From sequence record MK373778.1: DNA of 64,000 nucleotides, one strand, 5' to 3'. This document shows, one piece after another, positions 1 through 64,000 of this stretch (within the stretch, counting starts at the first letter, position 1; each line of letters opens with the position of its first letter). The position numbers and the translations under genes were made by a program. The notes beneath the pieces were generated by a model, which did no database searches, was not told the DNA's origin, and worked only from the letters and a program-made list of their open reading frames with translations. Source of the stretch: Escherichia phage vB_EcoM_WFbE185.

Positions 1-2214
1 TTATTTGGCCGCTTCCACGGCCTTCATGAATTTAACGATTTGAGCGACCTGTTCTTTTGAAAGAGTACCACGTCGTCCCATGTATTCTGACACAATATGA
101 TAATTGGTTTCGAATTCAATAACCATTTTATCATCATTATCATAAGCATTATCTTTAAGCTTATCGAAAATTTTAGCACACAATTCTAACTTCTTATTCA
201 GGTCTGTATTAGTAGCACCTGCGAATCGATTCCATCCCCAACGATTATTTACTGTTGAGAGTTTTGCAAAGTCTTTACTGATTTCTTTGTTCTTAGAGCT
301 AAAATACTTACTAAGGAAGTTAAGCTCTTCATTACGAGTAATATGATTCAAATAAGGCTGTGCTCTACGACTTGGTGATACATACTCATCATAATCTACT
401 TTATCGATTAGCATAATATAGTCATTAATTGATTTTTCAAACAAACATTCTACTTCACCAAGTTTACGAACTTTCTTAGCAATCTGTGGACGGACTACAG
501 TGAACTCTTTAATACCTGACAAATCGGCAATACGGGTCAAGAAATTAGAGTCGTAGTTCAACCAACCTTTATCTGCGTCAAGACATTCAGCATTAGAACG
601 ATTACGAACTATAGCATAACCTTGGATTTCATCAGCTTCACTCGCTGGAATAAAGAGATCTTCCGATACCCAAACATCGTTTTCATTCTTAAAGAACCGA
701 TGAGCACTTGGGGATTTAGGACGAGGCCCATTAGAACGAGTCTTGACTTCAATCCATGGCTTAACGATTTGTAAAAGCTCTGAAGTCTTGTACATGTTAA
801 TGTTGTCGCCATCAAAGATAACTTTAAGGCGTTCCAGAAGTTTCATTGCATCTTCGTCTGTAGGGTCAACGAATAGTACGCTTTTACCAAAACCGCGTGG
901 AACTTTACCGGTTAATTTAACCTCGTCTTTAGACATTTCAATTGAATTAAGAGCTCGCATTAATGGAACGCGTCCCTTAACGTCGTCAATAACAATTTCA
1001 ACGTTTTTAATGTTAATGCCAATCAGACTGTTAATTGAAATAGTTGTCGATGAGCTACCACTTTCACGAATACGACGAAGACGAGGGGATTCAACGATAT
1101 CGTATACGACACCAAGATTACACCACTCAGGCCCCATTTTAAAACGTTTGTACAACTCAGAATAAGTTAGTTGTTCTTTAGAGTATTTCAGTGATTCAAT
1201 ATTAGACCCAGCCTTTTCCATGTATTTACGAGCGGTATAACCAAGAGAATCAATTTCACGGAACACATGACGCGGGTATTTACAATCAATCCATTTCTTA
1301 GAATCTTCAGCGAACAATTTAGCATCGATTTCTGCAACGCGTTTATGGATATTTGCTACTGTACGTTTATCAAATGACAATGCTTCACGAGACGGGGCTA
1401 CATCTAGTTCACCCATAGGGAATTTAATATAAGCTGTAGTGCATCGCGTCATCATCCATGTTTGTTCTTTAATAACACTTCCGATTGGATATACAATACC
1501 ACCATAAACAGCCATGATATTACCACGTTCACCCCATGGAGCTTCCTTGGCCAAATATACATCGTCAAATTCAGGAAAGTATTTAATATCTTTAACACCA
1601 CGAACTTCTGCAATATCACCTAGAGGACGCATAACATATGCAATTTCAGATGCGAACTTTTCAAAATCTTCTGGGTTAACAGGCACAACTACTTCAACGC
1701 CGGTCTGGTCATCAGGACCCATCTTATCTACAAAGGTCGGCTTAATTTGTGGACCCGTGTCATCTTGGTAGATTACGTAACCACGAACTTCACCGTTGTG
1801 ATAAGACGTAAGGTTAAACGTATCGGTATATGCTAGTGGAGCTTTAGAGCCGAGTCCGAATCCACCAATGAAATCGTTACTCGATGTTTTAGTTGAAGCA
1901 AAATATGAGTTATAGATTCCTGGCTCTTCGTCATTACCTCTAATGGTGAAATCGCTCATACCAGGACCAAAGTCTCGAACTACAAAACGTGGGTCCAAAC
2001 GACCTGGAGCCTGAACAATAAACTTATCGGTGCAACCATTAAGAATTTGTCCATCGATACAGTTTGTGATTAATTCACGTACACAAGCCAATTCTTTGTT
2101 TGTATAAAGGTCATTAGACAAAATCTTATAAACTTTGCTATTGCCTTGAATAGTGAATGCTGTGCTCTTACCGCCTGAACCAATAATCGTTTCTTTAGCC
2201 GTTTCAATAATCAT
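1..2214 (-). CDS. rIIA: rIIA protein (737 aa), GHKL/Bergerat-type ATPase-like N-terminal region
   Basis: Size and position match T4 rIIA (about 725 aa, next to gene 39 region); N-terminal motifs ELITNCIDG and DFGPGMS resemble ATPase N and G1 boxes. Confidence 0.8.
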   Translation of the reverse strand: MIIETAKETIIGSGGKSTAFTIQGNSKVYKILSNDLYTNKELACVRELITNCIDGQILNGCTDKFIVQAPGRLDPRFVVRDFGPGMSDFTIRGNDEEPGIYNSYFASTKTSSNDFIGGFGLGSKAPLAYTDTFNLTSYHNGEVRGYVIYQDDTGPQIKPTFVDKMGPDDQTGVEVVVPVNPEDFEKFASEIAYVMRPLGDIAEVRGVKDIKYFPEFDDVYLAKEAPWGERGNIMAVYGGIVYPIGSVIKEQTWMMTRCTTAYIKFPMGELDVAPSREALSFDKRTVANIHKRVAEIDAKLFAEDSKKWIDCKYPRHVFREIDSLGYTARKYMEKAGSNIESLKYSKEQLTYSELYKRFKMGPEWCNLGVVYDIVESPRLRRIRESGSSSTTISINSLIGINIKNVEIVIDDVKGRVPLMRALNSIEMSKDEVKLTGKVPRGFGKSVLFVDPTDEDAMKLLERLKVIFDGDNINMYKTSELLQIVKPWIEVKTRSNGPRPKSPSAHRFFKNENDVWVSEDLFIPASEADEIQGYAIVRNRSNAECLDADKGWLNYDSNFLTRIADLSGIKEFTVVRPQIAKKVRKLGEVECLFEKSINDYIMLIDKVDYDEYVSPSRRAQPYLNHITRNEELNFLSKYFSSKNKEISKDFAKLSTVNNRWGWNRFAGATNTDLNKKLELCAKIFDKLKDNAYDNDDKMVIEFETNYHIVSEYMGRRGTLSKEQVAQIVKFMKAVEAAK

Positions 2215-2226
2215 ATTTTTCTCTCA

Positions 2227-2427
2227 TCACAAGTTACGTTTAAAAATTTCTGCTACTTCAAGAAGTTCTTCTTTAGTAGCTGTATCGGTTTGTATTTTAT
2301 ATCGAATTTCTTTAAAGCGTTCTTTAAAGGACTCTGCTGATTCGATATCAAAAAATCTTTGGATAAGCCGGAATTCCCGGAGCACTGCTTTATCAAAAAG
2401 TTCCAAGTCCACGTTATATGTTCTCAT
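2227..2427 (-). CDS. small protein, positional counterpart of T4 rIIA.1
   Basis: 66-aa ORF immediately upstream of rIIA on same strand. Confidence 0.5.
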   Translation of the reverse strand: MRTYNVDLELFDKAVLREFRLIQRFFDIESAESFKERFKEIRYKIQTDTATKEELLEVAEIFKRNL

Positions 2428-2519
2428 AATATTCTCTTCAGTAGATTCCTAGGGCACTATTACTAAAGACCATATAATCTATCATCTTATGTGTAATAGT
2501 TCCTCAGGCGATTCAGGAT

Positions 2520-3620
2520 TTACGCTGTGAAGATTTTATCCCACATCGCAACAACTGCATCTCGGTTATACTTCTTCCATACGGCTTCAGCACGTTTAAC
2601 TCGAGCTTCGTATGTGTCAGTGAATTCTAATACAGCTTTTGTGTAAAGCGCAACTACTTCTTTCTTAGGAGTAGAGGAATCAATTTCTACACGCACAGTA
2701 TCTGGGTCGTATTCGAATGTCGCGTGCGGATAATCCTTAAAAACTAACTGAATCACAGGGACACCTTTAGAGATGGCTTCAATAGAACTATTCTCTACCG
2801 TACCCGTGTCAGGACACGTATTGATAAGTGCTTTAGCTGTTTTAAGACGTTCCATGATTTCACTGTGTGGAGCATCAATAATAACAGGATACTTAGCCGG
2901 TGGTGCCCATTTACTAGGACAGTATCCTGCACCATTTTCGCCTAGTGCTTTAATCGCTTCAAGAGCAACATCAGTACGACGCATTTTAGTGTCATAACGT
3001 TGTGCACTAATAATCAGATCAGTCGCCGGAAGAACTTCAGGTTTCTCATTCAAACAAATAACCGGATAATCTTCGGCTTCAAACAATGGATTTGCTCGCC
3101 AATAATCATAATCAATTTTGTCAGTAAGACCTGAAGTCATATAACAATATTTGCGTTCAAATTCACGGAAGGCTTTAGTAGGAGCATAACTCTTACCACC
3201 ATTCTTATGAATTTGAATAGTCTGGTCCCAAATTTGAACAATGCCACGAGATACCGGTTCAAATGGTGTTGCCATAAAATTCTTATGAACTTTAGAGAGA
3301 CCTGCGTCTTTAATTGCCTGAACGGTTAGTTTGGTCGGTTCCATTGTAACAACGAAATCGTACTCATTAATGCCGGCTAGTTCAACAATCTTACGAGCCA
3401 TAGTATAACTCATACCTAGACTGAATTTAGTCAGATGACCAACAGGATGATGATTAACCTTCCAGTCACCAAACGTGTCATTATCAAAGCCGATATAATC
3501 AATATCAGCACCGATGGACACAAGATATTTCAACACATTTAAATGTACTGCTTCAAGACCACCTTGTACACGTTCTGGGTTAAATGGGACTGCGCGAGAT
3601 GGGATAAACATAACTTTCAT
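2520..3620 (-). CDS. GT-B fold (GT4-like) glycosyltransferase, candidate DNA hmC sugar transferase
   Basis: 366 aa; N-terminal MKVMFIPS...GGLE and C-terminal GTVENSSIEAISKGVPVI resemble the GT4 E-x7-E donor-binding motif; occupies the slot where T4 has gene 60/mobA. Confidence 0.6.
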   Translation of the reverse strand: MKVMFIPSRAVPFNPERVQGGLEAVHLNVLKYLVSIGADIDYIGFDNDTFGDWKVNHHPVGHLTKFSLGMSYTMARKIVELAGINEYDFVVTMEPTKLTVQAIKDAGLSKVHKNFMATPFEPVSRGIVQIWDQTIQIHKNGGKSYAPTKAFREFERKYCYMTSGLTDKIDYDYWRANPLFEAEDYPVICLNEKPEVLPATDLIISAQRYDTKMRRTDVALEAIKALGENGAGYCPSKWAPPAKYPVIIDAPHSEIMERLKTAKALINTCPDTGTVENSSIEAISKGVPVIQLVFKDYPHATFEYDPDTVRVEIDSSTPKKEVVALYTKAVLEFTDTYEARVKRAEAVWKKYNRDAVVAMWDKIFTA

Positions 3621-3629
3621 AATTAAGCC

Positions 3630-3664
3630 TTATTAAAATTAAAATGAAGCTCCCGAAGGAGCTT
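3630..3664 (-). terminator. intrinsic terminator hairpin (AAGCUCC-UUCG-GGAGCUU) followed by U-rich tract, overlapping gene 39 stop
   Basis: Perfect 7-bp GC-rich stem with UUCG tetraloop on minus-strand RNA, then CAUUUUAAUUUU. Confidence 0.6.
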
Positions 3665-5480
3665 AGGACATCCATTCTTTACGAAGTTCTGAATCATCAC
3701 CCAACAACATTTCAAAGAGTTCTTTCCAATTTTCAGGAAGTTTAACTACGTCGTACACAGGGTTCTGAATCATTTCACGATACTCTGACTTTTCAAGGGA
3801 GCCTAATCCCTTGATGTATCGAATACTATGCTTAGGCAGTGTATCTTTAACTTCTTCATACTCAGCTACAGTATAAAACCATTTTTGAGTTTTGCCAATT
3901 TGTGCAATAATTACAGGTGTTTTAACAAAGCGAATACGTCCTTGTTCAAACAATTCGGGCCAATTACTAAAGAAAGCAAGCAAAGCAGGATAAATACTTC
4001 CAAGACCGTCGTGATCGGCATCGGTCATAATTGCAATATTACGATAGTTCGTATTCTCTGCCTTTTCACCAAGAATAAGACCTGTGATAGCACAGATATC
4101 AAAGAGTTCTTTGTTCTTCATCATATCAGCATATGACATACCCCAGCTATTCATCACCTTACCACGTAATGGGAATCCGCCGTGTAGTTCACGGTCACGA
4201 ACATCAATGAGATAACCAATTGCCGAATCACCTTCTGTTAAAAACAATGTCGTATCTGCATCTTTACCACATTGGTTAGCTTTAATATGCTTATGAACCT
4301 TAGCTTTAGTTGCCTTTTTAGCTGCTTTAGTTTCTGCAGCCTTTTCTGCTGCCAATTTACGAGCTAATGCTGCTTCAACAATAGGCATAATCAAGGCTTC
4401 GTTTTTAAGAAGTGCCTGAGCAATTTTCTTAGCATCTAATTGGATATGATTACGAATATCACCATACGTTGACGTTAAACGTTCTTTAGTCTGAGAATCA
4501 AAACGCATGTTGCTCATGTCTCTAATAAACATCAACATTGTGAGACATTCTTTAACACGAGCTTTAGTGACTTCAATACCCTTATATTTCTTTTTAATAC
4601 CGGGCAAAAGATGTTCGCAGATATCATCCATTACACATTCAACATGATGACCACCATTTTTAGTATGGATGTTATTCACATAAGTTAAATGACGGAAGCC
4701 ATCTGGTGATGTTGTGAATGCTATAGAGACTTTATCATTTTCTTGAATGATGTTATCTTCACCAAATTGTTTAGCAAATCGTTTAAAATTACCATCAACC
4801 TTTTTACCATTAAATGTGAACTTGATATCAGGATAAACGACTGCCAATGTTTGAAGTCTGTCTAAAGTAATATCTAAATAAATTTGAGATAAATTATGCT
4901 CTTCAAATGAAGAGAAATCAGGAGTGAAGATTACTTTAGTGCCTTTACCTTTAGATTTCTTAGAAGACCATGATTTGTTTTCCATTCCGTTTGAACAGTT
5001 AACAGTGATTTCGTTTTCGCCATCTGACGTGATGCCTGTAAACAACGTAGAGAAGATATTAGTTAAACTACTCCCGACGCCGTTCATACCACCAGTCTTG
5101 CGTTCAGAGTCATCACCAAAGTTACCACCGGCCTTTGGAATAGTCCAGGCTGCTACAGGTCCAGGAATTTGTTCACCTGTTTGGTCGGTAACTAAACCTT
5201 GAGGAATACCACGTCCGTTATCTTCCACAGAAACTTGATTATTTTTAATTTGCACATCAATTTTATTTGCAAACTTAAATGATGTACGAATAGCTTCATC
5301 AACCGAGTTGTCAATAATCTCATCGATTAATTTAACCAGACCAGGAACATATTCAACTTGTTGATATTTACCAAACAAAAAACGCTCGTGGGCTTCTTTA
5401 GCAGAAGAACCAATATACATACCACTACGTTTCTTAATATGTTCTACATCTGACAATACCTTAATTTCATTTTTAATCAT
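3663..5480 (-). CDS. 39: DNA topoisomerase II large subunit, unsplit (T4 gp39+gp60 equivalent), 605 aa
   Basis: GyrB-like signature KKRSGMYIGS and EDNGRGIP; continuous 605-aa ORF with no gene-60-type interruption. Confidence 0.9.
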   Translation of the reverse strand: MIKNEIKVLSDVEHIKKRSGMYIGSSAKEAHERFLFGKYQQVEYVPGLVKLIDEIIDNSVDEAIRTSFKFANKIDVQIKNNQVSVEDNGRGIPQGLVTDQTGEQIPGPVAAWTIPKAGGNFGDDSERKTGGMNGVGSSLTNIFSTLFTGITSDGENEITVNCSNGMENKSWSSKKSKGKGTKVIFTPDFSSFEEHNLSQIYLDITLDRLQTLAVVYPDIKFTFNGKKVDGNFKRFAKQFGEDNIIQENDKVSIAFTTSPDGFRHLTYVNNIHTKNGGHHVECVMDDICEHLLPGIKKKYKGIEVTKARVKECLTMLMFIRDMSNMRFDSQTKERLTSTYGDIRNHIQLDAKKIAQALLKNEALIMPIVEAALARKLAAEKAAETKAAKKATKAKVHKHIKANQCGKDADTTLFLTEGDSAIGYLIDVRDRELHGGFPLRGKVMNSWGMSYADMMKNKELFDICAITGLILGEKAENTNYRNIAIMTDADHDGLGSIYPALLAFFSNWPELFEQGRIRFVKTPVIIAQIGKTQKWFYTVAEYEEVKDTLPKHSIRYIKGLGSLEKSEYREMIQNPVYDVVKLPENWKELFEMLLGDDSELRKEWMS

Positions 5481-5502
5481 GTTGTCTCCTCGTTATGAAG
5501 GT

Positions 5503-5527
5503 ATTCTATCATCCGAAATCTAAAGCA
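5503..5527 (-). promoter_or_regulatory. MotA-dependent middle-promoter-like element for gene 39 (MotA box TGCTTTA, 12-bp spacer, -10 TAGAAT)
   Basis: Minus strand reads TTGCTTTA-N12-TAGAAT about 20 nt upstream of the gene 39 SD GAGGAG; same composite repeated upstream of gene 47. Confidence 0.5.
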
Positions 5528-5546
5528 AAAAGGGCCGAAGCCCTTA
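5524..5546 (-). terminator. intrinsic terminator (AAGGGC-UUCG-GCCCUU + UUUUUGCUUU)
   Basis: GC stem with UUCG loop and U5 tract directly after the stop of the 140-aa gene; the U tract overlaps the MotA box. Confidence 0.6.
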
Positions 5547-5966
5547 TTTAAATTTAATTTTCTGAAGTGCATCAATTGCAGCTAAACGCCCTTGTTCACT
5601 TTTAACTGTAATGACCACATCGCCTGATACGATCACCGAACCATCAACAAATTCTATAGAGCCTTTTTTGAAATCGACAGCTGTATCTGATTCAGGAACT
5701 TCTTCAAAGAATTTAAATTCTGCACCGTAAATTAGAATATCACCTTGCATACTAATGATTGTACGTCCAGGTCCATCGGTTTCAGCGGCAATCATTGAAA
5801 CACCATAACCAATCATCTCTTCTACAATAAAATCTCTTGATAATAAAACTGTATGCAGAGTAGTGTTAAGACGTTTACCAGTCGTATTAAGAATTCTCAA
5901 GAAATTATCTTCCTGTCCTTTGATAATACGATATTTCTTACCAACTTCAAAACCTTTAAAAGCCAT
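5544..5966 (-). CDS. hypothetical protein (140 aa)
   Basis: ORF with ATG start adjacent to upstream stop; function unknown. Confidence 0.5.
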   Translation of the reverse strand: MAFKGFEVGKKYRIIKGQEDNFLRILNTTGKRLNTTLHTVLLSRDFIVEEMIGYGVSMIAAETDGPGRTIISMQGDILIYGAEFKFFEEVPESDTAVDFKKGSIEFVDGSVIVSGDVVITVKSEQGRLAAIDALQKIKFK

Positions 5967-5968
5967 AA

Positions 5969-6148
5969 TTAACCCTTCTTAAGTAAGTCGTAAAAACCAC
6001 CGTTCACATGTTTAGGAGCAGAAACCCGACGAGTAGACAGACGATGACATTCAGGGCAAACATCGTTTTCTCGTTCAGAAATTCTTTTAATTTTTTCATA
6101 TTCATGACCACAATCTTCAGATTGACATTTATAGTCGTATAACGGCAT
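5969..6148 (-). CDS. FmdB-family zinc-ribbon small protein (59 aa), not in ORF track
   Basis: Translation [18 protein letters not shown]...CPECH has the two CxxC pairs typical of FmdB-type zinc ribbons; fills the gap exactly, TAATG overlap with upstream gene. Confidence 0.55.
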   Translation of the reverse strand: MPLYDYKCQSEDCGHEYEKIKRISERENDVCPECHRLSTRRVSAPKHVNGGFYDLLKKG

Positions 6149-6579
6149 TATTGTTCCTTAAAGTGAGCTTTCAACATTTGATACAAAGACCATGCCTGGT
6201 CATTATTTTCGATAGTAATCGTCATCACAGGAAATTCAGACAATTCGTCAAGTTCACCAGAATCTTGCTCTTCGGACGCTTGATATGGATTTCCAACTTC
6301 GTCAAAGAACTCTGCTTCATTCGTGGAGAGCCAGATAAAGTTTTCATCAAGGATATCACCGCCTGTTGCGTATCCAACCGTGCCAGTAGATGTCACAATT
6401 TTAGTAGGACGACCAAGATGGTCAACATCTAATACTTTAAATGGTTCCATGCCAAGACGTCGTGCATAAATCCCATTATCAGTGTGGTCTTTAATAAACT
6501 CTTCTTGGGCACGTTTATCTTTAAATTGGTACCATGAGTTAACGCTAAATTTATTAGCCATTAGTAAGTTTCCTTCCAA
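6148..6579 (-). CDS. hypothetical acidic protein (143 aa)
   Basis: ORF in operon context; no recognised motif. Confidence 0.5.
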
Positions 6580-6788
6580 TAAGTTGTACCATTTTCAGTG
6601 ATTTCACGGAAGATACCATAGATAGGCATTTCATCACCGAGTTTTTCGTAAACGTAAACCACTTCGGTGTAGCATAAAAATCCGGTCCAGTTTTTCTGTA
6701 CAACAACTAAATCAGGATTAAACAGAACATCTTCAAACTCATCGATGTTTGAATCAGTAGTTACGTTTTTAATGATTTGACGTTTCAT
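6561..6788 (-). CDS. hypothetical protein (start moved to Met16)
   Basis: ATG at 6788 preceded by GAGGAG SD; the longer track ORF would include the promoter. Confidence 0.45.
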
Positions 6789-6814
6789 AATATTCTCCTC
6801 TTGTTTTGATAGGT

Positions 6815-7369
6815 CTATAGTATCATAGACCATAGTTGTTGTACATCATTTAGCAAAATAAAATCAACTTGTTCTGCCAATGAACGTCTGAACATTAATT
6901 GACAACTTCCGAGGATGAAATCAGGTGCTTCATAGACCGCGATGTAGTATCCTTTAGCTTTCAAAAGTTCAACATCCACCTGGTCATCAAACCATGCATA
7001 AACCGCGTCAACACTTTCAAATCCAAAATAGAACCCTTTAGCCCAATCTTCACTCAATTCAAATGTGTGCTCAATTCTATAGTATCTTAAGATATTTTGT
7101 TCAAGGAGTTTGTCTTCATTTACTGTAGGACGATTAGGGACATTATAGTTGTCGCCGTGATGGTAGAAGTTACCTGAGAGTATTCCATGCTTATCAAGGA
7201 ACTCCCATGTTTCTTCAGAGTTGTCGGTGCCCGACCAACCGTATGGCGAACGAGGTTCTTTATTCCAAGAGGTTTCCCAAATTCTGACGGCTTTACCGTC
7301 TTCGATAGCAATTCCTGGTAATGATTCACGTTGAGTACAAAAACTACGTTCTACGCGGTAAACTAACAT
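6815..7369 (-). CDS. hypothetical protein (184 aa)
   Basis: ORF with upstream promoter at 7396-7424. Confidence 0.5.
   Translation of the reverse strand: MLVYRVERSFCTQRESLPGIAIEDGKAVRIWETSWNKEPRSPYGWSGTDNSEETWEFLDKHGILSGNFYHHGDNYNVPNRPTVNEDKLLEQNILRYYRIEHTFELSEDWAKGFYFGFESVDAVYAWFDDQVDVELLKAKGYYIAVYEAPDFILGSCQLMFRRSLAEQVDFILLNDVQQLWSMIL
6817..6845 (-). promoter_or_regulatory. early-type sigma70 promoter (-35 TGTACA, -10 TACTAT with TGn)
   Basis: Member of a repeated intergenic consensus TGTTAtTATAGACCTATCAAC with GTTTAC/TGTACA 17-18 bp upstream. Confidence 0.5.
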
Positions 7370-7395
7370 ATTATTCTCCTCTGGTTGATATGGTT

Positions 7396-7424
7396 ATAAT
7401 ATCAAAACCAGAGGAGAAGTAAAC
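7396..7424 (-). promoter_or_regulatory. early-type promoter (-35 GTTTAC, 17 bp, -10 TATTAT)
   Basis: GTTTAC-N17-TATTAT on minus strand; flanking inverted repeat CTGGTT...AACCAG. Confidence 0.55.
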
Positions 7425-7428
7425 TACT

Positions 7429-7848
7429 TTATGCAAAAGATGCTTGGCTATATCCTTTGATTTGGAATTCAGGAACTACCATGAACTGTCCAGCGAAAAC
7501 GATGTTATAAAGCTTAACACCATCTTCTACCCAATGGTCGCTAATAAATCCGGCGATTTGCTTAGTTTTCCATGGTGTTCCATCAGTTGCCGCAGCAATA
7601 GTGAATTCATGGTCTTTTTCAACAGAAACTGATCTGCATAGTCCCCATTTGAACGCTTTTTCTTCTGGTTCAATGAATTGGCTTTTAACGTAGCCAATGT
7701 TACCATCGGCGTCACGAACTTTAACTTCGTTACGTCCAAAAACCGGATCACTCACAGAAAGAACTTCAACCAACTTCCCAGCAACTTTAGAGCGAGAAGC
7801 AACAGATACATATACGTAATCACCTGTAGAGAGATTTACAATATTCAT
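7429..7848 (-). CDS. paralog family protein A (139 aa)
   Basis: Shares RSK(V/A)AGKLVEV and D(H/Q)WVEDG.KLYNIVF.G.F.VV motifs with the next two genes. Confidence 0.5.
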   Translation of the reverse strand: MNIVNLSTGDYVYVSVASRSKVAGKLVEVLSVSDPVFGRNEVKVRDADGNIGYVKSQFIEPEEKAFKWGLCRSVSVEKDHEFTIAAATDGTPWKTKQIAGFISDHWVEDGVKLYNIVFAGQFMVVPEFQIKGYSQASFA

Positions 7849-7857
7849 AATAATTCC

Positions 7858-8322
7858 TTAAGCTTTACGAGGAGACACATAGCGAGTGATTTCAGATTCT
7901 TTAACAACTCGGAAGTCACCTAAGAATACGATATTGTATAACTTTTCACCATCTTCAACCCATTGGTCACTAATGAAGCCACACATAGTATCAGTTTTGC
8001 TTGGATAACCGTATTCATCGATGAAGTCAAATTCTTTATCAGTCTGGAATTCAACGCCTTTGCAAAGGGCCCATTTGAACTGTGTAGTAGGCTCAACTAT
8101 ATCGCTTGAAGCAAAGTGGGCACTTACACGAGTTTCCAAGAATTTAGGACTTACATAGGCGAACTGAGTTTCAGTTTTTCCAGAACTAGGAATGATTCGA
8201 ACTTTAACTTCTTTAATACGGCCCATGCCATTAGTACGAAGTCCTACTACTTCAACCAGCTTTCCTGCAGCTTTAGAACGAGACGCTGTCGATACACGTT
8301 TAATTTCACCAATATTAATCAT
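7858..8322 (-). CDS. paralog family protein B (start moved to Met22; alternative start 8385)
   Basis: Paralog of 7429-7848; the promoter-like element at 8354-8382 lies inside the longer ORF. Confidence 0.45.
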   Translation of the reverse strand: MINIGEIKRVSTASRSKAAGKLVEVVGLRTNGMGRIKEVKVRIIPSSGKTETQFAYVSPKFLETRVSAHFASSDIVEPTTQFKWALCKGVEFQTDKEFDFIDEYGYPSKTDTMCGFISDQWVEDGEKLYNIVFLGDFRVVKESEITRYVSPRKA

Positions 8323-8353
8323 ATTTTTTCTCTCTTTGTTTAAATTGAATTCA

Positions 8354-8382
8354 TTATACTCCATCCATCCTTGGATGTACAA
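8354..8382 (-). promoter_or_regulatory. promoter with palindromic spacer (TGTACA, CATCC-TT-GGATG, TATAAT)
   Basis: Variant of the repeated hairpin-promoter element seen at 8911, 51151 and 52171. Confidence 0.4.
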
Positions 8383-8384
8383 CA

Positions 8385-8879
8385 TTAATTTAGAATATTA
8401 ACTACTGCACTACGTGGAACAACGCTAAAATCACCGGCATGAACAACGTTCAGAAGTTCAACCCCATCTTCAATCCACTGATCAGTTACCCATCCACTCA
8501 CTGGACCTGCGAACGGACGACGAATTGAAACAGCTTTACACAACAAATCAGTAGGCTCAATAGGCTTAATCAGAGTACCGTACATACAAGCGATATCCAT
8601 ATCAGTACAGATGTCTTTAACGGGTTCTACTTCTTCAACCAACAGTTCAAAGTCGGTGCTTGGAAGGGCGGTAGTAGAAATTGTACCGTATGAATTTTTA
8701 ATTTCTAAGAATAACCAAGGGCCTTCAGCTTGTTTGATGAAGTTAATAATAGTGAAACTATTACCTTGAGTGGCACCTAAAATTTCACAAAACTTTTCAT
8801 AAGCTCGCACTGAAGCACCGTACCAGTTGATTTGTTTTTCGTCTTTCAGGATGTAAGTAGCCGTAGTATTGATATTCAT
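8385..8879 (-). CDS. paralog family protein C (164 aa)
   Basis: C-terminal WVTDQWIEDGVELLNVVHAGDFSVV matches the paralog motif. Confidence 0.5.
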   Translation of the reverse strand: MNINTTATYILKDEKQINWYGASVRAYEKFCEILGATQGNSFTIINFIKQAEGPWLFLEIKNSYGTISTTALPSTDFELLVEEVEPVKDICTDMDIACMYGTLIKPIEPTDLLCKAVSIRRPFAGPVSGWVTDQWIEDGVELLNVVHAGDFSVVPRSAVVNILN

Positions 8880-8910
8880 AATGTTTTTCCTGTTTGGTTA
8901 AGATAGAAAG

Positions 8911-8940
8911 ATTATACTCCAACCATCCTTGGTTGTAAAC
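8911..8940 (-). promoter_or_regulatory. early promoter (-35 GTTTAC, -10 TATAAT) with 6-bp stem hairpin CAACCA-AGGA-TGGTTG in the spacer
   Basis: A 46-bp element identical to the one at 51135-51180. Confidence 0.55.
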
Positions 8941-8945
8941 TGGTT

Positions 8946-9623
8946 TTATCGCTGTTTTACACTTAACGGGTCAGGATTCTCAGGGACATCTTCAAGGCCA
9001 AGCGCATAACGCTGAGCATATTTTAACATCAAAATATCTTTAGCACAATCGTGAATACTATCATGGGCAACGAATCCTTTCAGCGTACCCATCGGTAATG
9101 GACACATACTTAATCCTCGTGTCAACGAGTAAGCTTCGATTGCCGTACGAATATCGCGTTGAGCCCAGAATTTAACCGGTTCTAATTTATCAGTATCAAT
9201 ATCTGGTTCAAGAACACCTTCATCACGATAGAGGTCACGAATCAAATCGACCAAGATCGGGAAGTCAAAGCTCATACCACGGCACCACATCTGTGATTTC
9301 CATTGGTCAACTTTATTAGCTCGACAATAATCTAAAAAGATTTTAATGCCTTCAAGCGTAGTGACATCGTCTTCAGACGGAGCCAAGTTTTTACGCGCTT
9401 CAGCCGATTGTTCTTTCCACCATTTCATAGTGGATTTAGCGAAAACTCGCTTCCCTTTCTGAGAAGCTAAATTAAATTTAATTCGCTTACCTCGTTGAAC
9501 AAGTTCTTCAAATGATTCAACAACTTCAGGGTCGGAATTATATGCAATAACCGCAAGGTCAATAACAGCCGCTTTTGATGTATTGCCGAATGTTTCAAAA
9601 TCTATAATAACATCAGTGCTCAT
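8946..9623 (-). CDS. dexA: exonuclease A (DEDDh 3'-5' exonuclease)
   Basis: 225 aa; VIIDFETFG motif; size and position match T4 DexA next to dda. Confidence 0.8.
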   Translation of the reverse strand: MSTDVIIDFETFGNTSKAAVIDLAVIAYNSDPEVVESFEELVQRGKRIKFNLASQKGKRVFAKSTMKWWKEQSAEARKNLAPSEDDVTTLEGIKIFLDYCRANKVDQWKSQMWCRGMSFDFPILVDLIRDLYRDEGVLEPDIDTDKLEPVKFWAQRDIRTAIEAYSLTRGLSMCPLPMGTLKGFVAHDSIHDCAKDILMLKYAQRYALGLEDVPENPDPLSVKQR

Positions 9624-9632
9624 AATTTTCTC

Positions 9633-10946
9633 TCAAATAAAATGGACGTCAAACCGGCCACGAGTTGTGCCGACATACAATAACTGTTTAGCTAATTCTG
9701 AATCGGCATAATGGATACACGGTGTATAAACAAAGGCCGTGTCAACAGACATACCCTGGGCCTTATGGAAGGTTGATACTGGTAGTGCCTTCACCTTAGT
9801 GAACATACGTTTAGCATCCCAGAATTCGCTCCATGGAGCTTTACCACCTTTATTCCAGAATTTGTATGTTTCTGCGGTCTTAGCCAAAAACAAATTGAAT
9901 TTATAAAGCTCTTCTTCAGAAGAAATAACCTTTATATCTTCTCGGATATATTCTTCATCATCCCCATATGTTTCTACTGTAAGATTCCAGTATCGTATCA
10001 TATATTCGCCTGAAACGCCACGTGCTTTAACGAATGTAGACGTTTCTACAGCATCTCGAATACGAACGAATTGCCCGTTATTGAAAAGCATTTCAGTCAT
10101 ATTTTTGCCATCTAGCTTGTACGTCTTAGTAAACGGCTCTTGTAGAACAATGACTTCGTCTTTAATAAATGGTTTTTCTGTTTCAAGAAGTTTTCGGCGA
10201 ATAATTGAATTTAACTTGTCCACCGACTTATTTGTGAATGCCATCATTCGATTTTCGAAAAGGTCTTCAGGAGTTTTAACGACGTTAAAATAGTTCATCA
10301 TATACGATTTAAGGTCTGTATATCCATGAACACCGTGCCCATCAACTACTTTATCGTAAATCCATTTGCCATTACGAATATCAGTCGCAACATCAATAAT
10401 TGGTGCATTGCTACGTTTAACTTCTGTAAGGTTGCATTGCACGAAGTCTTTGTGAGTGAAGAAAGGACTTAGATACGCAGCTGATTCGCCTGGGTCTACC
10501 GGACGAATCTGGCATCGGTCACCAATTCCAATTACTGTGCACCATTTAGGGATACTAGCTAACATTATTTTAAACAGAGAACGGTCACACATTGACGCTT
10601 CATCAAATAACAGTACACGACACAAGGCTAAGTCGGGAACCTTTTTCTGTTCAAACAATACGTTTTCTTCGTATGTAGTTGGGTTGATTTTAAGAATGCT
10701 ATGAATAGTCGATGCTTCTTGACCGGCAAGTTTGCTTAGAACCTTTTTAGCAGCATGTGTAGGGGCTGCTAAAATAATACCTGATTCTCCGGCAGAAATA
10801 AGAGCTTCAACGATGAATCTAGTAAGGGTTGTTTTACCTGTACCAGCGGGCCCATTAATAGTTACGTGATGTTTCTTTTCTTTAATAGCGTTCATAACAA
10901 CGTTGAAGGCGTTTTTCTGACCTTCAGTCAAATCATCAAATGTCAT
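9633..10946 (-). CDS. dda: Dda DNA helicase (SF1)
   Basis: 437 aa; Walker A INGPAGTGKTT; size and context match T4 Dda. Confidence 0.85.
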   Translation of the reverse strand: MTFDDLTEGQKNAFNVVMNAIKEKKHHVTINGPAGTGKTTLTRFIVEALISAGESGIILAAPTHAAKKVLSKLAGQEASTIHSILKINPTTYEENVLFEQKKVPDLALCRVLLFDEASMCDRSLFKIMLASIPKWCTVIGIGDRCQIRPVDPGESAAYLSPFFTHKDFVQCNLTEVKRSNAPIIDVATDIRNGKWIYDKVVDGHGVHGYTDLKSYMMNYFNVVKTPEDLFENRMMAFTNKSVDKLNSIIRRKLLETEKPFIKDEVIVLQEPFTKTYKLDGKNMTEMLFNNGQFVRIRDAVETSTFVKARGVSGEYMIRYWNLTVETYGDDEEYIREDIKVISSEEELYKFNLFLAKTAETYKFWNKGGKAPWSEFWDAKRMFTKVKALPVSTFHKAQGMSVDTAFVYTPCIHYADSELAKQLLYVGTTRGRFDVHFI

Positions 10947-11254
10947 CGTAAAGTCCCTGCAATTGGAATACTAACAATACGGCCTGTGTCCAGAATTCGT
11001 TGATACAATCTTTGCGTCTCCGCATCTAGTTTAACGTGTTTCATTTCAAGCTTATTAAACCAAAACTTACGCGGAGTTTCGACCATTCTTAGAACTCCCA
11101 TTTTTAAATCTGTTTTATACTGTGTTTTCAAAGTATCGAAAACTTTATCTGCAATATCCTTTCTAAAAAATACTGCAGGACGATGCTCATCAAGTGGAAC
11201 CGGGACAGTAAATCCTTCCATATCTCGATAAACTATTGCATATACATAAACCAT
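10943..11254 (-). CDS. hypothetical protein (dda.1 position)
   Basis: 103-aa ORF overlapping dda start by 4 nt. Confidence 0.45.
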   Translation of the reverse strand: MVYVYAIVYRDMEGFTVPVPLDEHRPAVFFRKDIADKVFDTLKTQYKTDLKMGVLRMVETPRKFWFNKLEMKHVKLDAETQRLYQRILDTGRIVSIPIAGTLR

Positions 11255-11256
11255 AA

Positions 11257-12003
11257 TTAACCTTTAATCAGTTGGAATAATGATGCGCTAAGTGGTAAGC
11301 CACGTTTCAATTTTAATTTACCAATGAAACCAATCTTTTCAAAACGTTGCAGACCTTGGATAACTTTATCATATGTATCGAAAAGCGATTCAGCGTCAGT
11401 TAATTTAGTTTTAGTTTTCCAGTCAGAGCCTTTAAGAAGAACGTTGAGTTTAGTAAGTTCATGGCCTTCTGCTTGATGTGAGCCATTAATGCGTGCTTTC
11501 AAAGCAACAATTCTAAGTTTAGATTCGTTAGATAAAGGTTGATTTTTCATCATGTTCGCCATATGCTTAACACGATTTTCACGTTTTGCTCGTATTTTTA
11601 AAATAGTATCATAAACCTTTTTAATTTGGGCCCATTTCTTCTCGTCGAGATTAAGTTTCTCTACTTTACGGGCAGAAGGATTAGCAATACGTCTTGCAAC
11701 AGCGTCACGTTTCTCAATAAGTTCTTCTAATGTTAAATCAGAACGAGCCGTGTTATATTTTTTCTTAACTGGGATAACATTACCTTTAATGTAGCCGATA
11801 TCGTTATTAAAACGTTCTAAGGATAATTTCTCACCTTCAACAGAGTTATTGAAAGATTCGCCTGAGTAAGCGCAGACCTTTTGATCAAGAATGTTTTTAA
11901 GGTAATTAAAGTCTAAGTTAAAATCCTTAGAGCGTCTCTTCGCAGAAGCTCTGGTGTGGTCAAGACGACGATTGATTTTGTTAATTTTATTATTTGATAA
12001 CAT
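11257..12003 (-). CDS. basic hypothetical protein (248 aa), positional counterpart of T4 srd
   Basis: Size and position only; contains SLERFNNDIGYIKGNVIPV, which loosely resembles an HNH-like motif. Confidence 0.4.
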   Translation of the reverse strand: MLSNNKINKINRRLDHTRASAKRRSKDFNLDFNYLKNILDQKVCAYSGESFNNSVEGEKLSLERFNNDIGYIKGNVIPVKKKYNTARSDLTLEELIEKRDAVARRIANPSARKVEKLNLDEKKWAQIKKVYDTILKIRAKRENRVKHMANMMKNQPLSNESKLRIVALKARINGSHQAEGHELTKLNVLLKGSDWKTKTKLTDAESLFDTYDKVIQGLQRFEKIGFIGKLKLKRGLPLSASLFQLIKG

Positions 12004-12053
12004 AATATTTTCCTCTGTCTTACGGACGTTAAGGTCATTTAGCTGATAAGTCT

Positions 12054-12082
12054 ATAATATCATGCCCTCAGGTAGTGTACAC
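12054..12082 (-). promoter_or_regulatory. early-type promoter (-35 GTGTAC, -10 TATTAT)
   Basis: Same consensus family; upstream of the 248-aa gene with SD GAGGAAA. Confidence 0.5.
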
Positions 12083-12097
12083 TCTTTTTTCGTAAAA

Positions 12098-12123
12098 TGC
12101 TTTAATTTTTTATGTGTTATAAT
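12098..12123 (+). promoter_or_regulatory. plus-strand middle-promoter-like element (MotA box TGCTTTA, 13 bp, TGt-TATAAT)
   Basis: aaaTGCTTTAattttttatgTGtTATAAT read on the plus strand, pointing antisense into the ADP-ribosyltransferase gene. Confidence 0.4.
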
Positions 12124-12156
12124 GGTTCTGAGTTCCATCCGGTTATTCCAATTCAG

Positions 12157-12765
12157 TCAGTAACTGACAATAGACAGATTCCAGATTGTATAACGTCCAT
12201 CTTGAATAATAGAATCTACACGCAGTGTAGTCCCTATAGGGAGCATAAATTCACATTCGTCGGATATAAGTCTAGCATTAGACCGTCTTGTCGCTTCAGG
12301 GAAAGCTCCATTGAACTCACAAGATGGCGCAGCCAGAATCATGTTAAGCATATGTTCACGGAAGTTGAAAGCAAATGGTGCATCTTTGATGCAGAACATA
12401 TTAAATGTTCCGTAAAAATTATACGAAGCAAAGTTACGTGCTACACCGAACACTGGGCTGAAGCTCATTACTCTGTCAAATTTAATAATACTACCAATGC
12501 CTTTATCATCGAGTGCGGCCATAGTTTTCTTAGAGATTCCACGATACATTGTCTCAGGAACAGAAGACGTCCAATTTCTACGAACGATTGAACTTAACTC
12601 CTGTTGAATACAGTCTGGCTTGTTTTCCATACACTGCCACAGTACACTTTGTTCAATGTCACTGAATTGACTATCAATTTCATACTGCAATTCATCTTGA
12701 TATTCAGGGTTTTGAGCACGACGAACCATTTCTTCAATTTCACACTCGTTATACGGCATAAACAT
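12157..12765 (-). CDS. ADP-ribosyltransferase, ModA/ModB family
   Basis: R-S-ExE triad: YRGIS, SFSPV, ECEFMLP; 202 aa, comparable to T4 ModA/ModB. Confidence 0.7.
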   Translation of the reverse strand: MFMPYNECEIEEMVRRAQNPEYQDELQYEIDSQFSDIEQSVLWQCMENKPDCIQQELSSIVRRNWTSSVPETMYRGISKKTMAALDDKGIGSIIKFDRVMSFSPVFGVARNFASYNFYGTFNMFCIKDAPFAFNFREHMLNMILAAPSCEFNGAFPEATRRSNARLISDECEFMLPIGTTLRVDSIIQDGRYTIWNLSIVSY

Positions 12766-12793
12766 TTAGGTTTCTCCTGTGGTTGATAGGTCT

Positions 12794-12822
12794 ATAGTAT
12801 CATCATCGGAAGAGTTTGTACA
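12794..12822 (-). promoter_or_regulatory. early-type promoter (-35 TGTACA, -10 TACTAT)
   Basis: GATAGGTCTATAGTATCAT consensus block between the two mod-like genes. Confidence 0.5.
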
Positions 12823-13404
12823 CTAAAAATTCAACATTTTCAAATGAATGATTTTGTATAATCGAGATAAAGGGTCATATTCTAAGTCTTCAATTTCCAC
12901 AATCTCAAATCTAGAGATACTTGAGACCATGTACTCTTGTTCAGATTCAATCATATCTAAGACGTCAACACGCGTTTCTTCCATAACATGTTTAGGGTTC
13001 TTTCCGGCGAGTACAATGTTAACCATGTTTTGGTAGTAATCAAAAATGAATGGAGCATTCCTGAGACTAAGAATAGTGTACGTCTGATATTCCCATCTCC
13101 CGGAGAATTGACGAGCCGTACCGAAATCAGTTGTGAACGATGTTACTCGTCCAGGAGACCAATGGCATCCAACAGAAAGAAGGGAAAGACGTTCTACTTC
13201 TTCTGGAGTTACACCACGGTAGAGTTCTACTGGTACTGTAGAAGTCATATGCTTACGAACAAGATGGTCTAATTCATAGTGGAAATCTGGGTCTTCCTTA
13301 GAATCGGTGCAAGCCCAGAGAATGTTTTGTTCTTGGCGGGTGAATTTGCTATCAATCAGATTTGTTAGGTATTCACGTTCTTGAAGTTCAGATTGACATG
13401 TCAT
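12823..13404 (-). CDS. ADP-ribosyltransferase, ModA/ModB family (second copy)
   Basis: YRGVT, TSFTT, EQEYMVS motifs; 193 aa. Confidence 0.7.
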   Translation of the reverse strand: MTCQSELQEREYLTNLIDSKFTRQEQNILWACTDSKEDPDFHYELDHLVRKHMTSTVPVELYRGVTPEEVERLSLLSVGCHWSPGRVTSFTTDFGTARQFSGRWEYQTYTILSLRNAPFIFDYYQNMVNIVLAGKNPKHVMEETRVDVLDMIESEQEYMVSSISRFEIVEIEDLEYDPLSRLYKIIHLKMLNF

Positions 13405-13431
13405 GATAGACCTCCATTTAAAGATAAGCCT

Positions 13432-13460
13432 ATCATAACACGAGAGGAGGGAATGTAAAC
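13432..13460 (-). promoter_or_regulatory. early-type promoter (-35 GTTTAC, 17 bp, TGt-TATGAT)
   Basis: GTTTAC-N17-TATGAT directly upstream of the second mod-like gene. Confidence 0.5.
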
Positions 13461-13620
13461 TACTTTTTAAGCTTTCCTACTAAAGGTCCATCAGGTCCAG
13501 GTTGTTCTAACATGAATAAGGATGCTTTAAAAAGCAATGTCATCCCTTTCACCATTCGATACCATGTCTCAAAGTCTTTTTCCTTGATTTCTAGTAAGAA
13601 TTTCTCTTTAAATTTCTCTT

Positions 13621-13809
13621 TCATTTCCAAGGACTCCATGGTGGAGGGTCGTCATAATAGGACGCAAGGTCTTTCAGGGCTTCAACAGGTAAACTAAAGC
13701 CGTGTCGTTGTATAATACTATCTAGTTCATCAACAAGTTCACTACGATGCACTTTAGGAGCCTCAACTTCAGGCTCGTCAAACATACTCATAAGGTCCAT
13801 ATTACTCAC
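13621..13809 (-). CDS. hypothetical acidic protein (62 aa)
   Basis: ORF in operon context. Confidence 0.4.
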   Translation of the reverse strand: MSNMDLMSMFDEPEVEAPKVHRSELVDELDSIIQRHGFSLPVEALKDLASYYDDPPPWSPWK

Positions 13810-14266
13810 CTAAATAAAAACTAGGCTGCTCGGAGAATGTTTCTAGCGCTACACCTTTTGTCTTAAAAAATTTCCAAATGGCTCGTTGCAAATGGATTAA
13901 ATCCGCTAATGATGTAATAAAGTATTTTTTGGCAAAATACTTATGGTCTCGCTTTTCAAACAAGTCTAAACGCTTTTCAGGATTCACATAAACGGCATTT
14001 TCCGTAGATTCATAACCTAAGTCCTTTATGCCTTCTTCAAGACTAAACGGAGAATTTTTAGAACGAGTAATAGCTCCAACTCGCTCTACACGAATTTTGT
14101 AACCTTTAGGAATCTGCAATTTGCAGAATTCTTCTACGATATATTGCGGATTATTTAGACTTTTGTTAATGAGAATAGCTATTTCTAGTGGAGTCTTATC
14201 TTCCACTGGTATATGTTTAAACGACTTGGCTTCAAGCAAGTACATTTTAAATAACATAGCATCCAT
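13802..14266 (-). CDS. hypothetical protein (154 aa)
   Basis: ORF; no recognised motif. Confidence 0.5.
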   Translation of the reverse strand: MDAMLFKMYLLEAKSFKHIPVEDKTPLEIAILINKSLNNPQYIVEEFCKLQIPKGYKIRVERVGAITRSKNSPFSLEEGIKDLGYESTENAVYVNPEKRLDLFEKRDHKYFAKKYFITSLADLIHLQRAIWKFFKTKGVALETFSEQPSFYLGE

Positions 14267-14445
14267 TATAATTTCCTCGATGGTTCACCCATATAAAGTT
14301 TTACAATACGTTCGCCTTCATCTTCGACGAGCTTCTCTTCATGTTTCTGGAATTCTTTAGCCATATTCTCTTCAAGAACATCTAACCAATCTTCTGGTCC
14401 GACTCCATCATTCCAGCTTTTAAACCATTTAACTATCTTGTTCAT
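14266..14445 (-). CDS. hypothetical small protein (start moved to Met10)
   Basis: Moved start removes overlap with the upstream ORF. Confidence 0.35.
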   Translation of the reverse strand: MNKIVKWFKSWNDGVGPEDWLDVLEENMAKEFQKHEEKLVEDEGERIVKLYMGEPSRKL

Positions 14446-14633
14446 TCGCAGCTCCCTGAGCTTGAACCACAATCGGAATAACTTGACCCAGAATCACCAG
14501 GCCAAGACGATACGTATGAATGATTATAACTTGAAGAGTTTGAAGCAGACTTAGGACGAACAACTTCTTCCATCATTCCGTCACCGATATATTCCCAACT
14601 TTTTTCGTGTGTATCAGGAATAGGCATCATACC
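14442..14633 (-). CDS. hypothetical Ser-rich small protein (start moved to internal Met)
   Basis: Internal ATG preceded by GAAGG; the longer track ORF overlaps the upstream gene. Confidence 0.35.
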   Translation of the reverse strand, partial: GMMPIPDTHEKSWEYIGDGMMEEVVRPKSASNSSSYNHSYVSSWPGDSGSSYSDCGSSSGSCE

Positions 14634-14643
14634 TTCGCCTGGC

Positions 14644-14871
14644 TTAACAGCAAACAACTTCTTCAGTATCGTAAGCATTAATTGTTCCTCGAACAAAACG
14701 AACACCACCATCGTCCCAACGGATTTCGGCATTAAATTTGACGTCTTCACCATCCATCATGAATGAGTGTACGACTACATCATCGTAATATCCAAGACCG
14801 TATTTCAACGAAACTTCTTGAGCAATCAAAGCACCTAATGTGTTATTAGGTTTAATCCAACGATTTAACAT
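14644..14871 (-). CDS. hypothetical protein (75 aa, start moved)
   Basis: ATG at 14871 with GAGGAG SD, downstream of promoter 14900-14929; the track start lies inside the soc terminator. Confidence 0.45.
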   Translation of the reverse strand: MLNRWIKPNNTLGALIAQEVSLKYGLGYYDDVVVHSFMMDGEDVKFNAEIRWDDGGVRFVRGTINAYDTEEVVCC

Positions 14872-14899
14872 ATTGTTCTCCTCTTGAGTAAGTAGGAAT

Positions 14900-14929
14900 A
14901 TCTTAACACAGTTTTTAGTGGTTGTAAAC
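14900..14929 (-). promoter_or_regulatory. early-type promoter (-35 GTTTAC, 18 bp, TGt-TAAGAT)
   Basis: GTTTAC...TGTGTTAAGAT, immediately after the soc terminator. Confidence 0.5.
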
Positions 14930-14935
14930 TGTAGA

Positions 14936-14964
14936 AACAAAAAAAGGAATCCCGAAGGATTCCT
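14936..14964 (-). terminator. intrinsic terminator after soc (AGGAAUCC-UUCG-GGAUUCCU + U7)
   Basis: Perfect 8-bp stem with UUCG loop followed by UUUUUUUGUUU on minus-strand RNA. Confidence 0.7.
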
Positions 14965-14972
14965 TAAATTAT

Positions 14973-15209
14973 TTAACCACTTACCGGTGTAGGGGTAAAC
15001 ATTGCAGCGTTCTTAGTTTTCCAAGTTGCTGCATCAGAAACGACATCAGAATAAGCTGCCTTTTCTGATGGAAAGATTTGGTAATGAGAATCTGCAATCC
15101 GATGTTCGTTTGAATAAATCTCAAACGGTACAGAAACTTCCATACCTTTAACTTCTTTGCCTTCACCAGCCGGATGTGTAAAGGTTTTGATATTAACGTA
15201 ACCACCCAT
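14973..15209 (-). CDS. soc: small outer capsid protein Soc
   Basis: 78 aa; YVNIKTF...HYQ.FPSEKAAYS matches T4 Soc; late promoter upstream and terminator downstream. Confidence 0.8.
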   Translation of the reverse strand: MGGYVNIKTFTHPAGEGKEVKGMEVSVPFEIYSNEHRIADSHYQIFPSEKAAYSDVVSDAATWKTKNAAMFTPTPVSG

Positions 15210-15240
15210 AATTAACTCCTTTGTTGTTTAATTACAGGTG

Positions 15241-15248
15241 TATTTATA
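15241..15248 (-). promoter_or_regulatory. late promoter box TATAAATA for soc
   Basis: Exact TATAAATA on minus strand about 30 nt upstream of soc ATG, followed by AAGGAG SD. Confidence 0.65.
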
Positions 15249-15254
15249 ACTTAA

Positions 15255-15791
15255 TCAGTAACCATTATCCTGGCGTTCAAAGTTGTGTTGGTTTTTCAAG
15301 TAGTAAAGTTTAAAGATTTCTTCAGCGGAAAGACCCAGACCTTGGAACATGTTCAGAACGAAATGGAGAATATCAATCATTTCAAACTTAATTTCCAGTT
15401 GGTCTTCAGGAGACAGTTCATCGATACGACGATTTCGATATTCAGCATGTTGTGCTTTCCATGGCTTCCATACAGAGCTAGCGGCTTTCTCGCCATTGCT
15501 CATACCGCCAAGTGAAGTCAGCAGTTCACGGAATTCATCATCAATATAATCTTTCTGATTACGCAGCCAATCAACAACATCACCAGCAGTAGCCAATTCA
15601 TCAGGATGTTTGTTATGTTCAGGCTTGTCATTTGCCAGACGAACCTGTAAAGATTTCTGCATATCAAGCATTACCTGCAGTGGGTCTTTATCTTCGTGAA
15701 TCAGAGCATTAAAATAAGCTTCTTCTGCTTTATCAACACCAGAAATAAGTTGTGAACATTCGTTAAAGTGCGCCATTATTTTTCCTTTCAA
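15255..15791 (-). CDS. 56: dCTPase-dUTPase (gp56-like nucleotide pyrophosphohydrolase)
   Basis: 178 aa; position between soc and primase as in T4; assignment by position and size. Confidence 0.6.
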   Translation of the reverse strand: MKGKIMAHFNECSQLISGVDKAEEAYFNALIHEDKDPLQVMLDMQKSLQVRLANDKPEHNKHPDELATAGDVVDWLRNQKDYIDDEFRELLTSLGGMSNGEKAASSVWKPWKAQHAEYRNRRIDELSPEDQLEIKFEMIDILHFVLNMFQGLGLSAEEIFKLYYLKNQHNFERQDNGY

Positions 15792-15864
15792 TTCAGTATA
15801 AGAGAGTTAATTCTAACATTAATTTTATAAAGCGTAATAAATAATAGGTAACTAAGGAGATATT

Positions 15865-16062
15865 ATGTTTAAACTTCCATCGTTAATCAACGCTATTAAA
15901 GGCAATAAAAAGAAAACTGCTATCGCTGCAATAGTTGTAGGTGGCATTATTTCATGGAACTTCGGGATTGCGCCATTGTTAGTTGCCCATGGTATTATAG
16001 TTCCTTCTGTTCCATTGGATACTGTAGTTGATTTGGCCTTTGCTATTATAGGGCTTGTTTAA
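15865..16062 (+). CDS. small hydrophobic membrane protein (65 aa) on plus strand
   Basis: Strong SD AAGGAG 7 nt before ATG; lies in the gap between 56 and 61, convergent with primase. Confidence 0.5.
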   Translation: MFKLPSLINAIKGNKKKTAIAAIVVGGIISWNFGIAPLLVAHGIIVPSVPLDTVVDLAFAIIGLV

Positions 16063-17081
16063 ATCTTCGAATAACGAGATAATCTCATTTTAGCATGCAA
16101 CCCACTTGAAATATTCTGTTTCATATATTCTAAAATTTCTTGTGGTGTTGCATTTTCTTTCATTACCATATCATTCACATCCTTTGATCTCCATGGAGCT
16201 CGGTCCCAGAACATGACACGTTCGCCTGCATCAACTAATCGCTTCATGCGAGCTATAGTATCCGGATGCCTAGGTTCATTATCCATTACCCATACCCGAC
16301 GTTCTTTAAATGGTACCACATCTAAATCTATTGAGCCGCCTGTAATAGCGATTGCATTGGGTATGAATAAACTATCAATAGGACCTTCCATTACCCAGAC
16401 GTCTCCTTCCTTAACACGTTCAACACCATAAATTTTTGTTGCAGACTCAAACGCTTTAATAGTGATATATTTCTGAGGAGCATCTTTACGAAGTGCACGT
16501 CCTTGGAATGACTCGGCCTTCCCATCTTTATTAAAAATAGGAATCACTAAACGTGGTTCGGGAATCTCTTTCTTATACGTACCAGGTTGAATCTTGTTGA
16601 CCAATTTAGGCCATTCTAATGTGAACCATAATCTGTTCCATGATTCTTTAGGAATACACCGAGACTTAACATATTTCACAATAGGATGCTCTTCAGGCAA
16701 CTTGTCCAGACGAGAACAAGACGGCAAAGAATTTATAGTCTTTTTCTCTGGCTCCGGCTTAGCTTCAGGAACCTTTTCAATCTTTGGTTCCATTCTAGCT
16801 TTTTCTTTACGAACTTCCATTAGATATTCGCGATAAAGCTCTTCATCATACTCTTTTAAGTATCCGGAAATTGTATTGTGGTATTGACAATTATAGCAAT
16901 GTACATTACCAGGAGTACCACCGTAATACCATCCGCGGGCTTTCATTGCATCTGTCTGGGAGTCGCCACAAACTGGACATCGAAATGTTAATTTAAATGT
17001 GCTTGAATTATTGATTTGTCTAAAACGAGGGAGGTGAGAAAACGCACGATAAGCAAATTCATTATCTATCCATTCAGCCAT
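16059..17081 (-). CDS. 61: DNA primase gp61
   Basis: 340 aa; N-terminal zinc ribbon CPVCGDS...CYNC; context next to helicase gene cluster. Confidence 0.85.
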   Translation of the reverse strand: MAEWIDNEFAYRAFSHLPRFRQINNSSTFKLTFRCPVCGDSQTDAMKARGWYYGGTPGNVHCYNCQYHNTISGYLKEYDEELYREYLMEVRKEKARMEPKIEKVPEAKPEPEKKTINSLPSCSRLDKLPEEHPIVKYVKSRCIPKESWNRLWFTLEWPKLVNKIQPGTYKKEIPEPRLVIPIFNKDGKAESFQGRALRKDAPQKYITIKAFESATKIYGVERVKEGDVWVMEGPIDSLFIPNAIAITGGSIDLDVVPFKERRVWVMDNEPRHPDTIARMKRLVDAGERVMFWDRAPWRSKDVNDMVMKENATPQEILEYMKQNISSGLHAKMRLSRYSKI

Positions 17082-17120
17082 AGTATTCTCCAGAGGCCTT
17101 AAATTAATAAGGCCATCATA

Positions 17121-17615
17121 TCACAACTTATTAATATTTACTTTAATTCGCTTTCTTTTCTTGGAAGGAATTTGTTCTGGACCTTTATTTACGACTGCAC
17201 CTGTAGTTGTTCCTGATGCAATAGCTTGAGGACTGCCGCCTGAATCACCAGCAACCATATCCTCAAATAAAGGGAGTTCTTTAAATATTTCTTTCTGTTG
17301 TTCTTCCGTAATGTTATAGCGTGAAGCTACAGCACTCCAAGCAGACATCATTGAGGCCATTCCATTAAGACCTGGAACAGTGCTCATCATTCGCTTCATT
17401 GAACGAACTGAAGCATGAAAAGGTGTATACGCCGCTTTTTCTTCGGGAGTAGAAGGACGTTTAAGAACACTTCCACGTTCATCGATGATTTTGGCTTCGT
17501 ATGCTTTCCATTCGGTAAAAGGTTTTTGCATTAGTCGAATAAACTTATATGCGTAAACAGAATCTATTGCAGTGTTAATAATACCCATAGGTACCTCCTG
17601 AGTATATTTAATCAA
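17121..17615 (-). CDS. hypothetical protein (164 aa, 61.1 position)
   Basis: ORF; C-terminal basic tail. Confidence 0.5.
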   Translation of the reverse strand: MIKYTQEVPMGIINTAIDSVYAYKFIRLMQKPFTEWKAYEAKIIDERGSVLKRPSTPEEKAAYTPFHASVRSMKRMMSTVPGLNGMASMMSAWSAVASRYNITEEQQKEIFKELPLFEDMVAGDSGGSPQAIASGTTTGAVVNKGPEQIPSKKRKRIKVNINKL

Positions 17616-17805
17616 TTACAAAGATTGCTTTGTCACCATTTATATCTGTGACTTCATATGTAGTGCCTTCATACTGTGGAATATTCCAAATTACACCGTC
17701 ATTAGCTTTTACGCTAATATGGCATTGGTGTTTTGAAACAACTTCATAATCTTCAAAACTTGTAAAAACACTAATTTTAGAACCAGTGCAAATTGCAGTA
17801 GTCAT
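17608..17805 (-). CDS. hypothetical small protein (65 aa)
   Basis: ORF in operon context. Confidence 0.4.
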   Translation of the reverse strand: MTTAICTGSKISVFTSFEDYEVVSKHQCHISVKANDGVIWNIPQYEGTTYEVTDINGDKAIFVID

Positions 17806-17806
17806 T

Positions 17807-18466
17807 TTAACCTCGATTCATAAATGCATTAAATATTTGGTCATCAACAGAAATTTCTAATTCGACTTCAATTGCTTCAGCCTTTTCTTCAGGTGGTAAT
17901 TCGTATCCACACACTACAATTTTTTCATCGATATCAAAATATACAGAAGCAATACGATTAATGTTATTTTCAGTTAAGTCTAAATCAACATCAACATCTT
18001 TTTGGCCTACACTTAGAGGATAACTAATACGGGTTATTTTATTATCTTTAACAAAGAGTCCACCAACATACTCTGTACTACGTTTGAAGTTTACACGTTT
18101 CCGAATTGAAAGATATGATGCATCTTTACCGTGAGCTCGGCTCATAGGACATAATGAATAGCTAGAATAAGAGATGTCAAATCCTACACCTTCAATATGA
18201 GCCAACGTGTCATGATTAAACCAATTATAATCATATGCCAAATCCATTATATTGTAATATGTGAAAGGCACAGGATTAACATCATATGTTGTACCTTTAA
18301 AATCTGCCCAGGCAACGATTTCGTTATCTTTAACAATTACAAAAATTACACCAATATGGTATCCGTTATTATTTTCATTCGGCGTTATATTATAACATTG
18401 TGCATTAGGAAATTTACCATATTTAAATGGCGCATTTTTGTGCATATAATAAATCATATTATTCAC
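17807..18466 (-). CDS. hypothetical protein (219 aa)
   Basis: ORF; no recognised motif. Confidence 0.5.
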   Translation of the reverse strand: MNNMIYYMHKNAPFKYGKFPNAQCYNITPNENNNGYHIGVIFVIVKDNEIVAWADFKGTTYDVNPVPFTYYNIMDLAYDYNWFNHDTLAHIEGVGFDISYSSYSLCPMSRAHGKDASYLSIRKRVNFKRSTEYVGGLFVKDNKITRISYPLSVGQKDVDVDLDLTENNINRIASVYFDIDEKIVVCGYELPPEEKAEAIEVELEISVDDQIFNAFMNRG

Positions 18467-18752
18467 CTGTGATTTCGGTTACGATATCTTTGTTATCGAA
18501 ATTAGGGTCACAATACAAAACGTAGTTGTACTGCATGATACCACCAGACTTAAGTTGTTCAACAACTTTATTAACCATATTAGGACGGTCTCGTTTAGTG
18601 ATGTTCATGATATCAGAGAAGATTTGTTGTTCAACATCTTCTTGATTTGCAGTCATTGACCACTCACAGAGGTCTTTATCATAACCTGCCGTAACTGGAG
18701 CCGGTGCACATGATACTGCAAGTAAGATTGCTGCCAATGATAACTTTTTCAT
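18459..18752 (-). CDS. sp: periplasmic Spackle-like protein with signal peptide
   Basis: 97 aa; signal peptide MKKLSLAAILLAVSCAPAP; GYDKDLCEWSMTA and YNYVLYCD match my recollection of T4 Sp; same size. Confidence 0.55.
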   Translation of the reverse strand: MKKLSLAAILLAVSCAPAPVTAGYDKDLCEWSMTANQEDVEQQIFSDIMNITKRDRPNMVNKVVEQLKSGGIMQYNYVLYCDPNFDNKDIVTEITGE

Positions 18753-18781
18753 TTTAACTCCTTAGTTGATTTGATAGGACT

Positions 18782-18811
18782 ACTATACTATAGTCCATCT
18801 ATAATGTAAAC
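18782..18811 (-). promoter_or_regulatory. early-type promoter (-35 GTTTAC, -10 TATAGT)
   Basis: Consensus family with GGACTA/TAGTCC inverted repeat; upstream of sp with AAGGAG SD. Confidence 0.5.
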
Positions 18812-18815
18812 AAGT

Positions 18816-19064
18816 TTATTCTTTTTCGCGAATAATAATTACTTGTTGAGGCTGCTGAGCAGATTTCTTTTCGGCAACGATAGACCAAATTAAAGTTCCA
18901 ATCCAACCAATCATCGTCCAGTTAAAGAGTAAAGATACAAAGAAGATTGCTGTTGTGCTTTTTGTGCCACGAATAAGTGCGATTACCCAAGGCAACATGT
19001 AAATGATGATTGAACCAATACCTGCGATTAAAACTGCTACTGAACTAGCTACGAATAATTCCAT
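18816..19064 (-). CDS. small inner-membrane protein (82 aa, two hydrophobic segments)
   Basis: Hydrophobic composition; possibly superinfection-exclusion type, unproven. Confidence 0.5.
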   Translation of the reverse strand: MELFVASSVAVLIAGIGSIIIYMLPWVIALIRGTKSTTAIFFVSLLFNWTMIGWIGTLIWSIVAEKKSAQQPQQVIIIREKE

Positions 19065-19092
19065 GTTAATTTCCTCTTGATTTGTTATGTTT

Positions 19093-19122
19093 ATAATATC
19101 TTGTTTTAACTTTGGTGTAAAC
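19093..19122 (-). promoter_or_regulatory. early-type promoter (-35 GTTTAC, -10 TATTAT)
   Basis: GTTTAC-N18-TATTAT upstream of the membrane protein gene. Confidence 0.45.
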
Positions 19123-19125
19123 CAA

Positions 19126-19494
19126 TTAATTAAATTTGTTTAAACGTTCAATACACTGGACGTAGTTATTCGCGATTTGTTTCTGGGTAGGCTCTTTACC
19201 GGTTGTTTCAACATAGCGAATGAATGCGATTTCAGTAGCCTGTAAGCAATGTTCTTTAACGCGTTGTTCTTTTGACAATGCTACAGTATCAGAGTCACGA
19301 TAACGTTGAGCATGGGCATCAGCTTGAATCATTCGATTACCTACAGTAACCGGGTCTTCCACTTCAACTTTAGGTTGGTCGTACTGTTTAACGTTCGGAT
19401 TGTAAATCAATTGGCCAACGTTATTAGGGATAAAGCCGTGGGCACCACATCCGGTTAATCCAAATACCATTGCTAAAGCGATTAATTTTTTCAT
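19126..19494 (-). CDS. lipoprotein (122 aa)
   Basis: Signal peptide with lipobox LTGC. Confidence 0.5.
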   Translation of the reverse strand: MKKLIALAMVFGLTGCGAHGFIPNNVGQLIYNPNVKQYDQPKVEVEDPVTVGNRMIQADAHAQRYRDSDTVALSKEQRVKEHCLQATEIAFIRYVETTGKEPTQKQIANNYVQCIERLNKFN

Positions 19495-19522
19495 TTCAAT
19501 TTCCTCTGTAGTTGATAGAAAG

Positions 19523-19552
19523 ATAGTAACACAGTATGTGGTGCTTGTAAAC
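19523..19552 (-). promoter_or_regulatory. early-type promoter (-35 GTTTAC, -10 TACTAT)
   Basis: Consensus family element in the intergenic region. Confidence 0.5.
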
Positions 19553-19554
19553 AG

Positions 19555-19791
19555 CTATTTTAAACTTTTGCGAAATTTGCGTTTTTCTTGACGAATCTGT
19601 CGTTTAGTCGGACGTACGGCAAATTTAACGAAGTCCACTTTGCCGTGTGGAAACTTTTCAGATGCTTCACAGTCCATCATTAGTTCCCATCCTTCCAGAA
19701 TAAGAGCTTTCCATTGTGTAGTTGATGCAAATTCGTATGTTGATGGTTTAAACACAGTTGAATACATATTATCCTCTGAAATCAGCTTCAA
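19555..19791 (-). CDS. small basic protein with C-terminal RPTKRQIR motif (78 aa)
   Basis: C-terminus VRPTKRQIRQEKRKFRK shared with ORFs at 47627-47806 and 48231-48401. Confidence 0.45.
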   Translation of the reverse strand: MKLISEDNMYSTVFKPSTYEFASTTQWKALILEGWELMMDCEASEKFPHGKVDFVKFAVRPTKRQIRQEKRKFRKSLK

Positions 19792-19963
19792 AAACTTTCA
19801 CATCGTTGACAAAGGCTTTTACCAACGCTTTATTTACTTCGGCAAATTGAGAAGTGGCCCACTGGATTTGGTCTTTATCGGACACATCTAGTGTCATTTC
19901 TTTGGTAAACATATTACCATTTTCAAACCAACCAATAAAAACTACTTTAGCAAAATCACCCAT
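19769..19963 (-). CDS. dmd: Dmd (antitoxin-like inhibitor of host RnlA/LsoA)
   Basis: 64 aa; VVF.GWF.N..MFTKE...QWAT.Q.AEVNKALVKAF closely matches T4 Dmd. Confidence 0.7.
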   Translation of the reverse strand: MGDFAKVVFIGWFENGNMFTKEMTLDVSDKDQIQWATSQFAEVNKALVKAFVNDVKVFEADFRG

Positions 19964-20281
19964 TTATATTTCCTCACAGAACGCCCATTCAGCGTGATAA
20001 ACTGTAGCACCTTTAGTATCATTCATTTGAACTACGTCTACCGGAGAAATTACTCGATAGAGACGTGGTTCACCTCCATAAGAGCGTGCAGCTCGTCCTG
20101 CATAAATCTTTGCTAAACCGATATCTTCAGTAAAGAATACACGATCCAAGTTTTTCTTACGTCCAGTTTCAGACAGAACTCCTGTTTCCTCAGGAGGACA
20201 AAGCATGTTTTCGATGTTAGCTGAACTACTTGAACCGTGATAAAAAATCTTAAATTCTGCTTTACAATCGATGGTTTTCAT
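19964..20281 (-). CDS. hypothetical protein (105 aa)
   Basis: ORF directly downstream of a hairpin promoter. Confidence 0.5.
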   Translation of the reverse strand: MKTIDCKAEFKIFYHGSSSSANIENMLCPPEETGVLSETGRKKNLDRVFFTEDIGLAKIYAGRAARSYGGEPRLYRVISPVDVVQMNDTKGATVYHAEWAFCEEI

Positions 20282-20307
20282 TTTGTTCTCCAGTAGTTGA
20301 TAGGTCT

Positions 20308-20336
20308 ATAATAACACAACTACTGGAGAAGTAAAC
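20308..20336 (-). promoter_or_regulatory. early promoter (-35 GTTTAC, 17 bp, TGT-TATTAT) inside a 14-bp perfect inverted repeat
   Basis: Arms 20286-20299 and 20317-20330 (TTCTCCAGTAGTTG / CAACTACTGGAGAA); the 3' arm contains the SD GGAG of the downstream gene. Confidence 0.6.
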
Positions 20337-20711
20337 TTAAAAACGTAATTTAGATATATCTGCGTTGATTTCGTTTTGGTTCGCGTCATATGCAATTAAA
20401 CGAACCGCTTTAGATGGGTCATTCAATGCATAGAAATGATGGAACATTGCTCGAACGATATCGCCATTTACGAGTTCTACCTGGATAGGAGAACCTTTTT
20501 CGAGTTGGAAATGTTCATAAGCTTTGATGGTTCGCAGATAATCAAGTTTTTGATTTCCAGCTCCAACTATTTGTACGATACGTTTGTCCATGTTTTCCAT
20601 ACGAGATACAATAGTTTTAGGAGCAAGAATAACGTAGGTTGCCAGCGGAGAAACTACTTCAACAGTTGTGTTTTCGGTGATTGCAGTAAAAATTGCTTGA
20701 GACATATTCAT
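20337..20711 (-). CDS. hypothetical protein (124 aa)
   Basis: ORF; no recognised motif. Confidence 0.5.
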   Translation of the reverse strand: MNMSQAIFTAITENTTVEVVSPLATYVILAPKTIVSRMENMDKRIVQIVGAGNQKLDYLRTIKAYEHFQLEKGSPIQVELVNGDIVRAMFHHFYALNDPSKAVRLIAYDANQNEINADISKLRF

Positions 20712-20740
20712 AATGTTTTCCTCTTGGTTGGTGTAAGTAC

Positions 20741-20770
20741 ATCATATCATGCCTAGAGGAAGATGTAAAC
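20741..20770 (-). promoter_or_regulatory. early-type promoter (-35 GTTTAC, 18 bp, TGa-TATGAT)
   Basis: Downstream of the gene 41 hairpin, upstream of the 124-aa gene. Confidence 0.5.
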
Positions 20771-20777
20771 CCCGAAA

Positions 20778-20798
20778 GGAGACCGAAGTCTCCTTTTT
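20778..20798. terminator. GC-rich hairpin (GGAGAC-N4-GUCUCC) at the 3' end of gene 41; T-tract on the plus-strand side
   Basis: Minus-strand RNA has a UUCG loop but is followed only by UUUCGGGG; plus-strand reading is followed by TTTTTATT; orientation ambiguous. Confidence 0.4.
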
Positions 20799-20799
20799 A

Positions 20800-22242
20800 T
20801 TAAAATTTTAACTCATTGGCTAAGCTATCTAGGTCAGCACGTGTTGCTTTGGCTTTACCTACGCGTTCCGTACGATTCACCTCTGCCTGACGCATCTGAG
20901 CACCTGCGTTTTCATTTACTGTGTTAGGTGTGTTCATGCCTTCTTGCTCAATCTCAACCCATTTCTGATTGCCTTTACGTACACCCATCAGGAATTTATT
21001 CCACTTATTCTTATCGCCGTATCGTGATTTGATTTGTTTGATAAGTTGTTGTTCAGCTTGTGCAAGTTCTTCGGTTTCAATTACAGCCAACATGAAATCT
21101 GCCGTTGCTGGTAAACCTGCTGATTCTGCGATATCACTCATGTTCATGTCTGAAGCATCCCATGCTGCACGTCCTACTTGAGCTGCAGTCCATAGAACTG
21201 TTTCAGATTCTACTGCTAATGCACGAAGTTCTTCTGCGATAGCTTTAACTAATGTGTAGCTATTTTCAGTGTAAACTCTGATACGACAAGACCCACAAAT
21301 ACCTAAGTAATCAACCATGATTACAGATGGCACAAAGTTCTTCTTAAGTTTTAACTCATTAAGCAATGCACGGAATGTATTAGCATTAGCTTCGCCAGTA
21401 GGATACTGTTTAACTACTAAACGTCCTAATGTTGTTTTTGAACGCCATTTTTCCATCTTGGCTTTATATTCAGCATAAGATACGTTACCATCATCGATAT
21501 CATCGAGTGATACGTCAAGCATGTTTGCATCTATACGCTTAGCACAAACTTCTTCAGCCATTTCCATGGAAATATAAAGAACATTATGACCTGTTTGAAG
21601 ATAATCTGCAGCAAGTGAACAAAGGCCTAAAGATTTACCGACGTTAACACCAGCCATTAAAACGTTTAGTGTACCTGTTTCTGCGCCGCCTTTGGTGATT
21701 TTATTCAAAATGTTTAATTTGAACGGGACCTTACGTGCTTTATTTAGATAAGAAAGCCAGCGTGCTTCGTAGTCTTCCATCCAGTCATGTCCAACATAAC
21801 TATCGAACGAAATTGAAAGTGCTTGACGCATAATATCAGGAATAGCTCCTACGTCAGGCATTTTCTTGTTACGTTGTTCTGGAGGTAGTTCAGCATTAGA
21901 CTGAATCTCAATGATTTTGGATGTAGCATTATACATCGCTTTTTGCTGGACATATTTCTCAGTTTCTTTAACCAACCATTCGTGGTCTTCAGGAGTATCA
22001 GCCAATTTTTCAATTAGGTCTGAAGTTCCTTTATATTCGGCTTCAGTTAAAGAACTGTTATCTAAAGCCACCTTTAATGCATTGATAGATGGCATTGCAT
22101 TATATTCGTTAACGTGGCTCTTTATAATTTTAAAGACATTTTTTGCCGGTCCACGCTCAAAATACTCAGAATCCATATAAGGCCAGACCTTAGAAAAATA
22201 AGCCTGGTCATATACGAGATGAGACAAAATAATTTCTACCAC
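20800..22242 (-). CDS. 41: replicative DNA helicase gp41 (DnaB-like)
   Basis: 480 aa; N-terminus MVEIILSHLVYDQAYFSKVWPYMDSEYF matches T4 gp41; Walker A GVNVGKS. Confidence 0.9.
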   Translation of the reverse strand: MVEIILSHLVYDQAYFSKVWPYMDSEYFERGPAKNVFKIIKSHVNEYNAMPSINALKVALDNSSLTEAEYKGTSDLIEKLADTPEDHEWLVKETEKYVQQKAMYNATSKIIEIQSNAELPPEQRNKKMPDVGAIPDIMRQALSISFDSYVGHDWMEDYEARWLSYLNKARKVPFKLNILNKITKGGAETGTLNVLMAGVNVGKSLGLCSLAADYLQTGHNVLYISMEMAEEVCAKRIDANMLDVSLDDIDDGNVSYAEYKAKMEKWRSKTTLGRLVVKQYPTGEANANTFRALLNELKLKKNFVPSVIMVDYLGICGSCRIRVYTENSYTLVKAIAEELRALAVESETVLWTAAQVGRAAWDASDMNMSDIAESAGLPATADFMLAVIETEELAQAEQQLIKQIKSRYGDKNKWNKFLMGVRKGNQKWVEIEQEGMNTPNTVNENAGAQMRQAEVNRTERVGKAKATRADLDSLANELKF

Positions 22243-22251
22243 GATAACTCC

Positions 22252-22614
22252 TTAAAAGAATTTAAATTTTTTCTTGGTTCGTTCATTAAAAGCTTGTTGT
22301 ACTTGCATTGTAACACATTTTTCAACATGTGGTGCAAGTTCTGCTTTTCTGTCCTGGTCAAGAACTGCAAAGTCCATTACGATTTTACCATCAACCCAGT
22401 CTAGTTTTGTAATATAGACTATATGATGGGAACCGTCTTCAAGTGTAATCAGAATCTCTTGAATGACATTTTCCATTGCTGAACGGATAATTTTAAGAGA
22501 TTCATTAAACACTCGTTCTTTGCGAATGTCTTCCCCTTCCGAAGAAGGGGATTCATCAACGATTTCTAGATTTAAATCATCGAGATTATTCATCGAAATC
22601 TTCCATTTTGTCAA
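22252..22614 (-). CDS. hypothetical protein (120 aa) at T4 gene 40 position
   Basis: Position between 41 and uvsX; no motif recognised. Confidence 0.4.
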   Translation of the reverse strand: MTKWKISMNNLDDLNLEIVDESPSSEGEDIRKERVFNESLKIIRSAMENVIQEILITLEDGSHHIVYITKLDWVDGKIVMDFAVLDQDRKAELAPHVEKCVTMQVQQAFNERTKKKFKFF

Positions 22615-23758
22615 GGTCGTTTTCTATATCTGCTGCAGACGGAGCATCAGAAGTTTTAACCGGAACTTTAGTTGTTGCTTTGCAATTAATAAGGTCATTA
22701 ACAGCGTCATCAACTTCTTTAATAGAAGAGATAGCACCTAGTTTATATTTAGTTTCAATTGCATCTCGGAAAGGTTTGTGTTTAAACAACGGTCCCCAGA
22801 ATTCTACACAATCAGTAGCTTTAGCACGCCATGATTTCTCTTCACGAATCATTTCGCCTGTTTCTTCGTCAAGGAATTCGCGAGCATACCAACCGGCTTT
22901 AGGCTTAACTACAAAACCAATTTCAGTTGCCATTTCTAACAAGCCACTGAATGGGTCAATACCGCCATCAAAATTAACCGTGATCGGGAAAGTAGATTTC
23001 TCTTTAACTGTGCGAGATTTTTCTGCTTTCAACGTGAAGTCATAACCGGTCAATTCTGTACCTTCTTTAACCTGACGTTTAGATATAAAAAATACCGTGT
23101 TGGCAGAATAAAGAATACCTGTACCACCGCCCATAATCTCTTTAGGATACAATCCGCCGATTTCCATTGCTGTATGGTTAATTGCAACACATGGAATATC
23201 TTTAATAGTCAGATAAGGAGTCACAATGCGGAACAGAGATTTAAGTGCCTTAGCACGAGACATATCACCTACAACTTTCTCGTTCAATGCATCTTCGGTT
23301 TCTTTCTTAGATGCAGTATTACCAATTGAATCGATAAAGATAATAACTTTATCACCGCGTTCAATCGCGTCAAGCTGATTAGTCATATCAACTTTAAGTT
23401 GTTCAACAGATTGAATCGGAGTATGAACTACTCGGTCTAAATCAACACCCATTGATCGAAAATAAGATTCTGAAGCACCAAATTCAGAATCATAGAACAA
23501 ACAAATTGCATCTTTATATTTCTTCATATATGCTGCAACCATAGTCAGCCCAAACAACGTTTTAAAGTGTTTAGAAGGAGCAGCAAAAATAGTCAAGCCT
23601 GATTGCAATCCTGCATTCAGAGCACCACCTAGTGCAATATTCAACATCGGAATACGAGTAGGGACTTCATCACGATTATTAAACAGCTTAGACTTAGTCA
23701 AGTCTGCAGTCATTTTAGAAGTAGAAGCTTTAATCAGACGAGATTTTAAATCAGACAT
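22586..23758 (-). CDS. uvsX: UvsX recombinase (RecA/Rad51 family)
   Basis: 390 aa; N-terminus MSDLKSRLIKASTSK matches T4 UvsX. Confidence 0.9.
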   Translation of the reverse strand: MSDLKSRLIKASTSKMTADLTKSKLFNNRDEVPTRIPMLNIALGGALNAGLQSGLTIFAAPSKHFKTLFGLTMVAAYMKKYKDAICLFYDSEFGASESYFRSMGVDLDRVVHTPIQSVEQLKVDMTNQLDAIERGDKVIIFIDSIGNTASKKETEDALNEKVVGDMSRAKALKSLFRIVTPYLTIKDIPCVAINHTAMEIGGLYPKEIMGGGTGILYSANTVFFISKRQVKEGTELTGYDFTLKAEKSRTVKEKSTFPITVNFDGGIDPFSGLLEMATEIGFVVKPKAGWYAREFLDEETGEMIREEKSWRAKATDCVEFWGPLFKHKPFRDAIETKYKLGAISSIKEVDDAVNDLINCKATTKVPVKTSDAPSAADIENDLDKMEDFDE

Positions 23759-23811
23759 TGTATTTTTCCATAGGCATCATTATATTTTACTCATGTTTAA
23801 AAGATAAGACG

Positions 23812-23836
23812 ATTATATACTAAGGGTTATACAGCA
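23812..23836 (-). promoter_or_regulatory. middle-promoter-like element for uvsX (TGCTGTA, 12 bp, TATAAT)
   Basis: MotA-box-like ATGCTGTA (6/7) 12 bp upstream of TATAAT on minus strand. Confidence 0.35.
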
Positions 23837-23857
23837 TTTAAAACTTTAAAACGGCTC

Positions 23858-24406
23858 TTAACGAGCCCATTTGATGATTTCTGTAATCAAACCATTACGT
23901 TCGCTTGCATTAAATCCTATAACTTTGTTAGCACCATCATGATTAAGTAATTGATATGTTTGGATTTTGTTATGAATTGCAAACTCTTCAAAATGTGAAA
24001 TGACTGTATTAAAACCGAATGAAGACAAAGTAATAAGGTCGTCTTCAAAACTTTCAGTCATTTCGTTACGTGTTAAAATAATTGTGAACACATCATGGTT
24101 TTGGCAAAGACGAACATAGTCCTGTTCATAAACGTCAAGAATCGAGTCCGCATCTTGTCGAATACGTCCATAAACCCAGTTACTAATATATCCACGGTCT
24201 AACAGATAAATCTTAGTAGGGTCTAAATAATTCAACATCGTTTCGAAACAGCCAACTTCATTTCGAGACTTAACATCGAAACGCCCATCAACTGTTCGTT
24301 TAGGGAAATCAATCTTTACATATCTTTCACTAATTTCCATTATGTCATTAATGAAAGTTGTTTTACCAGCATTATCTGGGCCATCTACTAAAATAATTTT
24401 AGCCAT
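23858..24406 (-). CDS. P-loop nucleoside/nucleotide kinase-like protein (182 aa)
   Basis: Walker A VDGPDNAGKTT resembling thymidylate-kinase-type P-loops; occupies the T4 segA/beta-gt slot. Confidence 0.5.
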   Translation of the reverse strand: MAKIILVDGPDNAGKTTFINDIMEISERYVKIDFPKRTVDGRFDVKSRNEVGCFETMLNYLDPTKIYLLDRGYISNWVYGRIRQDADSILDVYEQDYVRLCQNHDVFTIILTRNEMTESFEDDLITLSSFGFNTVISHFEEFAIHNKIQTYQLLNHDGANKVIGFNASERNGLITEIIKWAR

Positions 24407-24407
24407 T

Positions 24408-25307
24408 TTATTCCTCGATTACGACATCTTCGTATTTAGGTATATTATACGGCGAAGAAATTAAAGCATTAAAGTAGATGAACTCACCAAGACCTGGATG
24501 GAATACTTCTTCAGGATTTTCGAAATATTGAATTTTCGGACGCCCTTTAAGAATTTGATAGTACTCTGTTTTAGTTGGTTTAAAAATTCGAATCAGCGCT
24601 TCTTCAGGATACTTATTTCTGTCGAAGCTATTATTTGGATCGGTTATATAAAGCGGTTGGCCTAATTGAATTGCACATTCAACCACTTGTTCAAAACGAT
24701 AGCACGGGTCACTAATTCGAAATGGATGAAAAATACCATCTAGATGAATAGTAGCCAAATCACCTACAAGACGCTGCATGATGGAAGGACGTATAACTTT
24801 CTGCGTTACGATAATCTTATTACCATCTGCACCGGCGTTAACCAGCACTTCTTTTTGACGTTCATTCAACACAGTAGTTTGAAGTGAACGATTAACCGAC
24901 AACATGTCGGTTTTTAAGAATTCGTCAATATAAAAACGTGGTTTATTAGGGTCTGCAGTGATATTGAAATTGAATTCTACGTCAAAAGCGCCATCATATC
25001 CAGTGATATCTGTGATTAGAAAATCACAATCATAATAAGCAATTAATGAATCAACCACAAATTCATTTTCAGACCAGAAATATTTACGAGTGTTATACGC
25101 GTTATCTTTATACCATAATGGAACAAACTTAAATTCTGGGAAAAGACGTTCACATTCTCTAATATCAGATGCATTACGTGGATATGTAATCACATCACCT
25201 GGATTAGCACGGTGCAAATGAAGTTGGAAGTTGCCATCCTTAAGGATAGCATACTGTCCAGTTTCATAAGACCGCATACTCAAGATAGGTACGCGGAAAA
25301 TAGCCAT
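24408..25307 (-). CDS. hypothetical protein (299 aa) at the T4 beta-gt position
   Basis: No motif recognised; location between uvsX and gene 42 is where T4 has beta-glucosyltransferase. Confidence 0.5.
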   Translation of the reverse strand: MAIFRVPILSMRSYETGQYAILKDGNFQLHLHRANPGDVITYPRNASDIRECERLFPEFKFVPLWYKDNAYNTRKYFWSENEFVVDSLIAYYDCDFLITDITGYDGAFDVEFNFNITADPNKPRFYIDEFLKTDMLSVNRSLQTTVLNERQKEVLVNAGADGNKIIVTQKVIRPSIMQRLVGDLATIHLDGIFHPFRISDPCYRFEQVVECAIQLGQPLYITDPNNSFDRNKYPEEALIRIFKPTKTEYYQILKGRPKIQYFENPEEVFHPGLGEFIYFNALISSPYNIPKYEDVVIEE

Positions 25308-26023
25308 TAGTCAAGAAATCCTTTAACATAATCAAAATCACGTTCAAACACATGGGCACTTACCATGGTATGAGTATAATCACCAACTTCTACACCACAT
25401 TCGTTAGCGATATAATGAAGTAATTTTCCTTGGAGATAAAAATCCAACTGCATAACAACAGCGCAGTTCTGAGAACGCATATGACAGTGGGTATAAAGCT
25501 TACCATCACGAATATAATAAGTCACTGAGTCAGTACATGGATATTCAAGCGTTTCGTCCGAATCAAGCAAAGCCTGATCAGAACTTTCTAGAATTTGGAA
25601 CACAACTCTTCGAGAGTTAGGCTTCTCTTTAAGTTCTTTTAGAAGAGCTGGTAATTGGGCCGCAATGCGAGGACCGTAGAAAGTGTTGAAGTTCGCAGGC
25701 AAAGCATCTGATTTTGGTTTAGAAATAAATTTAGCGACATTAGGATATGCCTTAAACGCTTCTTCTGCATCAGTACCACCAGAAATCATAAACTTCCAGA
25801 AGTCTTCGGCATATTCATAAGAGATGCGGTTAATACGTGGGTCGGTCATTTTGAATGATGATGGAGTGTCAACAACTACTGTCATAGACCCAATTTCATT
25901 ACAACGTCCAATACGAGAATCAGTTACGAATTCCGGGTTTTCTAAAATTTCACGATTGACTGCTTTAAATGCGGTTTGAAAATCTGCGGCTTTGATATAT
26001 TTCATTGTGTTATGTTTTCCCAT
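25307..26023 (-). CDS. 42: deoxycytidylate 5-hydroxymethyltransferase (thymidylate synthase family)
   Basis: 238 aa; NSRRVVFQ, YPCTDSV (catalytic Cys) and HMRSQN align with T4 gp42/TS motifs. Confidence 0.7.
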   Translation of the reverse strand: MGKHNTMKYIKAADFQTAFKAVNREILENPEFVTDSRIGRCNEIGSMTVVVDTPSSFKMTDPRINRISYEYAEDFWKFMISGGTDAEEAFKAYPNVAKFISKPKSDALPANFNTFYGPRIAAQLPALLKELKEKPNSRRVVFQILESSDQALLDSDETLEYPCTDSVTYYIRDGKLYTHCHMRSQNCAVVMQLDFYLQGKLLHYIANECGVEVGDYTHTMVSAHVFERDFDYVKGFLD

Positions 26024-26042
26024 GTTTACCTCAATACAATTT

Positions 26043-26066
26043 ATTATATACTCAATTCGTAAAGCT
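26043..26066 (-). promoter_or_regulatory. middle-promoter-like element for gene 42 (AGCTTTA, 11 bp, TATAAT)
   Basis: MotA-box-like motif and TATAAT upstream of gene 42 SD GAGG. Confidence 0.35.
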
Positions 26067-26305
26067 TATTTGAATTTCTTGACAATGTTGATATAACGTA
26101 AAGCTTCAGCATCGATACTTCCAAGAACACTATGAAGAAATGCATCAGCGTAGTATTCCAATTGAACAGGTTCTTTAATCACTTTAGCCGCTTTAGTTTC
26201 AAACAGGCCCATCAGGGCCTTTTTAAGAATTTGTTCATTAGTGTTCAGTTTAATAGTCAAAATCTCTTCATTAAGTTGGTGGTTAAAAGTTTTTCTAGAA
26301 ATCAT
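26066..26305 (-). CDS. hypothetical protein (79 aa)
   Basis: ORF in operon context. Confidence 0.4.
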   Translation of the reverse strand: MISRKTFNHQLNEEILTIKLNTNEQILKKALMGLFETKAAKVIKEPVQLEYYADAFLHSVLGSIDAEALRYINIVKKFK

Positions 26306-27477
26306 TCCGGGTACCTCAAAGCGTCATCAGAGTTAGTTATATCAATAATAGATATAGAGTTTTCTGCTAACCCGTTTTTAGATAATTGACGTTTATAATA
26401 TCTTTCACAATATGTACACGTCGTCCCGCAGATTTCATTAGCACAATCGAAATCTGGATGTCTGAACCACCTTTTTTCTAAAAAGCCATCTAACAAAGAG
26501 GTTTCAATATTTACTGTATGTGAAAACTCGGTCTCATTTTCAAGAGTGAAAATAGTCTCTAAAGGCTTCCACAGTTCTAACAAATTACCTTCAAACTTTT
26601 CAGAAGCGTATGCTTCAAGAACTTTCAAAATGTAGTCTGTGCTACCTGTACGTCCTGAAACTTTGAATTGAGTGATACCAATATCATTATAAAGTTTCAA
26701 ATCTTGAGGACGAACAAAACGAGTTCTCAGCCAGTTAAATGGGTCTGTATCACGAGCTTTAATGCAGTGTTGCATTGGATATCCATTTAAGGATTTAGCA
26801 TCATCAGCGGTAACATCAGTACTATGGAAAATATAGCAAGAGTCACGATAGCTACAATGTGTTGTATACCCTTTACCAGCATTAGAACAGAACTCATTTA
26901 CAAGAACTTCAAATATTATATTGTTCTTATTGCAAAACTCTGCTGCACGCTTCAGGAAAGAAACTGAACGGTTCTTATGAATTCCGCAGCAGACCTTTTT
27001 GATATTATACTGGTCATGCAAGTATTTGATTTGAGTTACAGCATCGACATGTAGAATTGTTGAAACTTCAATCTCAATGTCTTTATTGACTTCACGAACA
27101 ATTTCCATAACAACAGGGTTAGCGATAGTAATACGCCATACGCCTATTGACCAAAGATACTGAACATAATCCTGAATAGCTTTCTTCTTCCACTCAACTA
27201 GTTCTCTTTTTGAACCAGGATTTATCGTGTTGAGTGTATAGTTAAAGCAAATACCTAATTCGTTACAACGTTTAACGTAATCTTCTAACATCTTTTTGTC
27301 AACGTCAGGAAGCCTAAAATCAGGTCTGGCTGCTACAAAAGCCATTTCTCTTGTAGAGCCGTATACTTCGTTTATCAAGCTATTAGGATAAGTTTTATTG
27401 AGCTCTACGATTTTATCAAGAAGAGCTAAATCAAAATTCGTTCCAATTTTAAAAGTATTCATTTTTTTGCATCTCAC
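26302..27477 (-). CDS. hypothetical protein (391 aa, Cys-rich), part of the sugar-modification cassette
   Basis: No confident family; Cys cluster FCSNAGKGYTTHCSYRDSC and C-terminal CGTTCTYCERYY; weak resemblance to peptidase-U32-type fold only. Confidence 0.5.
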   Translation of the reverse strand: MRCKKMNTFKIGTNFDLALLDKIVELNKTYPNSLINEVYGSTREMAFVAARPDFRLPDVDKKMLEDYVKRCNELGICFNYTLNTINPGSKRELVEWKKKAIQDYVQYLWSIGVWRITIANPVVMEIVREVNKDIEIEVSTILHVDAVTQIKYLHDQYNIKKVCCGIHKNRSVSFLKRAAEFCNKNNIIFEVLVNEFCSNAGKGYTTHCSYRDSCYIFHSTDVTADDAKSLNGYPMQHCIKARDTDPFNWLRTRFVRPQDLKLYNDIGITQFKVSGRTGSTDYILKVLEAYASEKFEGNLLELWKPLETIFTLENETEFSHTVNIETSLLDGFLEKRWFRHPDFDCANEICGTTCTYCERYYKRQLSKNGLAENSISIIDITNSDDALRYPE

Positions 27478-27518
27478 GTTAATTGATGCGATGGTTTTTG
27501 CAGGTCTTACTTAAATTA

Positions 27519-27920
27519 TTATAGATTCGGTTTATATGATTTAAATGTTTCGAATTCGCCTTTATTCATAAGAGCTTTGAATTCGTCAGGACGCATAGCT
27601 TTGTCGTCGATAATCCAATCATATACTGGTTTATGTGTTAGCAAATTATGGTACTTCAAACCAATGTTTTCCAAGTTCTGAATCAGACTTGGGAGAATGT
27701 CAATTGCTATACGACCAGGACCTACTGACTTCATACCGCGAGCAGTGTAAAGCGTTATGGTATGCCCTGCATCATACAGGGCATTAATGGCAGACACCAT
27801 TTCGACGTCCGGTTTGAAGTTCACGTAATCACGATTGTTATTCCACTCTGTTATACAATCGTCGACATCAAAACAAAGATTAAGCATGTTTTCTACACGG
27901 TGCATTAGATTCGTTCCCAT
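27519..27920 (-). CDS. HAD-superfamily phosphatase (sugar-phosphate phosphatase-like)
   Basis: 133 aa; HAD motif I FDVDDCIT (DxD); small KdsC/GmhB-like size. Confidence 0.55.
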   Translation of the reverse strand: MGTNLMHRVENMLNLCFDVDDCITEWNNNRDYVNFKPDVEMVSAINALYDAGHTITLYTARGMKSVGPGRIAIDILPSLIQNLENIGLKYHNLLTHKPVYDWIIDDKAMRPDEFKALMNKGEFETFKSYKPNL

Positions 27921-29645
27921 TGATGAGTGATATCGCCACCGATTGGACGATAGGAAACACCAGTTTCTTTATCAGTTAGTACCCATTTACCAGGATTTTT
28001 TGTAATCAGAGTAGCCGTTACAGGTTCTGCTACGTCATAACTAATAGAGCCGTCCTGAAGTACACGGCCCATGTTACGTAATTGCTTAGTCAGAAGTTCC
28101 ATGCCTTTATAATATGCGGCTACAGCTTTAAGTGGATTATTCTTGAAATAACCACCTAATGCAATCCAGATAATTGCTACAGCCAAATGATGATATTCAT
28201 TAAACGAACTCAGCTTTCCATATTTGTAAACTAATGGATTGATGTTAATAGTCACATTACAAGTTGTTTCATCAATAGTAAACTGTCCCCAGGTCGGATT
28301 AGCGTTGAATTCATCATAACCTGAAACAGCATAAAGCACTTTAGCTTCATCATACAATTTTGGCCCGTAAATCTTGGTTTCGCCAAAATATCCACGAGGG
28401 TCGATAAACTTGACTTCGCCATTATCAGTAATCATAGTATTACTGAAGTTCGGGTCACCATGAATAACAGAGTACTGTCCCTGAGAACGGTTATGATAAC
28501 GAATAAGGTGTTCTAAAGCTTGTTTCAGCATTGGCTTCAGACGTCCAATCTTAGTGTAGTTCACGTGTGTGATTTTACCAAATGAATCAATCAATGGTTG
28601 AATGCTTTCACAACGATCAATAACTTTCGTATAGAATTCTTTAGTGAAATCACGACGAACAGTTTCAGGACTTACAAAATAAGTGTCTGTGCTGAATTTC
28701 AGTGCATCTAAAATCGCATCAACAATTTGTGGACGAGCAAGACTTGATTTGGATTTAATATATTCAAATGCTGGCTTACCTTTAATGCGTTCCATTTCAA
28801 AGTTATTTTCATTAACAGAAACTAACTGAGGAACTGAATCTGATTTCACTTTCAAATACCACGAAATCTCATCTTTCTGAAGAGCTCGACCCTGTTCGGT
28901 TAATGCGAATTTAGTTACAGTTTCTTCACCAATTTCAACTGCATTAAAACTACGATTAAGTTCACGAACTTCATGGGCTTTTTCAAGTTTAGGCATATCA
29001 CCTAAATCAATTAGATTCATAAGCTCTGATTTATTGAATGCGCTGCCGTAAAGGAATTCTACGAAATCACGTCCTTTGCAGTATTCATGAATTTCCTCAT
29101 CGGTAGAACCCATATAGAATTCCCAGTCTTTGAACTGATAAATTCCTACAACATTACCGCCTGTTTCACCTACATTAGTGATATTTTCACCATCGAAATT
29201 ATACCGACATTCATCACCCTTAACATAGATTGCGTTAACATTCCAAGACCATGAACCAAAATCGGGAATAATATCACACCAGTTAACAATTACGTTATGG
29301 CCGTCTAAATCTTTGTGTAATTTAGCAAGAGCATAAGCAGAACCGTATGCTTCATCAACTGTACGAATAGTCACATTGAACCCTTCTTGCTCACAATAAG
29401 CTCGCTTCATCAACTGTACGAATAGTCACATTGAACCCTTCTTGCTCACAATAAGCTCGAACAGTTTCAGCAAATTTTGAATGAACTACTACAATAATTT
29501 CATCTGCGCCAAGGTCAGAATAAATTGTATACAAATTGCTCAGAATAGTGTCTTGTTTATAGTTAACAAGCACCTTAGGAATATGATGCGTTATTGGATA
29601 TAAACGAGTTGCCAATCCAGCACCAAGAATAACAGCTTTTTTCAT
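27905..29645 (-). pseudogene. bifunctional sugar-1-phosphate nucleotidyltransferase / APH-fold sugar kinase, reading frame broken by a 55-bp tandem duplication
   Basis: N-terminal fragment (29391-29645) has the NTase signature ILGAGLATRL; C-terminal ORF (27905-29413) has kinase motifs HGDPNFSNTMI and FIDPRGYFG; both fragments contain RAYCEQEGFNVTIRTVDEA; deleting one repeat copy restores a 561-aa ORF. Confidence 0.65.
29350..29459. repeat. perfect direct tandem duplication, 2 x 55 bp (cttcatcaactgtacgaatagtcacattgaacccttcttgctcacaataagctcg)
   Basis: Two identical adjacent 55-nt copies at 29350-29404 and 29405-29459; 55 is not a multiple of 3, so the nucleotidyltransferase gene is frameshifted. 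Confidence 0.9.
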
Positions 29646-29686
29646 GTTGAAGTCCTCATTGGTAAGTAGGAGTATTGTACACTATT

Positions 29687-29830
29687 CTAGTTAAAGCATT
29701 CATACTTTGCTTGTAGTCCAATCATAATCCATCCAATTACAAGTGGTGGAATCATTACTGGAGCCGTTAAGCTCCAGTAGATAGTCATGACAAGCATCAA
29801 TAGTAAAAGTCCTATTGTTATTGCTTTCAT
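29687..29830 (-). CDS. small hydrophobic membrane protein (47 aa), not in ORF track
   Basis: MKAITIGLLLLMLVMTIYWSLTAPVMIPPLVIGW...; ATGA start/stop overlap with the SIS gene. Confidence 0.4.
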   Translation of the reverse strand: MKAITIGLLLLMLVMTIYWSLTAPVMIPPLVIGWIMIGLQAKYECFN

Positions 29831-30462
29831 TGTTCGCCTCGTAACATGGCACCTAGTGCACCGCCTGGATGGAACTTAAGGAAATCATTAGAGGTAAATC
29901 CACGTTCAGACGAAAGGTTGATAGCAAACGTATCGATAAGTGCTAACAACAATGTAGTAGACATTGTCGGAGCTAAAGAGTTCTCGTCAACTTCTACCGC
30001 GATACCGGTACAGAACGTATAATCAAAAAGAGCTTCGTATTCTTGTGGAATGTCAGGGTTACAATGTAACAGAATCTGTTTAACCTGAGGACGAATCATA
30101 CGAAGATGTTTAGCAACACCTATCATTTCTTCAGTCTTACCAGAACGGCTGATGTGAACTAATACATCATTAGGTGCAATAAATCCTGCGTCACCATGAG
30201 AATAATGCCCAGTGTTCAAGTACATACTTGGGATACCGAGTGAAGCAAAAGTCTCGGAAGCTTTAGTTGCGATATTAGCGTTCTTACCAACACCTGTAAT
30301 AATTACACGACTTTCATAATTACTCAGTCCAGGGCGACGAAGAGTTTCAAGAATAGCATTATACCGAGCAGGGTTTTGACTAATTACTTTAGCCATAGTG
30401 GCAAGAGATGAAGCTTGTTTTACGATTGCGTCAATAGCGATAGTGATTGGTGTAGTTTTCAT
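29827..30462 (-). CDS. SIS-domain sugar-phosphate isomerase (arabinose-5-phosphate/phosphoheptose isomerase-like)
   Basis: 211 aa; SIS signature VIITGVGKNANIA and SRSGKTEE. Confidence 0.65.
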   Translation of the reverse strand: MKTTPITIAIDAIVKQASSLATMAKVISQNPARYNAILETLRRPGLSNYESRVIITGVGKNANIATKASETFASLGIPSMYLNTGHYSHGDAGFIAPNDVLVHISRSGKTEEMIGVAKHLRMIRPQVKQILLHCNPDIPQEYEALFDYTFCTGIAVEVDENSLAPTMSTTLLLALIDTFAINLSSERGFTSNDFLKFHPGGALGAMLRGEQ

Positions 30463-30496
30463 ATTTCTCTCATTTAATTAGTTGGCCGTCCTTGGC

Positions 30497-30505
30497 ATTA
30501 TATCA
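30497..30505 (-). promoter_or_regulatory. extended -10 element TGA-TATAAT (the TG comes from the gene 43 stop codon)
   Basis: TATAAT abutting the polymerase TGA stop, about 35 nt upstream of the SIS gene ATG; no good -35. Confidence 0.35.
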
Positions 30506-33214
30506 AAAATCAAACATATCGAACAGAGATGCTTTCTTCTCGTAATCGAGTTTAGCTGCTGATGTGAATCCTTCAAGTGGTTTAATAAATGTCTTCTCAA
30601 GGAGAACAGTGTAGTCCATCCAATGAAGTACATCGTCTTTAATTAAATCTGTGATTTCAGTACCAGAAGGCCATGCGATACATTTATCACCGAACGGGTT
30701 TCCATCACGTAAAGGCAGAACGTATACCTTTTCGCCTTCTACAACTTGTGGAGCATCAATATTACCTTTGATAGCTCGGTTATATGTCAGAATTCCACGA
30801 ATATGGAACGGGCATTTAGGTCCTGGATATCCACCTACATCATATTTAGCAATGTTATTCGCAGAAGATACCGACGCGATGCTAATATAATTCAATTGAC
30901 GGAATTCTTTTTCAAACTCTTTAAAATATTCTTGTAATGATTCTTCACCTTCTTGAAGCATACGACGAATACATTCTTTAAGAGCTTTCTGTACTGCTTT
31001 AGGGGTCGAAGATTTCTGAGTTTCTAGACCCATGATTTTGAGTTTAGGCTCAGCGTAACGAGTACCTTCCATATCCCACACGTTTAATGCATAACGTTTC
31101 TTACCAGTCCAAAATCCGCCAATACCTTTAGAACCGAGCGGAGGACCAGCGATAGCTTCTCGGTCCATGAACATTAAGTGTTGTTTATTGTTCATGTATT
31201 CACACATTTCACGGAAACCTTTATCAATAGCTGGTTCCATACGTTCACGTGCAAACTTATCTAAGAAGTCTACCCAATGGTTGGTATCACGGAATTTAGA
31301 TTCACCAACCTTATCAATAATTTTATCCGCAGATACGTAAATGGAGTCTGTATCACCATAAAGAACGAAAGCTTCACCTTCTGTACCACAAACTTCATTC
31401 AGATATTCATTAACTTTACGTTCAATCCACTGTAAAGCCATTTGCCCGAATGTTGTGATTGCAGTAGCATTACGCAAATCATAATAACGGAACCAAACGT
31501 TGCCAAGTGCACCATAAAGTGAGTTGATGAGCAATTTACGGTTAATTTGTGCAGTCATACCTGCAACTTCAGTACGTTGAGCTCTAAACAACATTTCATT
31601 AAGAGATTTAGCAGACAACTTTTTAATCTTTTCTTTAATCTCATCGCTGAAGTCGAAACGATAATCAACATCTAATGGTTCGTCAACAGAAAGATTAGGA
31701 TTATGCAATGCCTCTTTAATTATTTCACCATTACGTTGAGCTGCAAGCATGTAACCTTTATGTTCTTTACGTTGATTAAAGACCTTAGTGATTTCAGTTG
31801 GAACTACACCATCACGGTCTTTATAATACATCATGCCGTTAGGAGAACAACTGTACACATCTGAAGGACGTTCAGCGATTGCGTTAATATAATCATGTAA
31901 TGGAGCTACTTTAAACGTTCCTGCTATTGTTTCTGGGCTAATATTCACTTGGCGAATGATGCTTGGATACAGAGATGTAAGGTCGAAACTCATTACATAT
32001 TTGTATCGATTTGGAATAGGTTCCTTAACAAAAGCGCCAGGATAAGGTTGAACCGGGTGAGAACGACCTTGTGGAATCACCTTGTTCTGCTCTTTAAGGC
32101 TATTAAAAATAATAGCATCCCATGTTTTAATTGGGCTAAACACAGATTGAATCTGTATCTTAGCATAATAACCCATGTCCAAACTCAAGTTGATGAACTG
32201 ACGCTTAGCATCAATTTGCAATACACGATACACGTCGATAATGTTATAAGAAATATATCGTTGGTGATTGCTTTCACGAAGCTTAGAAATAGGGCCGTCG
32301 TATTTCAGTTTACCAACGTTCAATTCAAATTCTGAAATGTAATCCAGAGAATACGACGGTTGATTGGTAAAAGAGAATTTTTTGTAAAGGTCAATGTAAT
32401 CAAGAACAGAGATACCGAACAATGTAATGATTTCACGAGAACCATACATGTTTTCGATAACTTTAACACGAGTTTTACGATGCGGTGATAAACGTTTCGC
32501 AGTAGATTCGCCAAAAATATTCTTGATTCGGTTATACACATATGGAATATCAAATGACTCAACGTTCCATCCAGTCAAAATGACAGGAGTTTTCTGTTGC
32601 CAGAAGTTGAGATATTCCATCAACAATTCTTTTTCGTTATTGAATGGCATATAAATGATTTTATCGATAATTTCGGATGGAACTTCATCACCGCCTTGTT
32701 CTTGAAGCTTAGCAGCGATTTCAATAGACCATTCTTCTACATTACCATACGGAGAATTCAAAAGGTCAAATACATAAAACCTGTCATCAATTGAGTCATA
32801 ATGGGTGATAGCATCAATCGGATGTTTTGCTTGTGACGGCTCAGGGAACCCATCCGGAGATGTTACTTCGATGTCGAAGTTAGCCACACGAATTTTTGTA
32901 TGGTCGTATTTGATTTCATAGTTATAAGTGTCAGACAAATACGCCAATTTGAAATCGTCCATGCCGAGTGCTTCAAGTCCGATATCTTCCATGCGTTTAA
33001 TCCATTGGGAGGCATCACGCATATTAGCGAACAACTTACGAGTACACGGCTTACCGTAGATATCGAAATATTTCGTAGCCTGACTTTCCGGACAATGAGC
33101 AAACAGTGATGGTTTATATTCTACTTCACGAGTACGTTCACGGCCATTAGAATCGATGTAACGTTCAAAAATTGAATCACCAATCTGTTCAACCGTTAAG
33201 TAAAATTCTTTCAT
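30503..33214 (-). CDS. 43: DNA polymerase gp43 (family B), 903 aa
   Basis: Exo motifs FDIEV and YNIIDV; pol motifs SLYPSII, KILINSLYG and YGDTDS; length and N-terminus MKEFYLTVEQIGDSIFERYIDSNGRERT match my recollection of RB69 gp43. Confidence 0.95.
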   Translation of the reverse strand: MKEFYLTVEQIGDSIFERYIDSNGRERTREVEYKPSLFAHCPESQATKYFDIYGKPCTRKLFANMRDASQWIKRMEDIGLEALGMDDFKLAYLSDTYNYEIKYDHTKIRVANFDIEVTSPDGFPEPSQAKHPIDAITHYDSIDDRFYVFDLLNSPYGNVEEWSIEIAAKLQEQGGDEVPSEIIDKIIYMPFNNEKELLMEYLNFWQQKTPVILTGWNVESFDIPYVYNRIKNIFGESTAKRLSPHRKTRVKVIENMYGSREIITLFGISVLDYIDLYKKFSFTNQPSYSLDYISEFELNVGKLKYDGPISKLRESNHQRYISYNIIDVYRVLQIDAKRQFINLSLDMGYYAKIQIQSVFSPIKTWDAIIFNSLKEQNKVIPQGRSHPVQPYPGAFVKEPIPNRYKYVMSFDLTSLYPSIIRQVNISPETIAGTFKVAPLHDYINAIAERPSDVYSCSPNGMMYYKDRDGVVPTEITKVFNQRKEHKGYMLAAQRNGEIIKEALHNPNLSVDEPLDVDYRFDFSDEIKEKIKKLSAKSLNEMLFRAQRTEVAGMTAQINRKLLINSLYGALGNVWFRYYDLRNATAITTFGQMALQWIERKVNEYLNEVCGTEGEAFVLYGDTDSIYVSADKIIDKVGESKFRDTNHWVDFLDKFARERMEPAIDKGFREMCEYMNNKQHLMFMDREAIAGPPLGSKGIGGFWTGKKRYALNVWDMEGTRYAEPKLKIMGLETQKSSTPKAVQKALKECIRRMLQEGEESLQEYFKEFEKEFRQLNYISIASVSSANNIAKYDVGGYPGPKCPFHIRGILTYNRAIKGNIDAPQVVEGEKVYVLPLRDGNPFGDKCIAWPSGTEITDLIKDDVLHWMDYTVLLEKTFIKPLEGFTSAAKLDYEKKASLFDMFDF

Positions 33215-33220
33215 TTAATT

Positions 33221-33242
33221 TCCTTTAGACGAGTTATTGTCT
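33221..33242 (-). promoter_or_regulatory. gene 43 translational operator: hairpin AGAC-AAUAACUC-GUCU plus SD AAAGGA
   Basis: 4-bp stem, 8-nt loop AAUAACUC immediately 5' of the SD; gp43 autoregulation through such an operator is established T4/RB69 biology. Confidence 0.55.
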
Positions 33243-33261
33243 TTTGTTTGTTGATGAACTT

Positions 33262-33292
33262 ATTATACTCCAAATGGGACCGAAGTCCCATT
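33262..33292 (-). promoter_or_regulatory. -10 TATAAT preceded by hairpin AUGGGAC-UUCG-GUCCCAU after regA
   Basis: Hairpin with UUCG loop directly followed by TGGAGTATAAT; variant of the repeated hairpin-promoter module. Confidence 0.45.
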
Positions 33293-33295
33293 GCT

Positions 33296-33664
33296 TTAAT
33301 TACCAATTGTATATTTTGCTTTCAAAGTCCAGTCATCTTTCTGTTTAAAAGAGATAACACGGAAGTTATTAGTCAGGCCAAACAGATCTTCACGAGCAGA
33401 GTCTTCAATAACAATCAAGCCCCAGTCTTCAAGCAACTGAGCAATCGAATCACGTCGCTGATAGTCTTCACCATCGATATCAACCTGACGTCCGTCCATA
33501 CGCAGCATTTCTTTAAAGTGGACGATGTAGTATTTACCTTGCTTTTGGAGGATATGACAGGACTGATAAAGGATTTTATCCTTGTTATTAGCGATGCCCA
33601 TACGGGTCAAAGTCTCTTTGACTTTCAGAAAATCTTCAGGGTTCTTCAATTTAATTTCAATCAT
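33296..33664 (-). CDS. regA: translational repressor RegA
   Basis: MIEIKLKNPEDFLKVKETLTRMGIANNKDKILYQSCHILQK matches T4 RegA; start set at Met4 by analogy. Confidence 0.85.
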   Translation of the reverse strand: MIEIKLKNPEDFLKVKETLTRMGIANNKDKILYQSCHILQKQGKYYIVHFKEMLRMDGRQVDIDGEDYQRRDSIAQLLEDWGLIVIEDSAREDLFGLTNNFRVISFKQKDDWTLKAKYTIGN

Positions 33665-33666
33665 TT

Positions 33667-34230
33667 TTACCATTCCAATGCTAATTTTTTAAATTGTTTT
33701 TGTTCTTTCACATTTTTTGTAACTTCTTTGAGAAACTCATCAGTGACCATGGCCTTCAGTTCTTTAAGGACTATTGGCAACTTGTTATTTTTTTCAAGGA
33801 GCCGCTTATACTCGGTAGCATCATTCATGTTGATTGTGTAATGTTTCATCAACAGTTTGATAACTAGTAACTCTGAAGTGTCTTCGACTAGTTTAGCCCA
33901 TTTAGAGAATCGACGACCACGCGGAATTGCAGCCATCATATAGTTGAAGTGCGCTTCATCACTTAATTCAGAACCGACTAAGTTCATCATGTAAACGGCT
34001 GGCATACATTCTGGGAACTGGGATAATGAGTTCTCAACCATAAATTTTGAGTAGTCGACCTGAGCAATTGACATAGATTTCTTTTCATTAATAGCATTAA
34101 TGATTTTAAAGAATTCATTCTCAGGTTTTTCTTTAAACATGTCAGCACATTTTTGAATCGCATCAGCGTCGTTAGACTTCCATGCAATTTGGTGCTCGTT
34201 AAGTTGGACGTCATCATCAAATAAGTTCAT
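33667..34230 (-). CDS. 62: clamp loader small subunit gp62
   Basis: 187 aa, same as T4 gp62; N-terminal and C-terminal sequence closely similar. Confidence 0.85.
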
Positions 34231-34231
34231 A

Positions 34232-35194
34232 TTATTTCCAAGTCAGTTCGCAGGTCAGTTGAAGAAGCATATACATAACATGTAATTCAATATTACTTGC
34301 TAATCCATGAAACTTATTATTTTCGCCTGCAATTTCATAAAGCGAAATAATACTTTTACCTGGTGCAACTTTGTCATAACACTCAGAAACTAATTTATCG
34401 ATGAACCATGAATAATCAGCGGCATATTTTGGAGCTAACGCACGAAGCTGTTTGATATCTTTATTTTTCATTGCTTCTATGACATCATCTACCGTGCCAC
34501 GATCATTGGTTACAATCGACAAAATACCTGCATCAAGAACACCTTTAGACGAGTACTGGTCTAATTGACCAATTGTACGTCGAAAGTCCGGGAAGTTCTT
34601 TTTAACCAGAGCTGCAACAACTTTCATATCAGCGATTTCGATATTTTCGTTCTTACAGATTTCAACCATGCGATGAATCATTTTCTTCATCATTGAGATT
34701 TTATCTTCTTCGGTTGGACGTCCGAATTCGATAACTCGACAACGACTACGTAACGGTTCGATAATTCCATCGATGTTGTTGGCAGTAATAATAATAGAAC
34801 AGTTACTAGAGAATTCTTCCATGAATGTACGAAGGTGACGTTGTGATTCAGCGAGGCCACTACGGTCAAATTCATCAATAACAATAACTTTAGGCTTGCC
34901 TTCCATTGAGACTGAACGAGCGAATGCAGTTAATGGGCCACGCACAAAATCAATCTTACAATCAGAACCGTTGACGAACATCATTTCAGCGTTGATATCG
35001 TTACATAATGCTTTTGCCACGGTTGTTTTACCGGTACCAGGAGAAGGAGAGTGTAAAATAATATGAGGAAGTTTTCCTTTAGATACTAAAGACTTGAATG
35101 TTTCATGGTCATACGCGGGCAGAATACATTCGTCAATGGAAGAAGGACGATATTTCTGTTCTAGAATGTGTTCTTTGGAATTGATAGTAATCAT
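34232..35194 (-). CDS. 44: clamp loader large subunit gp44 (AAA+)
   Basis: 320 aa; Walker [11 protein letters not shown]; N-terminus [17 protein letters not shown] matches T4 gp44. Confidence 0.9.
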
Positions 35195-35220
35195 GTAATT
35201 TTCCTCATTATCATTAAACT

Positions 35221-35236
35221 GGAGGATTTCTCCTCC
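35221..35236 (-). promoter_or_regulatory. intercistronic RNA hairpin GGAGGA-GAAA-UCCUCC between genes 45 and 44
   Basis: Perfect 6-bp stem with GNRA tetraloop about 25 nt upstream of the gene 44 ATG; no U-tract. Confidence 0.4.
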
Positions 35237-35269
35237 ATAATCGTACTACATTAAACGTAAAGCTTTGAC

Positions 35270-35956
35270 TTAGAAGTCGTGGGTAGAATCGGCTTCCATC
35301 GCAATAACATAACTTACTTGAGAGCTTTCAAACTTAGCTGCAACTTTATCACCAGCTCCCCACAACATTACTTTATAGTTACCTGGCTGGATTTTCATAT
35401 TAGCCATATTGATTACGAAGTTAAAGTTGTTAGAACCATCATAATCAGTAAGAGTCAAAGAATACTTAGGACGAGTCAAGCCAGAATCTTCAACTTTATT
35501 ATAGCCATTGATAACAATTTTACCATCTTTATTTGTAATAGCAATTGTATCAATCTGAAGACCACGTGAAACTCGAAGCAATTGTTGAAGGTCTTCAGCT
35601 TTAATTTCAGTAATCACAGAAGCCACTGGGAATTGAATTGGCTTATTAGGAAAAACAATGGTGCTCTTGTCAGCGGCAGGCCAATAAACTGTGGAACGTG
35701 TATCTGCAATTTTAATATTGCCATCAGTGTGCATTGAAATTTCAGCATCATCAGATACTAGACTCAAAATGCTTAAGAAGCTATTCAAATCATAAAGTGC
35801 TACGTCAAAATCAATTTCATCAGAGATATTTGCTTCCGCATAAGTGGTGCCATTAACTGCACGAGTCATAATAAATTTACCTTGACTCAGCAGAATGCCA
35901 GAGTTAATAGAGGCAAAGTTTTTCAGAATAGCGATAGTATCTTTAGACAGTTTCAT
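35270..35956 (-). CDS. 45: sliding clamp gp45
   Basis: MKLSKDTIAILKNFASINSGILL matches T4 gp45; start set at Met6 (AAGGAAA SD), the track start is TTG. Confidence 0.85.
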   Translation of the reverse strand: MKLSKDTIAILKNFASINSGILLSQGKFIMTRAVNGTTYAEANISDEIDFDVALYDLNSFLSILSLVSDDAEISMHTDGNIKIADTRSTVYWPAADKSTIVFPNKPIQFPVASVITEIKAEDLQQLLRVSRGLQIDTIAITNKDGKIVINGYNKVEDSGLTRPKYSLTLTDYDGSNNFNFVINMANMKIQPGNYKVMLWGAGDKVAAKFESSQVSYVIAMEADSTHDF

Positions 35957-35998
35957 TTTATTTCCTTTCAAGACAATTCAAAGTTTATAACAAATTTA

Positions 35999-36415
35999 TT
36001 ATGCAGCAACCATCTGCTTTTTAATAGCTTCAGGCAGTGATTCAATATATTCTGGAATTTTAGAAGCAACAATTTCGCCAGCTGCAATTAGTTGTTCGTC
36101 GGCATCAACACAGTAAAAATCTTCAAGGCGTTCAGAACCGTCTTTATCAAGAACGATTTTAGCACCTGCTTCGATAGAATCTTTATAGTGCTTACGCATC
36201 AAATGAATCCACATATCAGACACATCGTTATCAATAAAACCATAAATCATAAAACGAGTTTCTTGTGGCAAAGATTGGAGTTTTTTAGCACTTGCGTCAT
36301 CACAATGCAGGACCCATGCTTTACGAACACGATTATGGTTATGCGGGTTAGCGTCAGTACGGATAGAAGTAACTTTCAGATCAGCAGCGGTAAAACCTTT
36401 AGCAGTAGTAAACAT
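35999..36415 (-). CDS. hypothetical protein (138 aa) at T4 rpbA position
   Basis: Position between 45 and 46; assignment positional only. Confidence 0.45.
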   Translation of the reverse strand: MFTTAKGFTAADLKVTSIRTDANPHNHNRVRKAWVLHCDDASAKKLQSLPQETRFMIYGFIDNDVSDMWIHLMRKHYKDSIEAGAKIVLDKDGSERLEDFYCVDADEQLIAAGEIVASKIPEYIESLPEAIKKQMVAA

Positions 36416-36427
36416 ATTATTTCTCTC

Positions 36428-36628
36428 TTATTCGTAGAAGTCGGTAACTGTCCATGCGGAATTGCGATTAGACATTATTTTATTATACTCATCTTTAAAA
36501 GCAGATTTGAGCATTTGTTCAGTGACAATATGTTCTTCACCTGAAAACGTATTGGTCAAAACATATTTTTTAATTTCAGGGACAACGAGAAGATGTTGTC
36601 CAGTTGAATACTCCATGTTGTTCTCCAT
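36428..36628 (-). CDS. hypothetical small protein (66 aa)
   Basis: ORF in operon context. Confidence 0.4.
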   Translation of the reverse strand: MENNMEYSTGQHLLVVPEIKKYVLTNTFSGEEHIVTEQMLKSAFKDEYNKIMSNRNSAWTVTDFYE

Positions 36629-36670
36629 TTAATTTGATGTGGTCATTATAACCACATCGTGTTAAAGCGT

Positions 36671-38359
36671 TTATGAAACAGTCATTACAGTAAATCGTCC
36701 AACTTTGCTCATTTGCAAATGTTGTCCATAACGTTGAGGGTCATGGTCCCTATGAGAAATAATGAACACGTTAGTATTTTGTAAACTTCCAAGAATGGTA
36801 TCTATAGCCTTAACAGCTTCAGAATCAACTGCCCCATCAAAAACCTCGTCAAGAATCAGAGTGTTGATTTTAACACCAGAGACCTTTTCAGCAATATCTC
36901 GCCATGTAAACAACAACGCGATATCAATGCGTGCTTTTTCACCTTGACTAAATGAAGCATAACTAAAATCTTCACGACCACGTGATTTTATAGATTCATT
37001 GAATTCTTCATCAATAGAAAACACGTAATCAGCTTCCATAATTTTAAGATAATGGTTAATCTGCTTGTTGAACAGAGGCACATATTTTTTAATGATAGCA
37101 CCTTTAATACCAGAATCTTTTAACATATCTGTGATAATACCACGATGGTATTTTTCAAGAACGATATCCGATTTTGTTTTAATGATTTTATCAAGTTCTT
37201 TTTGAAGCAAAGCTATCTCATCGGCATGGTCGATAAATTCTGCTGAGGCTTGCTCTATTGCAGCTTTAACTTTCTTAGCTTTATCAATAGTGGCAATCAT
37301 TGCTTGTTTCTTGGTACGAATATCAGATGCAAGGTCCTGCTTAGTCTTAACATTAGCTCTATATTCATCAACTAGGACACTCAGATTATCTCTGTGACAG
37401 GTAAGTTGCTCGAATGAGTGATTACATTCATGAAGCTTATCGGTAATCTTAGAGACAATAGGATCACCCTGGTGCAACTGTGATGCACAAGTAGGACATG
37501 TACCACCATCATGATACATCTTAATAACTTTGTTATATGAGTCAATTTTAGATTTAATCAAGAATGCTTCTTGTCCGATCTTGTTGAATGCCTCAGTAGG
37601 GTCTTCGTCCAGAACGATATTAAGTAGACGCTCGTTAGCTTCTTCAATTTCTGCTTTTAATGAACGAGCTTCTTTGGCTAGGTCGTCATACATATTCTGT
37701 AGACGAGCTACATTATCACCAGATAATTTCTTTTGACGTTCGATATTCTCGTTATAAATCTTAATTTGTTGGATAACACCATCTTTCTTGGCATCGAGAA
37801 CTTGTCCCTGAGAATTAAGTTCGCGAACTTGAGACTTATTGATTTTATCCATTTCAGCGAGTGTGCCAACTTCTAAAAGGTCTTCGACAAGTTTTCTACG
37901 AGCAGGGGTGCTAAGAGCCATGAAAGGGGTATACCCTGCCGTCCCAAGCACAACGATTTGTTTAAAAGACGCGTATGACATTCCGATGCTACGTTCAAAT
38001 TCTTCTTGGAAGTCACGACTGCTGGCAGATTCATCAAGACGAACACCGTCAACGGAGATTTCGAAAATATTGGGCTTTTGGCCACGTCTAATGAAGTATT
38101 TTTTATCATCGAATTCCATCCAAAGCTCAACTAAGAGCTCTTTCTTGTTCGTGCTATTAATGATTTGTCCTTTCTTAACATCACGAAATGGTTTGCCGAA
38201 AAGTCCAAAAGTGATGGCTTCTAACATCGTAGATTTACCGCCGCCATTTTTACCAGTGATTAATGTCTTTTGGACTTTATCTAATTGGATATCAATAGGA
38301 TTCCCACCTACCGACATGATGTTTTGATAACGAACACGATTTAATTTAAATGATTTCAT
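36671..38359 (-). CDS. 46: recombination endonuclease subunit gp46 (Rad50/SbcC-like ATPase)
   Basis: 562 aa; Walker A TGKNGGGKST; N-terminus matches T4 gp46. Confidence 0.9.
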   Translation of the reverse strand: MKSFKLNRVRYQNIMSVGGNPIDIQLDKVQKTLITGKNGGGKSTMLEAITFGLFGKPFRDVKKGQIINSTNKKELLVELWMEFDDKKYFIRRGQKPNIFEISVDGVRLDESASSRDFQEEFERSIGMSYASFKQIVVLGTAGYTPFMALSTPARRKLVEDLLEVGTLAEMDKINKSQVRELNSQGQVLDAKKDGVIQQIKIYNENIERQKKLSGDNVARLQNMYDDLAKEARSLKAEIEEANERLLNIVLDEDPTEAFNKIGQEAFLIKSKIDSYNKVIKMYHDGGTCPTCASQLHQGDPIVSKITDKLHECNHSFEQLTCHRDNLSVLVDEYRANVKTKQDLASDIRTKKQAMIATIDKAKKVKAAIEQASAEFIDHADEIALLQKELDKIIKTKSDIVLEKYHRGIITDMLKDSGIKGAIIKKYVPLFNKQINHYLKIMEADYVFSIDEEFNESIKSRGREDFSYASFSQGEKARIDIALLFTWRDIAEKVSGVKINTLILDEVFDGAVDSEAVKAIDTILGSLQNTNVFIISHRDHDPQRYGQHLQMSKVGRFTVMTVS

Positions 38360-38610
38360 ATGTATTCTCTTCGAATGAAGTCCTCTACATATTTTAACAT
38401 GTCATCTCTATCAGCAAAATATTCATCTAGTTCTGCATACATAACAACACCTGGTGCATACTCACAGGTAACATACATTGTTCCAAAGAAACGAGGAGTT
38501 GATTCCTCGTAATTCTCAGTCCATTCAACGATGCCAATATAACCGTCACCAATACTAAATTCATGGCGATGGATTTCATAATCAGTCTTCGTCATTATAC
38601 GCATCCTCAA
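38356..38610 (-). CDS. hypothetical protein (84 aa)
   Basis: ORF with 4-nt overlap to gene 46. Confidence 0.45.
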   Translation of the reverse strand: MRMRIMTKTDYEIHRHEFSIGDGYIGIVEWTENYEESTPRFFGTMYVTCEYAPGVVMYAELDEYFADRDDMLKYVEDFIRREYI

Positions 38611-38839
38611 TACACGCTTCAGCCATTTTAAGAATAGAGCCAGGAGTATCGTTGTCCATTATATTAAAGCTAAATTCAATAGCCCAGTCGGTGCAGACAT
38701 GAACTGCTTTAACTTCATTGCCTTCAACGTGTAATGGCTCAATCCAATACTTGATAGTGTTCTCGAATCCATCATCATCTTTAATGTCTATTTCAACTTC
38801 AAGCCCGAGCCCAGCATTGTTAAATTCATCTAAAGTCAT
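38582..38839 (-). CDS. hypothetical acidic protein (85 aa)
   Basis: ORF in operon context. Confidence 0.45.
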   Translation of the reverse strand: MTLDEFNNAGLGLEVEIDIKDDDGFENTIKYWIEPLHVEGNEVKAVHVCTDWAIEFSFNIMDNDTPGSILKMAEACIEDAYNDED

Positions 38840-39855
38840 TGTGTTGCCTCAATATAAAGTTCGTTGGAATATTTGACCAGTGCTTCTCTGTCTTCGTCTG
38901 AGATATCTGGAATCGCGTCAATATATTCTTTAATGATATCTTGAAGTGATTTAATCTCGATTTCCTGGTCGTCATCAGATTCAACATTGTTATCAACTTT
39001 AGAAACCATACGAAGAGAGTGAACTACTTTTTCAAGTTCAGATTCAAACTTAGTCAACTCTGAATCAATTTCTGATACTATAACACGTACGGCTAGATTA
39101 GTATAATCAGAATAATTGATTTTGCCTTTAAACGGATAAGTGATTCGTCGATGCCATGTTGTTTCATTAGGAATAAATTCCATACGTTCAACATCAGTAT
39201 CAAATACCCAGAATCCGCGCGGGTCGTTCTCATCGCCTGCAGTAAGGGTCCATGGTGTCCCAATATATTTGACGTTAGCAGCTTCAGAGATTGTGTGGAA
39301 GTGGCCAGACCAGACTTGTTTATAGGTCTTTAAGAAATCAGGTTCAAGCCCATGAGACTTCATTCCTTTATAGAAATAAAAGCCATTCAGTTCCCAGTGC
39401 CCAACACAATACGCTGCGGAAGAAGTCTTGATGTGCTCTAAGATTTCACCTGTATTTTCTTCACACATCCATGGAACGATATCAATCAGACATCCGTCAA
39501 AATCTACAGTAGTCGGATGCTCGTAAATAGTAAAGTTTTCAAATTGAGTTAACAATTCAGAAACAGTGTTAGGTGTTATTGTATTCTTAAACGCCATGTC
39601 ATGGTTTCCTATCGTGACATGAACGTGAATGCCTGCTTTAGAAATCATATCAACGATTTCACGATTGAATTCCATTGTACGATGTGTTATTGCTTTACGG
39701 ACGTCAAACCAATCACCGTACTGAATCCAAGTTTTAATCCCGTGTTTCTTAGAGTATTCAATTGCTTGTTGAATACCATCACGTTGAATATCTTGAACCC
39801 ATGGGTCGTCTTGTTTGACTCCGATATGGAAGTCGCCTAAGTGCAAAATTTTCAT
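38836..39855 (-). CDS. 47: recombination endonuclease subunit gp47 (Mre11/SbcD-like)
   Basis: 339 aa; phosphoesterase motifs MKILHLGDFHIG, GDWFD, GNHD, GHWE; same length as T4 gp47. Confidence 0.9.
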   Translation of the reverse strand: MKILHLGDFHIGVKQDDPWVQDIQRDGIQQAIEYSKKHGIKTWIQYGDWFDVRKAITHRTMEFNREIVDMISKAGIHVHVTIGNHDMAFKNTITPNTVSELLTQFENFTIYEHPTTVDFDGCLIDIVPWMCEENTGEILEHIKTSSAAYCVGHWELNGFYFYKGMKSHGLEPDFLKTYKQVWSGHFHTISEAANVKYIGTPWTLTAGDENDPRGFWVFDTDVERMEFIPNETTWHRRITYPFKGKINYSDYTNLAVRVIVSEIDSELTKFESELEKVVHSLRMVSKVDNNVESDDDQEIEIKSLQDIIKEYIDAIPDISDEDREALVKYSNELYIEATQ

Positions 39856-39878
39856 ATTATTTCCTCATTAGTTAATTC

Positions 39879-39902
39879 ATTCTATCATCCGTTTATAAAG
39901 CA
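39879..39902 (-). promoter_or_regulatory. MotA-dependent middle-promoter-like element for gene 47 (TGCTTTA, 11 bp, TAGAAT)
   Basis: TTTTTGCTTTA...CGGATGATAGAAT; the CGGATGATAGAAT block is identical to the gene 39 upstream element. Confidence 0.5.
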
Positions 39903-39926
39903 AAAAAGGAACTCCGAAGAGTTCCT
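39902..39926 (-). terminator. intrinsic terminator (AGGAACUC-UUCG-GAGUUCCU + U6)
   Basis: Perfect 8-bp stem with UUCG loop and U-tract; the U-tract merges into the MotA box. Confidence 0.65.
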
Positions 39927-40098
39927 ATCCACATAGTACACCGTACAGAGGCTCATTTGAACTTTTAAATCGAATGGGCTTGTACGTAATAGTTCCTTCG
40001 GCTTTAGCTTTATCATAAGACTCTTTAAAACGTCTCATTCTTTCTGCTTTGCCTTTACGGATTTTATCGAAATTTTCAGAAGTCGGGATGTTCGTCAT
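39925..40098 (-). CDS. small basic protein (57 aa), not in ORF track
   Basis: MTNIPTSENFDKIRKGKAERMRRFKESYDKAK...; stop overlaps the terminator stem. Confidence 0.35.
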   Translation of the reverse strand: MTNIPTSENFDKIRKGKAERMRRFKESYDKAKAEGTITYKPIRFKSSNEPLYGVLCG

Positions 40099-40137
40099 GC
40101 ATAAGCACCTCTCAGAAAATACCTAAATCGATTTCTC

Positions 40138-40359
40138 TTATCGTTTCCACCATTTCTTAACTTGAAATGAATCGACCCACACGAGTTGTTTTGGGTCTGC
40201 CTTTACAATAGGCGGACAAATTTCTGTAATAGAACCGTCGTGATATTCCTTTTCAGAAATTTTAACACAAAGAGGACCTCCCAATTTAAGGGTGAACCCT
40301 GCGTTCAGCTTTAGACGTTTAAACTTTGTTTGAACTAGCGCCATTAATGATGTCCTCAA
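40138..40359 (-). CDS. hypothetical protein (73 aa)
   Basis: ORF. Confidence 0.4.
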   Translation of the reverse strand: MRTSLMALVQTKFKRLKLNAGFTLKLGGPLCVKISEKEYHDGSITEICPPIVKADPKQLVWVDSFQVKKWWKR

Positions 40360-40642
40360 TAGCCTGACGAGTAGTAACCCACTGGATTTTAATTAACTTG
40401 TCATTGTATGGTTGTCGTAGAATATCCCGAGATTTCTTAATAGCATATTCGTAAGCTTCGAAGTTGTTTTGAATTGCTGCTTCTTGAGCATGAGCATAAA
40501 GACGGTTTAGTTCAAAACGATTCTTTTTAAGAATCTTTTCGGATTTTTTACGTGCTTCAGCTTCATTTTTCTTTTGGATTTCTTGTAGCATTTTAGCTAC
40601 TGCATCTTCTGCTTCTTTATTTTCAATAATCTCGGTAGTCAT
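40319..40642 (-). CDS. hypothetical protein (107 aa, coiled-coil-like)
   Basis: ORF. Confidence 0.45.
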   Translation of the reverse strand: MTTEIIENKEAEDAVAKMLQEIQKKNEAEARKKSEKILKKNRFELNRLYAHAQEAAIQNNFEAYEYAIKKSRDILRQPYNDKLIKIQWVTTRQAIEDIINGASSNKV

Positions 40643-40643
40643 A

Positions 40644-40859
40644 TTATCTCATTAAATTAAAATAAAAACGTCCATCCTCTTCAATACAGAACTCATATTC
40701 AACTGGAGTCCCGTTTATCGAAAATGACACGTCATGTGGGTTCAAAGGGTCGATGTCAAAATTAATTTTAAATTCACGACCCAACAGTTTTACCAAATAA
40801 GGGATTGCTTCGTCAAAAGGTTCTTCTAAGTAGTTAGAGATGTCAATTGTCATCCTCAT
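40644..40859 (-). CDS. hypothetical protein (start uncertain)
   Basis: Track ORF overlaps the gene 55 3' end; an internal Met was chosen; no good SD. Confidence 0.3.
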
Positions 40860-41400
40860 ATAAAAAATCCAAACTAGGCGAATCGCTAACAACTTCCTTC
40901 TTTTCAGCCCCAGGAGCTTTATAAGCGGATTCTTCATAATGCGTCATTTTATCGTAGATGTCTTGAATAAATGTTTCATCTACCAACGCTACCATATCAT
41001 CGTCATGACTGTCGTAGACATTATGAACGAAGTAACTATATTTCTTTGCAACTTCCTTACGTTCTTTTTTGATACGTTGGACAAAAGCATTAAAACAAGC
41101 TCGAGTTATGTATGCATGTGGGTTATTGTACTTAGTTTCGTCGAAATTATGAAGTCCCTTAATAGAGGCTTCAATCCCATCTGCAATCATCTCCTGCTTC
41201 CAAGACTGGGTATATCCTGAAAAGTTGAAACGTTTGGACAGGCCTTCGGCGATAAGCATAATTGCTAAACCGATGGTATCATTCTGACGAATAATTTTGT
41301 TTGGGTCTTTATTATTTAAGAGCTCCTTTTTCCACTCGATTATAGCGGCGAGAAGCTCTTTATTATTCACATAGTTATTTTTAGGTTTTTGTTCAGTCAT
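40843..41400 (-). CDS. 55: late-transcription sigma factor gp55
   Basis: [16 protein letters not shown]...[41 protein letters not shown] nearly identical to T4 gp55; start set at ATG Met7 with AAGAGGT SD. Confidence 0.9.
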
Positions 41401-41419
41401 AAGTACCTCTTGGCTCAAT

Positions 41420-41458
41420 TCATAGGTCTATTATATCATAATATTTAGAGACCTATCT
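41420..41458. promoter_or_regulatory. about 35-bp imperfect palindrome (ATAGGTCT...AGACCTAT) containing extended -10 TGa-TATAAT upstream of gene 55
   Basis: 8-bp inverted arms around an AT-rich core; the minus-strand TATAAT lies inside. Confidence 0.4.
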
Positions 41459-41472
41459 TAAAGCACGAGATA

Positions 41473-41742
41473 CTATCGGAGCAAACAATAAGCCTGAAAC
41501 ACTTTTTCCATTAAACGTTTGAACTCATGGATATCGATATAAAGCTCAGTAAGACCGGCATTATAAAGAAAATCTAAAAAGTTCTCATGTGTTTCGTTAT
41601 AGTCGCCTTCGTTTAATTGAGATACATGAGTTTCCCAAAAACCAACACCTTTAACGAATGGAAAATACGTGACTTTCATGTATTCGTCAACATAAAATTC
41701 GCCCAGCTTTTCTTCAGTTATACTGATTCGAGTTAATTTCAT
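41473..41742 (-). CDS. hypothetical protein (89 aa)
   Basis: ORF. Confidence 0.45.
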   Translation of the reverse strand: MKLTRISITEEKLGEFYVDEYMKVTYFPFVKGVGFWETHVSQLNEGDYNETHENFLDFLYNAGLTELYIDIHEFKRLMEKVFQAYCLLR

Positions 41743-41966
41743 TCTAGTTCCTTTGCTGCTTCAAGAGCAGCATCCAGCGAATCAAATTGGTCAACGAAAT
41801 CAATATTCAACGCATCGTCAACCGTAGCATATAACCACCATTGTTTGAATTCGTATTCTAGAATAAATCCAGGACCTTCAATCTGAGGAAGACCTAGACT
41901 ATTTGTACCAACTTCGTAACCAGCTAGACGCAGGTCATTAATCAAAGTTTCTGTTAATACGCTCAT
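41739..41966 (-). CDS. hypothetical acidic protein (75 aa)
   Basis: ORF with 4-nt overlap. Confidence 0.45.
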   Translation of the reverse strand: MSVLTETLINDLRLAGYEVGTNSLGLPQIEGPGFILEYEFKQWWLYATVDDALNIDFVDQFDSLDAALEAAKELE

Positions 41967-42343
41967 TTTACCGCCTTAACAATTTTAAGGTCAACGAATT
42001 TTTTCTTACGTTGATTTTTCATACGACGGATAGTCTTTTCAGAGATTTCATGTTTCTGATAAGCTTTAGATTCAACACCAAATGCAGCAACGTCAAATTC
42101 AGAAAGAATATATTGTACTAGAATTTCGCGAATAGAATTACGTCCAATTTTCTGGTCGTGTTTTTGCATGATTTCATAAAGACGGAATTCCCACGCGTCA
42201 AGAACTTGAGGAGTAACAATATTGCCGGATTCCAGAAGAGCAACAACTTTATCGAAAGCGAAAGAATTAACTACGTTTTTGATTTTAGTAGACATATTAT
42301 TTTCCTCGGTTATTTTATTATCCAACGAGAGAATTATACTCAT
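41963..42343 (-). CDS. hypothetical protein (126 aa)
   Basis: ORF. Confidence 0.45.
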   Translation of the reverse strand: MSIILSLDNKITEENNMSTKIKNVVNSFAFDKVVALLESGNIVTPQVLDAWEFRLYEIMQKHDQKIGRNSIREILVQYILSEFDVAAFGVESKAYQKHEISEKTIRRMKNQRKKKFVDLKIVKAVK

Positions 42344-42361
42344 CTCTCAAGAGTTTGTATA

Positions 42362-42601
42362 CTATTTTTTAAGCATGAAAAGTAAGTAATTTGTATCACG
42401 TGGAGTAATATCAACACCCATATCAAAGATGCCTTTATAGATTGGGTATTTGTTTTCGGTTGTATCGAAGCTGAAACTATTTCCATCACAACTAACAGTA
42501 ATAGCATCTGTTAAAATGTCATACTCAATCCTAACAATTGAATCCCCAATTTTAACGTCGAGGTGTTTTTTGAATTTGATAAAATCTAATTCTTGGGCCA
42601 T
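42362..42601 (-). CDS. hypothetical protein (79 aa)
   Basis: ORF downstream of the 12-bp inverted-repeat promoter at 42612-42655. Confidence 0.45.
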   Translation of the reverse strand: MAQELDFIKFKKHLDVKIGDSIVRIEYDILTDAITVSCDGNSFSFDTTENKYPIYKGIFDMGVDITPRDTNYLLFMLKK

Positions 42602-42611
42602 GATATTTTCC

Positions 42612-42655
42612 TCATTTTAAGACGATAGGAAGATAATAACATGTCTTCCTATCGT
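42612..42655 (-). promoter_or_regulatory. early-type promoter (-35 TGTACA, -10 TATTAT) flanked by 12-bp perfect inverted repeat ACGATAGGAAGA / TCTTCCTATCGT
   Basis: Inverted repeat arms sit in the spacer and just downstream of -10; coordinates approximate. Confidence 0.45.
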
Positions 42656-42664
42656 TGTACATTA

Positions 42665-42865
42665 TTAACCGAACTTTTTAGCGCCTTTCCAGCCTTCGTA
42701 CATAACTGCACAAGTCAGTAGTACAGCGTGCTGGCATTCTTTGTATTTGTAAATCCAGAACCAGCGTAAGAAGTCTTCATCCTCAACGCCGTTGAGTTTC
42801 ATATTGGCAAAGAATTCGGCACGTTCTTCACGAAGCTTTTGCGATAACATAGATTCAGGATTCAT
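42665..42865 (-). CDS. hypothetical protein (66 aa)
   Basis: ORF. Confidence 0.4.
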   Translation of the reverse strand: MNPESMLSQKLREERAEFFANMKLNGVEDEDFLRWFWIYKYKECQHAVLLTCAVMYEGWKGAKKFG

Positions 42866-42996
42866 TTTGTGTTCCAGGCCCCATTTTCATCGATGAACTT
42901 AATCCAGTCATTTACAGACCATTTAGTTGTATCACCCTTTGGATTAACATTTAAAGTATATAATCCCTGCTTAAAAAGCATTCGTTTGATATTCAT
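42862..42996 (-). CDS. hypothetical small protein (start moved to internal Met)
   Basis: Moved start removes overlap with the upstream gene. Confidence 0.3.
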   Translation of the reverse strand: MNIKRMLFKQGLYTLNVNPKGDTTKWSVNDWIKFIDENGAWNTK

Positions 42997-43003
42997 AATT
43001 TCC

Positions 43004-43297
43004 TCAACTGTAACGATAACATTCGTTAGCTTTACGTTTGGCTTCAGTATGAGAAGTATTATAATCATACTCTTCTTTACTGTAAACATCTTTTTTCAAC
43101 TTACGAACTTCTTTGCGGAGTTGTCGATTCATTTCGTTCTTGACTTCAGAATCAACGCCTTTCATACGTTTCCATTTATCTGAGCGGAAGATGTTTTCAA
43201 CCATGTCTTTGTGGCTAACACCGTCAGGAGCTTTACGCTTACCAAAATAGTCGTAATCGCGAACTTTCAAATCTTTACGACGATATGTTTTACCCAT
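43004..43297 (-). CDS. hypothetical basic protein (start moved)
   Basis: Lys/Arg-rich ORF. Confidence 0.35.
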   Translation of the reverse strand: MGKTYRRKDLKVRDYDYFGKRKAPDGVSHKDMVENIFRSDKWKRMKGVDSEVKNEMNRQLRKEVRKLKKDVYSKEEYDYNTSHTEAKRKANECYRYS

Positions 43298-43304
43298 AAG
43301 TACC

Positions 43305-43553
43305 TCAGAGGTTGATTGATACAATGCGTTTGATAAAATTCACTTCACTTACTGAAAGGTCTTTAAGACCGATTGATTCTAAACGCTGAGTAAGCGTCAA
43401 CATCGGGATATAATCCCAATGAGTTTTATTTGCTTGATAAGTACGAACGCCATTAGCAATTTCAACATACAAATCGGAAATGGTAACGAATACCGGTCGC
43501 TCGTCATTAACTTTAAGGGTTAGAACAACTTTCTTTGAATCTAAACTAATCAT
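43305..43553 (-). CDS. hypothetical protein (82 aa)
   Basis: ORF. Confidence 0.45.
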   Translation of the reverse strand: MISLDSKKVVLTLKVNDERPVFVTISDLYVEIANGVRTYQANKTHWDYIPMLTLTQRLESIGLKDLSVSEVNFIKRIVSINL

Positions 43554-43732
43554 GGCTTAATTTCCTTCGCAATTGAACAGAAGATACCACGGTCACAAAG
43601 CATTTCACCAATTTCTGGATATTTGATTGAACGGTACCAAACATCCAGGCTTGAAACTCTGGTTATCTGTACGGCATTACCATTGACAGAATAGTACTGG
43701 TCAACCTTAATTTCTTTATCTTCAATTGTCAT
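43550..43732 (-). CDS. hypothetical protein (start moved to internal Met)
   Basis: The track start is TTG and the longer ORF contains promoter 43761-43790; internal ATG has GAGG SD. Confidence 0.4.
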   Translation of the reverse strand: MTIEDKEIKVDQYYSVNGNAVQITRVSSLDVWYRSIKYPEIGEMLCDRGIFCSIAKEIKP

Positions 43733-43760
43733 TTTATTTTCCTCTATAGTAGATGGTTTA

Positions 43761-43790
43761 ATCTTAACACATCTATTGAGGATGTAAACT
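43761..43790 (-). promoter_or_regulatory. early-type promoter (-35 GTTTAC, TGt-TAAGAT)
   Basis: Consensus family; imperfect inverted repeat around it; coordinates approximate. Confidence 0.4.
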
Positions 43791-43897
43791 GTTTTATGAA
43801 AATATTTTTGATTTGAGAGGGGCACAAGGAGATAGTGAAGTGAAGATTCCAATGGATTATATTAGAAATGAGATAAAGAAGACCAGGCGGCCCCTGG

Positions 43898-44221
43898 TCA
43901 ATCTTCTATGATATCAGAGTCGTATCCTAATGAAATCAAGGACTTTTTAAACTCTGCAATATTCTTTTGTTTCTTATCATTTAAAAATATGACAGGATAA
44001 CGAATATTAAGTGAAGTGAATCCTGCACGTTTAGCAAGAGATACGATTAAAGGACGGTCATATTCAATCTTACCATTATTAGTGAGGACTTTATAAAATG
44101 TATAAGGAGCATTGAGCTCCTTTAAAAGTTTTGTAACAGTATAACATCCTGGACAACGTCCAACTTCTTCAGGGATGCCATAAATTTCAATCTTGTTCTT
44201 TAAGTTCGAGTTTTGTTCCAC
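43898..44221 (-). CDS. glutaredoxin-like protein (NrdH-like), start uncertain
   Basis: CPGC redox motif in IEIYGIPEEVGRCPGCY; the N-terminal part of the track ORF overlaps the upstream gene, so a later start is likely. Confidence 0.5.
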   Translation of the reverse strand: MEQNSNLKNKIEIYGIPEEVGRCPGCYTVTKLLKELNAPYTFYKVLTNNGKIEYDRPLIVSLAKRAGFTSLNIRYPVIFLNDKKQKNIAEFKKSLISLGYDSDIIED

Positions 44222-44504
44222 GAGAAATAATTCCTTGGTAAGCCCAATAAGGAGGATTAACAGAATCCTCACCAGAGTTTTCTTCAGGAAAATAAACCTG
44301 GATAACGAAGCCGGATTCATCAAAGGTAAAATAAACCGTAGGCAGTTCACCTAACAAATCGGTACGAGCGTTGATTTCTTCGAGGTCTTGTTCACGTCCG
44401 GCCCAGAAGCTTGGGTTCAGACTACATTCATAGAAATAATAGTCATTACCGAACATATCAAAACCATTCCAACTCTCTACTACATACAGCTCAAAACTAA
44501 TCAT
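44187..44504 (-). CDS. hypothetical acidic protein (105 aa)
   Basis: ORF. Confidence 0.45.
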   Translation of the reverse strand: MISFELYVVESWNGFDMFGNDYYFYECSLNPSFWAGREQDLEEINARTDLLGELPTVYFTFDESGFVIQVYFPEENSGEDSVNPPYWAYQGIISRGTKLELKEQD

Positions 44505-44506
44505 AA

Positions 44507-44722
44507 TTAAGCCTTTTTATCAAGAACAGAATTCAGTTTATTAGTAATTTTGTCCAAACGTTCATTGAATTCGCTGGAGGATAAACCCTTTTCTGGAGAA
44601 ATTAAACTAATCACGAAAAATACACCAGTAAAAGGAATAAGAAAAATAGCTCCAACTGCCATAAACAAAAAGAACGTTACAGTTGTAAGAAAATCAGCTA
44701 AACCTTTACGAAATTTGTACAT
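44507..44722 (-). CDS. small membrane protein (71 aa)
   Basis: One hydrophobic segment FFLFMAVGAIFLIPFTGVFFVISLI. Confidence 0.45.
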   Translation of the reverse strand: MYKFRKGLADFLTTVTFFLFMAVGAIFLIPFTGVFFVISLISPEKGLSSSEFNERLDKITNKLNSVLDKKA

Positions 44723-44832
44723 ATTTACCCTTAATTAACTAAGCATTGATAATCATTAAACTATATTGCGAATAAAATTCTGGACCAAAACGAAAAATCA
44801 TATCATTTATAGTATCCATAATGTAATTCAAT

Positions 44833-45303
44833 TTAATCATGTTTCCACACCCCATCGGTATTTGACCAAAGTCGCTGATTATCTGATCCTCGCCACAGCT
44901 TTTTAGTCGGAAGATTTTTCTCATACTTCCCATCAATAATAACATCAACATATTTAAGCATTTCTAGTTGTTTAATATCTTCAAACTTATATCCTGTCCA
45001 CAACCAAATGCTTTTATTGGGATAAAGATTTTTTACTGTTTGAGCAATGCAATGAATAACATCTCGGTTATCAGGATAGAGAGGGTCACCTCCGGTTATA
45101 GTTAATCCTTCTATATAATCATTATTCAAACATTCAATTAATTGTTCTAGTGTTTCACCAGTGAATGGAACACCATTTCTAGCATTCCATGTTGATTTAT
45201 TATAACACCCTTCGCATTTATGCAAACAACCCGTAACGAAAAGAACGACCCTGCATCCGGGGCCATTCACAAAATCGCAAGGATAAAATCTATCATAATT
45301 CAT
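44833..45303 (-). CDS. nrdG: anaerobic ribonucleotide reductase activating protein NrdG (radical SAM)
   Basis: 156 aa; CLHKCEGCYN (CxxxCxxC); directly downstream of nrdD. Confidence 0.85.
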   Translation of the reverse strand: MNYDRFYPCDFVNGPGCRVVLFVTGCLHKCEGCYNKSTWNARNGVPFTGETLEQLIECLNNDYIEGLTITGGDPLYPDNRDVIHCIAQTVKNLYPNKSIWLWTGYKFEDIKQLEMLKYVDVIIDGKYEKNLPTKKLWRGSDNQRLWSNTDGVWKHD

Positions 45304-47117
45304 TGGTGTTTAACCCTATGCATGATTTCTTTATTTTTACCGAGATTAAATCCGCGTTCGTTCGGATTTCCCAAATAACCGCATGTTCTTCTTATGGTGT
45401 TCATCTTTTTAGGATCAGTTTCTCCACAAATAGAACAAACAAATCCGTTTTCAGTAGGAGTCATTTCATGGGTACTTCCACATGTAAAACATTTATCCAC
45501 TGGCATATTAACACCAAAATAATCTAAATGTTGTGCAGCATAATCCCAGACGGCCTCAAGCCCCTTTAAATTGTTTTTCATATCTGGAAGTTCAACATAA
45601 GAAATGTGACCGCCGGTCGCTATGAAATGATAAGGAGCTTCACGAGAAATTTTTTCAAACGGAGTAATATTTTCTTCTACTGAAACATGGAAACTGTTAG
45701 TGTACCAGCCTTTATCTGTAACATCCTTTACACTTCCATATTTTTCTGTATCAAGTTTACAGAAGCGATAACAAAGGTTTTCAGCAGGAGTAGAATATAA
45801 ACTAAAAGCAAATCCAGTTCTTTCAGACCACTGTTTAAGATGAGCATTCATTTTAGTTAAAATTTCTTGCCCAATATCACGACCAACAAGAATATTCAAT
45901 TCGTGAATACCAATGTATCCTAAAGACACTGAACTTCTACCGTTTTTAAATAACTCAATTATGTCGTCATCAGGTTTAAGACGAACCCCGAATGCACCTT
46001 CTTGGTAAAGAATAGGAGCAACAGTCGCTTTAACTCCTTTTAAGGAACTAATTCTACACATCAAAGCTTCAAAACACAGGTCCATTCGTTCGTTAAATAG
46101 CTCAACAAATTTCTGTTCATTGAACTGTGTTCCAATATAAGAATCTAACGCAATACGAGGAAGATTCAGTGTTACAACACCAAGATTATTACGTCCATCA
46201 AGAATTTCATTGCCAGTCGAATCTTTCCATACACTCAAGAAACTACGGCAGCCCATTGGAGAAACAGGAACTGAAGAACCGGTAATAGCTTTATTATTCT
46301 TAACCGAAATAATGTCAGGATACATTCTTTTGCTTGCACATTCTAACGCAAGTTGTTTAATATCATAGTTCGGATCATCTTTATAAAGATTAACACCTTC
46401 TTCAACAAACATAACAAGTTTAGGAAAAATAGGAGTTATTCCATCACGACCAAGACCTTTAATGCGGTTTTTAAGAATTGCCTTCTGAATCATTCGTTCA
46501 GTCCAGTCAGTTCCCGTACCAAATGTAATTGTTACAAAAGGCGTTTGTCCGTTTGAACTAAAGAGAGTATTTACTTCATATTCATAAGCTTGGAACGCGT
46601 CATAGACATCTTTTTCTGTTTTGGATTGAGCATAATTCAACGCATCAGCAATTTGCCATTTTTCTGCATCTTCAACATGTTTAGCGTATGTGCGTTTAAC
46701 ATAAGGAGAAAGAACTTTATCGACATTCGCAAATGTAGTTCCGCCATACTGGTGTGAAGCAACTTGTGCGGTAATTTGTGCCATAATTGCAGTAGCAACG
46801 CCAATAGATTTAGGCGTTTCAATTTGAGCATTGCCTAATTTAAATCCATTCTCAAGCATCCCCTTTAAATCGACTAAACAGCAATTGGTAAACGGAAGAG
46901 CAGGAGAATAATCAATATCATGCATGTGAATGATTCCGCTTTCATGCGCATTCATAATAAAAGACGGGACCATATTTTTGGCAATGTGCTTAGACACAAT
47001 ACCAGCCATAAGGTCCCGTTGAGTTGGAAAAACACGAGAATCTTTATTAGCATTCTCGTTCAAAAGATCTTTATTAGTTTTATAAATTAATCCTTCAATT
47101 TCTTTTTCAATTTTCAT
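45300..47117 (-). CDS. nrdD: anaerobic ribonucleoside-triphosphate reductase NrdD (uninterrupted)
   Basis: 605 aa; C-terminal glycyl-radical motif RRTCGYLG and zinc ribbon CFTCGS...CSICG; no intron. Confidence 0.9.
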   Translation of the reverse strand: MKIEKEIEGLIYKTNKDLLNENANKDSRVFPTQRDLMAGIVSKHIAKNMVPSFIMNAHESGIIHMHDIDYSPALPFTNCCLVDLKGMLENGFKLGNAQIETPKSIGVATAIMAQITAQVASHQYGGTTFANVDKVLSPYVKRTYAKHVEDAEKWQIADALNYAQSKTEKDVYDAFQAYEYEVNTLFSSNGQTPFVTITFGTGTDWTERMIQKAILKNRIKGLGRDGITPIFPKLVMFVEEGVNLYKDDPNYDIKQLALECASKRMYPDIISVKNNKAITGSSVPVSPMGCRSFLSVWKDSTGNEILDGRNNLGVVTLNLPRIALDSYIGTQFNEQKFVELFNERMDLCFEALMCRISSLKGVKATVAPILYQEGAFGVRLKPDDDIIELFKNGRSSVSLGYIGIHELNILVGRDIGQEILTKMNAHLKQWSERTGFAFSLYSTPAENLCYRFCKLDTEKYGSVKDVTDKGWYTNSFHVSVEENITPFEKISREAPYHFIATGGHISYVELPDMKNNLKGLEAVWDYAAQHLDYFGVNMPVDKCFTCGSTHEMTPTENGFVCSICGETDPKKMNTIRRTCGYLGNPNERGFNLGKNKEIMHRVKHQ

Positions 47118-47587
47118 TTTAAACTCTTTCTAAGCTGCTTTTTGAATGAAGCTATTAATTGTGTTTTAGTATCAGATTCATTATATTCAAATCCTCTTTG
47201 AAGCATCTCGGACATCATTTCCTCTTTACCTAGTCTTGAGAACTCTTTAGTTTTGTCTGGAACAAAATTAGGATGGATATTATTATCAGAATAATCTTGT
47301 TTCAAATAAGCAAGAAGAGATTCAAGCCATTCGAGGTAGTCGACATCACGACCTTTAAGACCAGAACGGTTGAACTTATGCTTCATTTGGCCTTCTGCTG
47401 CGTTGCACAGATTACAGAGTAACCCACGAACTCTACCTGCTTTTGGCCCGTTTAATTCGTGGTCGTGGTCAAGATGGTTACCTTGAACATCAGGGTCTAA
47501 TTCACGGTGGCAAATAGGACACTTACCGTTCTGTGCATCATAAAATTTTTGTTTTTCTTCTTTGTATAATTTGCCAGATAATAACAT
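47114..47587 (-). CDS. 49: endonuclease VII (Holliday junction resolvase) gp49
   Basis: 157 aa; MLLSGKLYKEEKQKFYDAQNGKCPIC and HLDHDHELNGPKAG closely match T4 gp49. Confidence 0.85.
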   Translation of the reverse strand: MLLSGKLYKEEKQKFYDAQNGKCPICHRELDPDVQGNHLDHDHELNGPKAGRVRGLLCNLCNAAEGQMKHKFNRSGLKGRDVDYLEWLESLLAYLKQDYSDNNIHPNFVPDKTKEFSRLGKEEMMSEMLQRGFEYNESDTKTQLIASFKKQLRKSLK

Positions 47588-47593
47588 AATAAA

Positions 47594-47624
47594 CCCTTAC
47601 CATATATAGATAAGGGTATTTATA
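47594..47624 (-). promoter_or_regulatory. late promoter TATAAATA plus RBS-sequestering hairpin (CCCUUA...UAAGGG) upstream of gene 49
   Basis: TATAAATA box at 47617-47624; 6-bp inverted repeat whose 3' arm is the SD-like AAGGG 7 nt before the ATG. Confidence 0.55.
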
Positions 47625-47626
47625 AT

Positions 47627-47806
47627 TTAGTAAACGTTATAAAAGTCTCGATGAAAACGTTTATACTGTCGAATCATTCTTTTAGTAGGACGTGTTACCG
47701 AAATGATTGAAGTCCTCATGTTCGGATTGTTTGGAGCCCCAATCATAATAAATTTCCAGGATTTTTGGCCGTTTGTTCTTTCGCCATAAAATAGTTCAGT
47801 TTTCAT
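47627..47806 (-). CDS. small basic protein (59 aa) with RPTKRMIRQYKR motif, not in ORF track
   Basis: C-terminus TRPTKRMIRQYKRFHRDFY is paralogous to the C-termini of 19555-19791 and 48231-48401. Confidence 0.4.
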   Translation of the reverse strand: MKTELFYGERTNGQKSWKFIMIGAPNNPNMRTSIISVTRPTKRMIRQYKRFHRDFYNVY

Positions 47807-47815
47807 AATAAACCT

Positions 47816-48229
47816 TTAACTTAAACGTCTTTCTAAATATTCAATGTATTCCGCTGCGGCTTGCATCAGATTACCTTCATAACCGTCATTATTTTCTTGG
47901 GCGGCTAATTTAGCTAAAGCATAAGAAATACGTTCACCTTCGAATTCGCCAAGTCCACCATCACAAACTACTTGGTCAATTTCTTCGAGTTCATCTATTG
48001 AATGGGATTCCCAGAAGCACCAAAGAGAAGTATCACGGTCATAGATGCAAAGTTTCTCACCTGTGTTCAACATCACTTCAATAATGCCATGGTCGCCATA
48101 ACCATCTTCGGTAGTAGTACCAATTACCTTGATGATCGTATCTTTCTTTAATTCAGGAAACTTGACTTGTAGTTCTTCATCTTCTTTAACAATCTTGAAC
48201 CATTTACCGCGAGTTTCAGAAATATTCAT
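47816..48229 (-). CDS. hypothetical acidic protein (start moved to Met47)
   Basis: The track ORF N-terminus overlaps the upstream gene; position corresponds to the T4 pin region. Confidence 0.4.
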   Translation of the reverse strand: MNISETRGKWFKIVKEDEELQVKFPELKKDTIIKVIGTTTEDGYGDHGIIEVMLNTGEKLCIYDRDTSLWCFWESHSIDELEEIDQVVCDGGLGEFEGERISYALAKLAAQENNDGYEGNLMQAAAEYIEYLERRLS

Positions 48230-48230
48230 A

Positions 48231-48401
48231 TCAATATTCTCTATAAAAGTTACGATGAGAACGTTTAGCTTTGCGAAGCTGACGTTTAGTAGGACGAACT
48301 GTAAATGGTTGTCCAGAGAAAAAATTCGGATCGGTTTTAATAAGCAAATACCAATCATGCTTGCCATTTTTTAATAAACGGTACAATAATTTAACTTGCA
48401 T
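48231..48401 (-). CDS. small basic protein with RPTKRQLRKAKR motif (start moved)
   Basis: C-terminus VRPTKRQLRKAKRSHRNFYREY; promoter 48451-48480 upstream. Confidence 0.4.
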   Translation of the reverse strand: MQVKLLYRLLKNGKHDWYLLIKTDPNFFSGQPFTVRPTKRQLRKAKRSHRNFYREY

Positions 48402-48450
48402 AATAATCTCTTCCCATCTCCATATCAATTAATTCATTTATTGAAGGTTC

Positions 48451-48480
48451 ATCATAACACGTTTCTTCGTCGTTGTAAAC
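48451..48480 (-). promoter_or_regulatory. early-type promoter (-35 GTTTAC, 18 bp, TGt-TATGAT)
   Basis: GTTTAC...TGTTATGAT in the intergenic region. Confidence 0.45.
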
Positions 48481-48529
48481 TGTTTCGACGTCTGGCTCGA
48501 CTGTCTCCCATCGAGCCGAATACCATGGC

Positions 48530-48886
48530 TTAACCCCGGAGTTTATTGAGCTCTTCATAATCAATCCAGGATTCTAGCCCTGACGGCAGGTCACATTCAA
48601 TGTTCCACAGAAGCTCTTCAATGGCTTGCAGGCGATTATATTCTTCAACGGTAATGGTAACCATTGGTGCAACCGGTTCTGCCTTTTTAACCATCATGTC
48701 GTTCATCAGGACGTAAAGGTCATCACGAACGACAGTGTCGTTCCATCCCCATGATTTGGCTTCGTAAGCTAATGATGAAGGGAGCACATTTAAAACTTCA
48801 ATAATAGTTGGAGCATCAGGACCAAGTTCATTGGCACAAACTTCGTATACATCTTGGAAATCTTTAAGATTTAATGAATATGTCAT
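48530..48886 (-). CDS. hypothetical acidic protein (118 aa)
   Basis: ORF. Confidence 0.45.
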   Translation of the reverse strand: MTYSLNLKDFQDVYEVCANELGPDAPTIIEVLNVLPSSLAYEAKSWGWNDTVVRDDLYVLMNDMMVKKAEPVAPMVTITVEEYNRLQAIEELLWNIECDLPSGLESWIDYEELNKLRG

Positions 48887-48904
48887 TTAAAATTTTCTCG
48901 CAGG

Positions 48905-49201
48905 TTATTGTTCTACCCATGAACAAGAGACTTCAAAATCAGGACCACCGTATTCCCAGTGATATTCACCAACAGGAATCCAGTCACCGTGCTCGTTTTC
49001 TTCATAGTCCTCAGGCTCAAGGCCAACGAATCGCCATTGGACACCGATGATTCGATTACCCATCATTACTCGAAATTCGCCCCATGGATTATCGATAGCA
49101 TACTGAATATCGTTCTTGGCACGAGAGCACATTTCTTGATATAATAAAGCTTCTAATTCACCCTGGTCATAAGGGCCAGGGAAAGTTAAATCAATACTCA
49201 T
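48905..49201 (-). CDS. hypothetical protein (98 aa, Trp-rich)
   Basis: ORF. Confidence 0.45.
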   Translation of the reverse strand: MSIDLTFPGPYDQGELEALLYQEMCSRAKNDIQYAIDNPWGEFRVMMGNRIIGVQWRFVGLEPEDYEENEHGDWIPVGEYHWEYGGPDFEVSCSWVEQ

Positions 49202-49461
49202 TTAAAATATTCTCGTAGTTGGTCAAATCCACCAATGTGACTTCCGTCAGGAGCAAACACCTGAGGCATAGTCAATCCAACTTGTGATTCACGTCCAAGC
49301 TTAACCAGAAGCTCAGTAATTTTCTCATCATCGAACACACCTTTTTCCGGCATAACATTAATGAATTCGAATGGTTGTTTCTTAACAGTCAGCAATCGTT
49401 TCGCATTATCACAATAAATGCATTTATGAATAGTAGAGTCATACCCGTACACTTTAAACAT
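49198..49461 (-). CDS. nrdC: thioredoxin/glutaredoxin NrdC
   Basis: MFKVYGYDSTIHKCIYCDNAKRLLTVKKQPFEFINVMPEKGVFDDEKI nearly identical to T4 NrdC; CxxC active site; start set at Met6. Confidence 0.85.
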   Translation of the reverse strand: MFKVYGYDSTIHKCIYCDNAKRLLTVKKQPFEFINVMPEKGVFDDEKITELLVKLGRESQVGLTMPQVFAPDGSHIGGFDQLREYFK

Positions 49462-49867
49462 TATTTTTCCTTTCATCGATTAAATATGCAATGCCAAATA
49501 CAATACATGTAATAAAACCTGTGATACAGATAGAAACCAACAATACTGTACCAAAGAACCAAATCAAGTTATCTTTGGTAGTTTGTTTGATATCCATCTC
49601 ACGAATTTCTATAGCTATCGTATCACCTTTATTCAGAAGCGTATAAAACGATGGCGATACACGCCTGTCAAAAACTCGTCCTTGCTCATCTTTATAGACT
49701 GCAATAAATTCTAATTTAGAATATTTTCCTGTAGATTGGCCTGAGATTAATTCCACTACCTCCACAGGAATTACTTTAGTTTCCATGTAAGTATTCTGGC
49801 TGTTCCAAATGAATGGAATAATAGCAAAAACTAAAGCTGTGATAAAACAACGAAGGCTATATCTCAT
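49454..49867 (-). CDS. membrane protein (137 aa)
   Basis: N-terminal and C-terminal hydrophobic segments. Confidence 0.45.
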   Translation of the reverse strand: MRYSLRCFITALVFAIIPFIWNSQNTYMETKVIPVEVVELISGQSTGKYSKLEFIAVYKDEQGRVFDRRVSPSFYTLLNKGDTIAIEIREMDIKQTTKDNLIWFFGTVLLVSICITGFITCIVFGIAYLIDERKNNV

Positions 49868-50172
49868 TATAATGTTCTCTCAAATTTGTGGAAGCATTTA
49901 CGGCATTTCAATTTCAAGTTATCAGTTGTCCAGTTAACCAGTTGGACTTGGATAGTTCCACATTCCGGGCATGGATGTTTTGCTGCCGATTTGGCAGCAT
50001 TTTCACGTCGTTCAACCATTTTCATTATTTCGTTCCATGCCGGAGGAACAAACTCTTCTTCACCGTGGATTTTATCTCGCTGAACAAATTCAATCTTTGA
50101 ACTATCGTCAATAAACTTAACCAAGCCATGATTAGTGCTCATATCAATATCCTCTAAAAGACGTAGTTTCAT
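49867..50172 (-). CDS. zinc-ribbon protein (101 aa)
   Basis: CPECG...CRKCFH four-Cys motif. Confidence 0.45.
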   Translation of the reverse strand: MKLRLLEDIDMSTNHGLVKFIDDSSKIEFVQRDKIHGEEEFVPPAWNEIMKMVERRENAAKSAAKHPCPECGTIQVQLVNWTTDNLKLKCRKCFHKFERTL

Positions 50173-51122
50173 TATAACACCTCAATGGCATTTCGTAAAC
50201 CATCCGCTTTCGCATTCAGAGCTTTTAACGATTTAGTTTGTTCTGCAATCTGGGCTTCGACTTCTTTCAGACGAGATTTGAGATATTCGCGTTCTTCTCT
50301 TAAGTTATCAACTTTTTCTGCTTTAGGCTCTTTAATAGGCTTAGGCTTATACTCGTTAGGGTTCTTCAACTTAATTTGAATGCGAGAACTGTATAACATT
50401 GAACCATTATCTTCGGTTTCATCATACATTTCTACCACGTCCATGATTCTTAACATCATGCGAAGTTTATAAGACAGCGAACGAATGGTTTTATTGTGCT
50501 TCTTAATTTCTTCAGCTTTCATGGTGCCGAGATTACGTGAGTAATAATAAGGAACCTGAATATCAATTGATAATGATGCGGTACCATTACCGGTTGGTTT
50601 GAACACTGCAGTAACCCAATCTTTAGCATGAACTGTATTTGTACGATCATCGCCGCCTGTGAATAATTTACGAGAATGTTTAAAAAGCATATTCACTTGG
50701 TTATTGAATTCACAAGCAAATTTATCAGCAAATTTAGTTTCAGGAATGGTAGATAACCAATCAGCCAAATGAGTCTTTTTAACATCATTAACAATAGTGA
50801 ATTCAACCAAATCGGTTTTAGATGTCACAGATTTAATAAAGCTCGGCTTCATAAAGTTTTTAATGTTATCGCGAGCTACAGTAGAAGATAATAAACGAGA
50901 ACGTTTGAACCATTGAAGCAGTGTCCCTAATGAATGAGAATATGCATTTTGAGTATCTTTACAGATATGATTTTCTTGGCCTATGTATGTACCAAAATCT
51001 CGAAGAATACCACTTACTACATCTCGGTGTGGAACATCAAATCCTAGTGCACCAGAAGCACGTTGGGCATGAACGTTAGCGATAAGACCTGCAAAGTATT
51101 CAATGTAATGTGAACGTGTCAT
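50172..51122 (-). CDS. hypothetical protein (316 aa) with C-terminal coiled coil
   Basis: C-terminal heptad-rich region LREEREYLKSRLKEVEAQIAEQTKSLKALNAK. Confidence 0.5.
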   Translation of the reverse strand: MTRSHYIEYFAGLIANVHAQRASGALGFDVPHRDVVSGILRDFGTYIGQENHICKDTQNAYSHSLGTLLQWFKRSRLLSSTVARDNIKNFMKPSFIKSVTSKTDLVEFTIVNDVKKTHLADWLSTIPETKFADKFACEFNNQVNMLFKHSRKLFTGGDDRTNTVHAKDWVTAVFKPTGNGTASLSIDIQVPYYYSRNLGTMKAEEIKKHNKTIRSLSYKLRMMLRIMDVVEMYDETEDNGSMLYSSRIQIKLKNPNEYKPKPIKEPKAEKVDNLREEREYLKSRLKEVEAQIAEQTKSLKALNAKADGLRNAIEVL

Positions 51123-51150
51123 AATATTTTCCTCTCGTTAAGATAGAAAG

Positions 51151-51180
51151 ATTATACTCCAACCATCCTTGGTTGTAAAC
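51151..51180 (-). promoter_or_regulatory. early promoter with spacer hairpin (copy of the 8911-8940 element)
   Basis: 46-bp identity with 8895-8940: gttaagatagaaagattatactccaaccatccttggttgtaaactg. Confidence 0.55.
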
Positions 51181-51184
51181 TGAT

Positions 51185-52144
51185 TTATGATTTTAACGCA
51201 TTCATTGCGTTAAAAAGTTTAGAATACTGCAACTGGAGATTCGTTACAACACTTTGAGCATCACGAAGCTTAGCTTGTGCTTTGTCAAGTTCAACAGACA
51301 GTTGGTCCATAGTGGCCTTGATTTGATTGTAATGGTAATCTTCGGCCGGAAGAAGGTCATTATAAACATTTAGTTTTACTGCAGACAGTTTGCACACATT
51401 TGGCAAACCTTTAAACATTGATTTAGCCGAAGTAGAATAAGCACTTAGGACTTCGGCTTGTTCAATTGGGGTCCCAGTAAGCGATGATTCAAACAATGCA
51501 TTTTCCTTTTTAAGATTTTGATAGTATTCAGAGTCTTTGTGCCACCATGGCGCAGGAACCTTTTTACCAATAGATACACGTGCCTGGATAGCGATATGGC
51601 CTTTATTCTTGATAGGGTTGATAATATTAAGCTCGCGAGAATAAATTGCTTTAATCTGGTGGATATTATCACCTAACACTTCCAACGCTTGGTGAAATAC
51701 ACGAGCAACGTTATCATTCTTAGGTTTATACGTAAGAGTGAACTCGTTCTCACTGATAACCATGATTTCTAACTTATCGTAAGTATATTTCAAATGTTTC
51801 ATGTTAATTGCTTGAGGACGAATACGAGAAGCAATGGCCATCAGATTGTTAAGGTTATTTCTGAACTGTTTAGCAAAATATTGTCCATAACCGCCAATGC
51901 AAAAATTACGAAGTTTCTGTTTGGCCAATAAACGGCTGAACTCGCCATTTTTAATGAACTCTTTAACGGGTGTGTTAGTAACGCATTCAAATTGAGTAAA
52001 CTTACGAGAATTAATCCCATAATACGAACAGATTTCCTCAATCTCTTCAGGAGTCTTTACAGGCATACGGATAGGATTAGGTCCTGGAGTATATGCGTTC
52101 GAGGTAAATTCTTTGATAAGTTCTCTACGTGTAATAAAAGCCAT
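51185..52144 (-). CDS. hypothetical protein (319 aa) with C-terminal coiled coil
   Basis: C-terminal MDQLSVELDKAQAKLRDAQSVVTNLQLQY. Confidence 0.5.
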   Translation of the reverse strand: MAFITRRELIKEFTSNAYTPGPNPIRMPVKTPEEIEEICSYYGINSRKFTQFECVTNTPVKEFIKNGEFSRLLAKQKLRNFCIGGYGQYFAKQFRNNLNNLMAIASRIRPQAINMKHLKYTYDKLEIMVISENEFTLTYKPKNDNVARVFHQALEVLGDNIHQIKAIYSRELNIINPIKNKGHIAIQARVSIGKKVPAPWWHKDSEYYQNLKKENALFESSLTGTPIEQAEVLSAYSTSAKSMFKGLPNVCKLSAVKLNVYNDLLPAEDYHYNQIKATMDQLSVELDKAQAKLRDAQSVVTNLQLQYSKLFNAMNALKS

Positions 52145-52170
52145 TTTATATTCCTCATGTTGAAAAATTT

Positions 52171-52199
52171 ATTATACTCCAACCATCCTTGGTTGTACA
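52171..52199 (-). promoter_or_regulatory. early promoter with spacer hairpin (third copy; -35 TGTACA)
   Basis: Shares ttatactccaaccatccttggttgta with the 8911 and 51151 elements. Confidence 0.5.
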
Positions 52200-53195
52200 T
52201 CATTCCTTAAGAAGTTTTACTACTTGAATAAGATTAGCTCGTTCTGTTTTATTTTTACCGTTTAAGCCTGCTAATCGTGAGATTTCATCGTCAGTCTGCT
52301 GAATAGTTACATTAAGTTCGTTAATCAAAGCTTCAAAGTATTTGATTTGCTCAGCATGTTTTGATTCAAATTTCTGAACTGGAATAACGTCTTGGTTTAG
52401 TTCATCAATAAGGTCTTTAAGAGCATCTTCTTGGTTGATATCATATTCAACTTCTTTTATTTCTTCAACAAGCTCGTCTTTATATCTAACGTCTTTTAGT
52501 CCTGGTGCTGGTCCTGAAATCTCTTCTTTAAGAGTACAAACATACCCAATACGGTATCCAATGCCGTCTCGCTTGATATCAACTTCGTCGATAAATCCAC
52601 AATGTTTAAGACCAGAGCCGATTAGGTCAAAATATCCTTGACGTCGTCCTTCAAACGTTACACGAACTACTAAGACAGTTTTGCCTGCAACCTTTTGAAG
52701 CTCACATTTATAAAAGTCAGTTGAACCTGAATAACTTGGATGAGTTTTAAAGTTCATCTGACGATCTAGGCCCATTTGTAAGCGTGCTGTTACGGCCATA
52801 AAACGTGTTTGGTTCTCGTTAAGATGAGCAACAATCCATTTCAAAGGCATTTTACACTGTTCACGGCCGAACAAATCAGTACGTCCTAGATTACGCAGGA
52901 TGTTGTTAGAGTTAATCATCGACAGAACGTTAAGTTTATTCAGCGCGCTGAAGATTCCATCAGCCATTGATTTTCCATAACCTTTACACGCTTTAATAAG
53001 TGCTCGCGGCAGATTAGTATAGATTTCAGACGGCATATGAAAATCAAATTTACTAGTCAGTAATTGATGAACTTGGATAGCAATTTGTTCATAATTAAGT
53101 GCCCTGCGATCATTATGGTCTTTAAACCATACTTTAATCTGTGAAGCACATAAACCGTTAATTTCATGTTTTACCGCATCAGATGTAATGCTCAT
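52200..53195 (-). CDS. hypothetical protein (331 aa) with C-terminal coiled coil
   Basis: C-terminal IKYFEALINELNVTIQQTDDEISRLAG. Confidence 0.5.
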   Translation of the reverse strand: MSITSDAVKHEINGLCASQIKVWFKDHNDRRALNYEQIAIQVHQLLTSKFDFHMPSEIYTNLPRALIKACKGYGKSMADGIFSALNKLNVLSMINSNNILRNLGRTDLFGREQCKMPLKWIVAHLNENQTRFMAVTARLQMGLDRQMNFKTHPSYSGSTDFYKCELQKVAGKTVLVVRVTFEGRRQGYFDLIGSGLKHCGFIDEVDIKRDGIGYRIGYVCTLKEEISGPAPGLKDVRYKDELVEEIKEVEYDINQEDALKDLIDELNQDVIPVQKFESKHAEQIKYFEALINELNVTIQQTDDEISRLAGLNGKNKTERANLIQVVKLLKE

Positions 53196-53257
53196 AACTA
53201 TTTCCTCAGATTGAATTGGAACTCAAAACCATTATAACCCGTCCTTGGGTAAAGCGT

Positions 53258-53785
53258 TTATGCGTGAACCGTCTTTAAACGTTCTTCAAATTTCCGAAGA
53301 GTACTAATACGTTCTGCTTTCTGTTTTGTATAGTTTGCAATACGTTCTGAAGTGAGAGCGTATCGTTCGTTTACTGTTTCTTTCATGAAGTCAGGGATTT
53401 CACGAGAAGCTTTAATTTCATCAAACTTATCGAGTACTGCCTGGTCTTCAGCAATTAAATTTTCGTACATCTCGATATCTTTCTTGATGAAGTCGATATC
53501 TTCCTGGGTTACTTTGGATAAACGAGATGCCTTATCCTTTTTGTACTGCTCGTTAGTTTCACGAGACCAGAATAATGTACGTTTTTTGTTAGTGTTTTTG
53601 TAGACTTCCACAATTCCAACTGAATCGATGATAACAATCCAATTCCAGCGAGATTTGAAAATCTGACCTCCGTCCACGGTAATCTCGTTACCATAAGCAA
53701 TGTCATTAAAGAACTTACTTTGTGCTTCAGATTTAAATTTACCGTCGTTATAATTTACCAGGTTGAAAATATCTTTAGCGTTCAT
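53258..53785 (-). CDS. hypothetical protein (175 aa), coiled-coil rich
   Basis: ORF downstream of promoter 53813-53841. Confidence 0.5.
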   Translation of the reverse strand: MNAKDIFNLVNYNDGKFKSEAQSKFFNDIAYGNEITVDGGQIFKSRWNWIVIIDSVGIVEVYKNTNKKRTLFWSRETNEQYKKDKASRLSKVTQEDIDFIKKDIEMYENLIAEDQAVLDKFDEIKASREIPDFMKETVNERYALTSERIANYTKQKAERISTLRKFEERLKTVHA

Positions 53786-53812
53786 GTTTTACCTCCAGTA
53801 GTTGATAGGTCT

Positions 53813-53841
53813 ATAATAACATAACCATAGACCTTGTAAAC
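53813..53841 (-). promoter_or_regulatory. early-type promoter (-35 GTTTAC, 17 bp, TGT-TATTAT)
   Basis: Same consensus block as 20308-20336; GGTCTAT/ATAGACC inverted repeat. Confidence 0.55.
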
Positions 53842-53843
53842 AA

Positions 53844-54131
53844 CTAAAAGAAACTTTTTTCGGTATTTTTTCCACTGAACCAAACAGACTTCGGGATTTT
53901 TTGTAATTTTTCAGATTTAAGTTTCTCTTCCTGTTCTTTCTTATATACACCCTTGTCGTACTGGAGCATCTCTATGGCATTCTTTTGCAAACGATCTAAG
54001 GTAATTAAGGCTTTAGTTTTTCCTTTCAAGGAAGAGTCCTGGCGAACCTCCTCGCTATATTGCATTGTAGAACTAACCATACGATGAGCATAGAGTTCGA
54101 CTGCGGCTTTAATTTTTTGCATAAAATCCAT
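53844..54131 (-). CDS. hypothetical protein (95 aa)
   Basis: ORF. Confidence 0.4.
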   Translation of the reverse strand: MDFMQKIKAAVELYAHRMVSSTMQYSEEVRQDSSLKGKTKALITLDRLQKNAIEMLQYDKGVYKKEQEEKLKSEKLQKIPKSVWFSGKNTEKSFF

Positions 54132-54269
54132 AACATATCCTCTTTGATTTGTACATCATTATTTTTAAATATTTCTATGCCCTCAGTAGGTTCCAGGTGT
54201 CCTTCTTTGAGGTAAGCCATATGATTATTCATCTTTATGGCTTTTGTTACCTCAGAACTTCCTATAAGC

Positions 54270-55250
54270 TTATTTCAGTAAAGTTACTTCAGAGATTTCC
54301 TCCCAGCCATCTTTATCAGTTGAAATAAAATCTGCTACATAAAGAGCGGTACGTAATGATACATTGCGAAGACGAGATACATTAGCCTTCATCCAGGACA
54401 ATGCTTTGTACGTTTCTGCATCCGTCAGGCCACGTTTCTGCATCATGTCAGTAGATAATATTACATCTTCAACTCGAACCATAATCTCTTCATTAGAGTG
54501 TACTCCAAGATCGAGATATACTGAACGAGATACTAAAGCTTGAAGGTGTGGAGCAAGTTTCGAACCCCGTTCTAACTCTTTATCGATATCAACGTTTGTA
54601 ATGAAAACGATAGTACCTTCAAACTCAAATTCTTTATCGATACCCTTATCATCAAGATAAGATGATGCAGTGCTCCAGCAAACTTTGCGTTTATCACCGG
54701 TATCTAATGCTGCTTTAAGAAGGTTCAAGATGTCCATATCCGAGAATACGTCAACGTCGTCGATTAAGAGAACGCTGTCTGCATCACGGTTGAGCCAAAG
54801 TTGTTCGTAAAGGCCAATACCTGAGATTTTACCATTAATGCTTTTGTATTTGATGAAACCATTATCATTAGCATTATTAAGTGCTTTATCCAGAGAATAC
54901 GTCTTACCAATACCGGCTGCACCTGAAATAATGAGTGAACGAATTTTGCCATCGATAATACCATTAGTCATCATGTTCATTACTTTAAAGCGTTTGTTGA
55001 TACGAGTTTTCATATCTTCAGTGCTTTCAACAACTGCAACTGGTGATGTCTCAGCTCCTTCCATTATGATGTCTGATTTGAAGACCCATACTCCACGTTC
55101 AGAACCATCGATCATAACGAAAATTTTACCATCACCTAAGTGGGAACATTCAGGATTAAGCTTTGCCGGGAACCATGTCTTTGTGGCAACATAAGAACCA
55201 GAGATTTCGTTATTACGATAGATACCTTTTTTGATTTGAACGTTGAACAT
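54270..55250 (-). CDS. P-loop NTPase (AAA-like), start set at ATG Met5
   Basis: Walker A GAAGIGKT and Walker B LLIDDVDV; the track start is TTG. Confidence 0.55.
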   Translation of the reverse strand: MFNVQIKKGIYRNNEISGSYVATKTWFPAKLNPECSHLGDGKIFVMIDGSERGVWVFKSDIIMEGAETSPVAVVESTEDMKTRINKRFKVMNMMTNGIIDGKIRSLIISGAAGIGKTYSLDKALNNANDNGFIKYKSINGKISGIGLYEQLWLNRDADSVLLIDDVDVFSDMDILNLLKAALDTGDKRKVCWSTASSYLDDKGIDKEFEFEGTIVFITNVDIDKELERGSKLAPHLQALVSRSVYLDLGVHSNEEIMVRVEDVILSTDMMQKRGLTDAETYKALSWMKANVSRLRNVSLRTALYVADFISTDKDGWEEISEVTLLK

Positions 55251-55289
55251 TTTATTCTCCAAATTTACTCATTTCGTTTCGATAGGTCT

Positions 55290-55318
55290 ATAATAACATG
55301 TTTAAAGCAAAAGTAAAC
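55290..55318 (-). promoter_or_regulatory. early-type promoter (-35 GTTTAC, 17 bp, TGT-TATTAT)
   Basis: Consensus GATAGGTCTATAATAACA block. Confidence 0.55.
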
Positions 55319-55320
55319 AA

Positions 55321-55539
55321 TTATTTGCGACGAGATTTTTTGGTAAGAGGTTGAAAGAACACTGCTTTACCGGCAGGAGTCAAAGTGACTCGTAATGCAT
55401 TACCGATTCCCAAGGATGCTTTAACCAGACCTTTAGATTTCAGTTCACCGAATGCTTGACGTTGGTCTGCATTACGAGTGTTAACCATAAGACCTTTATC
55501 ACCAGCTTCACGAATCATTTCTAGCATTTTGGTTTTCAT
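55321..55539 (-). CDS. small putative DNA-binding protein (72 aa, start moved)
   Basis: Internal ATG with AGGAGA SD downstream of promoter 55571-55599; basic C-terminal tail. Confidence 0.4.
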   Translation of the reverse strand: MKTKMLEMIREAGDKGLMVNTRNADQRQAFGELKSKGLVKASLGIGNALRVTLTPAGKAVFFQPLTKKSRRK

Positions 55540-55570
55540 TTTGTTTTCTCCTCTTGTTTTGATAGGTCCT

Positions 55571-55599
55571 ATAATAACATATCCTAAAAGCATGTACAC
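55571..55599 (-). promoter_or_regulatory. early-type promoter (-35 GTGTAC, 17 bp, TGT-TATTAT)
   Basis: Consensus block GATAGGTCCTATAATAACA. Confidence 0.5.
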
Positions 55600-55620
55600 T
55601 ACTTTTTAAAAATATTTTGA

Positions 55621-55646
55621 CCCCCTAAAAGGGCCCGAAGGCCCTT
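55621..55646 (-). terminator. intrinsic terminator (AAGGGCC-UUCG-GGCCCUU + UUUUAGGGGG)
   Basis: GC stem with UUCG loop immediately after the nucleotidyltransferase gene stop. Confidence 0.55.
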
Positions 55647-55647
55647 A

Positions 55648-56637
55648 TCATTTATAGTATGAATTATGATTTTCGAGATAGACTTGCTCAAGGAAATCAT
55701 CCCAGAAACTCATATCTACTTTTTGTTGCATACCGTTCTTAGCGGCTTGTTCTGACGCGTGTTCAACTTGGACAACGATATCTTCTAGGAATTCTTGTAC
55801 AGTTTTAAACGTATGTTTACCAAGCTTAACATCGAGAATAAATGGAGCATCTTGAAGTGGGTAAACCAGGTCGCCGGTTTTGTAAATTTCCAATAATTGA
55901 AGTCCACCACGACATGCATGACTCAATGCTTTCCAGTCAATACCTTCGTTAGCTTCTGCCTTACGAGCACGTTCACCATAGTTCTCTTCCAGTTTAACCA
56001 GGATGGCATTGAACTCTTTATTGGTTAACGTGTCTTGGAATTTACGGTCTAACAGATTATAGAATGTTTGCTTACCTGTTTTCTCATTTTCGGTTTCAAC
56101 CCACGAAGCAAATTCACCTATAGGCAGAACATTCTTCATATGTGATAAACGAATTACTGCACCGTTATCAAAGTATCGTCCCCATTCATTAGAACGTTTA
56201 AGGGCTTGACGAAGAACAGCCAGTCGAGAACCCTTGACGCCATATTTAGAAGCTTGCTTACGGACATACCCTAAATAAGATTTCATGTTAGTGGTATAGA
56301 AACGAGACCTGTTATCTTGAATATACTTCCATACATAAGGCAAATCAGATTTAACTACTAGACTTGGTGGAGTGTGAAGCATATCTAATGCGACGGTTTC
56401 ACCATCAGCAGCTAGTTTAAAGAAATATTTGAGACTATACAACTCATGGTCCACGTCGTCTTTTGTGTTCTTAGAAGATGTGTTATTCGTGTTCTTGCTC
56501 ATATGTTCTTTAACGTTACCGGTCAAGATATCACGAGCATGAGGGACATAAATTTCTTTAAAATCGACGTCAGATTCAGGAGTAGACGTTCCATAAAGGT
56601 GGCTACCAAAGTAGCCTTTCATAATTGTTTTCATCAT
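55648..56637 (-). CDS. polymerase-beta-superfamily nucleotidyltransferase (329 aa)
   Basis: N-terminal hG[GS]-x10-DhD motif (YFGSHLYGTSTPESDVDF). Confidence 0.55.
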   Translation of the reverse strand: MMKTIMKGYFGSHLYGTSTPESDVDFKEIYVPHARDILTGNVKEHMSKNTNNTSSKNTKDDVDHELYSLKYFFKLAADGETVALDMLHTPPSLVVKSDLPYVWKYIQDNRSRFYTTNMKSYLGYVRKQASKYGVKGSRLAVLRQALKRSNEWGRYFDNGAVIRLSHMKNVLPIGEFASWVETENEKTGKQTFYNLLDRKFQDTLTNKEFNAILVKLEENYGERARKAEANEGIDWKALSHACRGGLQLLEIYKTGDLVYPLQDAPFILDVKLGKHTFKTVQEFLEDIVVQVEHASEQAAKNGMQQKVDMSFWDDFLEQVYLENHNSYYK

Positions 56638-57107
56638 TTAGCCTTATATTCAAGAGTAGGACAGACTTTTTCTTTACGAGCTTTAAGGTATTCACCTATT
56701 AATGATTTCTTACGTTCAATAGGCTCAAGTCCATTTTTAATTCGTTCTTGGTTTTGCGCAATGAGCTCAATTTCTTTATAATACTTCCGCTCTCTATATA
56801 AGTCGATTAGCCACGGTATGCCTAATACTAAAACTATAGAAATACCAACACATAATGCAATGAATAAAACACCTACACCAATTGAGGCCGGAACCAATGA
56901 CCATAAACTACTAAAGACAAAGAATTTAGTTAAAATTTCATGGCCAACGATTGTGGCCGCTGCTAAAATCGCAAATCCAATAATCGAAACAAACAATACC
57001 GGGAGAAACGTTTTCCAAAAATAAGCACACAACGTTTTCGGACGATTCCATGTACTATTAAACGCGGCATAAATTTTAAAGTGCCAAGAGTTTTCATTGA
57101 TAATCAT
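56634..57107 (-). CDS. membrane protein (157 aa)
   Basis: Three or four hydrophobic segments. Confidence 0.5.
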   Translation of the reverse strand: MIINENSWHFKIYAAFNSTWNRPKTLCAYFWKTFLPVLFVSIIGFAILAAATIVGHEILTKFFVFSSLWSLVPASIGVGVLFIALCVGISIVLVLGIPWLIDLYRERKYYKEIELIAQNQERIKNGLEPIERKKSLIGEYLKARKEKVCPTLEYKAK

Positions 57108-57116
57108 AATAATTCC

Positions 57117-57647
57117 TTATTTCAAAGTTGGGATAATAGAATCGAGATAAGCTTTAAGAGCAACTGCTTCATCTTTGTCTAATGTAACGATATGTTGACG
57201 AAGGTCATCAATTTGGCGAATAACTACAACATCGCCATCTTCATAAGAAGGATTAACGCCTAGGACCGTTGTATAGTCAGGGCGGTCCTGATTTGTAATA
57301 AAAGCATTACGGCATTTAGCCCATTGAAGTTTAGCCTTTTTGGCTGTTTCAGATTCCATTAATTCTTTCACCTTAGTGACAAACGTTTTCCAATTATTAA
57401 TAGAAAGGCATTCATCTTCTGTTTCGATATTAACCCCACTATAAAGACCGTGATAAAACCGAACTTGAAGGTCTTCATCGATGTTAATTACAGATGCATG
57501 GCCGGGCGGATTGAGTTTCAAAATCTTGTCCAGTTCCATAGGAAGAATAGTAACAGAATCATCTTCTTGTGTCAGAACATACACATAACCACGTTTTTCG
57601 ATAGACAAATCACCAAACAACTCGGTTGTTTCAATTACGGTTTTCAT
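57117..57647 (-). CDS. hypothetical protein (start set at ATG Met5)
   Basis: The track start is TTG; TAATATG junction with the upstream small ORF. Confidence 0.5.
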   Translation of the reverse strand: MKTVIETTELFGDLSIEKRGYVYVLTQEDDSVTILPMELDKILKLNPPGHASVINIDEDLQVRFYHGLYSGVNIETEDECLSINNWKTFVTKVKELMESETAKKAKLQWAKCRNAFITNQDRPDYTTVLGVNPSYEDGDVVVIRQIDDLRQHIVTLDKDEAVALKAYLDSIIPTLK

Positions 57648-57648
57648 A

Positions 57649-57828
57649 TTATTCACCAATTAAAGTTTCAACAAAATTCACCAAATCATTCAGACAAGCA
57701 TCAACCTGATTTTCATAAAAGTCTTCGTTATCATTTACTGCATGATAAGCTACATCATTCAAATCTGAATCGGCTTCACGTAAGTTACGGATAAGTTCCA
57801 TCAATTTATTAGCTTGTTCACGGGTCAT
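57649..57828 (-). CDS. small acidic protein (59 aa), not in ORF track
   Basis: MTREQANKLMELIRNLREADSDLNDVAYHAV...; ATGA coupling with the upstream 36-aa ORF. Confidence 0.35.
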   Translation of the reverse strand: MTREQANKLMELIRNLREADSDLNDVAYHAVNDNEDFYENQVDACLNDLVNFVETLIGE

Positions 57829-57935
57829 TTTACCATACTCGTTTCAATAAGATTCACTATGCCGTTTACCATGTTATAAGTAAACATCGGATAATTGTAT
57901 TGTACTACAACATAAGCGATAAGCAAAAGTTTCAT
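57825..57935 (-). CDS. small hydrophobic peptide (36 aa), not in ORF track
   Basis: MKLLLIAYVVVQYNYPMF...; GGAG SD; downstream of promoter 57964-57993. Confidence 0.3.
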   Translation of the reverse strand: MKLLLIAYVVVQYNYPMFTYNMVNGIVNLIETSMVK

Positions 57936-57963
57936 TTTGTTCTCCGTTCGTTTTGGTAGGACT

Positions 57964-57993
57964 ACTATAACATAATCCTACCAAGATGTAAAC
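57964..57993 (-). promoter_or_regulatory. early-type promoter (-35 GTTTAC, -10 TATAGT) within 9-bp inverted repeat TTGGTAGGA/TCCTACCAA
   Basis: Consensus family; the 3' arm overlaps the SD region. Confidence 0.5.
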
Positions 57994-58226
57994 TACCGAT
58001 TGTGTTTTAAATGTTGATAAAGTTCTTCAACTTGTTTAGGGTCCAAAACAATTAGGTCATTTTCTTGGCGAAGATAAATCCATCCCTTATCACCAGGGCC
58101 ATTTTTACAAAACATCACCACCGTATCATCATCTTCAGCGCTTTCAGGTAAAAGTTCAAGTACACCGTCTTCAGATTTTCCAGTATAATCGTAAAGCATA
58201 ATATCCTCACATAATCTCGTTAACAT
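57993..58226 (-). CDS. hypothetical acidic protein (77 aa)
   Basis: ORF. Confidence 0.4.
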   Translation of the reverse strand: MLTRLCEDIMLYDYTGKSEDGVLELLPESAEDDDTVVMFCKNGPGDKGWIYLRQENDLIVLDPKQVEELYQHLKHNR

Positions 58227-58386
58227 ACATTTGCAATTCGGTGTGGGTGTCAGCCATCTTTTTCATTGCCTTATTGATATCAATATCGCCATCTTCGCAC
58301 CCATGGGCATTCTCCCAATCAGATACGGCATTAGCGTACTCTTCAATCAAAAACATTAACTTAGAAATTTTTTCTTTACGTGACAT
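58207..58386 (-). CDS. hypothetical small protein (start moved to Met14)
   Basis: ATG with GAGGAG SD downstream of promoter 58414-58442. Confidence 0.4.
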   Translation of the reverse strand: MSRKEKISKLMFLIEEYANAVSDWENAHGCEDGDIDINKAMKKMADTHTELQMYVNEIM

Positions 58387-58413
58387 AACGTTCTCCTCTA
58401 GTAAGTAAAGACT

Positions 58414-58442
58414 ACTATAACACAACCTGCGGAGAAGTAAAC
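58414..58442 (-). promoter_or_regulatory. early-type promoter (-35 GTTTAC, 17 bp, -10 TATAGT)
   Basis: Consensus family, sequence GTTTACTTCTCCGCAGG...TATAGT. Confidence 0.5.
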
Positions 58443-58457
58443 TGATAGATACAAAAA

Positions 58458-58481
58458 AGCCCCGACCTTTCGGAAGGGGCT
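58458..58481 (-). terminator. intrinsic terminator (GC-rich hairpin GCCCC...GGGGC + U6)
   Basis: 5-bp GC stem enclosing a small inner stem-loop, followed by UUUUUUGU on minus-strand RNA. Confidence 0.5.
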
Positions 58482-58487
58482 AGTAAA

Positions 58488-58688
58488 TTAGATAGATGTA
58501 GGCTCTAATTTTATTTTCATGAACTCGGCAAATTGTCTGGCAGTTTTTATGCCTTGTTCATGACATTCAAATGCATCATCACAGGGGCTATTTTTGTAAT
58601 GCTTTGCCATATACTTATAGAATTTTTCAGAATTCTCGACATTTTGAATTTCAAACAAAGTATATACGTTTTTAATACCTGATTCCAT
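58488..58688 (-). CDS. hypothetical small protein (66 aa)
   Basis: ORF. Confidence 0.4.
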   Translation of the reverse strand: MESGIKNVYTLFEIQNVENSEKFYKYMAKHYKNSPCDDAFECHEQGIKTARQFAEFMKIKLEPTSI

Positions 58689-58710
58689 AAAGTTATCAAA
58701 ATATGGGTCA

Positions 58711-58791
58711 ATATGTGCAGTACCAACGATAGGAGTTGTTGCTGCAAAAAAACCCCAGCATCGCTATGACAGCTATCGCTCTTAAGGCCAT
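58711..58791 (-). CDS. very small hydrophobic peptide (26 aa) with perfect SD AGGAGG
   Basis: MALRAIAVIAMLGFFCSNNSYRWYCTY; locally GC-richer sequence than surroundings. Confidence 0.25.
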
Positions 58792-58803
58792 ATAGGCCTC
58801 CTG

Positions 58804-59016
58804 TTAATTTTGGCCAGTATTTATTTTTCGCCTTTGGACGGCCTTAACATCTGCGAGGTATTTTTCCAGCTTGCGCTTGCGTGTATAATCAGCTTTAGAA
58901 CCAGTTTGACGAATATCCTCGTTTAAATGAGAAATAGAATGTCCTAATTCTCTTCGGATTTCGTCCAATTGGGTTACAGTAAGATTACGAAGTTGTCTTT
59001 CGTTTAATTGCTGCAT
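58804..59016 (-). CDS. hypothetical basic protein (70 aa) under a late promoter
   Basis: TATAAATA box 23 nt upstream of the ATG. Confidence 0.45.
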
Positions 59017-59038
59017 ATACCTCTTGGTTAGATATTAG

Positions 59039-59046
59039 TATTTATA
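59039..59046 (-). promoter_or_regulatory. late promoter box TATAAATA (overlaps tk stop codon)
   Basis: Exact TATAAATA on minus strand. Confidence 0.55.
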
Positions 59047-59623
59047 ACAACCCTGTCAAATCGTTCCAATGCTTCCGGCATAATGACACATATCTATCGG
59101 TATCACCAATTTCAATTTGACTGCCATCTGTAATTGGAAGTCCGTCTTCCGTGACTCTAGCTACCATTGTGGCCTTTTTACCACAATGACAGACACCTTT
59201 AAGTTCAACAAGCTTATCGGCAATAGCCATTAATGCTTGAGAACCTTCAAATAGATTACCTTTAAAATCTGTTCGTAGTCCATATGCCATTACCGGCACA
59301 TTGTACACGTCAACAATACGACTAAGTTGATACACCTTTTCAGTAGTTAAGAACTGAGCTTCGTCAACAAATACACAGTGAATATCCTTTTGTGCTGCAG
59401 CCCATTTATAGAATTCAAAGATATCCATGTCTTTTGTAATTATATTGGCGTCCTTACGAATACCAATACGAGAGACTATTTCACCTTTTGAATCGCGAGT
59501 ATCAATAGCCGGTTTAAGAACTAATACACCCATGCCACGTTCTTTATAGTTATGTGCGGCAGTAAGTAATGAAGCAGACTTACCAGCGTTCATAGCAGCA
59601 TATGTAAAAATTAAACTAGCCAT
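59042..59623 (-). CDS. tk: thymidine kinase
   Basis: 193 aa; MASLIFTYAAMNAGKSASLL and CHCGKKA...CRKHW closely match T4 Tk. Confidence 0.9.
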   Translation of the reverse strand: MASLIFTYAAMNAGKSASLLTAAHNYKERGMGVLVLKPAIDTRDSKGEIVSRIGIRKDANIITKDMDIFEFYKWAAAQKDIHCVFVDEAQFLTTEKVYQLSRIVDVYNVPVMAYGLRTDFKGNLFEGSQALMAIADKLVELKGVCHCGKKATMVARVTEDGLPITDGSQIEIGDTDRYVSLCRKHWNDLTGLL

Positions 59624-59632
59624 AAGAGTCCT

Positions 59633-59815
59633 TTATAGTGAATTCACATAGTCAATGAGTTCTTGTTCTTTCCTGTCAAATGATTCCATCAATGCTTGAT
59701 ATTCTTCGTCTGTTAAAGGAGCATATTCATCGTACGCATTGGTGGCTGCTTGCTCATCCAATAGGTCATGGATAAGTTCGAACAGTTTAGTTTTCTCTTC
59801 TTTAGTCAATTTCAT
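59633..59815 (-). CDS. hypothetical acidic protein (60 aa)
   Basis: ORF. Confidence 0.4.
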   Translation of the reverse strand: MKLTKEEKTKLFELIHDLLDEQAATNAYDEYAPLTDEEYQALMESFDRKEQELIDYVNSL

Positions 59816-60033
59816 TTAGGTTCACCTTCTTTAACGAAATCTGGGTAAGGGTAAAATCCTGAGTAAAACCCTTCACCTTTATGATTGCTACAACCTTTGT
59901 TCGAACAGTAACACCAATAATCAAAATCACAAGCCATTTCGTCATTGCATAAAGCAAAAACTACAGGCCATTCGCATTTTTCGCATTTAGCACCTGTAAG
60001 AATTTTTGTTTGGCTCATAACAATGGTTCCCAA
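59812..60033 (-). CDS. Cys-rich small protein (73 aa), possible zinc binding
   Basis: CEKCEW...C..CDFDYWCYCSNKGCSNH. Confidence 0.4.
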   Translation of the reverse strand: MGTIVMSQTKILTGAKCEKCEWPVVFALCNDEMACDFDYWCYCSNKGCSNHKGEGFYSGFYPYPDFVKEGEPK

Positions 60034-60512
60034 TCAACAATCACAATTTCTAGTTTAGTGGAATACGTATCTAAAATCTCTTCGATGACATCCCAGTTTC
60101 CACCACCAATACCTGCACCAATTCTTGGCATATAAATTACAGGCTTTGTTATCTTATTTTTTCCGAATTCATTTAATTCTATTATACAATTCATTAAAGC
60201 AGAGTACTCAAAATTAGGTCCCGGCTCAAACTGTGTATAAAGATTAAAGCAATAAGCTTTATGGGTCTTAAAATATTTTTCATAAACCGAATAAGTCCCG
60301 AGTTTAGACTTGTCTCCGAATTCGGTTTGAAGTTTATCGGCTTCTAAAATTTTTGGATAAGCCTTTGCCAATTGACCTGCTACACCGGCACCCATTGTAT
60401 GAAAACAATTGCACCCATGAGCAATATTATTACCTTTAGAAAACAGGGCGACAATATCGCCCTTGATATAGTTTTTAATCACTTGCTGCAAGTCCTCTAG
60501 TATAAGAGTCAA
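60015..60512 (-). CDS. macro-domain protein (ADP-ribose binding/processing), 165 aa
   Basis: Macro-domain-like N-x5-GxGV signature in IAHGCNCFHTMGAGVAGQL and second Gly-rich loop IGAGIGGG. Confidence 0.55.
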   Translation of the reverse strand: MTLILEDLQQVIKNYIKGDIVALFSKGNNIAHGCNCFHTMGAGVAGQLAKAYPKILEADKLQTEFGDKSKLGTYSVYEKYFKTHKAYCFNLYTQFEPGPNFEYSALMNCIIELNEFGKNKITKPVIYMPRIGAGIGGGNWDVIEEILDTYSTKLEIVIVDWEPLL

Positions 60513-60822
60513 CTAGGCGGTCTACCATAGAATTGCATGCTGCCTTATCTTTAGGCTCCGCCACCGAGCATTCTAATATTTGCCATTTTTTATGATATCG
60601 TTTAATTAAGGTAGACGCCTTGAACCTACTAGACGCCCCATCTTTTTCTCCGTCTTTATATGCGTATAACAATTTTTGTGAAAAATCTACTTTACACTCT
60701 TGACTTTTACCACAATAATCAGACGCCGTTCTGTTTGTATACTCCGTTACATCAGTATATGTAGTATTAGCAAGAGCGTTAAATGAAACCAAGCCAACTA
60801 TTAAAGCCAACATTTTGGTCAT
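60475..60822 (-). CDS. secreted protein with signal peptide (115 aa)
   Basis: N-terminal MTKMLALIVGLVSFNALA. Confidence 0.45.
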   Translation of the reverse strand: MTKMLALIVGLVSFNALANTTYTDVTEYTNRTASDYCGKSQECKVDFSQKLLYAYKDGEKDGASSRFKASTLIKRYHKKWQILECSVAEPKDKAACNSMVDRLVDSYTRGLAASD

Positions 60823-61361
60823 TCTTTTATTTCCAGTAGTTTATTTGATTTAAGGTAATTAGCCTTTTCTAGGACTTCAGAAGCATATTTACTTCCGGCA
60901 CTTGTCTTCCATCCCGCATTATATGAGGATATAGCTTTTCTTATATCCCCGTTATGTATATTTAACCAATAAGAAAATTCGATATAAGCCCATCTGGCTG
61001 AATTAGACCGCTTAGATAGCATTTTCTTAATTTGGGCATCAGTCATATTATAACCAAGTTGGTTAATTCTTGCCCTCATTGTTGGTAGATAATTTTGGAA
61101 CATTCCATACGCATGGTGACCTTTCTTATCTTTAAGATTAATACCGGCCGATGATTCCTGCCATAGTATTGCGGCCATTATGTATCCAAGTCCTTTCTTA
61201 TGCATATTTTCATGCGTTTTAAATTTTCCATCCTTAGAAAACTGTTCCCCAAACTGATAAGCATAATTCAAGTTATCGAGTTGGACATTACTAAAAGTAT
61301 GCTCGGAGCTATGTGCTGATAATGAAAGAGCAAATAGACCAGCGAGTAGTGCTTTTCTCAT
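60819..61361 (-). CDS. lytic transglycosylase-like protein with signal peptide
   Basis: Signal peptide MRKALLAGLFALSLSAHS; SLT-type motifs ESSAG, YGMFQ and SYNAG. Confidence 0.5.
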   Translation of the reverse strand: MRKALLAGLFALSLSAHSSEHTFSNVQLDNLNYAYQFGEQFSKDGKFKTHENMHKKGLGYIMAAILWQESSAGINLKDKKGHHAYGMFQNYLPTMRARINQLGYNMTDAQIKKMLSKRSNSARWAYIEFSYWLNIHNGDIRKAISSYNAGWKTSAGSKYASEVLEKANYLKSNKLLEIKE

Positions 61362-61369
61362 GTTTACCT

Positions 61370-61828
61370 CTAGATTTTAATCACTGCTTTAGAAGCTTTT
61401 CCTGGTAGTCGTTTACTGTTAATAATAGCCATTCTACATTGAAGAGTCTTCATTTTAAATGCTGGATTTTCGCGACAAACTGTAAGTCCTAACCAAAGAT
61501 TTCCGTCAGTTATTTCTAAACGGCCCGGGCGATATTCGACACCTTCGTCAAAATCTTCATCAACATCTGGACGTGCCGGCATTGATAAAAATTCTGCAAC
61601 TTCTTTAACATGATTTTTTACTTTATGAAATAATTCAAAAACGTAATTCTCATCTATTTCTCTCTGGATGGCACGATCTAAGAGATGTTGAGAATACTTG
61701 ATATGAAAGCCTGGTAGTCCAAGAGACTTTGCAGCATCTTTTATACTGGCATTTATTTTGCGGAACTCCGTTTCAAAGATTCGACGGAGTTTATTACGGC
61801 GGATAAAAACGTCTGAATTGATAGTCAT
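61370..61828 (-). CDS. regB: RegB endoribonuclease
   Basis: MTINSDVFIRRNKLRR...FHIKYSQHLLDRAIQREIDENYVFELFHKVK matches my recollection of T4 RegB; start at ATG Met9 with GAGGAG SD. Confidence 0.7.
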   Translation of the reverse strand: MTINSDVFIRRNKLRRIFETEFRKINASIKDAAKSLGLPGFHIKYSQHLLDRAIQREIDENYVFELFHKVKNHVKEVAEFLSMPARPDVDEDFDEGVEYRPGRLEITDGNLWLGLTVCRENPAFKMKTLQCRMAIINSKRLPGKASKAVIKI

Positions 61829-61856
61829 TTTGATTTCTCCTCTAGTTGACAAGTCT

Positions 61857-61885
61857 ATAGTAACACAACTAGAGGAGAAGTAAAC
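61857..61885 (-). promoter_or_regulatory. early promoter (-35 GTTTAC, 17 bp, TGT-TACTAT) inside a 14-bp perfect inverted repeat
   Basis: Arms 61835-61848 and 61866-61879 (TTCTCCTCTAGTTG / CAACTAGAGGAGAA); the 3' arm carries the regB SD. Confidence 0.6.
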
Positions 61886-61889
61886 TACT

Positions 61890-62105
61890 TTATTGATAAA
61901 ATGGAGTTAAAGCCCAAGATTCTTTAGATACCATATTGGCGAAATGCCTCATCTCTTCGATTTGGCGACGACGCTGGTCAGCATAGTCTTCTTCGCCTTC
62001 TTCCTTACAATCTTCAAGGTCTTCTTCAAGATACTTTAAGTATTCACTACAAATTTTGTTGACCTTTTCTTGAAAGTCCAATAACCCAGTAATAGTAGAA
62101 GCCAT
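61890..62105 (-). CDS. hypothetical acidic protein (71 aa)
   Basis: ORF. Confidence 0.4.
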   Translation of the reverse strand: MASTITGLLDFQEKVNKICSEYLKYLEEDLEDCKEEGEEDYADQRRRQIEEMRHFANMVSKESWALTPFYQ

Positions 62106-62539
62106 TAGTATTTTTCCTCAGGACGAAATACTGCACGACACGCCCACATGCTGGCTTCTTTTAGATGTTGCTTAGCATACTTAAGAGCCTGCACTGCATC
62201 CATATCTTCTTTGGTTTGTTCCTCTGTTTCATTTTCTTTCAAGATATATGCTTCTTCAATCAGAGCATCAAACAACAATCCAAGACGGACTTCGGCATCT
62301 TTAATAGCGTTCACTTTACTGATTTTATCATCGGTATGCGGCTTGTAGCCTTTGATGTCTTCAATCGACATAAGGAATTTCCTCATCGGTGGCAAGGTCG
62401 TATTCGACCAATTGGATAGGCTCATTAATACCATATCCACGTACAGTGATATCAGTTGCCGGATAGTTTCCAGTAATATCACCCATTCTAAATGATTCAA
62501 TGAATGATTGCTCGCCTGAGCAACTAAACCAGGCGGCAA
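62105..62539 (-). CDS. hypothetical protein (144 aa)
   Basis: ORF. Confidence 0.45.
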   Translation of the reverse strand: MPPGLVAQASNHSLNHLEWVILLETIRQLISLYVDMVLMSLSNWSNTTLPPMRKFLMSIEDIKGYKPHTDDKISKVNAIKDAEVRLGLLFDALIEEAYILKENETEEQTKEDMDAVQALKYAKQHLKEASMWACRAVFRPEEKY

Positions 62540-62584
62540 AACATTTTAAAACATCTTCGGACCCTTCTATAATCAATTTAGCCA

Positions 62585-62947
62585 TTATAGACTCTCAGTA
62601 AAGGTACGAGCAATAACGTCACGCTGCTGTTCCGGAGTCAGAGAGTTAAAGCGAACTGCATAACCGGATACACGGATGGTCAACTGCGGATATTTTTCTG
62701 GATGCTTAACTGCATCTTCCAGAGTTTCACGACGCAGAACGTTAACGTTCAGGTGTTGACCACCTTCAATTTTAACTTTAGGTTGATGTTCAATTTCAAT
62801 TTCACGGGCATTCAAACCGTAGAAAATTTCCGGGTCTACAATAGCGTCTTCTTTAAAAGTCTTAGAGACAATAATCCGGGCCTGAGTACCGTCTTCAAAA
62901 TAAATAGTGCCTTTGTGTGCACCTTCAAGAATTTGATATGCTTTCAT
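62585..62947 (-). CDS. autonomous glycyl radical cofactor (GrcA/YfiD-like)
   Basis: C-terminal glycyl-radical signature [27 protein letters not shown]; a T4 homologue (Y06I) is known. Confidence 0.7.
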
Positions 62948-62953
62948 ATAACC

Positions 62954-63262
62954 TCAATTAGAAAATAAATTTATCCAAGTTTTTTCTTTAATCAAAAATG
63001 GGTCGGAATTAAACGCCATTAAACTTTGAGTGATTAATCCCTTAAATGGCCCGTCAATAAATTCCATTTTGAAATGCGGAATACTAGTCATCAACCGTGC
63101 ATTAGGAGCAGTACAAAGAACCTGCTGCCCTGCAAACGGTCCTTTAGTTAAACGGTATCGTTTAGGTTTAAAATGGTAAATCTCGTAATTTTCTACAAGA
63201 GCCCTTTTATTGCATACTGGGCTGTTATAACAATACTCAAAAACTTCAATAGTTGTCATCAT
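62954..63262 (-). CDS. hypothetical protein (102 aa)
   Basis: ORF. Confidence 0.45.
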   Translation of the reverse strand: MMTTIEVFEYCYNSPVCNKRALVENYEIYHFKPKRYRLTKGPFAGQQVLCTAPNARLMTSIPHFKMEFIDGPFKGLITQSLMAFNSDPFLIKEKTWINLFSN

Positions 63263-63798
63263 TGCATTCCAATCACAAAAAATTGAGGACGAGCATTACC
63301 GCCGATGCAATATTTGCTTTTGCAGCAGTGCTGTACTGTTTTAATGTGGACATTGTAAATCTTATCCATATCAGGAGCTTTAATAGGCTCGTCAATTATA
63401 TACAGAATACGAGAAAGCGTTAATCCACGGAATTTAGAACCTTCATTGCCAATAAAACTACGAACAGAATCAGTAAATAAACGGAATCGAATATCGTCGC
63501 TAGAATAACGAAAAAATTCTTTTTCAATGTTGCCAGCAGAAATTTTAGCATAAGCTGAAGTATTAGAAAGAACAATAACTGTTCCGCCATCATACAGCCA
63601 ATTAGCAGCAAAGTTAGTCACAGCAATTGATTTACCTGATTGTCGGCCGCCGTCTAAACGAAGTGTACAGTACTGCTTGAGTACGTCTTCAAATGGTGTG
63701 ACATAACCGTTCTTACAAATTTCTTCTACTCTAGCATCAGAATGGTGTGTAAAAGCATTCATCAGGGATAGATAAGGTCCAGTTAAAAATGTTCTCAT
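63259..63798 (-). CDS. P-loop-containing hypothetical protein (start set at ATG Met13)
   Basis: Walker-A-like GGRQSGKS; the track start is GTG. Confidence 0.45.
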   Translation of the reverse strand: MRTFLTGPYLSLMNAFTHHSDARVEEICKNGYVTPFEDVLKQYCTLRLDGGRQSGKSIAVTNFAANWLYDGGTVIVLSNTSAYAKISAGNIEKEFFRYSSDDIRFRLFTDSVRSFIGNEGSKFRGLTLSRILYIIDEPIKAPDMDKIYNVHIKTVQHCCKSKYCIGGNARPQFFVIGMQ

Positions 63799-63879
63799 AT
63801 TATTTCTCTTAAGGTTTGGGCCATTCCGTGGCACATGAATTGTCCATTTCTGTATTTACCCCTCCAAGTAATTATGAAT

Positions 63880-63909
63880 ATACTATCACAATTCTAGGAG
63901 AAAGTAAAC
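63880..63909 (-). promoter_or_regulatory. early-type promoter (-35 GTTTAC, 18 bp, -10 TAGTAT)
   Basis: GTTTACTTTCTCC...TAGTAT. Confidence 0.4.
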
Positions 63910-63917
63910 TGTTATTT

Positions 63918-64000
63918 ACCTTTAATTACTTTAGCTGCTTCGATAGCCGCTTGCTGAAGGTCATCCATAGACATACCGAATTTAGAAGCAAAGTTATCAA
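63918..64000 (-). CDS. 3' end of a minus-strand gene that continues beyond the window
   Basis: Open reading frame ending ...FASKFGMSMDDLQQAAIEAAKVIKGK then stop at 63918; 5' part outside window. Confidence 0.3.

Follow-up and report, generated by a model that had tools for sequence, protein, structure and literature searches.

In the genome of Escherichia phage vB_EcoM_WFbE185 (MK373778.1), the DNA polymerase gene follows the translational repressor gene regA at the end of a minus-strand array that reads gene 44, gene 62, regA and an ORF of 903 aa in the ORF list of the window, i.e., the whole 64,000-nt stretch of DNA analysed here (Table 1). The product of the 903-aa ORF is identical to RB69 gp43 at 898 of 903 positions and matches the RB69 polymerase entries of the PDB. 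RegA is 99% identical to RB69 RegA in a tblastn comparison, and homologous records label the gene as regA translation repressor. Placement of the phage in Mosigvirus follows from a 601-nt region around this boundary with matches in 206 phage records, of which 154 reach at least 95% identity; the Mosigvirus records among these matches include RB69, HX01, Shf125875, APCEc01, SA35RD and others. The regA–gene 43 intergenic region itself is 100% identical to that of RB69 (NC_004928).

Table 1. Coordinates of the genes and signals at the regA–gene 43 boundary and of related elements elsewhere in the window.
Feature	Position	Strand	Basis or remark
gene 44	35194..34232	-	ORF list
gene 62	34230..33667	-	ORF list
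regA, 125 aa, translational repressor	33296..33673; stop TAA 33298..33296	-	ORF list
gene 43, family B DNA polymerase, 903 aa	30503..33214	-	ORF list; regulated gene and repressor
C(UUCG)G hairpin, 8 bp, AAUGGGAC-UUCG-GUCCCAUU	33292..33273	-	sequence, fold, covariation
ACTT core, MotA-box-like	33283..33286	-	end of hairpin 5′ arm and loop; -31..-28
TGGAG and TATAAT	33262..33272; putative -10 at 33267..33262	-	homologue of T4 P43
Predicted gene 43 transcription start	33254..33257	-	5-8 nt past the -10; inferred from T4 P43
gp43 operator hairpin, AGAC/GUCU with loop AAUAACUC	33227..33242; loop 33238..33231	-	sequence, fold, RB69 identity
Single-stranded 3′ part of operator and RBS, AA-AGGA-AAUUAA-AUG	33212..33226	-	SD 33224..33221; ATG 33214..33212
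Other C(UUCG)G hairpins	55646..55629, 39926..39907, 22551..22532, 20796..20775, 14965..14944, 5545..5530, 3664..3647	-	
Early-type promoters with GGAGTATAAT	-10 at 8353-8362, 8911-8920, 51151-51160, 52171-52180	-	

The gap between regA and gene 43 measures 81 nt on the minus strand and carries a UUCG hairpin, a -10 sequence, the operator hairpin and the SD. Read from 33300 to 33212, the RNA runs TAA AGC AAUGGGAC-UUCG-GUCCCAUU UGGAG UAUAAU AAGUUCAUCAACAAACAAA and continues as AGAC-AAUAACUC-GUCU AA AGGA AAUUAA AUG, so that only 3 nt separate the regA stop codon from the first hairpin. An earlier note, made on this DNA from its letters alone, had described a hairpin with an 8-nt loop immediately 5′ of the polymerase SD and, upstream of it, a UUCG hairpin abutting TATAAT. 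Both are present: the former ends 2 nt before AGGA, and 5 nt (TGGAG) lie between the latter and TATAAT. The span given there, 33221-33292, has the SD and the 5′ base of the UUCG hairpin as its exact limits, on the minus strand. When the 96-nt region is folded, its minimum free energy structure includes both hairpins, at -15.9 kcal/mol with z = -2.2; among 200 shuffled sequences, 4 fold as well as the native one.

The hairpin next to the SD is small, with a 4-bp stem within 16 nt and a folding energy of -3.2 kcal/mol on its own. In a gapless alignment of 17 distinct homologues, compensatory changes were found in 4 of 5 stem pairs and 85.9% of cells were paired, a result equalled by none of 500 shuffles; the covariation score was 0.79, compared with 0.29 for shuffled alignments and at most 0.19 when the pairing partners were slid. 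The closing pair is C-G in 11 of these homologues and U.G in the other 6. Loop positions 1-3 and 5-7 (AAU-ACU) are invariant, and variation is confined to position 4 (A, C or U), plus position 8 in one locus, which gives the natural loops AAUAACUC, AAUCACUC and AAUUACUC, with AAUAACUG at the single exceptional locus. The 8-nt loop of the T4 gene 43 hairpin was the segment randomised in the first SELEX experiment (Gold's account, PMC4661202). The variant recovered by SELEX carries -CAAC- in place of the wild-type -UAAC-, and the 2010 review asked whether any phage has it; it is absent from the natural operator loops of the 17 distinct homologues.

T4 gp43 is an autogenous translational repressor (Uzan and Miller, PMC3014915), and its RNA operator is composed of an upstream hairpin and a segment that shares nucleotides with the ribosome binding site; the hairpin measures 18 nt in T4 and 16 nt in RB69, and the loop nucleotides are common to both (PMC3014915). 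The same 2010 review reports RNA-binding studies on the 16-nt operator hairpin of RB69 and cites the RB69 operator work of the Karam laboratory (Wang, Pavlov and Karam 1997; Petrov and Karam 2002). Compared with RB69, the regA-43 region of the present phage is identical base for base, including the 16-nt hairpin, the loop, the SD and the spacing, so that no difference at the RNA level is detectable; gp43 differs by five conservative substitutions. The T4 operator shares the loop AAUAACUC, the 3′ closing G, the position 5′ of the SD and the upstream promoter and UUCG hairpin, whereas its stem (AGCCU/GGGCU) has 5 bp, is closed by U.G and folds at -6.3 kcal/mol, compared with 4 bp (AGAC/GUCU), a C-G closing pair and -3.2 kcal/mol here. 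Counted to the loop, the hairpin follows the -10 at a spacing of 13 nt in T4, compared with 23 nt here. According to the RB69/T4 binding literature, the T4 and RB69 operator RNAs are told apart by T4 gp43, and both are bound by RB69 gp43. The primary papers on the T4 gene 43 operator are reportedly those of Andrake et al. from 1988 and of Tuerk and Gold from 1990.

The proposal in the earlier note that the hairpin represents the operator known from T4-type DNA polymerases is thus supported by an RNA identical to that of RB69, a 99% identical gp43 and the 16-nt hairpin described in PMC3014915. Judged by this identity, the segment 33242..33227 is the gp43 translational operator of the T4/RB69 type, which is already established knowledge. 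Binding by gp43 and translational repression in the present phage are assumed from the RB69 and T4 reports, given the identical RNA and the 99% identical protein.

The loop sequence alone does not single out the site. The octamer AATAACTC occurs in the window at chance frequency (4 matches against 3.55 expected), and its significance therefore rests on context and conservation. Among the 31 AATNACT[C/G] octamers of the window, only one has both a clean flanking stem (4 bp or more) and an adjoining SD and start codon, namely the gene 43 site, and none of the other loop-like octamers was convincing as an additional gp43 target. The copy of AATAACTC at 46440..46433 on the minus strand lies in a stem of five pairs, two of them G-U, apparently has no SD or start codon and is probably a chance occurrence. 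An Rfam scan of 32000-35000 with E values up to 10 returned snoRNA-type matches at chance level, none of them over the site. Rfam lists no family for this operator; given this and the covariation of both hairpins across genera, a curated model could be built.

Transcription of gene 43 can be approached through the T4 homologue. In T4, the middle promoter P43 has its start site at 29933 (Hinton review, PMC2988021 Table 1), which in NC_000866 lies 5 nt past the homologous TATAAT and 40 nt before the ATG; the T4 GenBank records themselves annotate no regulatory features at the site. The stretch TTTGGAGTATAAT is identical in T4 and in the present phage, as is GGAGTATAAT. Since the T4 P43 start lies 5 nt past the homologous hexamer, the TATAAT at the gene 43 site is assigned as the -10 of the gene 43 promoter and as the homologue of T4 P43, and this predicted role is well supported. 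A start at the predicted position would leave a transcript leader that is almost wholly operator. The excellent sigma-70 -10 typical of T4 middle promoters is present here as TATAAT, while a -35 element is represented by only 2-3 of 6 matching positions at any spacing of 16-18 nt, and a sigma-70 promoter scan of the minus strand did not call the gene 43 promoter.

The activator site of this promoter is less clear. The MotA box has the consensus (a/t)(a/t)(a/t)TGCTTtA and lies 12 +/- 1 bp upstream of the -10, with an ACTT variant of the core in T4 P46 (PMC2988021). At the gene 43 promoter, positions -35..-26 read TGGGACTTCG, in which the ACTT core and the following C stand in the canonical place and the rest is mismatched, amounting to about 4-5 of 10 consensus positions; ACTT at -31..-28 is the only core at the canonical distance. 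A search with the canonical MotA-box pattern found no match at the gene 43 promoter on the minus strand. The near-identical Mosigvirus record OL960577 labels its predicted middle promoter 'GCTT(N13-15)TATAAT with 1 bp mismatch', and in T4 P43, where TTTGGAGTATAAT is shared, the GCTT core lies 2 nt farther from the -10 than the 12 +/- 1 rule permits. The box here is poor, and its ACTT core falls inside the UUCG hairpin: the hairpin ends 5 nt before the -10 and its DNA occupies -18..-37, the usual place of the MotA box or -35 element, which leaves the promoter with only the CTT(C) core. Canonical MotA-box promoters number 13 in the window compared with 1.85 expected, nine of them on the minus strand, and this enrichment suggests that the phage uses the T4 middle promoter class. 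In these canonical promoters elsewhere in the window, TGCTTTA stands 11-12 nt from the -10, and the promoters themselves are placed 21-22 nt past their hairpins. For the gene 43 promoter of this phage, MotA dependence is putative.

The UUCG hairpin is the most stable structure of the gap, with -11.7 kcal/mol on its own and a GC-rich 8-bp stem built around a GGGAC/GUCCC core. In a gapless alignment of 22 distinct homologues, 7 of 8 pairs show compensatory changes, the covariation score is 0.59 compared with 0.18 after shuffling, and none of 500 shuffles was as good; 92.6% of cells were paired, a percentage inflated because the script picked the best tetraloop hairpin per locus, whereas compensatory changes at orthologous positions are not inflated by this choice. 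The arrangement of hairpin and TATAAT in T4 is like the present one, with compensatory changes in the stem. UUCG tetraloop hairpins were first noticed in T4 mRNA (PMC4371310). The present hairpin has the same loop and closing pair as the C(UUCG)G hairpins of T4 mRNA and is one instance of that class, with no difference. These T4 hairpins were reportedly described by Tuerk et al. in 1988.

Does this hairpin end transcripts? The tail reads UGGAGUAU past the full stem or AUUUGGAG past the GC core, and the homologues have a U-run of 3-5 U after the hairpin. With its short U-tract, the site was passed over on the minus strand, both here and in T4, by a simple terminator scan that demands at least 5 T in 8; the 'terminator' call on the plus strand at 33273..33292 is the same palindrome read in reverse. 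The GC-rich hairpin of an intrinsic terminator is present, then, while the U-rich tract is not. A predicted rho-independent terminator overlapping the predicted middle promoter is annotated at this place in OL960577, and among the relatives compared the hairpin always stands after the last ORF of the upstream unit. So short a U-tract would suit a weak or leaky terminator, but not a canonical one. A role of the UUCG hairpin as intrinsic terminator or attenuator and as 3′-end stabiliser for 45-44-62-regA transcripts is plausible, and the most economical reading would combine leaky termination with stabilisation of the 3′ end. Where the earlier note combined termination or processing of upstream transcripts and initiation of gene 43 transcripts in one compact element, the initiation part thus holds by homology with T4 P43. 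The 3′-end part is less firm: the covarying hairpin and its short U-run point to it, and the terminator scan leaves the site uncalled on the minus strand.

To place the arrangement in a wider context, viral contigs were scanned with RegA, which yielded 80 loci with RegA identities from 98 to 52%. A recognisable gp43 start lay in the flank of 47 of the 80 loci, as it did in the T4, RB69 and SA35RD loci, and the set for comparison comprised 39 distinct upstream regions of 110 nt before the gp43 ATG. The order GC tetraloop hairpin, short U-run, -10, operator, SD and ATG is kept in these 39 regions, which come from Mosigvirus, Tequatrovirus, JS98-like phages, Tegunavirus (Yersinia fHe-Yen9-01), Escherichia EcS1, Enterobacter CIP9, Citrobacter Moon and Klebsiella phages. 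The tetraloop of the upstream hairpin is mostly UUCG, with UACG, GAAA, UUAC and UCCG as further variants; the homologous -10 usually reads GGAG/GGGG/GTAG-TATAAT, and the operator loop AAU[A/C/U]ACU[C/G]. The AAUNACU[C/G] loop motif is absent from three more divergent groups (L025, L045 and L046-48).

The distance between regA and the conserved block is variable. In many relatives, small ORFs of 54-75 aa are joined to the regA stop codon by TAATATG or TAATG, and even with one or two such ORFs after regA, the hairpin, promoter and operator keep their place immediately before gene 43. Inserts were found at loci L007, L069, L022, L024, L008, L036, L038, L039, L041, L013 and L032; the inserted ORFs belong to at least two unrelated families, '...PIDEQIQYQVKETL...' and '...TVFDLSE...', and the copy at L011 is truncated. 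The window, RB69 and T4 have no small ORFs after regA. In the Klebsiella, Enterobacter and Citrobacter relatives, a separate MotA-like box (TGCTAT, ACTTTA) lies between the hairpin and the -10. The T4/RB69-type arrangement may thus be regarded as a compacted form of a common layout in which a terminator is followed by a middle promoter. What this comparison adds is that in some genera the terminator hairpin stands beside a canonical MotA box, while in the T4/RB69 type the two are collapsed.

Three other explanations of the hairpin–promoter block were weighed. The hairpin might not terminate at all, so that read-through mRNA would be cut 3′ of it, for instance with RegB acting at GG^AG or RNase E acting within the AU-rich -10, and the hairpin would only protect the resulting 3′ end. 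The short U-tract that fails the terminator scan speaks for this, as does the GGAG at 33268-33271 (minus strand), which is unpaired directly 3′ of the hairpin in the fold and would be so in read-through transcripts; moreover, GGAGUAUAAUA agrees with the extension of the strong RegB consensus GG*AGRAYARAA (PMC3014915) at 5 of 7 positions. However, GGAG varies among the homologues (GUAG, GGGG, GGGU, AGAG) while the hairpin and the U-run are conserved, and most middle transcripts with an intergenic GGAG are RegB-resistant (PMC3014915). In addition, GGAGTATAAT recurs in four early promoters as a DNA signal and not as transcribed leader, so that the GGAG is explained by its promoter context. Processing of this kind is unlikely here, if somewhat less so than the two readings that follow. 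One of these treats the palindrome primarily as a DNA signal, a disguised MotA box or activator site with CTT in the loop, whose folding as RNA would be incidental. ACTT does lie exactly at the canonical -31..-28, T4 P46 uses such a core (PMC2988021), and OL960577 annotates a middle promoter with one mismatch; yet the stem pairs covary to keep pairing, for which a protein-binding DNA site has no need, and the homologous loops UACG, GAAA, UUAC and UCCG do not contain CTT. The loop also stands at distances from the -10 that vary by several nt, T4 being 2 nt out of range, and the Klebsiella, Enterobacter and Citrobacter relatives have a separate canonical MotA box after the hairpin. We consider a purely DNA-level signal improbable on these grounds.

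The remaining explanation concerns mobility, in which hairpin and promoter would form a PeSL-type cassette that serves mainly as a recombination site and shuffles small ORFs near gene 43. Gene 43 is flanked by PeSLs in RB49 and phi1, and PeSL-like elements lie at g43 of other T4-like phages (Arbiol et al. 2010, PMC2839356). As at the gene 43 site, PeSLs join a stem-loop to a promoter between genes, and one of their five subclasses has the stem-loop overlapping the -35 region (PMC2839356). The one or two ORFs inserted in relatives sit exactly between the regA stop codon and the hairpin, and PeSL-like early promoters occur elsewhere in the window. In contrast to the gene 43 site, the early promoters of PeSLs are strong, of the sigma-70 type and equipped with a -35 box; here there is no -35 and the sigma-70 scan is silent, and the T4 counterpart belongs to the middle and not to the early class. 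In the relatives, the inserted ORFs are not bracketed by a further copy of the cassette, and regA leads directly into them through TAATATG; a recombination role would in any case leave a regulatory one possible. Of the alternatives this is the most remote.

Taken together, the regA–gene 43 boundary of this RB69-type phage is best read, with a probability of roughly 85%, as a stack of three previously described signals. The stable C(UUCG)G hairpin 3 nt past the regA stop codon would end the 45-44-62-regA unit, probably by leaky intrinsic termination, and would probably also hold up 3′ exonucleases. Gene 43 would then be transcribed from its own promoter, with the -10 TATAAT 5 nt past the hairpin and initiation some 40 nt ahead of the AUG. 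The resulting short leader would consist of the weak 4-bp hairpin with loop AAUAACUC and a single-stranded stretch through the SD; free gp43, off the DNA, would bind this leader RNA and block ribosome access, resulting in autogenous repression. The three parts differ in firmness: the operator half is established, the promoter half draws on the mapped T4 homologue, and the terminator half is plausible and unproven. As a whole, the element is real, functional and already known, and is ordinary for this phage group. Its discovery value is accordingly small, as the operator RNA is identical to that of RB69 and the promoter and UUCG hairpin have mapped or described T4 counterparts.

A more elaborate variant can be imagined for Mosigvirus and Tequatrovirus, in which the same 20 bp would be dual-coded, as the regA 3′ hairpin in RNA and, through a C-UUC-G loop providing the MotA CTT core at -30, as a promoter element in DNA. 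As only 3 nt separate the regA stop codon and the hairpin, the 5′ arm would be covered by a ribosome that completes regA, and this masking would set the level of read-through. If so, read-through into gene 43 would depend on regA translation and hence on RegA autorepression, and RegA, the promoter P43 and gp43 autoregulation would be linked in one 80-nt element. We regard this as speculative and doubtful: neither the sequence of the loop nor its distance from the -10 is conserved, and the UUCG loop as a MotA-box core is retained as a low-probability reading only.

The layout of a hairpin followed by a promoter is recurrent in the window. C(UUCG)G hairpins with stems of 6-9 bp number eight, all on the minus strand, which is the early/middle strand, and none on the plus strand; most of them lie just upstream of promoter-like sequences. 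The hexamer CTTCGG occurs 30 times compared with 15.7 expected, a twofold excess, and none of 100 shuffles of the window reaches 30. The hairpins at 39926..39907 and 5545..5530 are followed by a U-tract and then by canonical MotA-box middle promoters of the form TGCTTTA-N11/12-TAGAAT, with 21-22 nt from hairpin to -10, and two other UUCG hairpins precede early-type promoters with GTTTACA.

Exact copies of GGAGTATAAT number five in the window, all on the minus strand, and the four outside the gene 43 site belong to early-type promoters upstream of ORFs. Two of these promoters have the -35-like box GTTTACA and two have TGTACA; within the spacer between -35 and -10 they carry a mini-hairpin of 5-6 bp, ACCAAGGATGGTT (ATCCAAGGATGGAT at 8353), followed by GGAGTATAAT. 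In this organisation the four resemble the PeSL cassettes of RB49 and phi1 (PMC2839356).

At the regA end of the gap, TGCTTTAATTACCAATTGTATATTTT (33292-33317, plus strand) matches the MotA-box middle-promoter pattern, is directed antisense into regA and abuts the hairpin. As a promoter candidate it was rejected, as its -10-like part is not conserved at loci with another ORF ahead of the hairpin, and the T4 sequence is TGCTTAA; the match is probably a by-product of the regA C-terminal codons. On the sense strand, AAGCAA before the hairpin is conserved in many relatives of the compact type. Just past gene 43, an ORF of 211 aa (29827-30462, minus strand) corresponds by position and length only to RB69p055, which is annotated as arabinose 5-phosphate isomerase; in RB69, RB69p055 is followed by other sugar-metabolism-like ORFs, and T4 has different genes downstream of gene 43.

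Follow-up and report, generated by a model that had tools for sequence, protein, structure and literature searches.

Gene content between genes 47 and 55 of a Mosigvirus and its predicted arabinosyl-5-hydroxycytosine pathway

In phage T4, the alpha-glucosyltransferase gene (a-gt) resides between genes 47 and 55, the whole layout being 47, 47.1, a-gt, mobB, a-gt.2 to a-gt.5, 55. An earlier note on the DNA of Escherichia phage vB_EcoM_WFbE185 (MK373778.1) rightly placed the T4 gene at this position, reported that a-gt is lacking there in this phage, and took the small ORFs found in the interval to be consistent with the replacement of glucosylation by a different DNA modification chemistry. The locus raises two questions, namely whether a-gt is really missing and what its absence can tell about the modification of the viral DNA.

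The stretch of DNA that was analyzed, here called the window, covers the first 64 kb of a phage genome that, on sequence grounds, belongs to Mosigvirus, the RB69-like group of T4-type phages. It comprises approximately 38% of a genome of approximately 168 kb, and vB_EcoM_G53, which is 99.9% identical to the window phage over the 1.7-kb stretch compared, served as a proxy for the remainder. When positions 39800-41500 were used as a query, at least 80% of the query was covered by 144 records and at least 95% identity was displayed by 152 records. Mosigvirus entries are among the 30 best records, and in none of these 30 is a glucosyltransferase annotated in the region.

The reading that we favor, with a probability of about 0.9, is that the window derives from a Mosigvirus without a-gt, in which arabinosyl-5-hydroxycytosine replaces glucosyl-hydroxymethylcytosine and the interval between genes 47 and 55 represents a conserved block in its plain form, devoid of any cassette. 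Both the absence of a-gt and the replacing chemistry are already known for RB69-like phages. The lack of glucosyltransferases has been explicit since 2018 (PMC6024577), whereas arabinosylated 5-hydroxycytosine was established in RB69 virion DNA by LC-MS/NMR and had been characterized in biochemical and structural terms by 2025-2026 (PMC13326640 and the references therein). The value of the present analysis is in annotation, as the window can be labeled as Mosigvirus DNA with the Afh/arabinosyl-5hoC pathway. Chemistry and enzyme activities are taken throughout from the literature on RB69, HY126 and Bas46/47.

Small genes between genes 47 and 55

All genes of the interval and its flanks are on the minus strand. 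The downstream boundary is gene 47 (38836..39855), encoding the 339-aa Mre11/SbcD-like recombination nuclease subunit (Pfam Metallophos), which is 76% identical to T4 gp47 and 99% to RB69 gp47. The upstream boundary is gene 55 (40843..41400), encoding the 185-aa late sigma factor, 91% identical to T4 gp55. Between them there are four ORFs and not three, as had been counted in the earlier note. The ORF that had been missed is the a-gt.2 orthologue (39925..40098, 57 aa), a DUF5486 protein (Pfam 4.5e-28, PHROG 3e-33) sharing 76% identity with T4 a-gt.2 and 95% with that of RB69. One phrog labels a-gt.2 as a 'head maturation protease'; this match spans 34 residues and looks like a mis-annotation.

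The next ORF, previously described as 73 aa long, is the a-gt.3 orthologue (40138..40344; phrog_1648, 1.6e-34; 71% identity with T4, 100% with RB69). It is a real gene, but 73 aa is the length of the form extended to a TTG at 40359, whereas the ATG at 40344, which is the start annotated in relatives, gives a product of 68 aa (67 aa in T4). The gene overlaps the end of a-gt.4 by 26 nt. The 107-aa ORF was described correctly and is the a-gt.4 orthologue (40319..40642; DUF2654, Pfam 1e-27; 58% identity with T4, 100% with RB69). The ORF of about 70 aa is the a-gt.5 orthologue (40644..40859, 71 aa; DUF5491, Pfam 1.4e-12; 47% identity with T4, 100% with RB69). Its start overlaps the stop codon of gene 55, and in relatives it is annotated either at 40859 (71 aa) or at 40853 (69 aa). 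The approximate length given for it holds, but not the end at 40937, which is the most upstream in-frame ATG of a 97-aa ORF reaching 95 nt into gene 55; the DUF5491 match begins at residue 29 of this longer ORF.

Judging from the PHROG (E-values from 1e-24 to 7e-37) and Pfam matches and from the 47-76% identity to the T4 counterparts, the four small ORFs are real genes and not chance ORFs. Their order between genes 55 and 47 is conserved in T4, RB69 and most of the 33 related loci that were compared. In RB69 and other Mosigvirus genomes (NC_004928; Bas46/Bas47, HY126) the order 47, a-gt.2, a-gt.3, a-gt.4, a-gt.5, 55 is the same as here, without a-gt, and the proteins encoded in the interval share 95-100% identity between RB69 and the window. 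Of the small genes, a-gt.4 is conserved most widely, with a homologue even in 245-kb KVP40-size contigs. In terms of function, Pfam assigns only DUFs to the products of a-gt.2 to a-gt.5, their PHROGs are classed as unknown, and a PDB sequence search with a-gt.3, a-gt.4 and a-gt.5 returned nothing below E=0.7. The literature found on their function consists of a listing of a-gt.4 as an ORF of unknown function conserved in T4 and five T4-like genomes (PMC1524935).

The idea that the small ORFs signal another chemistry is right in that the chemistry differs, but a-gt.3, a-gt.4 and a-gt.5 are also found in T4 and are uninformative in this respect. The evidence for another chemistry lies not in the 47-55 interval but at the b-gt/gene-42 slot and at 2520-3620.

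Glucosyltransferase searches and arabinosylation genes

The absence of a-gt between genes 47 and 55 was borne out by all searches. In the window, T4 a-gt had a best tblastn match of E=2.5, and there is no gene between a-gt.2 and 47, the T4 a-gt position, where the two genes are 69 nt apart. A profile made of three a-gt sequences (hmmsearch --max) gave a best E-value of 0.34 in the window and the G53 remainder, the profile and phmmer searches being run on every stop-to-stop segment of 50 aa or more in both. The best matches of T4 b-gt had E=1.8 (tblastn) and, in these segments, E=3.2 (phmmer --max), and those of T6 ba-gt (ggt) in the window and the G53 remainder had E=2.4 (tblastn) and E=0.79 (phmmer). 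The a-gt of Erwinia phage Cronus, used as a positive control, matched Pfam AGT PF11440 with 1.7e-131. At the sequence level, the absence of a-gt, b-gt and ba-gt homologues from the window and the G53 remainder is confirmed, and no a-gt or b-gt homologue located elsewhere, which was the observation named in the earlier note as speaking against its claim, was encountered there.

What the window does contain is a set of genes corresponding to the complete arabinosyl-5-hydroxycytosine gene set of RB69, in the same positions and with 94-100% identity, with Pfam domains in agreement and, for two of the proteins, with structures already solved for nearly identical counterparts. Most of them occupy the b-gt/gene-42 slot (23858-30462) between uvsX and the DNA polymerase gene, and one is located by rIIA (2520-3620). 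Thus, the replacement of glucosylation by another modification chemistry is supported. According to the scheme established in this group of phages, cytosine is replaced by 5-hydroxycytosine, dCMP being converted to 5hodCMP via a flavin-dependent thymidylate-synthase homologue. Two GT-B arabinosyltransferases then add one or two arabinofuranose residues from UDP-arabinose, and in the window phage the dCTPase of gene 56 (15255..15776, minus strand; 97% identical to RB69 gp56) would remove dCTP so that the modified nucleotide alone is incorporated.

The genes of the slot are all on the minus strand. The putative 5-hydroxy-dCMP synthase (25307..26023), encoded at the T4 gene 42 position, is a thymidylate-synthase homologue that is only 25% identical to T4 gp42 but 100% identical to RB69 gp48, for which 5hodCMP synthesis has been shown experimentally (PMC13326640); it matches PDB entries 9iqc/9ir2 at 4.5e-162. 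Adjoining it, at the T4 b-gt position, is the gene of the putative first arabinosyltransferase (24408..25307), a homologue of RB69 gp46:47 with 98-99% identity to p046 and p047. In the window it is a single intact ORF of 299 aa, whereas in the RB69 record it is split. The 299-aa protein has no sequence similarity to b-gt. Its AlphaFold2 model (pLDDT 95.4) was matched by Foldseek to GT-B glycosyltransferases (MshA 3c4q and BH4 glucosyltransferase 9v0w; E ~1e-6, TM 0.5-0.63), T4 AGT and BGT being absent from the top 50 matches.

The putative second arabinosyltransferase (2520..3620, minus strand) is a GT4-like GT-B protein of 366 aa, homologous to RB69 ORF003c/gp3 and 99% identical to RB69 p003. 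The PDB sequence search worked for this protein and not for the 299-aa one, with a match to 9iqz/9ir0 'Glycosyltransferase subfamily 4-like' at 2.6e-248, and Pfam gave no match for either. On the model and the matches, both putative arabinosyltransferases are GT-B enzymes, i.e., of the same broad fold class as the a-gt and b-gt products but outside those families; the sugar specificity predicted for the gp46:47- and gp3-type proteins is taken from the literature. T4 AGT and BGT are GT-B nucleotide-sugar transferases acting on modified cytosine, and the two arabinosyltransferases of the window, likewise of the GT-B fold, are presumed to act on a modified cytosine too (PMC6024577), although sequence homology between the T4 and window enzymes is not detectable. 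The T4 enzymes transfer glucose to hmC, whereas the arabinosyltransferases would transfer arabinofuranose to 5-hydroxycytosine (PMC13326640).

The remaining genes of the slot encode a thymidylate-kinase-like protein (RB69 gp45 homologue; 23858..24406; 98% identical to p045), predicted to be a nucleotide kinase (PMC13326640, Table 1), a Peptidase-U32-family protein (RB69 gp50 homologue; 26302..27477; 99% identical to p050; Pfam Peptidase_U32 7.5e-11) and a HAD-like protein (RB69 gp51 homologue, HY126 AfhF analogue; 27519..27920; 98% identical to p051), which would be a sugar phosphatase (PMC13326640). They are followed by the gene of a putative bifunctional arabinose-phosphate kinase/UDP-arabinose pyrophosphorylase (RB69 gp52:53, AfhE analogue; 27905..29645; 99-100% identical to p052/p053) and by that of a putative arabinose-5-phosphate isomerase (RB69 gp55 homologue; 29827..30462; 97% identical to p055; Pfam SIS 8.2e-10).

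The junction between a-gt.2 and gene 47 in T4-like lineages

Related genomes were compared, as proposed in the earlier note. Among the 33 related loci, those with a-gt in the slot are all from T4-type phages or Erwinia phage Cronus, and the block of a-gt.5, a-gt.4 and a-gt.3 is nearly universal. Otherwise the slot holds 47.1, GIY-YIG/NUMOD3 endonuclease-like ORFs, a 110-aa ORF or a Zn-ribbon ORF, or is empty. Within this sample, T4-like phages commonly have no a-gt at the slot, and some of the lineages lacking it are reported to glucosylate with b-gt and ba-gt homologues (PMC6024577). Since a-gt is commonly missing from the slot even in glucosylating lineages, the empty slot alone would not justify inferring another chemistry.

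In the window, the 69 nt between a-gt.2 and gene 47 (39856-39924) are taken up by a hairpin and a promoter. These form a composite terminator/promoter module (39879..39926, minus strand), delineated by a terminator scan, reading of the sequence and comparison with T4 and eight other lineages. Directly 3' of the a-gt.2 stop codon there is a hairpin, AGGAACTC-TTCG-GAGTTCCT (39926-39907), followed by a T-run, both detected in the window by the terminator scan. The promoter was read manually and consists of a MotA-box TGCTTTA (39902-39896), an 11-nt spacer and the -10 sequence TAGAAT (39884-39879); the RBS GAGGA and the gene 47 ATG (39855) come after the module. A generic sigma-70 promoter scan did not flag the predicted promoter upstream of gene 47. 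G53 has an annotated gene for MotA, and we infer that gene 47 is preceded by a MotA-dependent middle promoter. The hairpin, MotA box and -10 sequence are conserved downstream of a-gt.2 in eight lineages in which the downstream genes differ.

T4 shares with the window the flanking genes, the four small ORFs and the same hairpin and MotA-box module after a-gt.2. Homology covers a-gt.2, the hairpin and the MotA box (window 40096-39892, corresponding to T4 38904-38702, 79%) and starts again at the ATG of gene 47. Between the module and gene 47, T4 has an additional block of approximately 2.25 kb that the window lacks. This block, made up of mobB, a-gt, 47.1 and, after a-gt, another hairpin/MotA-like module, is located at one single, variable junction just downstream of the conserved module. 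A comparable arrangement may be seen in the PeSL-type composite terminator/promoter cassettes of T4-like phages, in which a short stem-loop and a promoter motif are found at the exact boundary of exchanged unrelated cassettes (Arbiol et al., 2010, PMC2839356; Comeau et al., 2014, PMC4122927). The PeSL promoter is, however, an early one, whereas a MotA-box middle promoter is predicted in the window, and recombination at the window module is our proposal. The conserved block consists of gene 55, a-gt.5, a-gt.4, a-gt.3, a-gt.2, the hairpin and predicted MotA-box promoter module, and gene 47. In T4-type phages a facultative cassette (a-gt with or without the homing endonuclease gene mobB, 47.1 and the module in a further copy) is found directly after the module, and other lineages have different cassettes or nothing at this junction. 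Going by the distribution across lineages, we infer that the T4 lineage acquired a-gt through recombination at this terminator/promoter module. It is also conceivable, though doubtful, that the conserved module serves as a dedicated exchange site by which DNA glycosylation genes move between T4-like lineages.

Change in the opposite direction would be secondary loss of an ancestral a-gt via homologous recombination between hairpin/MotA-box modules in direct repeat, such as the two similar ones that flank mobB and a-gt in T4. Just one module would remain after such an event, and indeed there is one in the window. Composite terminator/promoter motifs are also documented drivers of indels in T4-like phages (PMC2839356, PMC4122927). 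Such a loss is nevertheless unlikely, as a-gt is found in the slot in two lineages only (T4-type and Cronus), is absent from most of those sampled and the slot has unrelated cassettes in others, which makes gain more parsimonious; also, the 69-nt spacer of the window has no remnant of a-gt. It is highly improbable that a glucosyltransferase is encoded in the approximately 100 kb outside the window and that the phage still glucosylates its DNA. The window is indeed only some 38% of the genome, and residues 18-86 of T4 a-gt gave a weak tblastn match to a 200-aa ORF of G53 (E=0.042). This ORF was rejected as an a-gt candidate, however, with no Pfam family and no support from the a-gt profile or phmmer, and a published BLASTP search of RB69 found no homologues of a-gt, b-gt or ba-gt (PMC6024577). 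Moreover, the hmC-forming gp42 is replaced by the 5hodCMP synthase, and therefore the acceptor of glucose would not be made. A novel DNA modification function of the small ORFs, substituting for a-gt, is hardly conceivable. They are in the neighborhood and none of them has a known function, but T4 carries all four alongside a-gt, they are conserved in lineages with and without it, including most of the T4-like phages that lack it, and a-gt.4 is kept in T4 and in 5/5 T4-like genomes (PMC1524935) as well as in the KVP40-size contigs. The proteins are also short (57-107 aa), with no enzyme-like domain. On these grounds the small ORFs are ruled out as replacements of a-gt. Their presence whatever the type of DNA modification speaks against any connection with glycosylation, and their 'a-gt.N' names are to be taken as positional only.

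A tandem duplication in the UDP-arabinose gene

The arabinosylation genes of the window differ from those of RB69 and other Mosigvirus genomes by a unique feature, a perfect 55-bp tandem duplication of 2.0 copies (29349..29459, TRF) in the gp52:53 gene. It frameshifts the kinase/pyrophosphorylase gene into ORF-N (29391-29645, 84 aa), which matches Pfam NTP_transferase, and ORF-C (27905-29413, 502 aa), which has kinase-like matches. In silico deletion of one repeat copy yields an ORF of 561 aa, identical to the Bas47 protein at 556/561 positions. The repeat unit is present in a single copy in RB69, AlbertHofmann, G53, Bas47 and the 12 best of 153 related records, and the 31-mer spanning the duplication junction is absent from IMG/VR. 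With this frameshift in a gene for UDP-arabinose synthesis, there is no guarantee that the present isolate arabinosylates its DNA fully.

The isolate might be a mutant of natural or laboratory origin, the duplication inactivating the kinase/pyrophosphorylase, so that its DNA would be arabinosylated less or not at all and would contain bare or under-glycosylated 5-hydroxycytosine. A perfect duplication that splits the gene and is absent from the relatives and from IMG/VR would fit such a mutant, but a perfect tandem duplication in one record also resembles an assembly or sequencing artefact, and the RB69 reference itself had sequencing-error frameshifts in gp52:53 and gp46:47 (PMC13326640). In addition, ORF-N and ORF-C overlap by 19 residues, and the fragments might complement each other. 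Altogether, we regard a mutant isolate as quite improbable. The fuller claim, that the duplication is real and that this Mosigvirus is viable in spite of crippled arabinosylation, its packaged DNA containing 5-hydroxycytosine in bare or under-glycosylated form, is decidedly doubtful. If true, the isolate would be a natural probe of the contributions of the sugar and of the hydroxyl to anti-defence. Before the genome is used for predictions of sensitivity to modification-dependent defence systems, the frameshift in this gene should be verified. The neighboring isomerase and phosphatase genes are intact, and the bifunctional gene is present in its frameshifted form.

Genes between 47 and 55

In the part of the window between genes 47 and 55 every gene lies on the minus strand. 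Between gene 55 (40843-41400; 91% identity to its T4 counterpart) and gene 47 (38836-39855; 76%), four small genes follow in the order of transcription: a-gt.5 (71 aa, 40644-40859, DUF5491), a-gt.4 (107 aa, 40319-40642, DUF2654), a-gt.3 (68 aa, 40138-40344, phrog_1648) and a-gt.2 (57 aa, 39925-40098, DUF5486). Their products are 47, 58, 71 and 76% identical to those of T4, respectively, and 95-100% identical to those of the Mosigvirus phage RB69 (NC_004928); the family matches have E-values from 1e-12 to 7e-37. The interval holds no ORF of glucosyltransferase size, which bears out the earlier note in that the T4 alpha-glucosyltransferase gene (a-gt) is missing from it. The note had counted three small ORFs instead of four. 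Its 107-aa ORF stands, whereas the 73-aa one is a TTG-extended a-gt.3, and the end placed at 40937 is an upstream ATG within gene 55, the conserved start of a-gt.5 being 40859. The small ORFs owe the a-gt in their names to position and are unconnected to glycosylation; PMC1524935 lists a-gt.4 as one of the ORFs without a known function that are conserved in T4 and five T4-like genomes.

The T4 order is 47, 47.1, a-gt, mobB, a-gt.2, a-gt.3, a-gt.4, a-gt.5, 55; as it includes a-gt.2 to a-gt.5, the window lacks only 47.1, a-gt and mobB. RB69 has the window's order (47, a-gt.2, a-gt.3, a-gt.4, a-gt.5, 55), and both records start with rIIA. Escherichia phage vB_EcoM_G53 shares 99.9% identity with the window at 39800-41500; this stretch has matches of at least 95% identity in 152 records, and 144 records cover 80% or more of it. 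Mosigvirus entries are among the best records listed, none of which carries a glucosyltransferase annotation at the equivalent position. Over 25 kb the window is approximately 98% identical to JK45, mar005P1 and the BASEL phage AlbertHofmann (Bas47). Shigella phage JK45 (NC_054940) is a Tequatrovirus in the record taxonomy, yet besides this similarity to a Mosigvirus-type window it has the same a-gt-less layout and the arabinosylation cluster.

A glucosyltransferase elsewhere was sought in the window together with the remainder of G53 (64000-167834), using tblastn with T4 a-gt, T4 b-gt (beta-glucosyltransferase), Cronus a-gt and T6 ba-gt (beta-glucosyl-HMC-alpha-glucosyltransferase), phmmer --max with b-gt and ba-gt, and an HMM of three a-gt sequences. 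No homologue of the three enzymes was found in this target, the best match having E=0.04. That match, a 200-aa ORF without a Pfam family, was rejected as a glucosyltransferase. Published BLASTP results for RB69 agree with the absence of such homologues (PMC6024577, PMC13326640).

The junction between a-gt.2 and gene 47

The junction is a clean one, the stop codon of a-gt.2 passing, on the minus strand, directly into a hairpin, AGGAACTC-TTCG-GAGTTCCT (39926-39907), followed by a T-run. Next come TGCTTTA (39902-39896), a fit to the T4 MotA-box consensus, and, after an 11-nt spacer, TAGAAT (39884-39879); beyond the module lie a ribosome-binding site (GAGGA) and the ATG of gene 47. From its sequence we read this as a putative MotA-dependent promoter of gene 47; G53 carries an annotated MotA gene. 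Nucleotide homology to T4 extends from a-gt.2 across the hairpin and the MotA box (window 40096-39892, T4 38904-38702, 79%) and restarts two bases ahead of the gene 47 ATG. T4 has this kind of module twice, after a-gt.2 (before mobB) and after a-gt (before 47.1), and thus the T4-specific block of approximately 2.25 kb is bracketed by repeated composite terminator/promoter modules. In T4-like phages, motifs of this type reportedly mediate the insertion and deletion of cassettes (PMC2839356, PMC4122927).

The slot was compared across 33 IMG/VR loci with gp55 relatives at 49-100% identity, in which the T4 and RB69 genes were located. Nearly every lineage has the a-gt.5/a-gt.4/a-gt.3 block, down to a gp55 identity of 62%, and a-gt.4 homologues reach even contigs of KVP40 size (245 kb). 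The gene a-gt itself is missing from this slot in most of the lineages sampled; apart from T4-type loci, the one lineage to carry it between a-gt.2 and 47 is that of Erwinia phage Cronus, whose a-gt is 56% identical to that of T4 and matches Pfam AGT at E=1.7e-131. In the other loci the slot is empty or contains 47.1 alone, an ORF resembling a GIY-YIG/NUMOD3 endonuclease, a 110-aa ORF or a Zn-ribbon ORF. In the eight lineages compared, the hairpin, TGCTTTA and -10 module is kept directly after a-gt.2, whatever comes next. The common state is thus the cassette-free one. In the window's lineage, a-gt could also have been removed by recombination between the repeated modules, but gain in the T4 lineage is more parsimonious than such a loss.

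The hairpin after T4 a-gt (AAAGGGCTTCGGCCCTTT; locus L003, 16590-16640) is identical to the one after a-gt.2 in L026 (8531-8612) and in Cronus (L036, 8775-8858), and differs from that after T4 a-gt.2, which hints that the T4 arrangement may have arisen by recombination between modules of different lineages. In L024 (8600-9381), gene 47 has a 224-aa NUMOD3/GIY-YIG-like endonuclease ORF immediately upstream and, ahead of that, a 49-aa ORF repeating the gp47 N-terminus (MKIIQSGDWHLGVKNDD...), an arrangement that resembles the trace left by a homing endonuclease inserting at the start of gene 47.

RB69-type genes for arabinosyl-5-hydroxycytosine

The T4 gp42 query finds just one thymidylate-synthase homologue (25307-26023; 25% identity), which is 100% identical to RB69 gp48 and near-identical to the proteins of the solved structures 9iqc and 9ir2. 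Experiments with RB69 gp48 showed that it makes 5-hydroxy-dCMP from dCMP, using O2 and a flavin cofactor (PMC13326640). The window's gp48 gene is surrounded by homologues of other RB69 pathway genes, all located between uvsX and the DNA polymerase gene: gp45 (kinase), gp46:47 (24408-25307), gp50 (peptidase-U32 family, 26302-27477), gp51 (phosphatase), gp52:53 (kinase/nucleotidyltransferase, 27905-29645, minus strand) and RB69 gp55 (arabinose-5-phosphate isomerase). A dCTPase is encoded at 15255-15776, and the ORF003c/gp3 homologue (2520-3620) is essentially identical to the crystallised GT4-like glycosyltransferase 9iqz (E=2.6e-248). In RB69 DNA, cytosine is replaced by 5-hydroxycytosine in mono- and di-arabinosylated form, and the same has been reported for Bas46, Bas47 and HY126 (PMC13326640). 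Thus, the real site of replacement is the b-gt/gene-42 slot and not the a-gt slot. The proposal of the earlier note that a different modification chemistry replaces glucosylation is right, the evidence being these RB69-type genes outside the interval it had flagged; overall, its observation was essentially correct, the number of ORFs and their boundaries excepted. Both the absence of a-gt and the replacing chemistry are already known, and since everything has been published, the finding is an ordinary one.

For the 299-aa gp46:47 homologue, sequence searches of Pfam and the PDB gave no match. Its model, built from 62 homologues (pLDDT 95.4), retrieved GT-B glycosyltransferases in Foldseek (MshA, tetrahydrobiopterin glucosyltransferase; E approximately 1e-6, TM 0.5-0.63), consistent with a putative arabinosyltransferase; T4 AGT and BGT were not among the top 50 matches. 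The gene is one intact ORF in the window and two ORFs in the RB69 reference record, a split ascribed to sequencing error (2026 NAR paper, PMC13326640).

The U32-family protein sits inside the modification cluster. This family is known for enzymes that hydroxylate RNA bases and ubiquinone independently of O2; the putative role entered in the literature for RB69 gp50 is 'sugar or heterocycle reductase'. The superinfection immunity gene imm (18819-19064) is found close to sp, upstream of gene 41, whereas T4 imm adjoins gene 42; thus the whole T4 42-imm neighbourhood is rearranged around the arabinosylation cluster.

The gp52:53 gene (AfhE-like), a bifunctional arabinose-phosphate kinase/UDP-arabinose pyrophosphorylase gene, is frameshifted by a perfect 55-bp tandem duplication (29349-29459) that splits it into an 84-aa N-terminal and a 502-aa C-terminal ORF. 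RB69, Bas47 and G53 have a single copy, the best related records listed lack the second one, and the junction sequence was not found in IMG/VR. Either the duplication arose in assembly, as an artefact, or the allele is real and has lost its function in UDP-arabinose synthesis; in silico removal of one copy yields a 561-aa ORF, identical to the Bas47 protein at 556 of 561 positions.

Follow-up and report, generated by a model that had tools for sequence, protein, structure and literature searches.

The inverted repeat upstream of gene 55 in Escherichia phage vB_EcoM_WFbE185 could well form the inner helix of a larger hairpin in the RNA (minus strand, 41474-41402), which is conserved, surrounds the gene's own promoter, P55, and would mask the Shine-Dalgarno (SD) sequence of gene 55. 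This reading draws on the observed anatomy of the sequence, its homology to a T4 promoter, a predicted fold with its statistics, and the conservation of pairing across related phages. Throughout, the window refers to the whole stretch of 64,000 nucleotides that was analyzed (sequence record MK373778.1).

According to this model, RNA reading through from upstream early promoters via an 89-aa open reading frame would carry the whole hairpin. In such RNA, an anti-SD sequence, AGUAUCUC, that adjoins the upstream stop codon would pair with the gene 55 SD, GAGGUACU; the GCUU/GAGC, 8-bp, and apical AUAU helices would provide a scaffold joining the anti-SD and SD strands. RNA from P55 would begin at approximately position 41423, within the 3' arm of the repeat, and would have none of the 5' strands and a nearly unstructured leader of 23 nt. 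The MotA-dependent transcript from P55 would thus allow efficient translation of gene 55, whereas in polycistronic early RNA the gene would either be masked or be translated only when a ribosome finishing the upstream ORF melts the anti-SD (translational coupling).

Genomic context and the inverted repeat

By sequence, the phage is RB69-like (Mosigvirus) and of the T4 type. The 401 nt around the repeat are 100% identical in Escherichia phage APCEc01 and Shigella phage JK45; identity to HX01 is 99.8%, and all three are RB69-like relatives of T4. The genes of this region are encoded on the minus strand, and the repeat sits in the 72-nt gap between the 89-aa DUF7200 ORF and gene 55. Since gp55 switches T4-type phages to late transcription, the timing of its production matters.

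The arms of the repeat, ATAGGTCT (41422-41429) and AGACCTAT (41449-41456), are complementary at 8 of 8 positions (100%) and are separated by 19 nt, giving a total length of 35 bp. The earlier note had described an imperfect 35-bp palindrome at 41420-41458; the repeat ends two bases inside this interval on each side. Its perfect arms and 35-bp span are real, but the 19-bp core shows dyad symmetry in just two of nine possible pairs. We therefore describe the element as two inverted 8-bp arms set apart by a long spacer, and not as a true 35-bp palindrome.

By itself, the 8/8 match is unremarkable and exceeds chance only when its context is considered. Perfect 8/8 inverted repeats with loops of 3-25 nt occur 81 times in the window (51 distinct centers), compared to an expectation of 39 ± 7 (29 ± 5 centers) from Markov-1 simulations. 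In contrast to the repeat alone, the 22 nt upstream of the TGn element form a duplex of -10.7 kcal/mol with the gene 55 leader (p = 0.019 vs. shuffles), and the complementarity of the arms is conserved in related phages.

Promoter P55 and its MotA box

Read along the sense strand, the region consists of the MotA box TGCTTTA, 23 nt, the extended -10 element TGATATAAT, and the gene 55 leader. By homology, this promoter is the orthologue of the T4 middle promoter P55, the start of which is listed at position 40180 among mapped middle promoters (Hinton, 2010, Table 1; PMC2988021). In the T4 record, position 40180 is an A seven bases after TATAAT, corresponding to base 7 of the 3' arm, and the homologous base in the window is 41423. 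From the MotA box to GAATTGAG, 49 of 52 positions agree between the two phages. They share TGATATAAT, a location 23 nt ahead of the gene 55 ATG, and the inverted repeat, which in T4 includes one G·T pair; however, the start and MotA dependence were mapped in T4, whereas their counterparts in the window are assigned by homology. The homology to T4 P55 and its start at 40180 (PMC2988021) therefore bear out two proposals of the earlier note, namely that the repeat overlaps the gene 55 promoter and that its core contains the extended -10, which lies at 41438-41430 on the minus strand, 29 nt upstream of the gene 55 ATG.

Transcription from T4 Pm55 has been reported to be strongly MotA-dependent, and early transcripts from Pe40.4 have been reported to extend through gene 55 (PMC6024815); the supplements of that study contain no Pm55 sequence. 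The T4 middle-promoter consensus comprises a MotA box, (a/t)(a/t)(a/t)TGCTTtA, centered at -30 and 11-13 bp from the -10. In the window, TGATATAAT provides the sigma70-type -10 of middle promoters (TAnnnT with TGn). The spacing of the MotA box departs from the canonical one: a perfect TGCTTTA is found at 23 nt, and the canonical position reads AGGTCTC. P55 alone in the window has this 23-nt arrangement (1 found, 0.00 expected), compared to 13 canonical arrangements.

Eight lineages retain a spacing of 22-23 nt between MotA box and TATAAT, roughly one helical turn more than the canonical one, namely the window, T4 (L001, 1688-1723, minus strand), L011, L015, L023, L026, L170, and L177. L016-type phages are 11 nt shorter, which restores the canonical MotA spacing. 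Despite this noncanonical spacing, T4 Pm55 is reported to be MotA-dependent. An alternative -10, AAATAT, located 12 nt after the MotA box, was considered and rejected; the T4 start at 40180 fits TATAAT instead, and distant lineages have no -10 at that position.

Predicted RNA hairpin

The 86-nt RNA from 41480 to 41395 (minus strand) is predicted to fold into one hairpin of -24.0 kcal/mol (z = -3.39), and none of 200 shuffled sequences folded as well. The hairpin comprises four tiers, of which the inverted repeat supplies the third, the inner stem (Table 1). The GCUU of the MotA box (41464-41461) doubles as the 5' strand of the middle stem. The corresponding T4 RNA folds alike (-22.7 kcal/mol, z = -3.31), with different bases in the outer stem, UUCA.CCUCU x AGAGGUGAA. 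An RNA starting at 41423 reaches only -2.2 kcal/mol.

Table 1. Features of the gene 55 leader region and -10 boxes of other window promoters whose spacer is complementary to a downstream SD region. Positions are those of the window.
Feature	Position	Strand	Sequence or property	Basis
Gene 55, late sigma factor gp55	40843-41400	-	90.7% identical to T4 gp55	
Upstream 89-aa ORF, DUF7200	41473-41742	-		
UAG stop codon of upstream ORF	41473-41475	-	pairing of the outer stem begins with its A and G	fold
Outer stem	41474-41467 / 41409-41402	-	AGUAUCUC x GAGGUACU (gene 55 SD)	predicted fold
Anti-SD	41467-41474	-	RNA AGUAUCUC, DNA sense AGTATCTC; 5' strand of outer stem	predicted fold
Gene 55 SD and spacer	41402-41409	-	RNA GAGGUACU, DNA sense GAGGTACT; 3' strand of outer stem	predicted fold
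MotA box	41459-41465	-	TGCTTTA; -42 to -36 from inferred start	sequence
Middle stem	41464-41461 / 41416-41413	-	GCUU x GAGC	predicted fold
Inner stem	41456-41449 / 41429-41422	-	8-bp helix of the inverted repeat	predicted fold
5' arm of repeat	41449-41456	-	sense AUAGGUCU; promoter positions -33 to -26; 5' strand of inner stem	
3' arm of repeat	41422-41429	-	sense AGACCUAU; -6 to +2; inferred start A at 41423	T4 homology
Apical mini-stem	41433-41444	-	AUAU/AUAU with loop UAUG; overlaps TG and start of -10	predicted fold
Extended -10 of P55 orthologue	41430-41438	-	TGATATAAT; TG 41438-41437, TATAAT 41435-41430; apical part of hairpin	
-10 box, regB	61862	-	duplex -22.8 kcal/mol	
-10 box, 105-aa ORF	20313	-	duplex -22.7 kcal/mol	
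-10 box, 184-aa ORF	7401	-	duplex -22.5 kcal/mol	
-10 box, 79-aa ORF	42638	-	duplex -17.4 kcal/mol	

In long RNAs, the SD (GAGG) has a predicted pairing probability of 1.00. For RNAs beginning at 41423, this probability is 0.6-1.0 in the window and 0.3-0.7 in T4, varying with the length of downstream sequence included. Among 73 gene leaders of the window, that of gene 55 ranks sixth by folding z-score and fifth by SD pairing; however, 23% of these leaders have an SD pairing probability of at least 0.9, and this measure alone is therefore weak and does not discriminate. The leader of gene 49 (endonuclease VII), a known case of masking in T4, is near the top by both z-score and SD pairing. This leader (47640-47587, minus strand, upstream of the gene at 47114-47587) contains UAUAAAUA followed by a hairpin, CCCUUAUC...GGUAAGGG, over the SD region. 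It has the arrangement known from T4 gene 49 and served as a positive control for the ranking of leader structures.

A search against Rfam at E ≤ 10 returned only noise (snoRNA and miRNA models well below the gathering score), with no match at the hairpin. An intrinsic terminator was also rejected as an explanation. The stems are followed by GAAUUGAG and UAUGACUG, there is no U-tract after any of them, and a scan of 40800-42400 found no terminator-like sites.

Conservation of pairing

Between T4 and the RB69 type, both partners are exchanged in three pairs of the outer stem adjacent to the SD (U-A/A-U, U-A/G-C, and C-G/U-A). T2-type phages have the SD and spacer of T4 and a different upstream sequence; here CUGAUAU pairs with AUGUCAG, with the result that the start codon is also covered. 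One T2-type metagenome contig (L163, OIWM01000017.1) has, approximately 70 nt upstream of gene 55, CUAAUAU in place of CUGAUAU; this change in the distal strand breaks a G-C pair with AUGUCAG and is uncompensated.

For the inner stem, we counted haplotypes in 50,697 phage records, of which 638 carry the variable pair. This pair is G-C in 146 records (RB69 type), A-T (A-U in RNA) in 467 (T2 type), and G·T (G·U) in 25 (T4, T6, PST, RB55, and RB59); A·C was found in none of the 638. The G·T combination is a wobble pair only in the sense-strand RNA. A second G·U variant of the inner stem occurs in L166, and A·C was met solely in L004, a recombinant from a metagenome. L166 was the one new variant recovered by a metagenome scan with free arms, which yielded just nine loci. 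A scan of viral contigs anchored on the loop (AAATAYTATGATATAAT) was left unused, as this anchor is too AT-rich and gave at least 120 unrelated matches.

We also evaluated covariation in fixed columns of a MAFFT alignment of 12 sequences. It was not significant, with 58 of 500 shuffles reaching the observed covariation score; 95.8% of inner-helix cells were paired and one pair was changed on both sides. In this alignment, the outer stem is out of register between T4 and the RB69 type, and the Mot box of L011 is one column off. Given this weak and misregistered count, we relied on tests of duplex energy that compare cognate with non-cognate sequences and with shuffles.

In seven lineages (L015, L016, L023, L025, L026, L170, and L177), the 22 nt upstream of TGnTATAAT are unrelated in sequence. 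These 22 nt are nevertheless still complementary to their own leader, and the complementarity is directly to the SD, for example CCUCUCGCUUC x GAAGCGAAGAGG, GGCCUC x GAGGCC, and CUUCCG x CGGAAG. L170 is Klebsiella phage Wolf_ER13 and L177 is a Karamvirus. Lineage-specific complementarity was found in 9 of 11 lineages (p < 5e-4). Across the 11 lineages, which include one negative and of which few are truly independent, cognate duplexes averaged -11.4 kcal/mol compared to -8.7 kcal/mol for non-cognate ones (permutation p = 3e-4). Shuffles that preserved composition averaged -6.8 ± 0.7 kcal/mol, and 0 of 2000 were as good as the cognate mean of -11.4. A looser test, in which the 52 nt upstream were compared with the translation start region, gave p = 0.014. 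The architecture was absent from the more distant T4-like lineages L019/L021, L030-L035, and L171-L176; in L019/L021, TGATATAAT is kept and the anti-SD is absent.

The same design at other promoters of the window

The octamer AGACCTAT is present in eight copies in the window compared to 1.8 expected, and none of 100 shuffled sequences reached eight. Seven copies are in the sense orientation, with ATAGGTCT on the plus strand at 6809, 12786, 20300, 39322, 41422, 53805, and 55282. Besides that of P55, five copies directly follow the -10 of GTTTAC-type early promoters in the form TAYTAT-AGACCTATC. AGACCTAT has the appearance of a conserved promoter box of this phage, spanning discriminator and start site. 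The 3' arm is thus also a general promoter motif placed after the -10, and some of its conservation reflects constraint on the DNA.

At several of 27 promoters predicted by regular expression, the spacer between -35 and -10 matches, as its reverse complement, the SD region of the gene that follows. The strongest duplexes are listed in Table 1; an example at a GTTTAC-type promoter is TTCTCCTCTAGTTG...CAACTAGAGGAGAA. Over the 27 promoters with a downstream gene, cognate duplexes differed from non-cognate ones with p = 1.4e-4. Promoters of this kind look like the PeSL cassettes described in T4-like phages, and their stem would mask the SD on read-through RNA. Spacer/SD complementarity was also recorded for the minus-strand -10 boxes at 20746 and 43766.

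Alternative explanations

The earlier note had suggested that the repeat is a symmetric site for a dimeric DNA-binding protein. Its arms are perfectly dyad-symmetric and bracket the -10 at -33 to -26 and -6 to +2, where a bound phage or host protein would block RNA polymerase and so occlude the gene 55 promoter. However, the centers of the half-sites are 27 bp, or about 2.6 helical turns, apart and hence face opposite sides of the helix, whereas binding to one face would be expected at about 10-11 or 21 bp. The core between them lacks symmetry. Outside close relatives, the pairing of the arms is conserved but their sequences are not: arms change by compensation (G-C to A-T), the tolerated single changes remain G·U in sense RNA but would mismatch a symmetric site, and the replaced arms of other genera still pair, now with the SD. 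Moreover, the 3' arm AGACCTAT is generic, following the -10 of five early promoters as well as P55; the complete dyad occurs once in the 64-kb window, and the other copies of the motif all have one orientation. The reviews of T4-type phages consulted here name no phage-encoded repressor that binds a palindrome, and no such repressor is known in T4 or known to be described for T4-type phages. Based on the spacing, the asymmetric core, the single orientation of the motif, and the replacement of the arms in other genera, we rejected the operator hypothesis, which we regard as highly improbable. The note's broader idea that the site is a control point survives in altered form: it probably is one, at the level of RNA, and the DNA-operator version is unsupported.

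An alternative view would be that the complementarity has no function, the two arms being constrained separately as promoter DNA and their 8/8 match being a coincidence fixed by descent. The 5' arm, at -33 to -26, would serve as a site for sigma region 4 or MotA, and the 3' arm as the shared discriminator and start motif AGACCTAT. In keeping with this view, 8/8 repeats are frequent (81 compared to about 39 expected), AGACCTAT is overrepresented (8 vs. 1.8) and mostly found right after -10 boxes, and C is favored at -3 to -1 in RB69 early promoters. Furthermore, identity between T4 and the window is about 94% over the whole 70-bp region and not just in the arms, and fixed-column covariation was not significant. 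Yet the duplex between spacer and leader is better than in shuffles, both for the window (p = 0.019) and across lineages (0 of 2000). Nor would separate constraint lead one to expect the exchange of G-C for A-T with G·T as the sole intermediate in 638 records, the retention of pairing in other genera that have swapped both sequences, or the outer and middle stems, which lie outside the original observation and prolong the same helix axis. We therefore consider separate constraint rather unlikely.

It is also improbable, in our estimation, that the stem-loop belongs to a PeSL/PmSL cassette in which it attenuates, terminates, or processes upstream transcription and serves mainly as a homology patch for modular recombination. 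The layout does match, in that an upstream stop, a promoter, a stem-loop over the -10, an SD, and a start codon follow one another. The upstream gene changes at exactly this boundary, since 55.1 of T4 has no relation to the DUF7200 ORF found in the RB69 and T2 types; in L004, a crossover within the loop joins upstream sequence of the T2 type to a gene 55 of the RB69 type; and a reporter assay showed termination by one PeSL stem-loop of RB49. Against this, the stems have no U-tract and 40800-42400 no terminator-like site, T4 early transcripts do reach into gene 55 (PMC6024815), and recombination alone would leave unaccounted for the SD as pairing partner in many lineages. On the combined in silico and literature evidence, a role in recombination is supported for the cassette, whereas termination or attenuation is not. 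The cassette reading is compatible with masking of the SD, and the two do not exclude each other.

Some further details concern this boundary. T4 gp55.1 (87 aa; L001, 1694-1957, minus strand) has no similarity to the 89-aa DUF7200 ORF at the same position, and the point at which T4 diverges from RB69-type and T2-type sequences is exactly the 5' edge of the cassette. In L004 (1153-1560), the crossover lies in the conserved loop and creates the sole A·C mismatch seen.

Comparison with known systems

The masking hairpin proposed here has precedents in T4. Hairpins that sequester the SD and have an internal promoter are found at e, soc, 49, and I-TevI, and the internal promoters of gene e are late (Uzan and Miller, 2010; PMC3014915). 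Gene 55, which is missing from that review's list of genes with SD-masking hairpins, resembles them in that its SD is predicted to be paired in RNA initiated upstream. As in these genes, its proximal promoter starts within the structure and its transcript is made without the 5' strand. The internal promoters of soc, 49, and I-TevI are late, as are those of e. In contrast, the promoter of gene 55 is a sigma70/MotA middle promoter with TATAAT, TGn, and a Mot box, and without TATAAATA. The hairpin here also differs in regulating the gene of the late sigma factor and in having several tiers. Its anti-SD adjoins the upstream ORF or is part of it, a placement suggestive of coupling. We therefore view the gene 55 hairpin, as modeled, as a variant of the mechanism of e, soc, 49, and I-TevI and not as a classical case of it.

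PeSL cassettes consist of a stop codon, a promoter, a stem-loop between -35 and -10 or overlapping the -10, an SD, and an ATG; PmSL is the variant with a Mot box, described only for nt-1 (PMC2839356; PMC4122927). Their stem-loop has been interpreted as terminating or attenuating transcription and as offering a patch for recombination (Arbiol, 2010, PMC2839356; Comeau, 2014, PMC4122927), and masking of the ribosome-binding site is unmentioned in both papers. The gene 55 site has the same compact layout, with all elements within 41475-41398, and likewise lies at a boundary between variable and conserved genes, with related modules recurring in the genome. Its promoter is of the Mot-box type, like that of the nt-1 PmSL; the cassette has no -35 box, and its Mot box is at 23 nt and not at the canonical distance. 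PeSL stems pair G-tracts with C-tracts, whereas those of gene 55 are AT-rich and have no terminator features. P55, SD-masking hairpins with an internal promoter, and PeSL/PmSL cassettes are thus already known, and the gene 55 hairpin would add one more example; our literature search found no paper on a gene 55 leader hairpin and no genome-wide map of T4 transcription starts.

Proposed translational gating of gene 55

We infer that the hairpin forms in vivo and affects translation. The position of the anti-SD bears on that effect. In the RB69 type it adjoins the upstream stop codon, UAG, as it does in the T2 type, where the stop is TAA; in T4 and L011 it lies within the upstream ORF. Ribosomes that complete this ORF should hence open the anti-SD strand, and polycistronic RNA would probably show coupling and not complete silencing. 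When T4 infects without MotA (motA-), read-through RNA has been proposed to make up for the lost P55 (PMC6024815), a proposal with which coupling is consistent and from which it follows that any masking would be leaky or relieved by coupling.

If the SD is masked on early RNA and open on P55 RNA, the hairpin would constitute a safeguard at the RNA level in the cascade from early to middle to late transcription, of a kind undescribed for gene 55. High levels of gene 55 RNA in motA mutants would then not necessarily mean high levels of gp55. If, on the other hand, there is no masking, the site is an ordinary conserved promoter.

More tentatively, it is possible that RNA structure gates gp55 translation to its own MotA transcript or to ribosomes of the upstream ORF, and that the stem-loops of T4-like PeSL cassettes are chiefly "translational insulators." Such gating would give the cascade from early through middle to late genes a timer that acts after transcription. 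As insulators, promoter spacers would encode the anti-SD of the downstream gene, so that each gene would be translated mainly from the transcript of its own promoter; this differs from the published reading of PeSL stem-loops as terminators. The spacer/anti-SD design at regB and several other early genes suggests that such a role may apply to PeSL stem-loops generally.

One feature at the 5' end of the P55 transcript was seen in passing. A transcript from 41423 would open with AUG-AAU-UGA, a 5'-terminal mini-ORF of two codons (41423-41415, minus strand). The corresponding string UAUGAAUUGAG is conserved in T4, RB69-type phages, and L015, with L011 having UAUGAUUUGAG; L015 retains UAUGAAUUGAG despite having no inverted-repeat arms.
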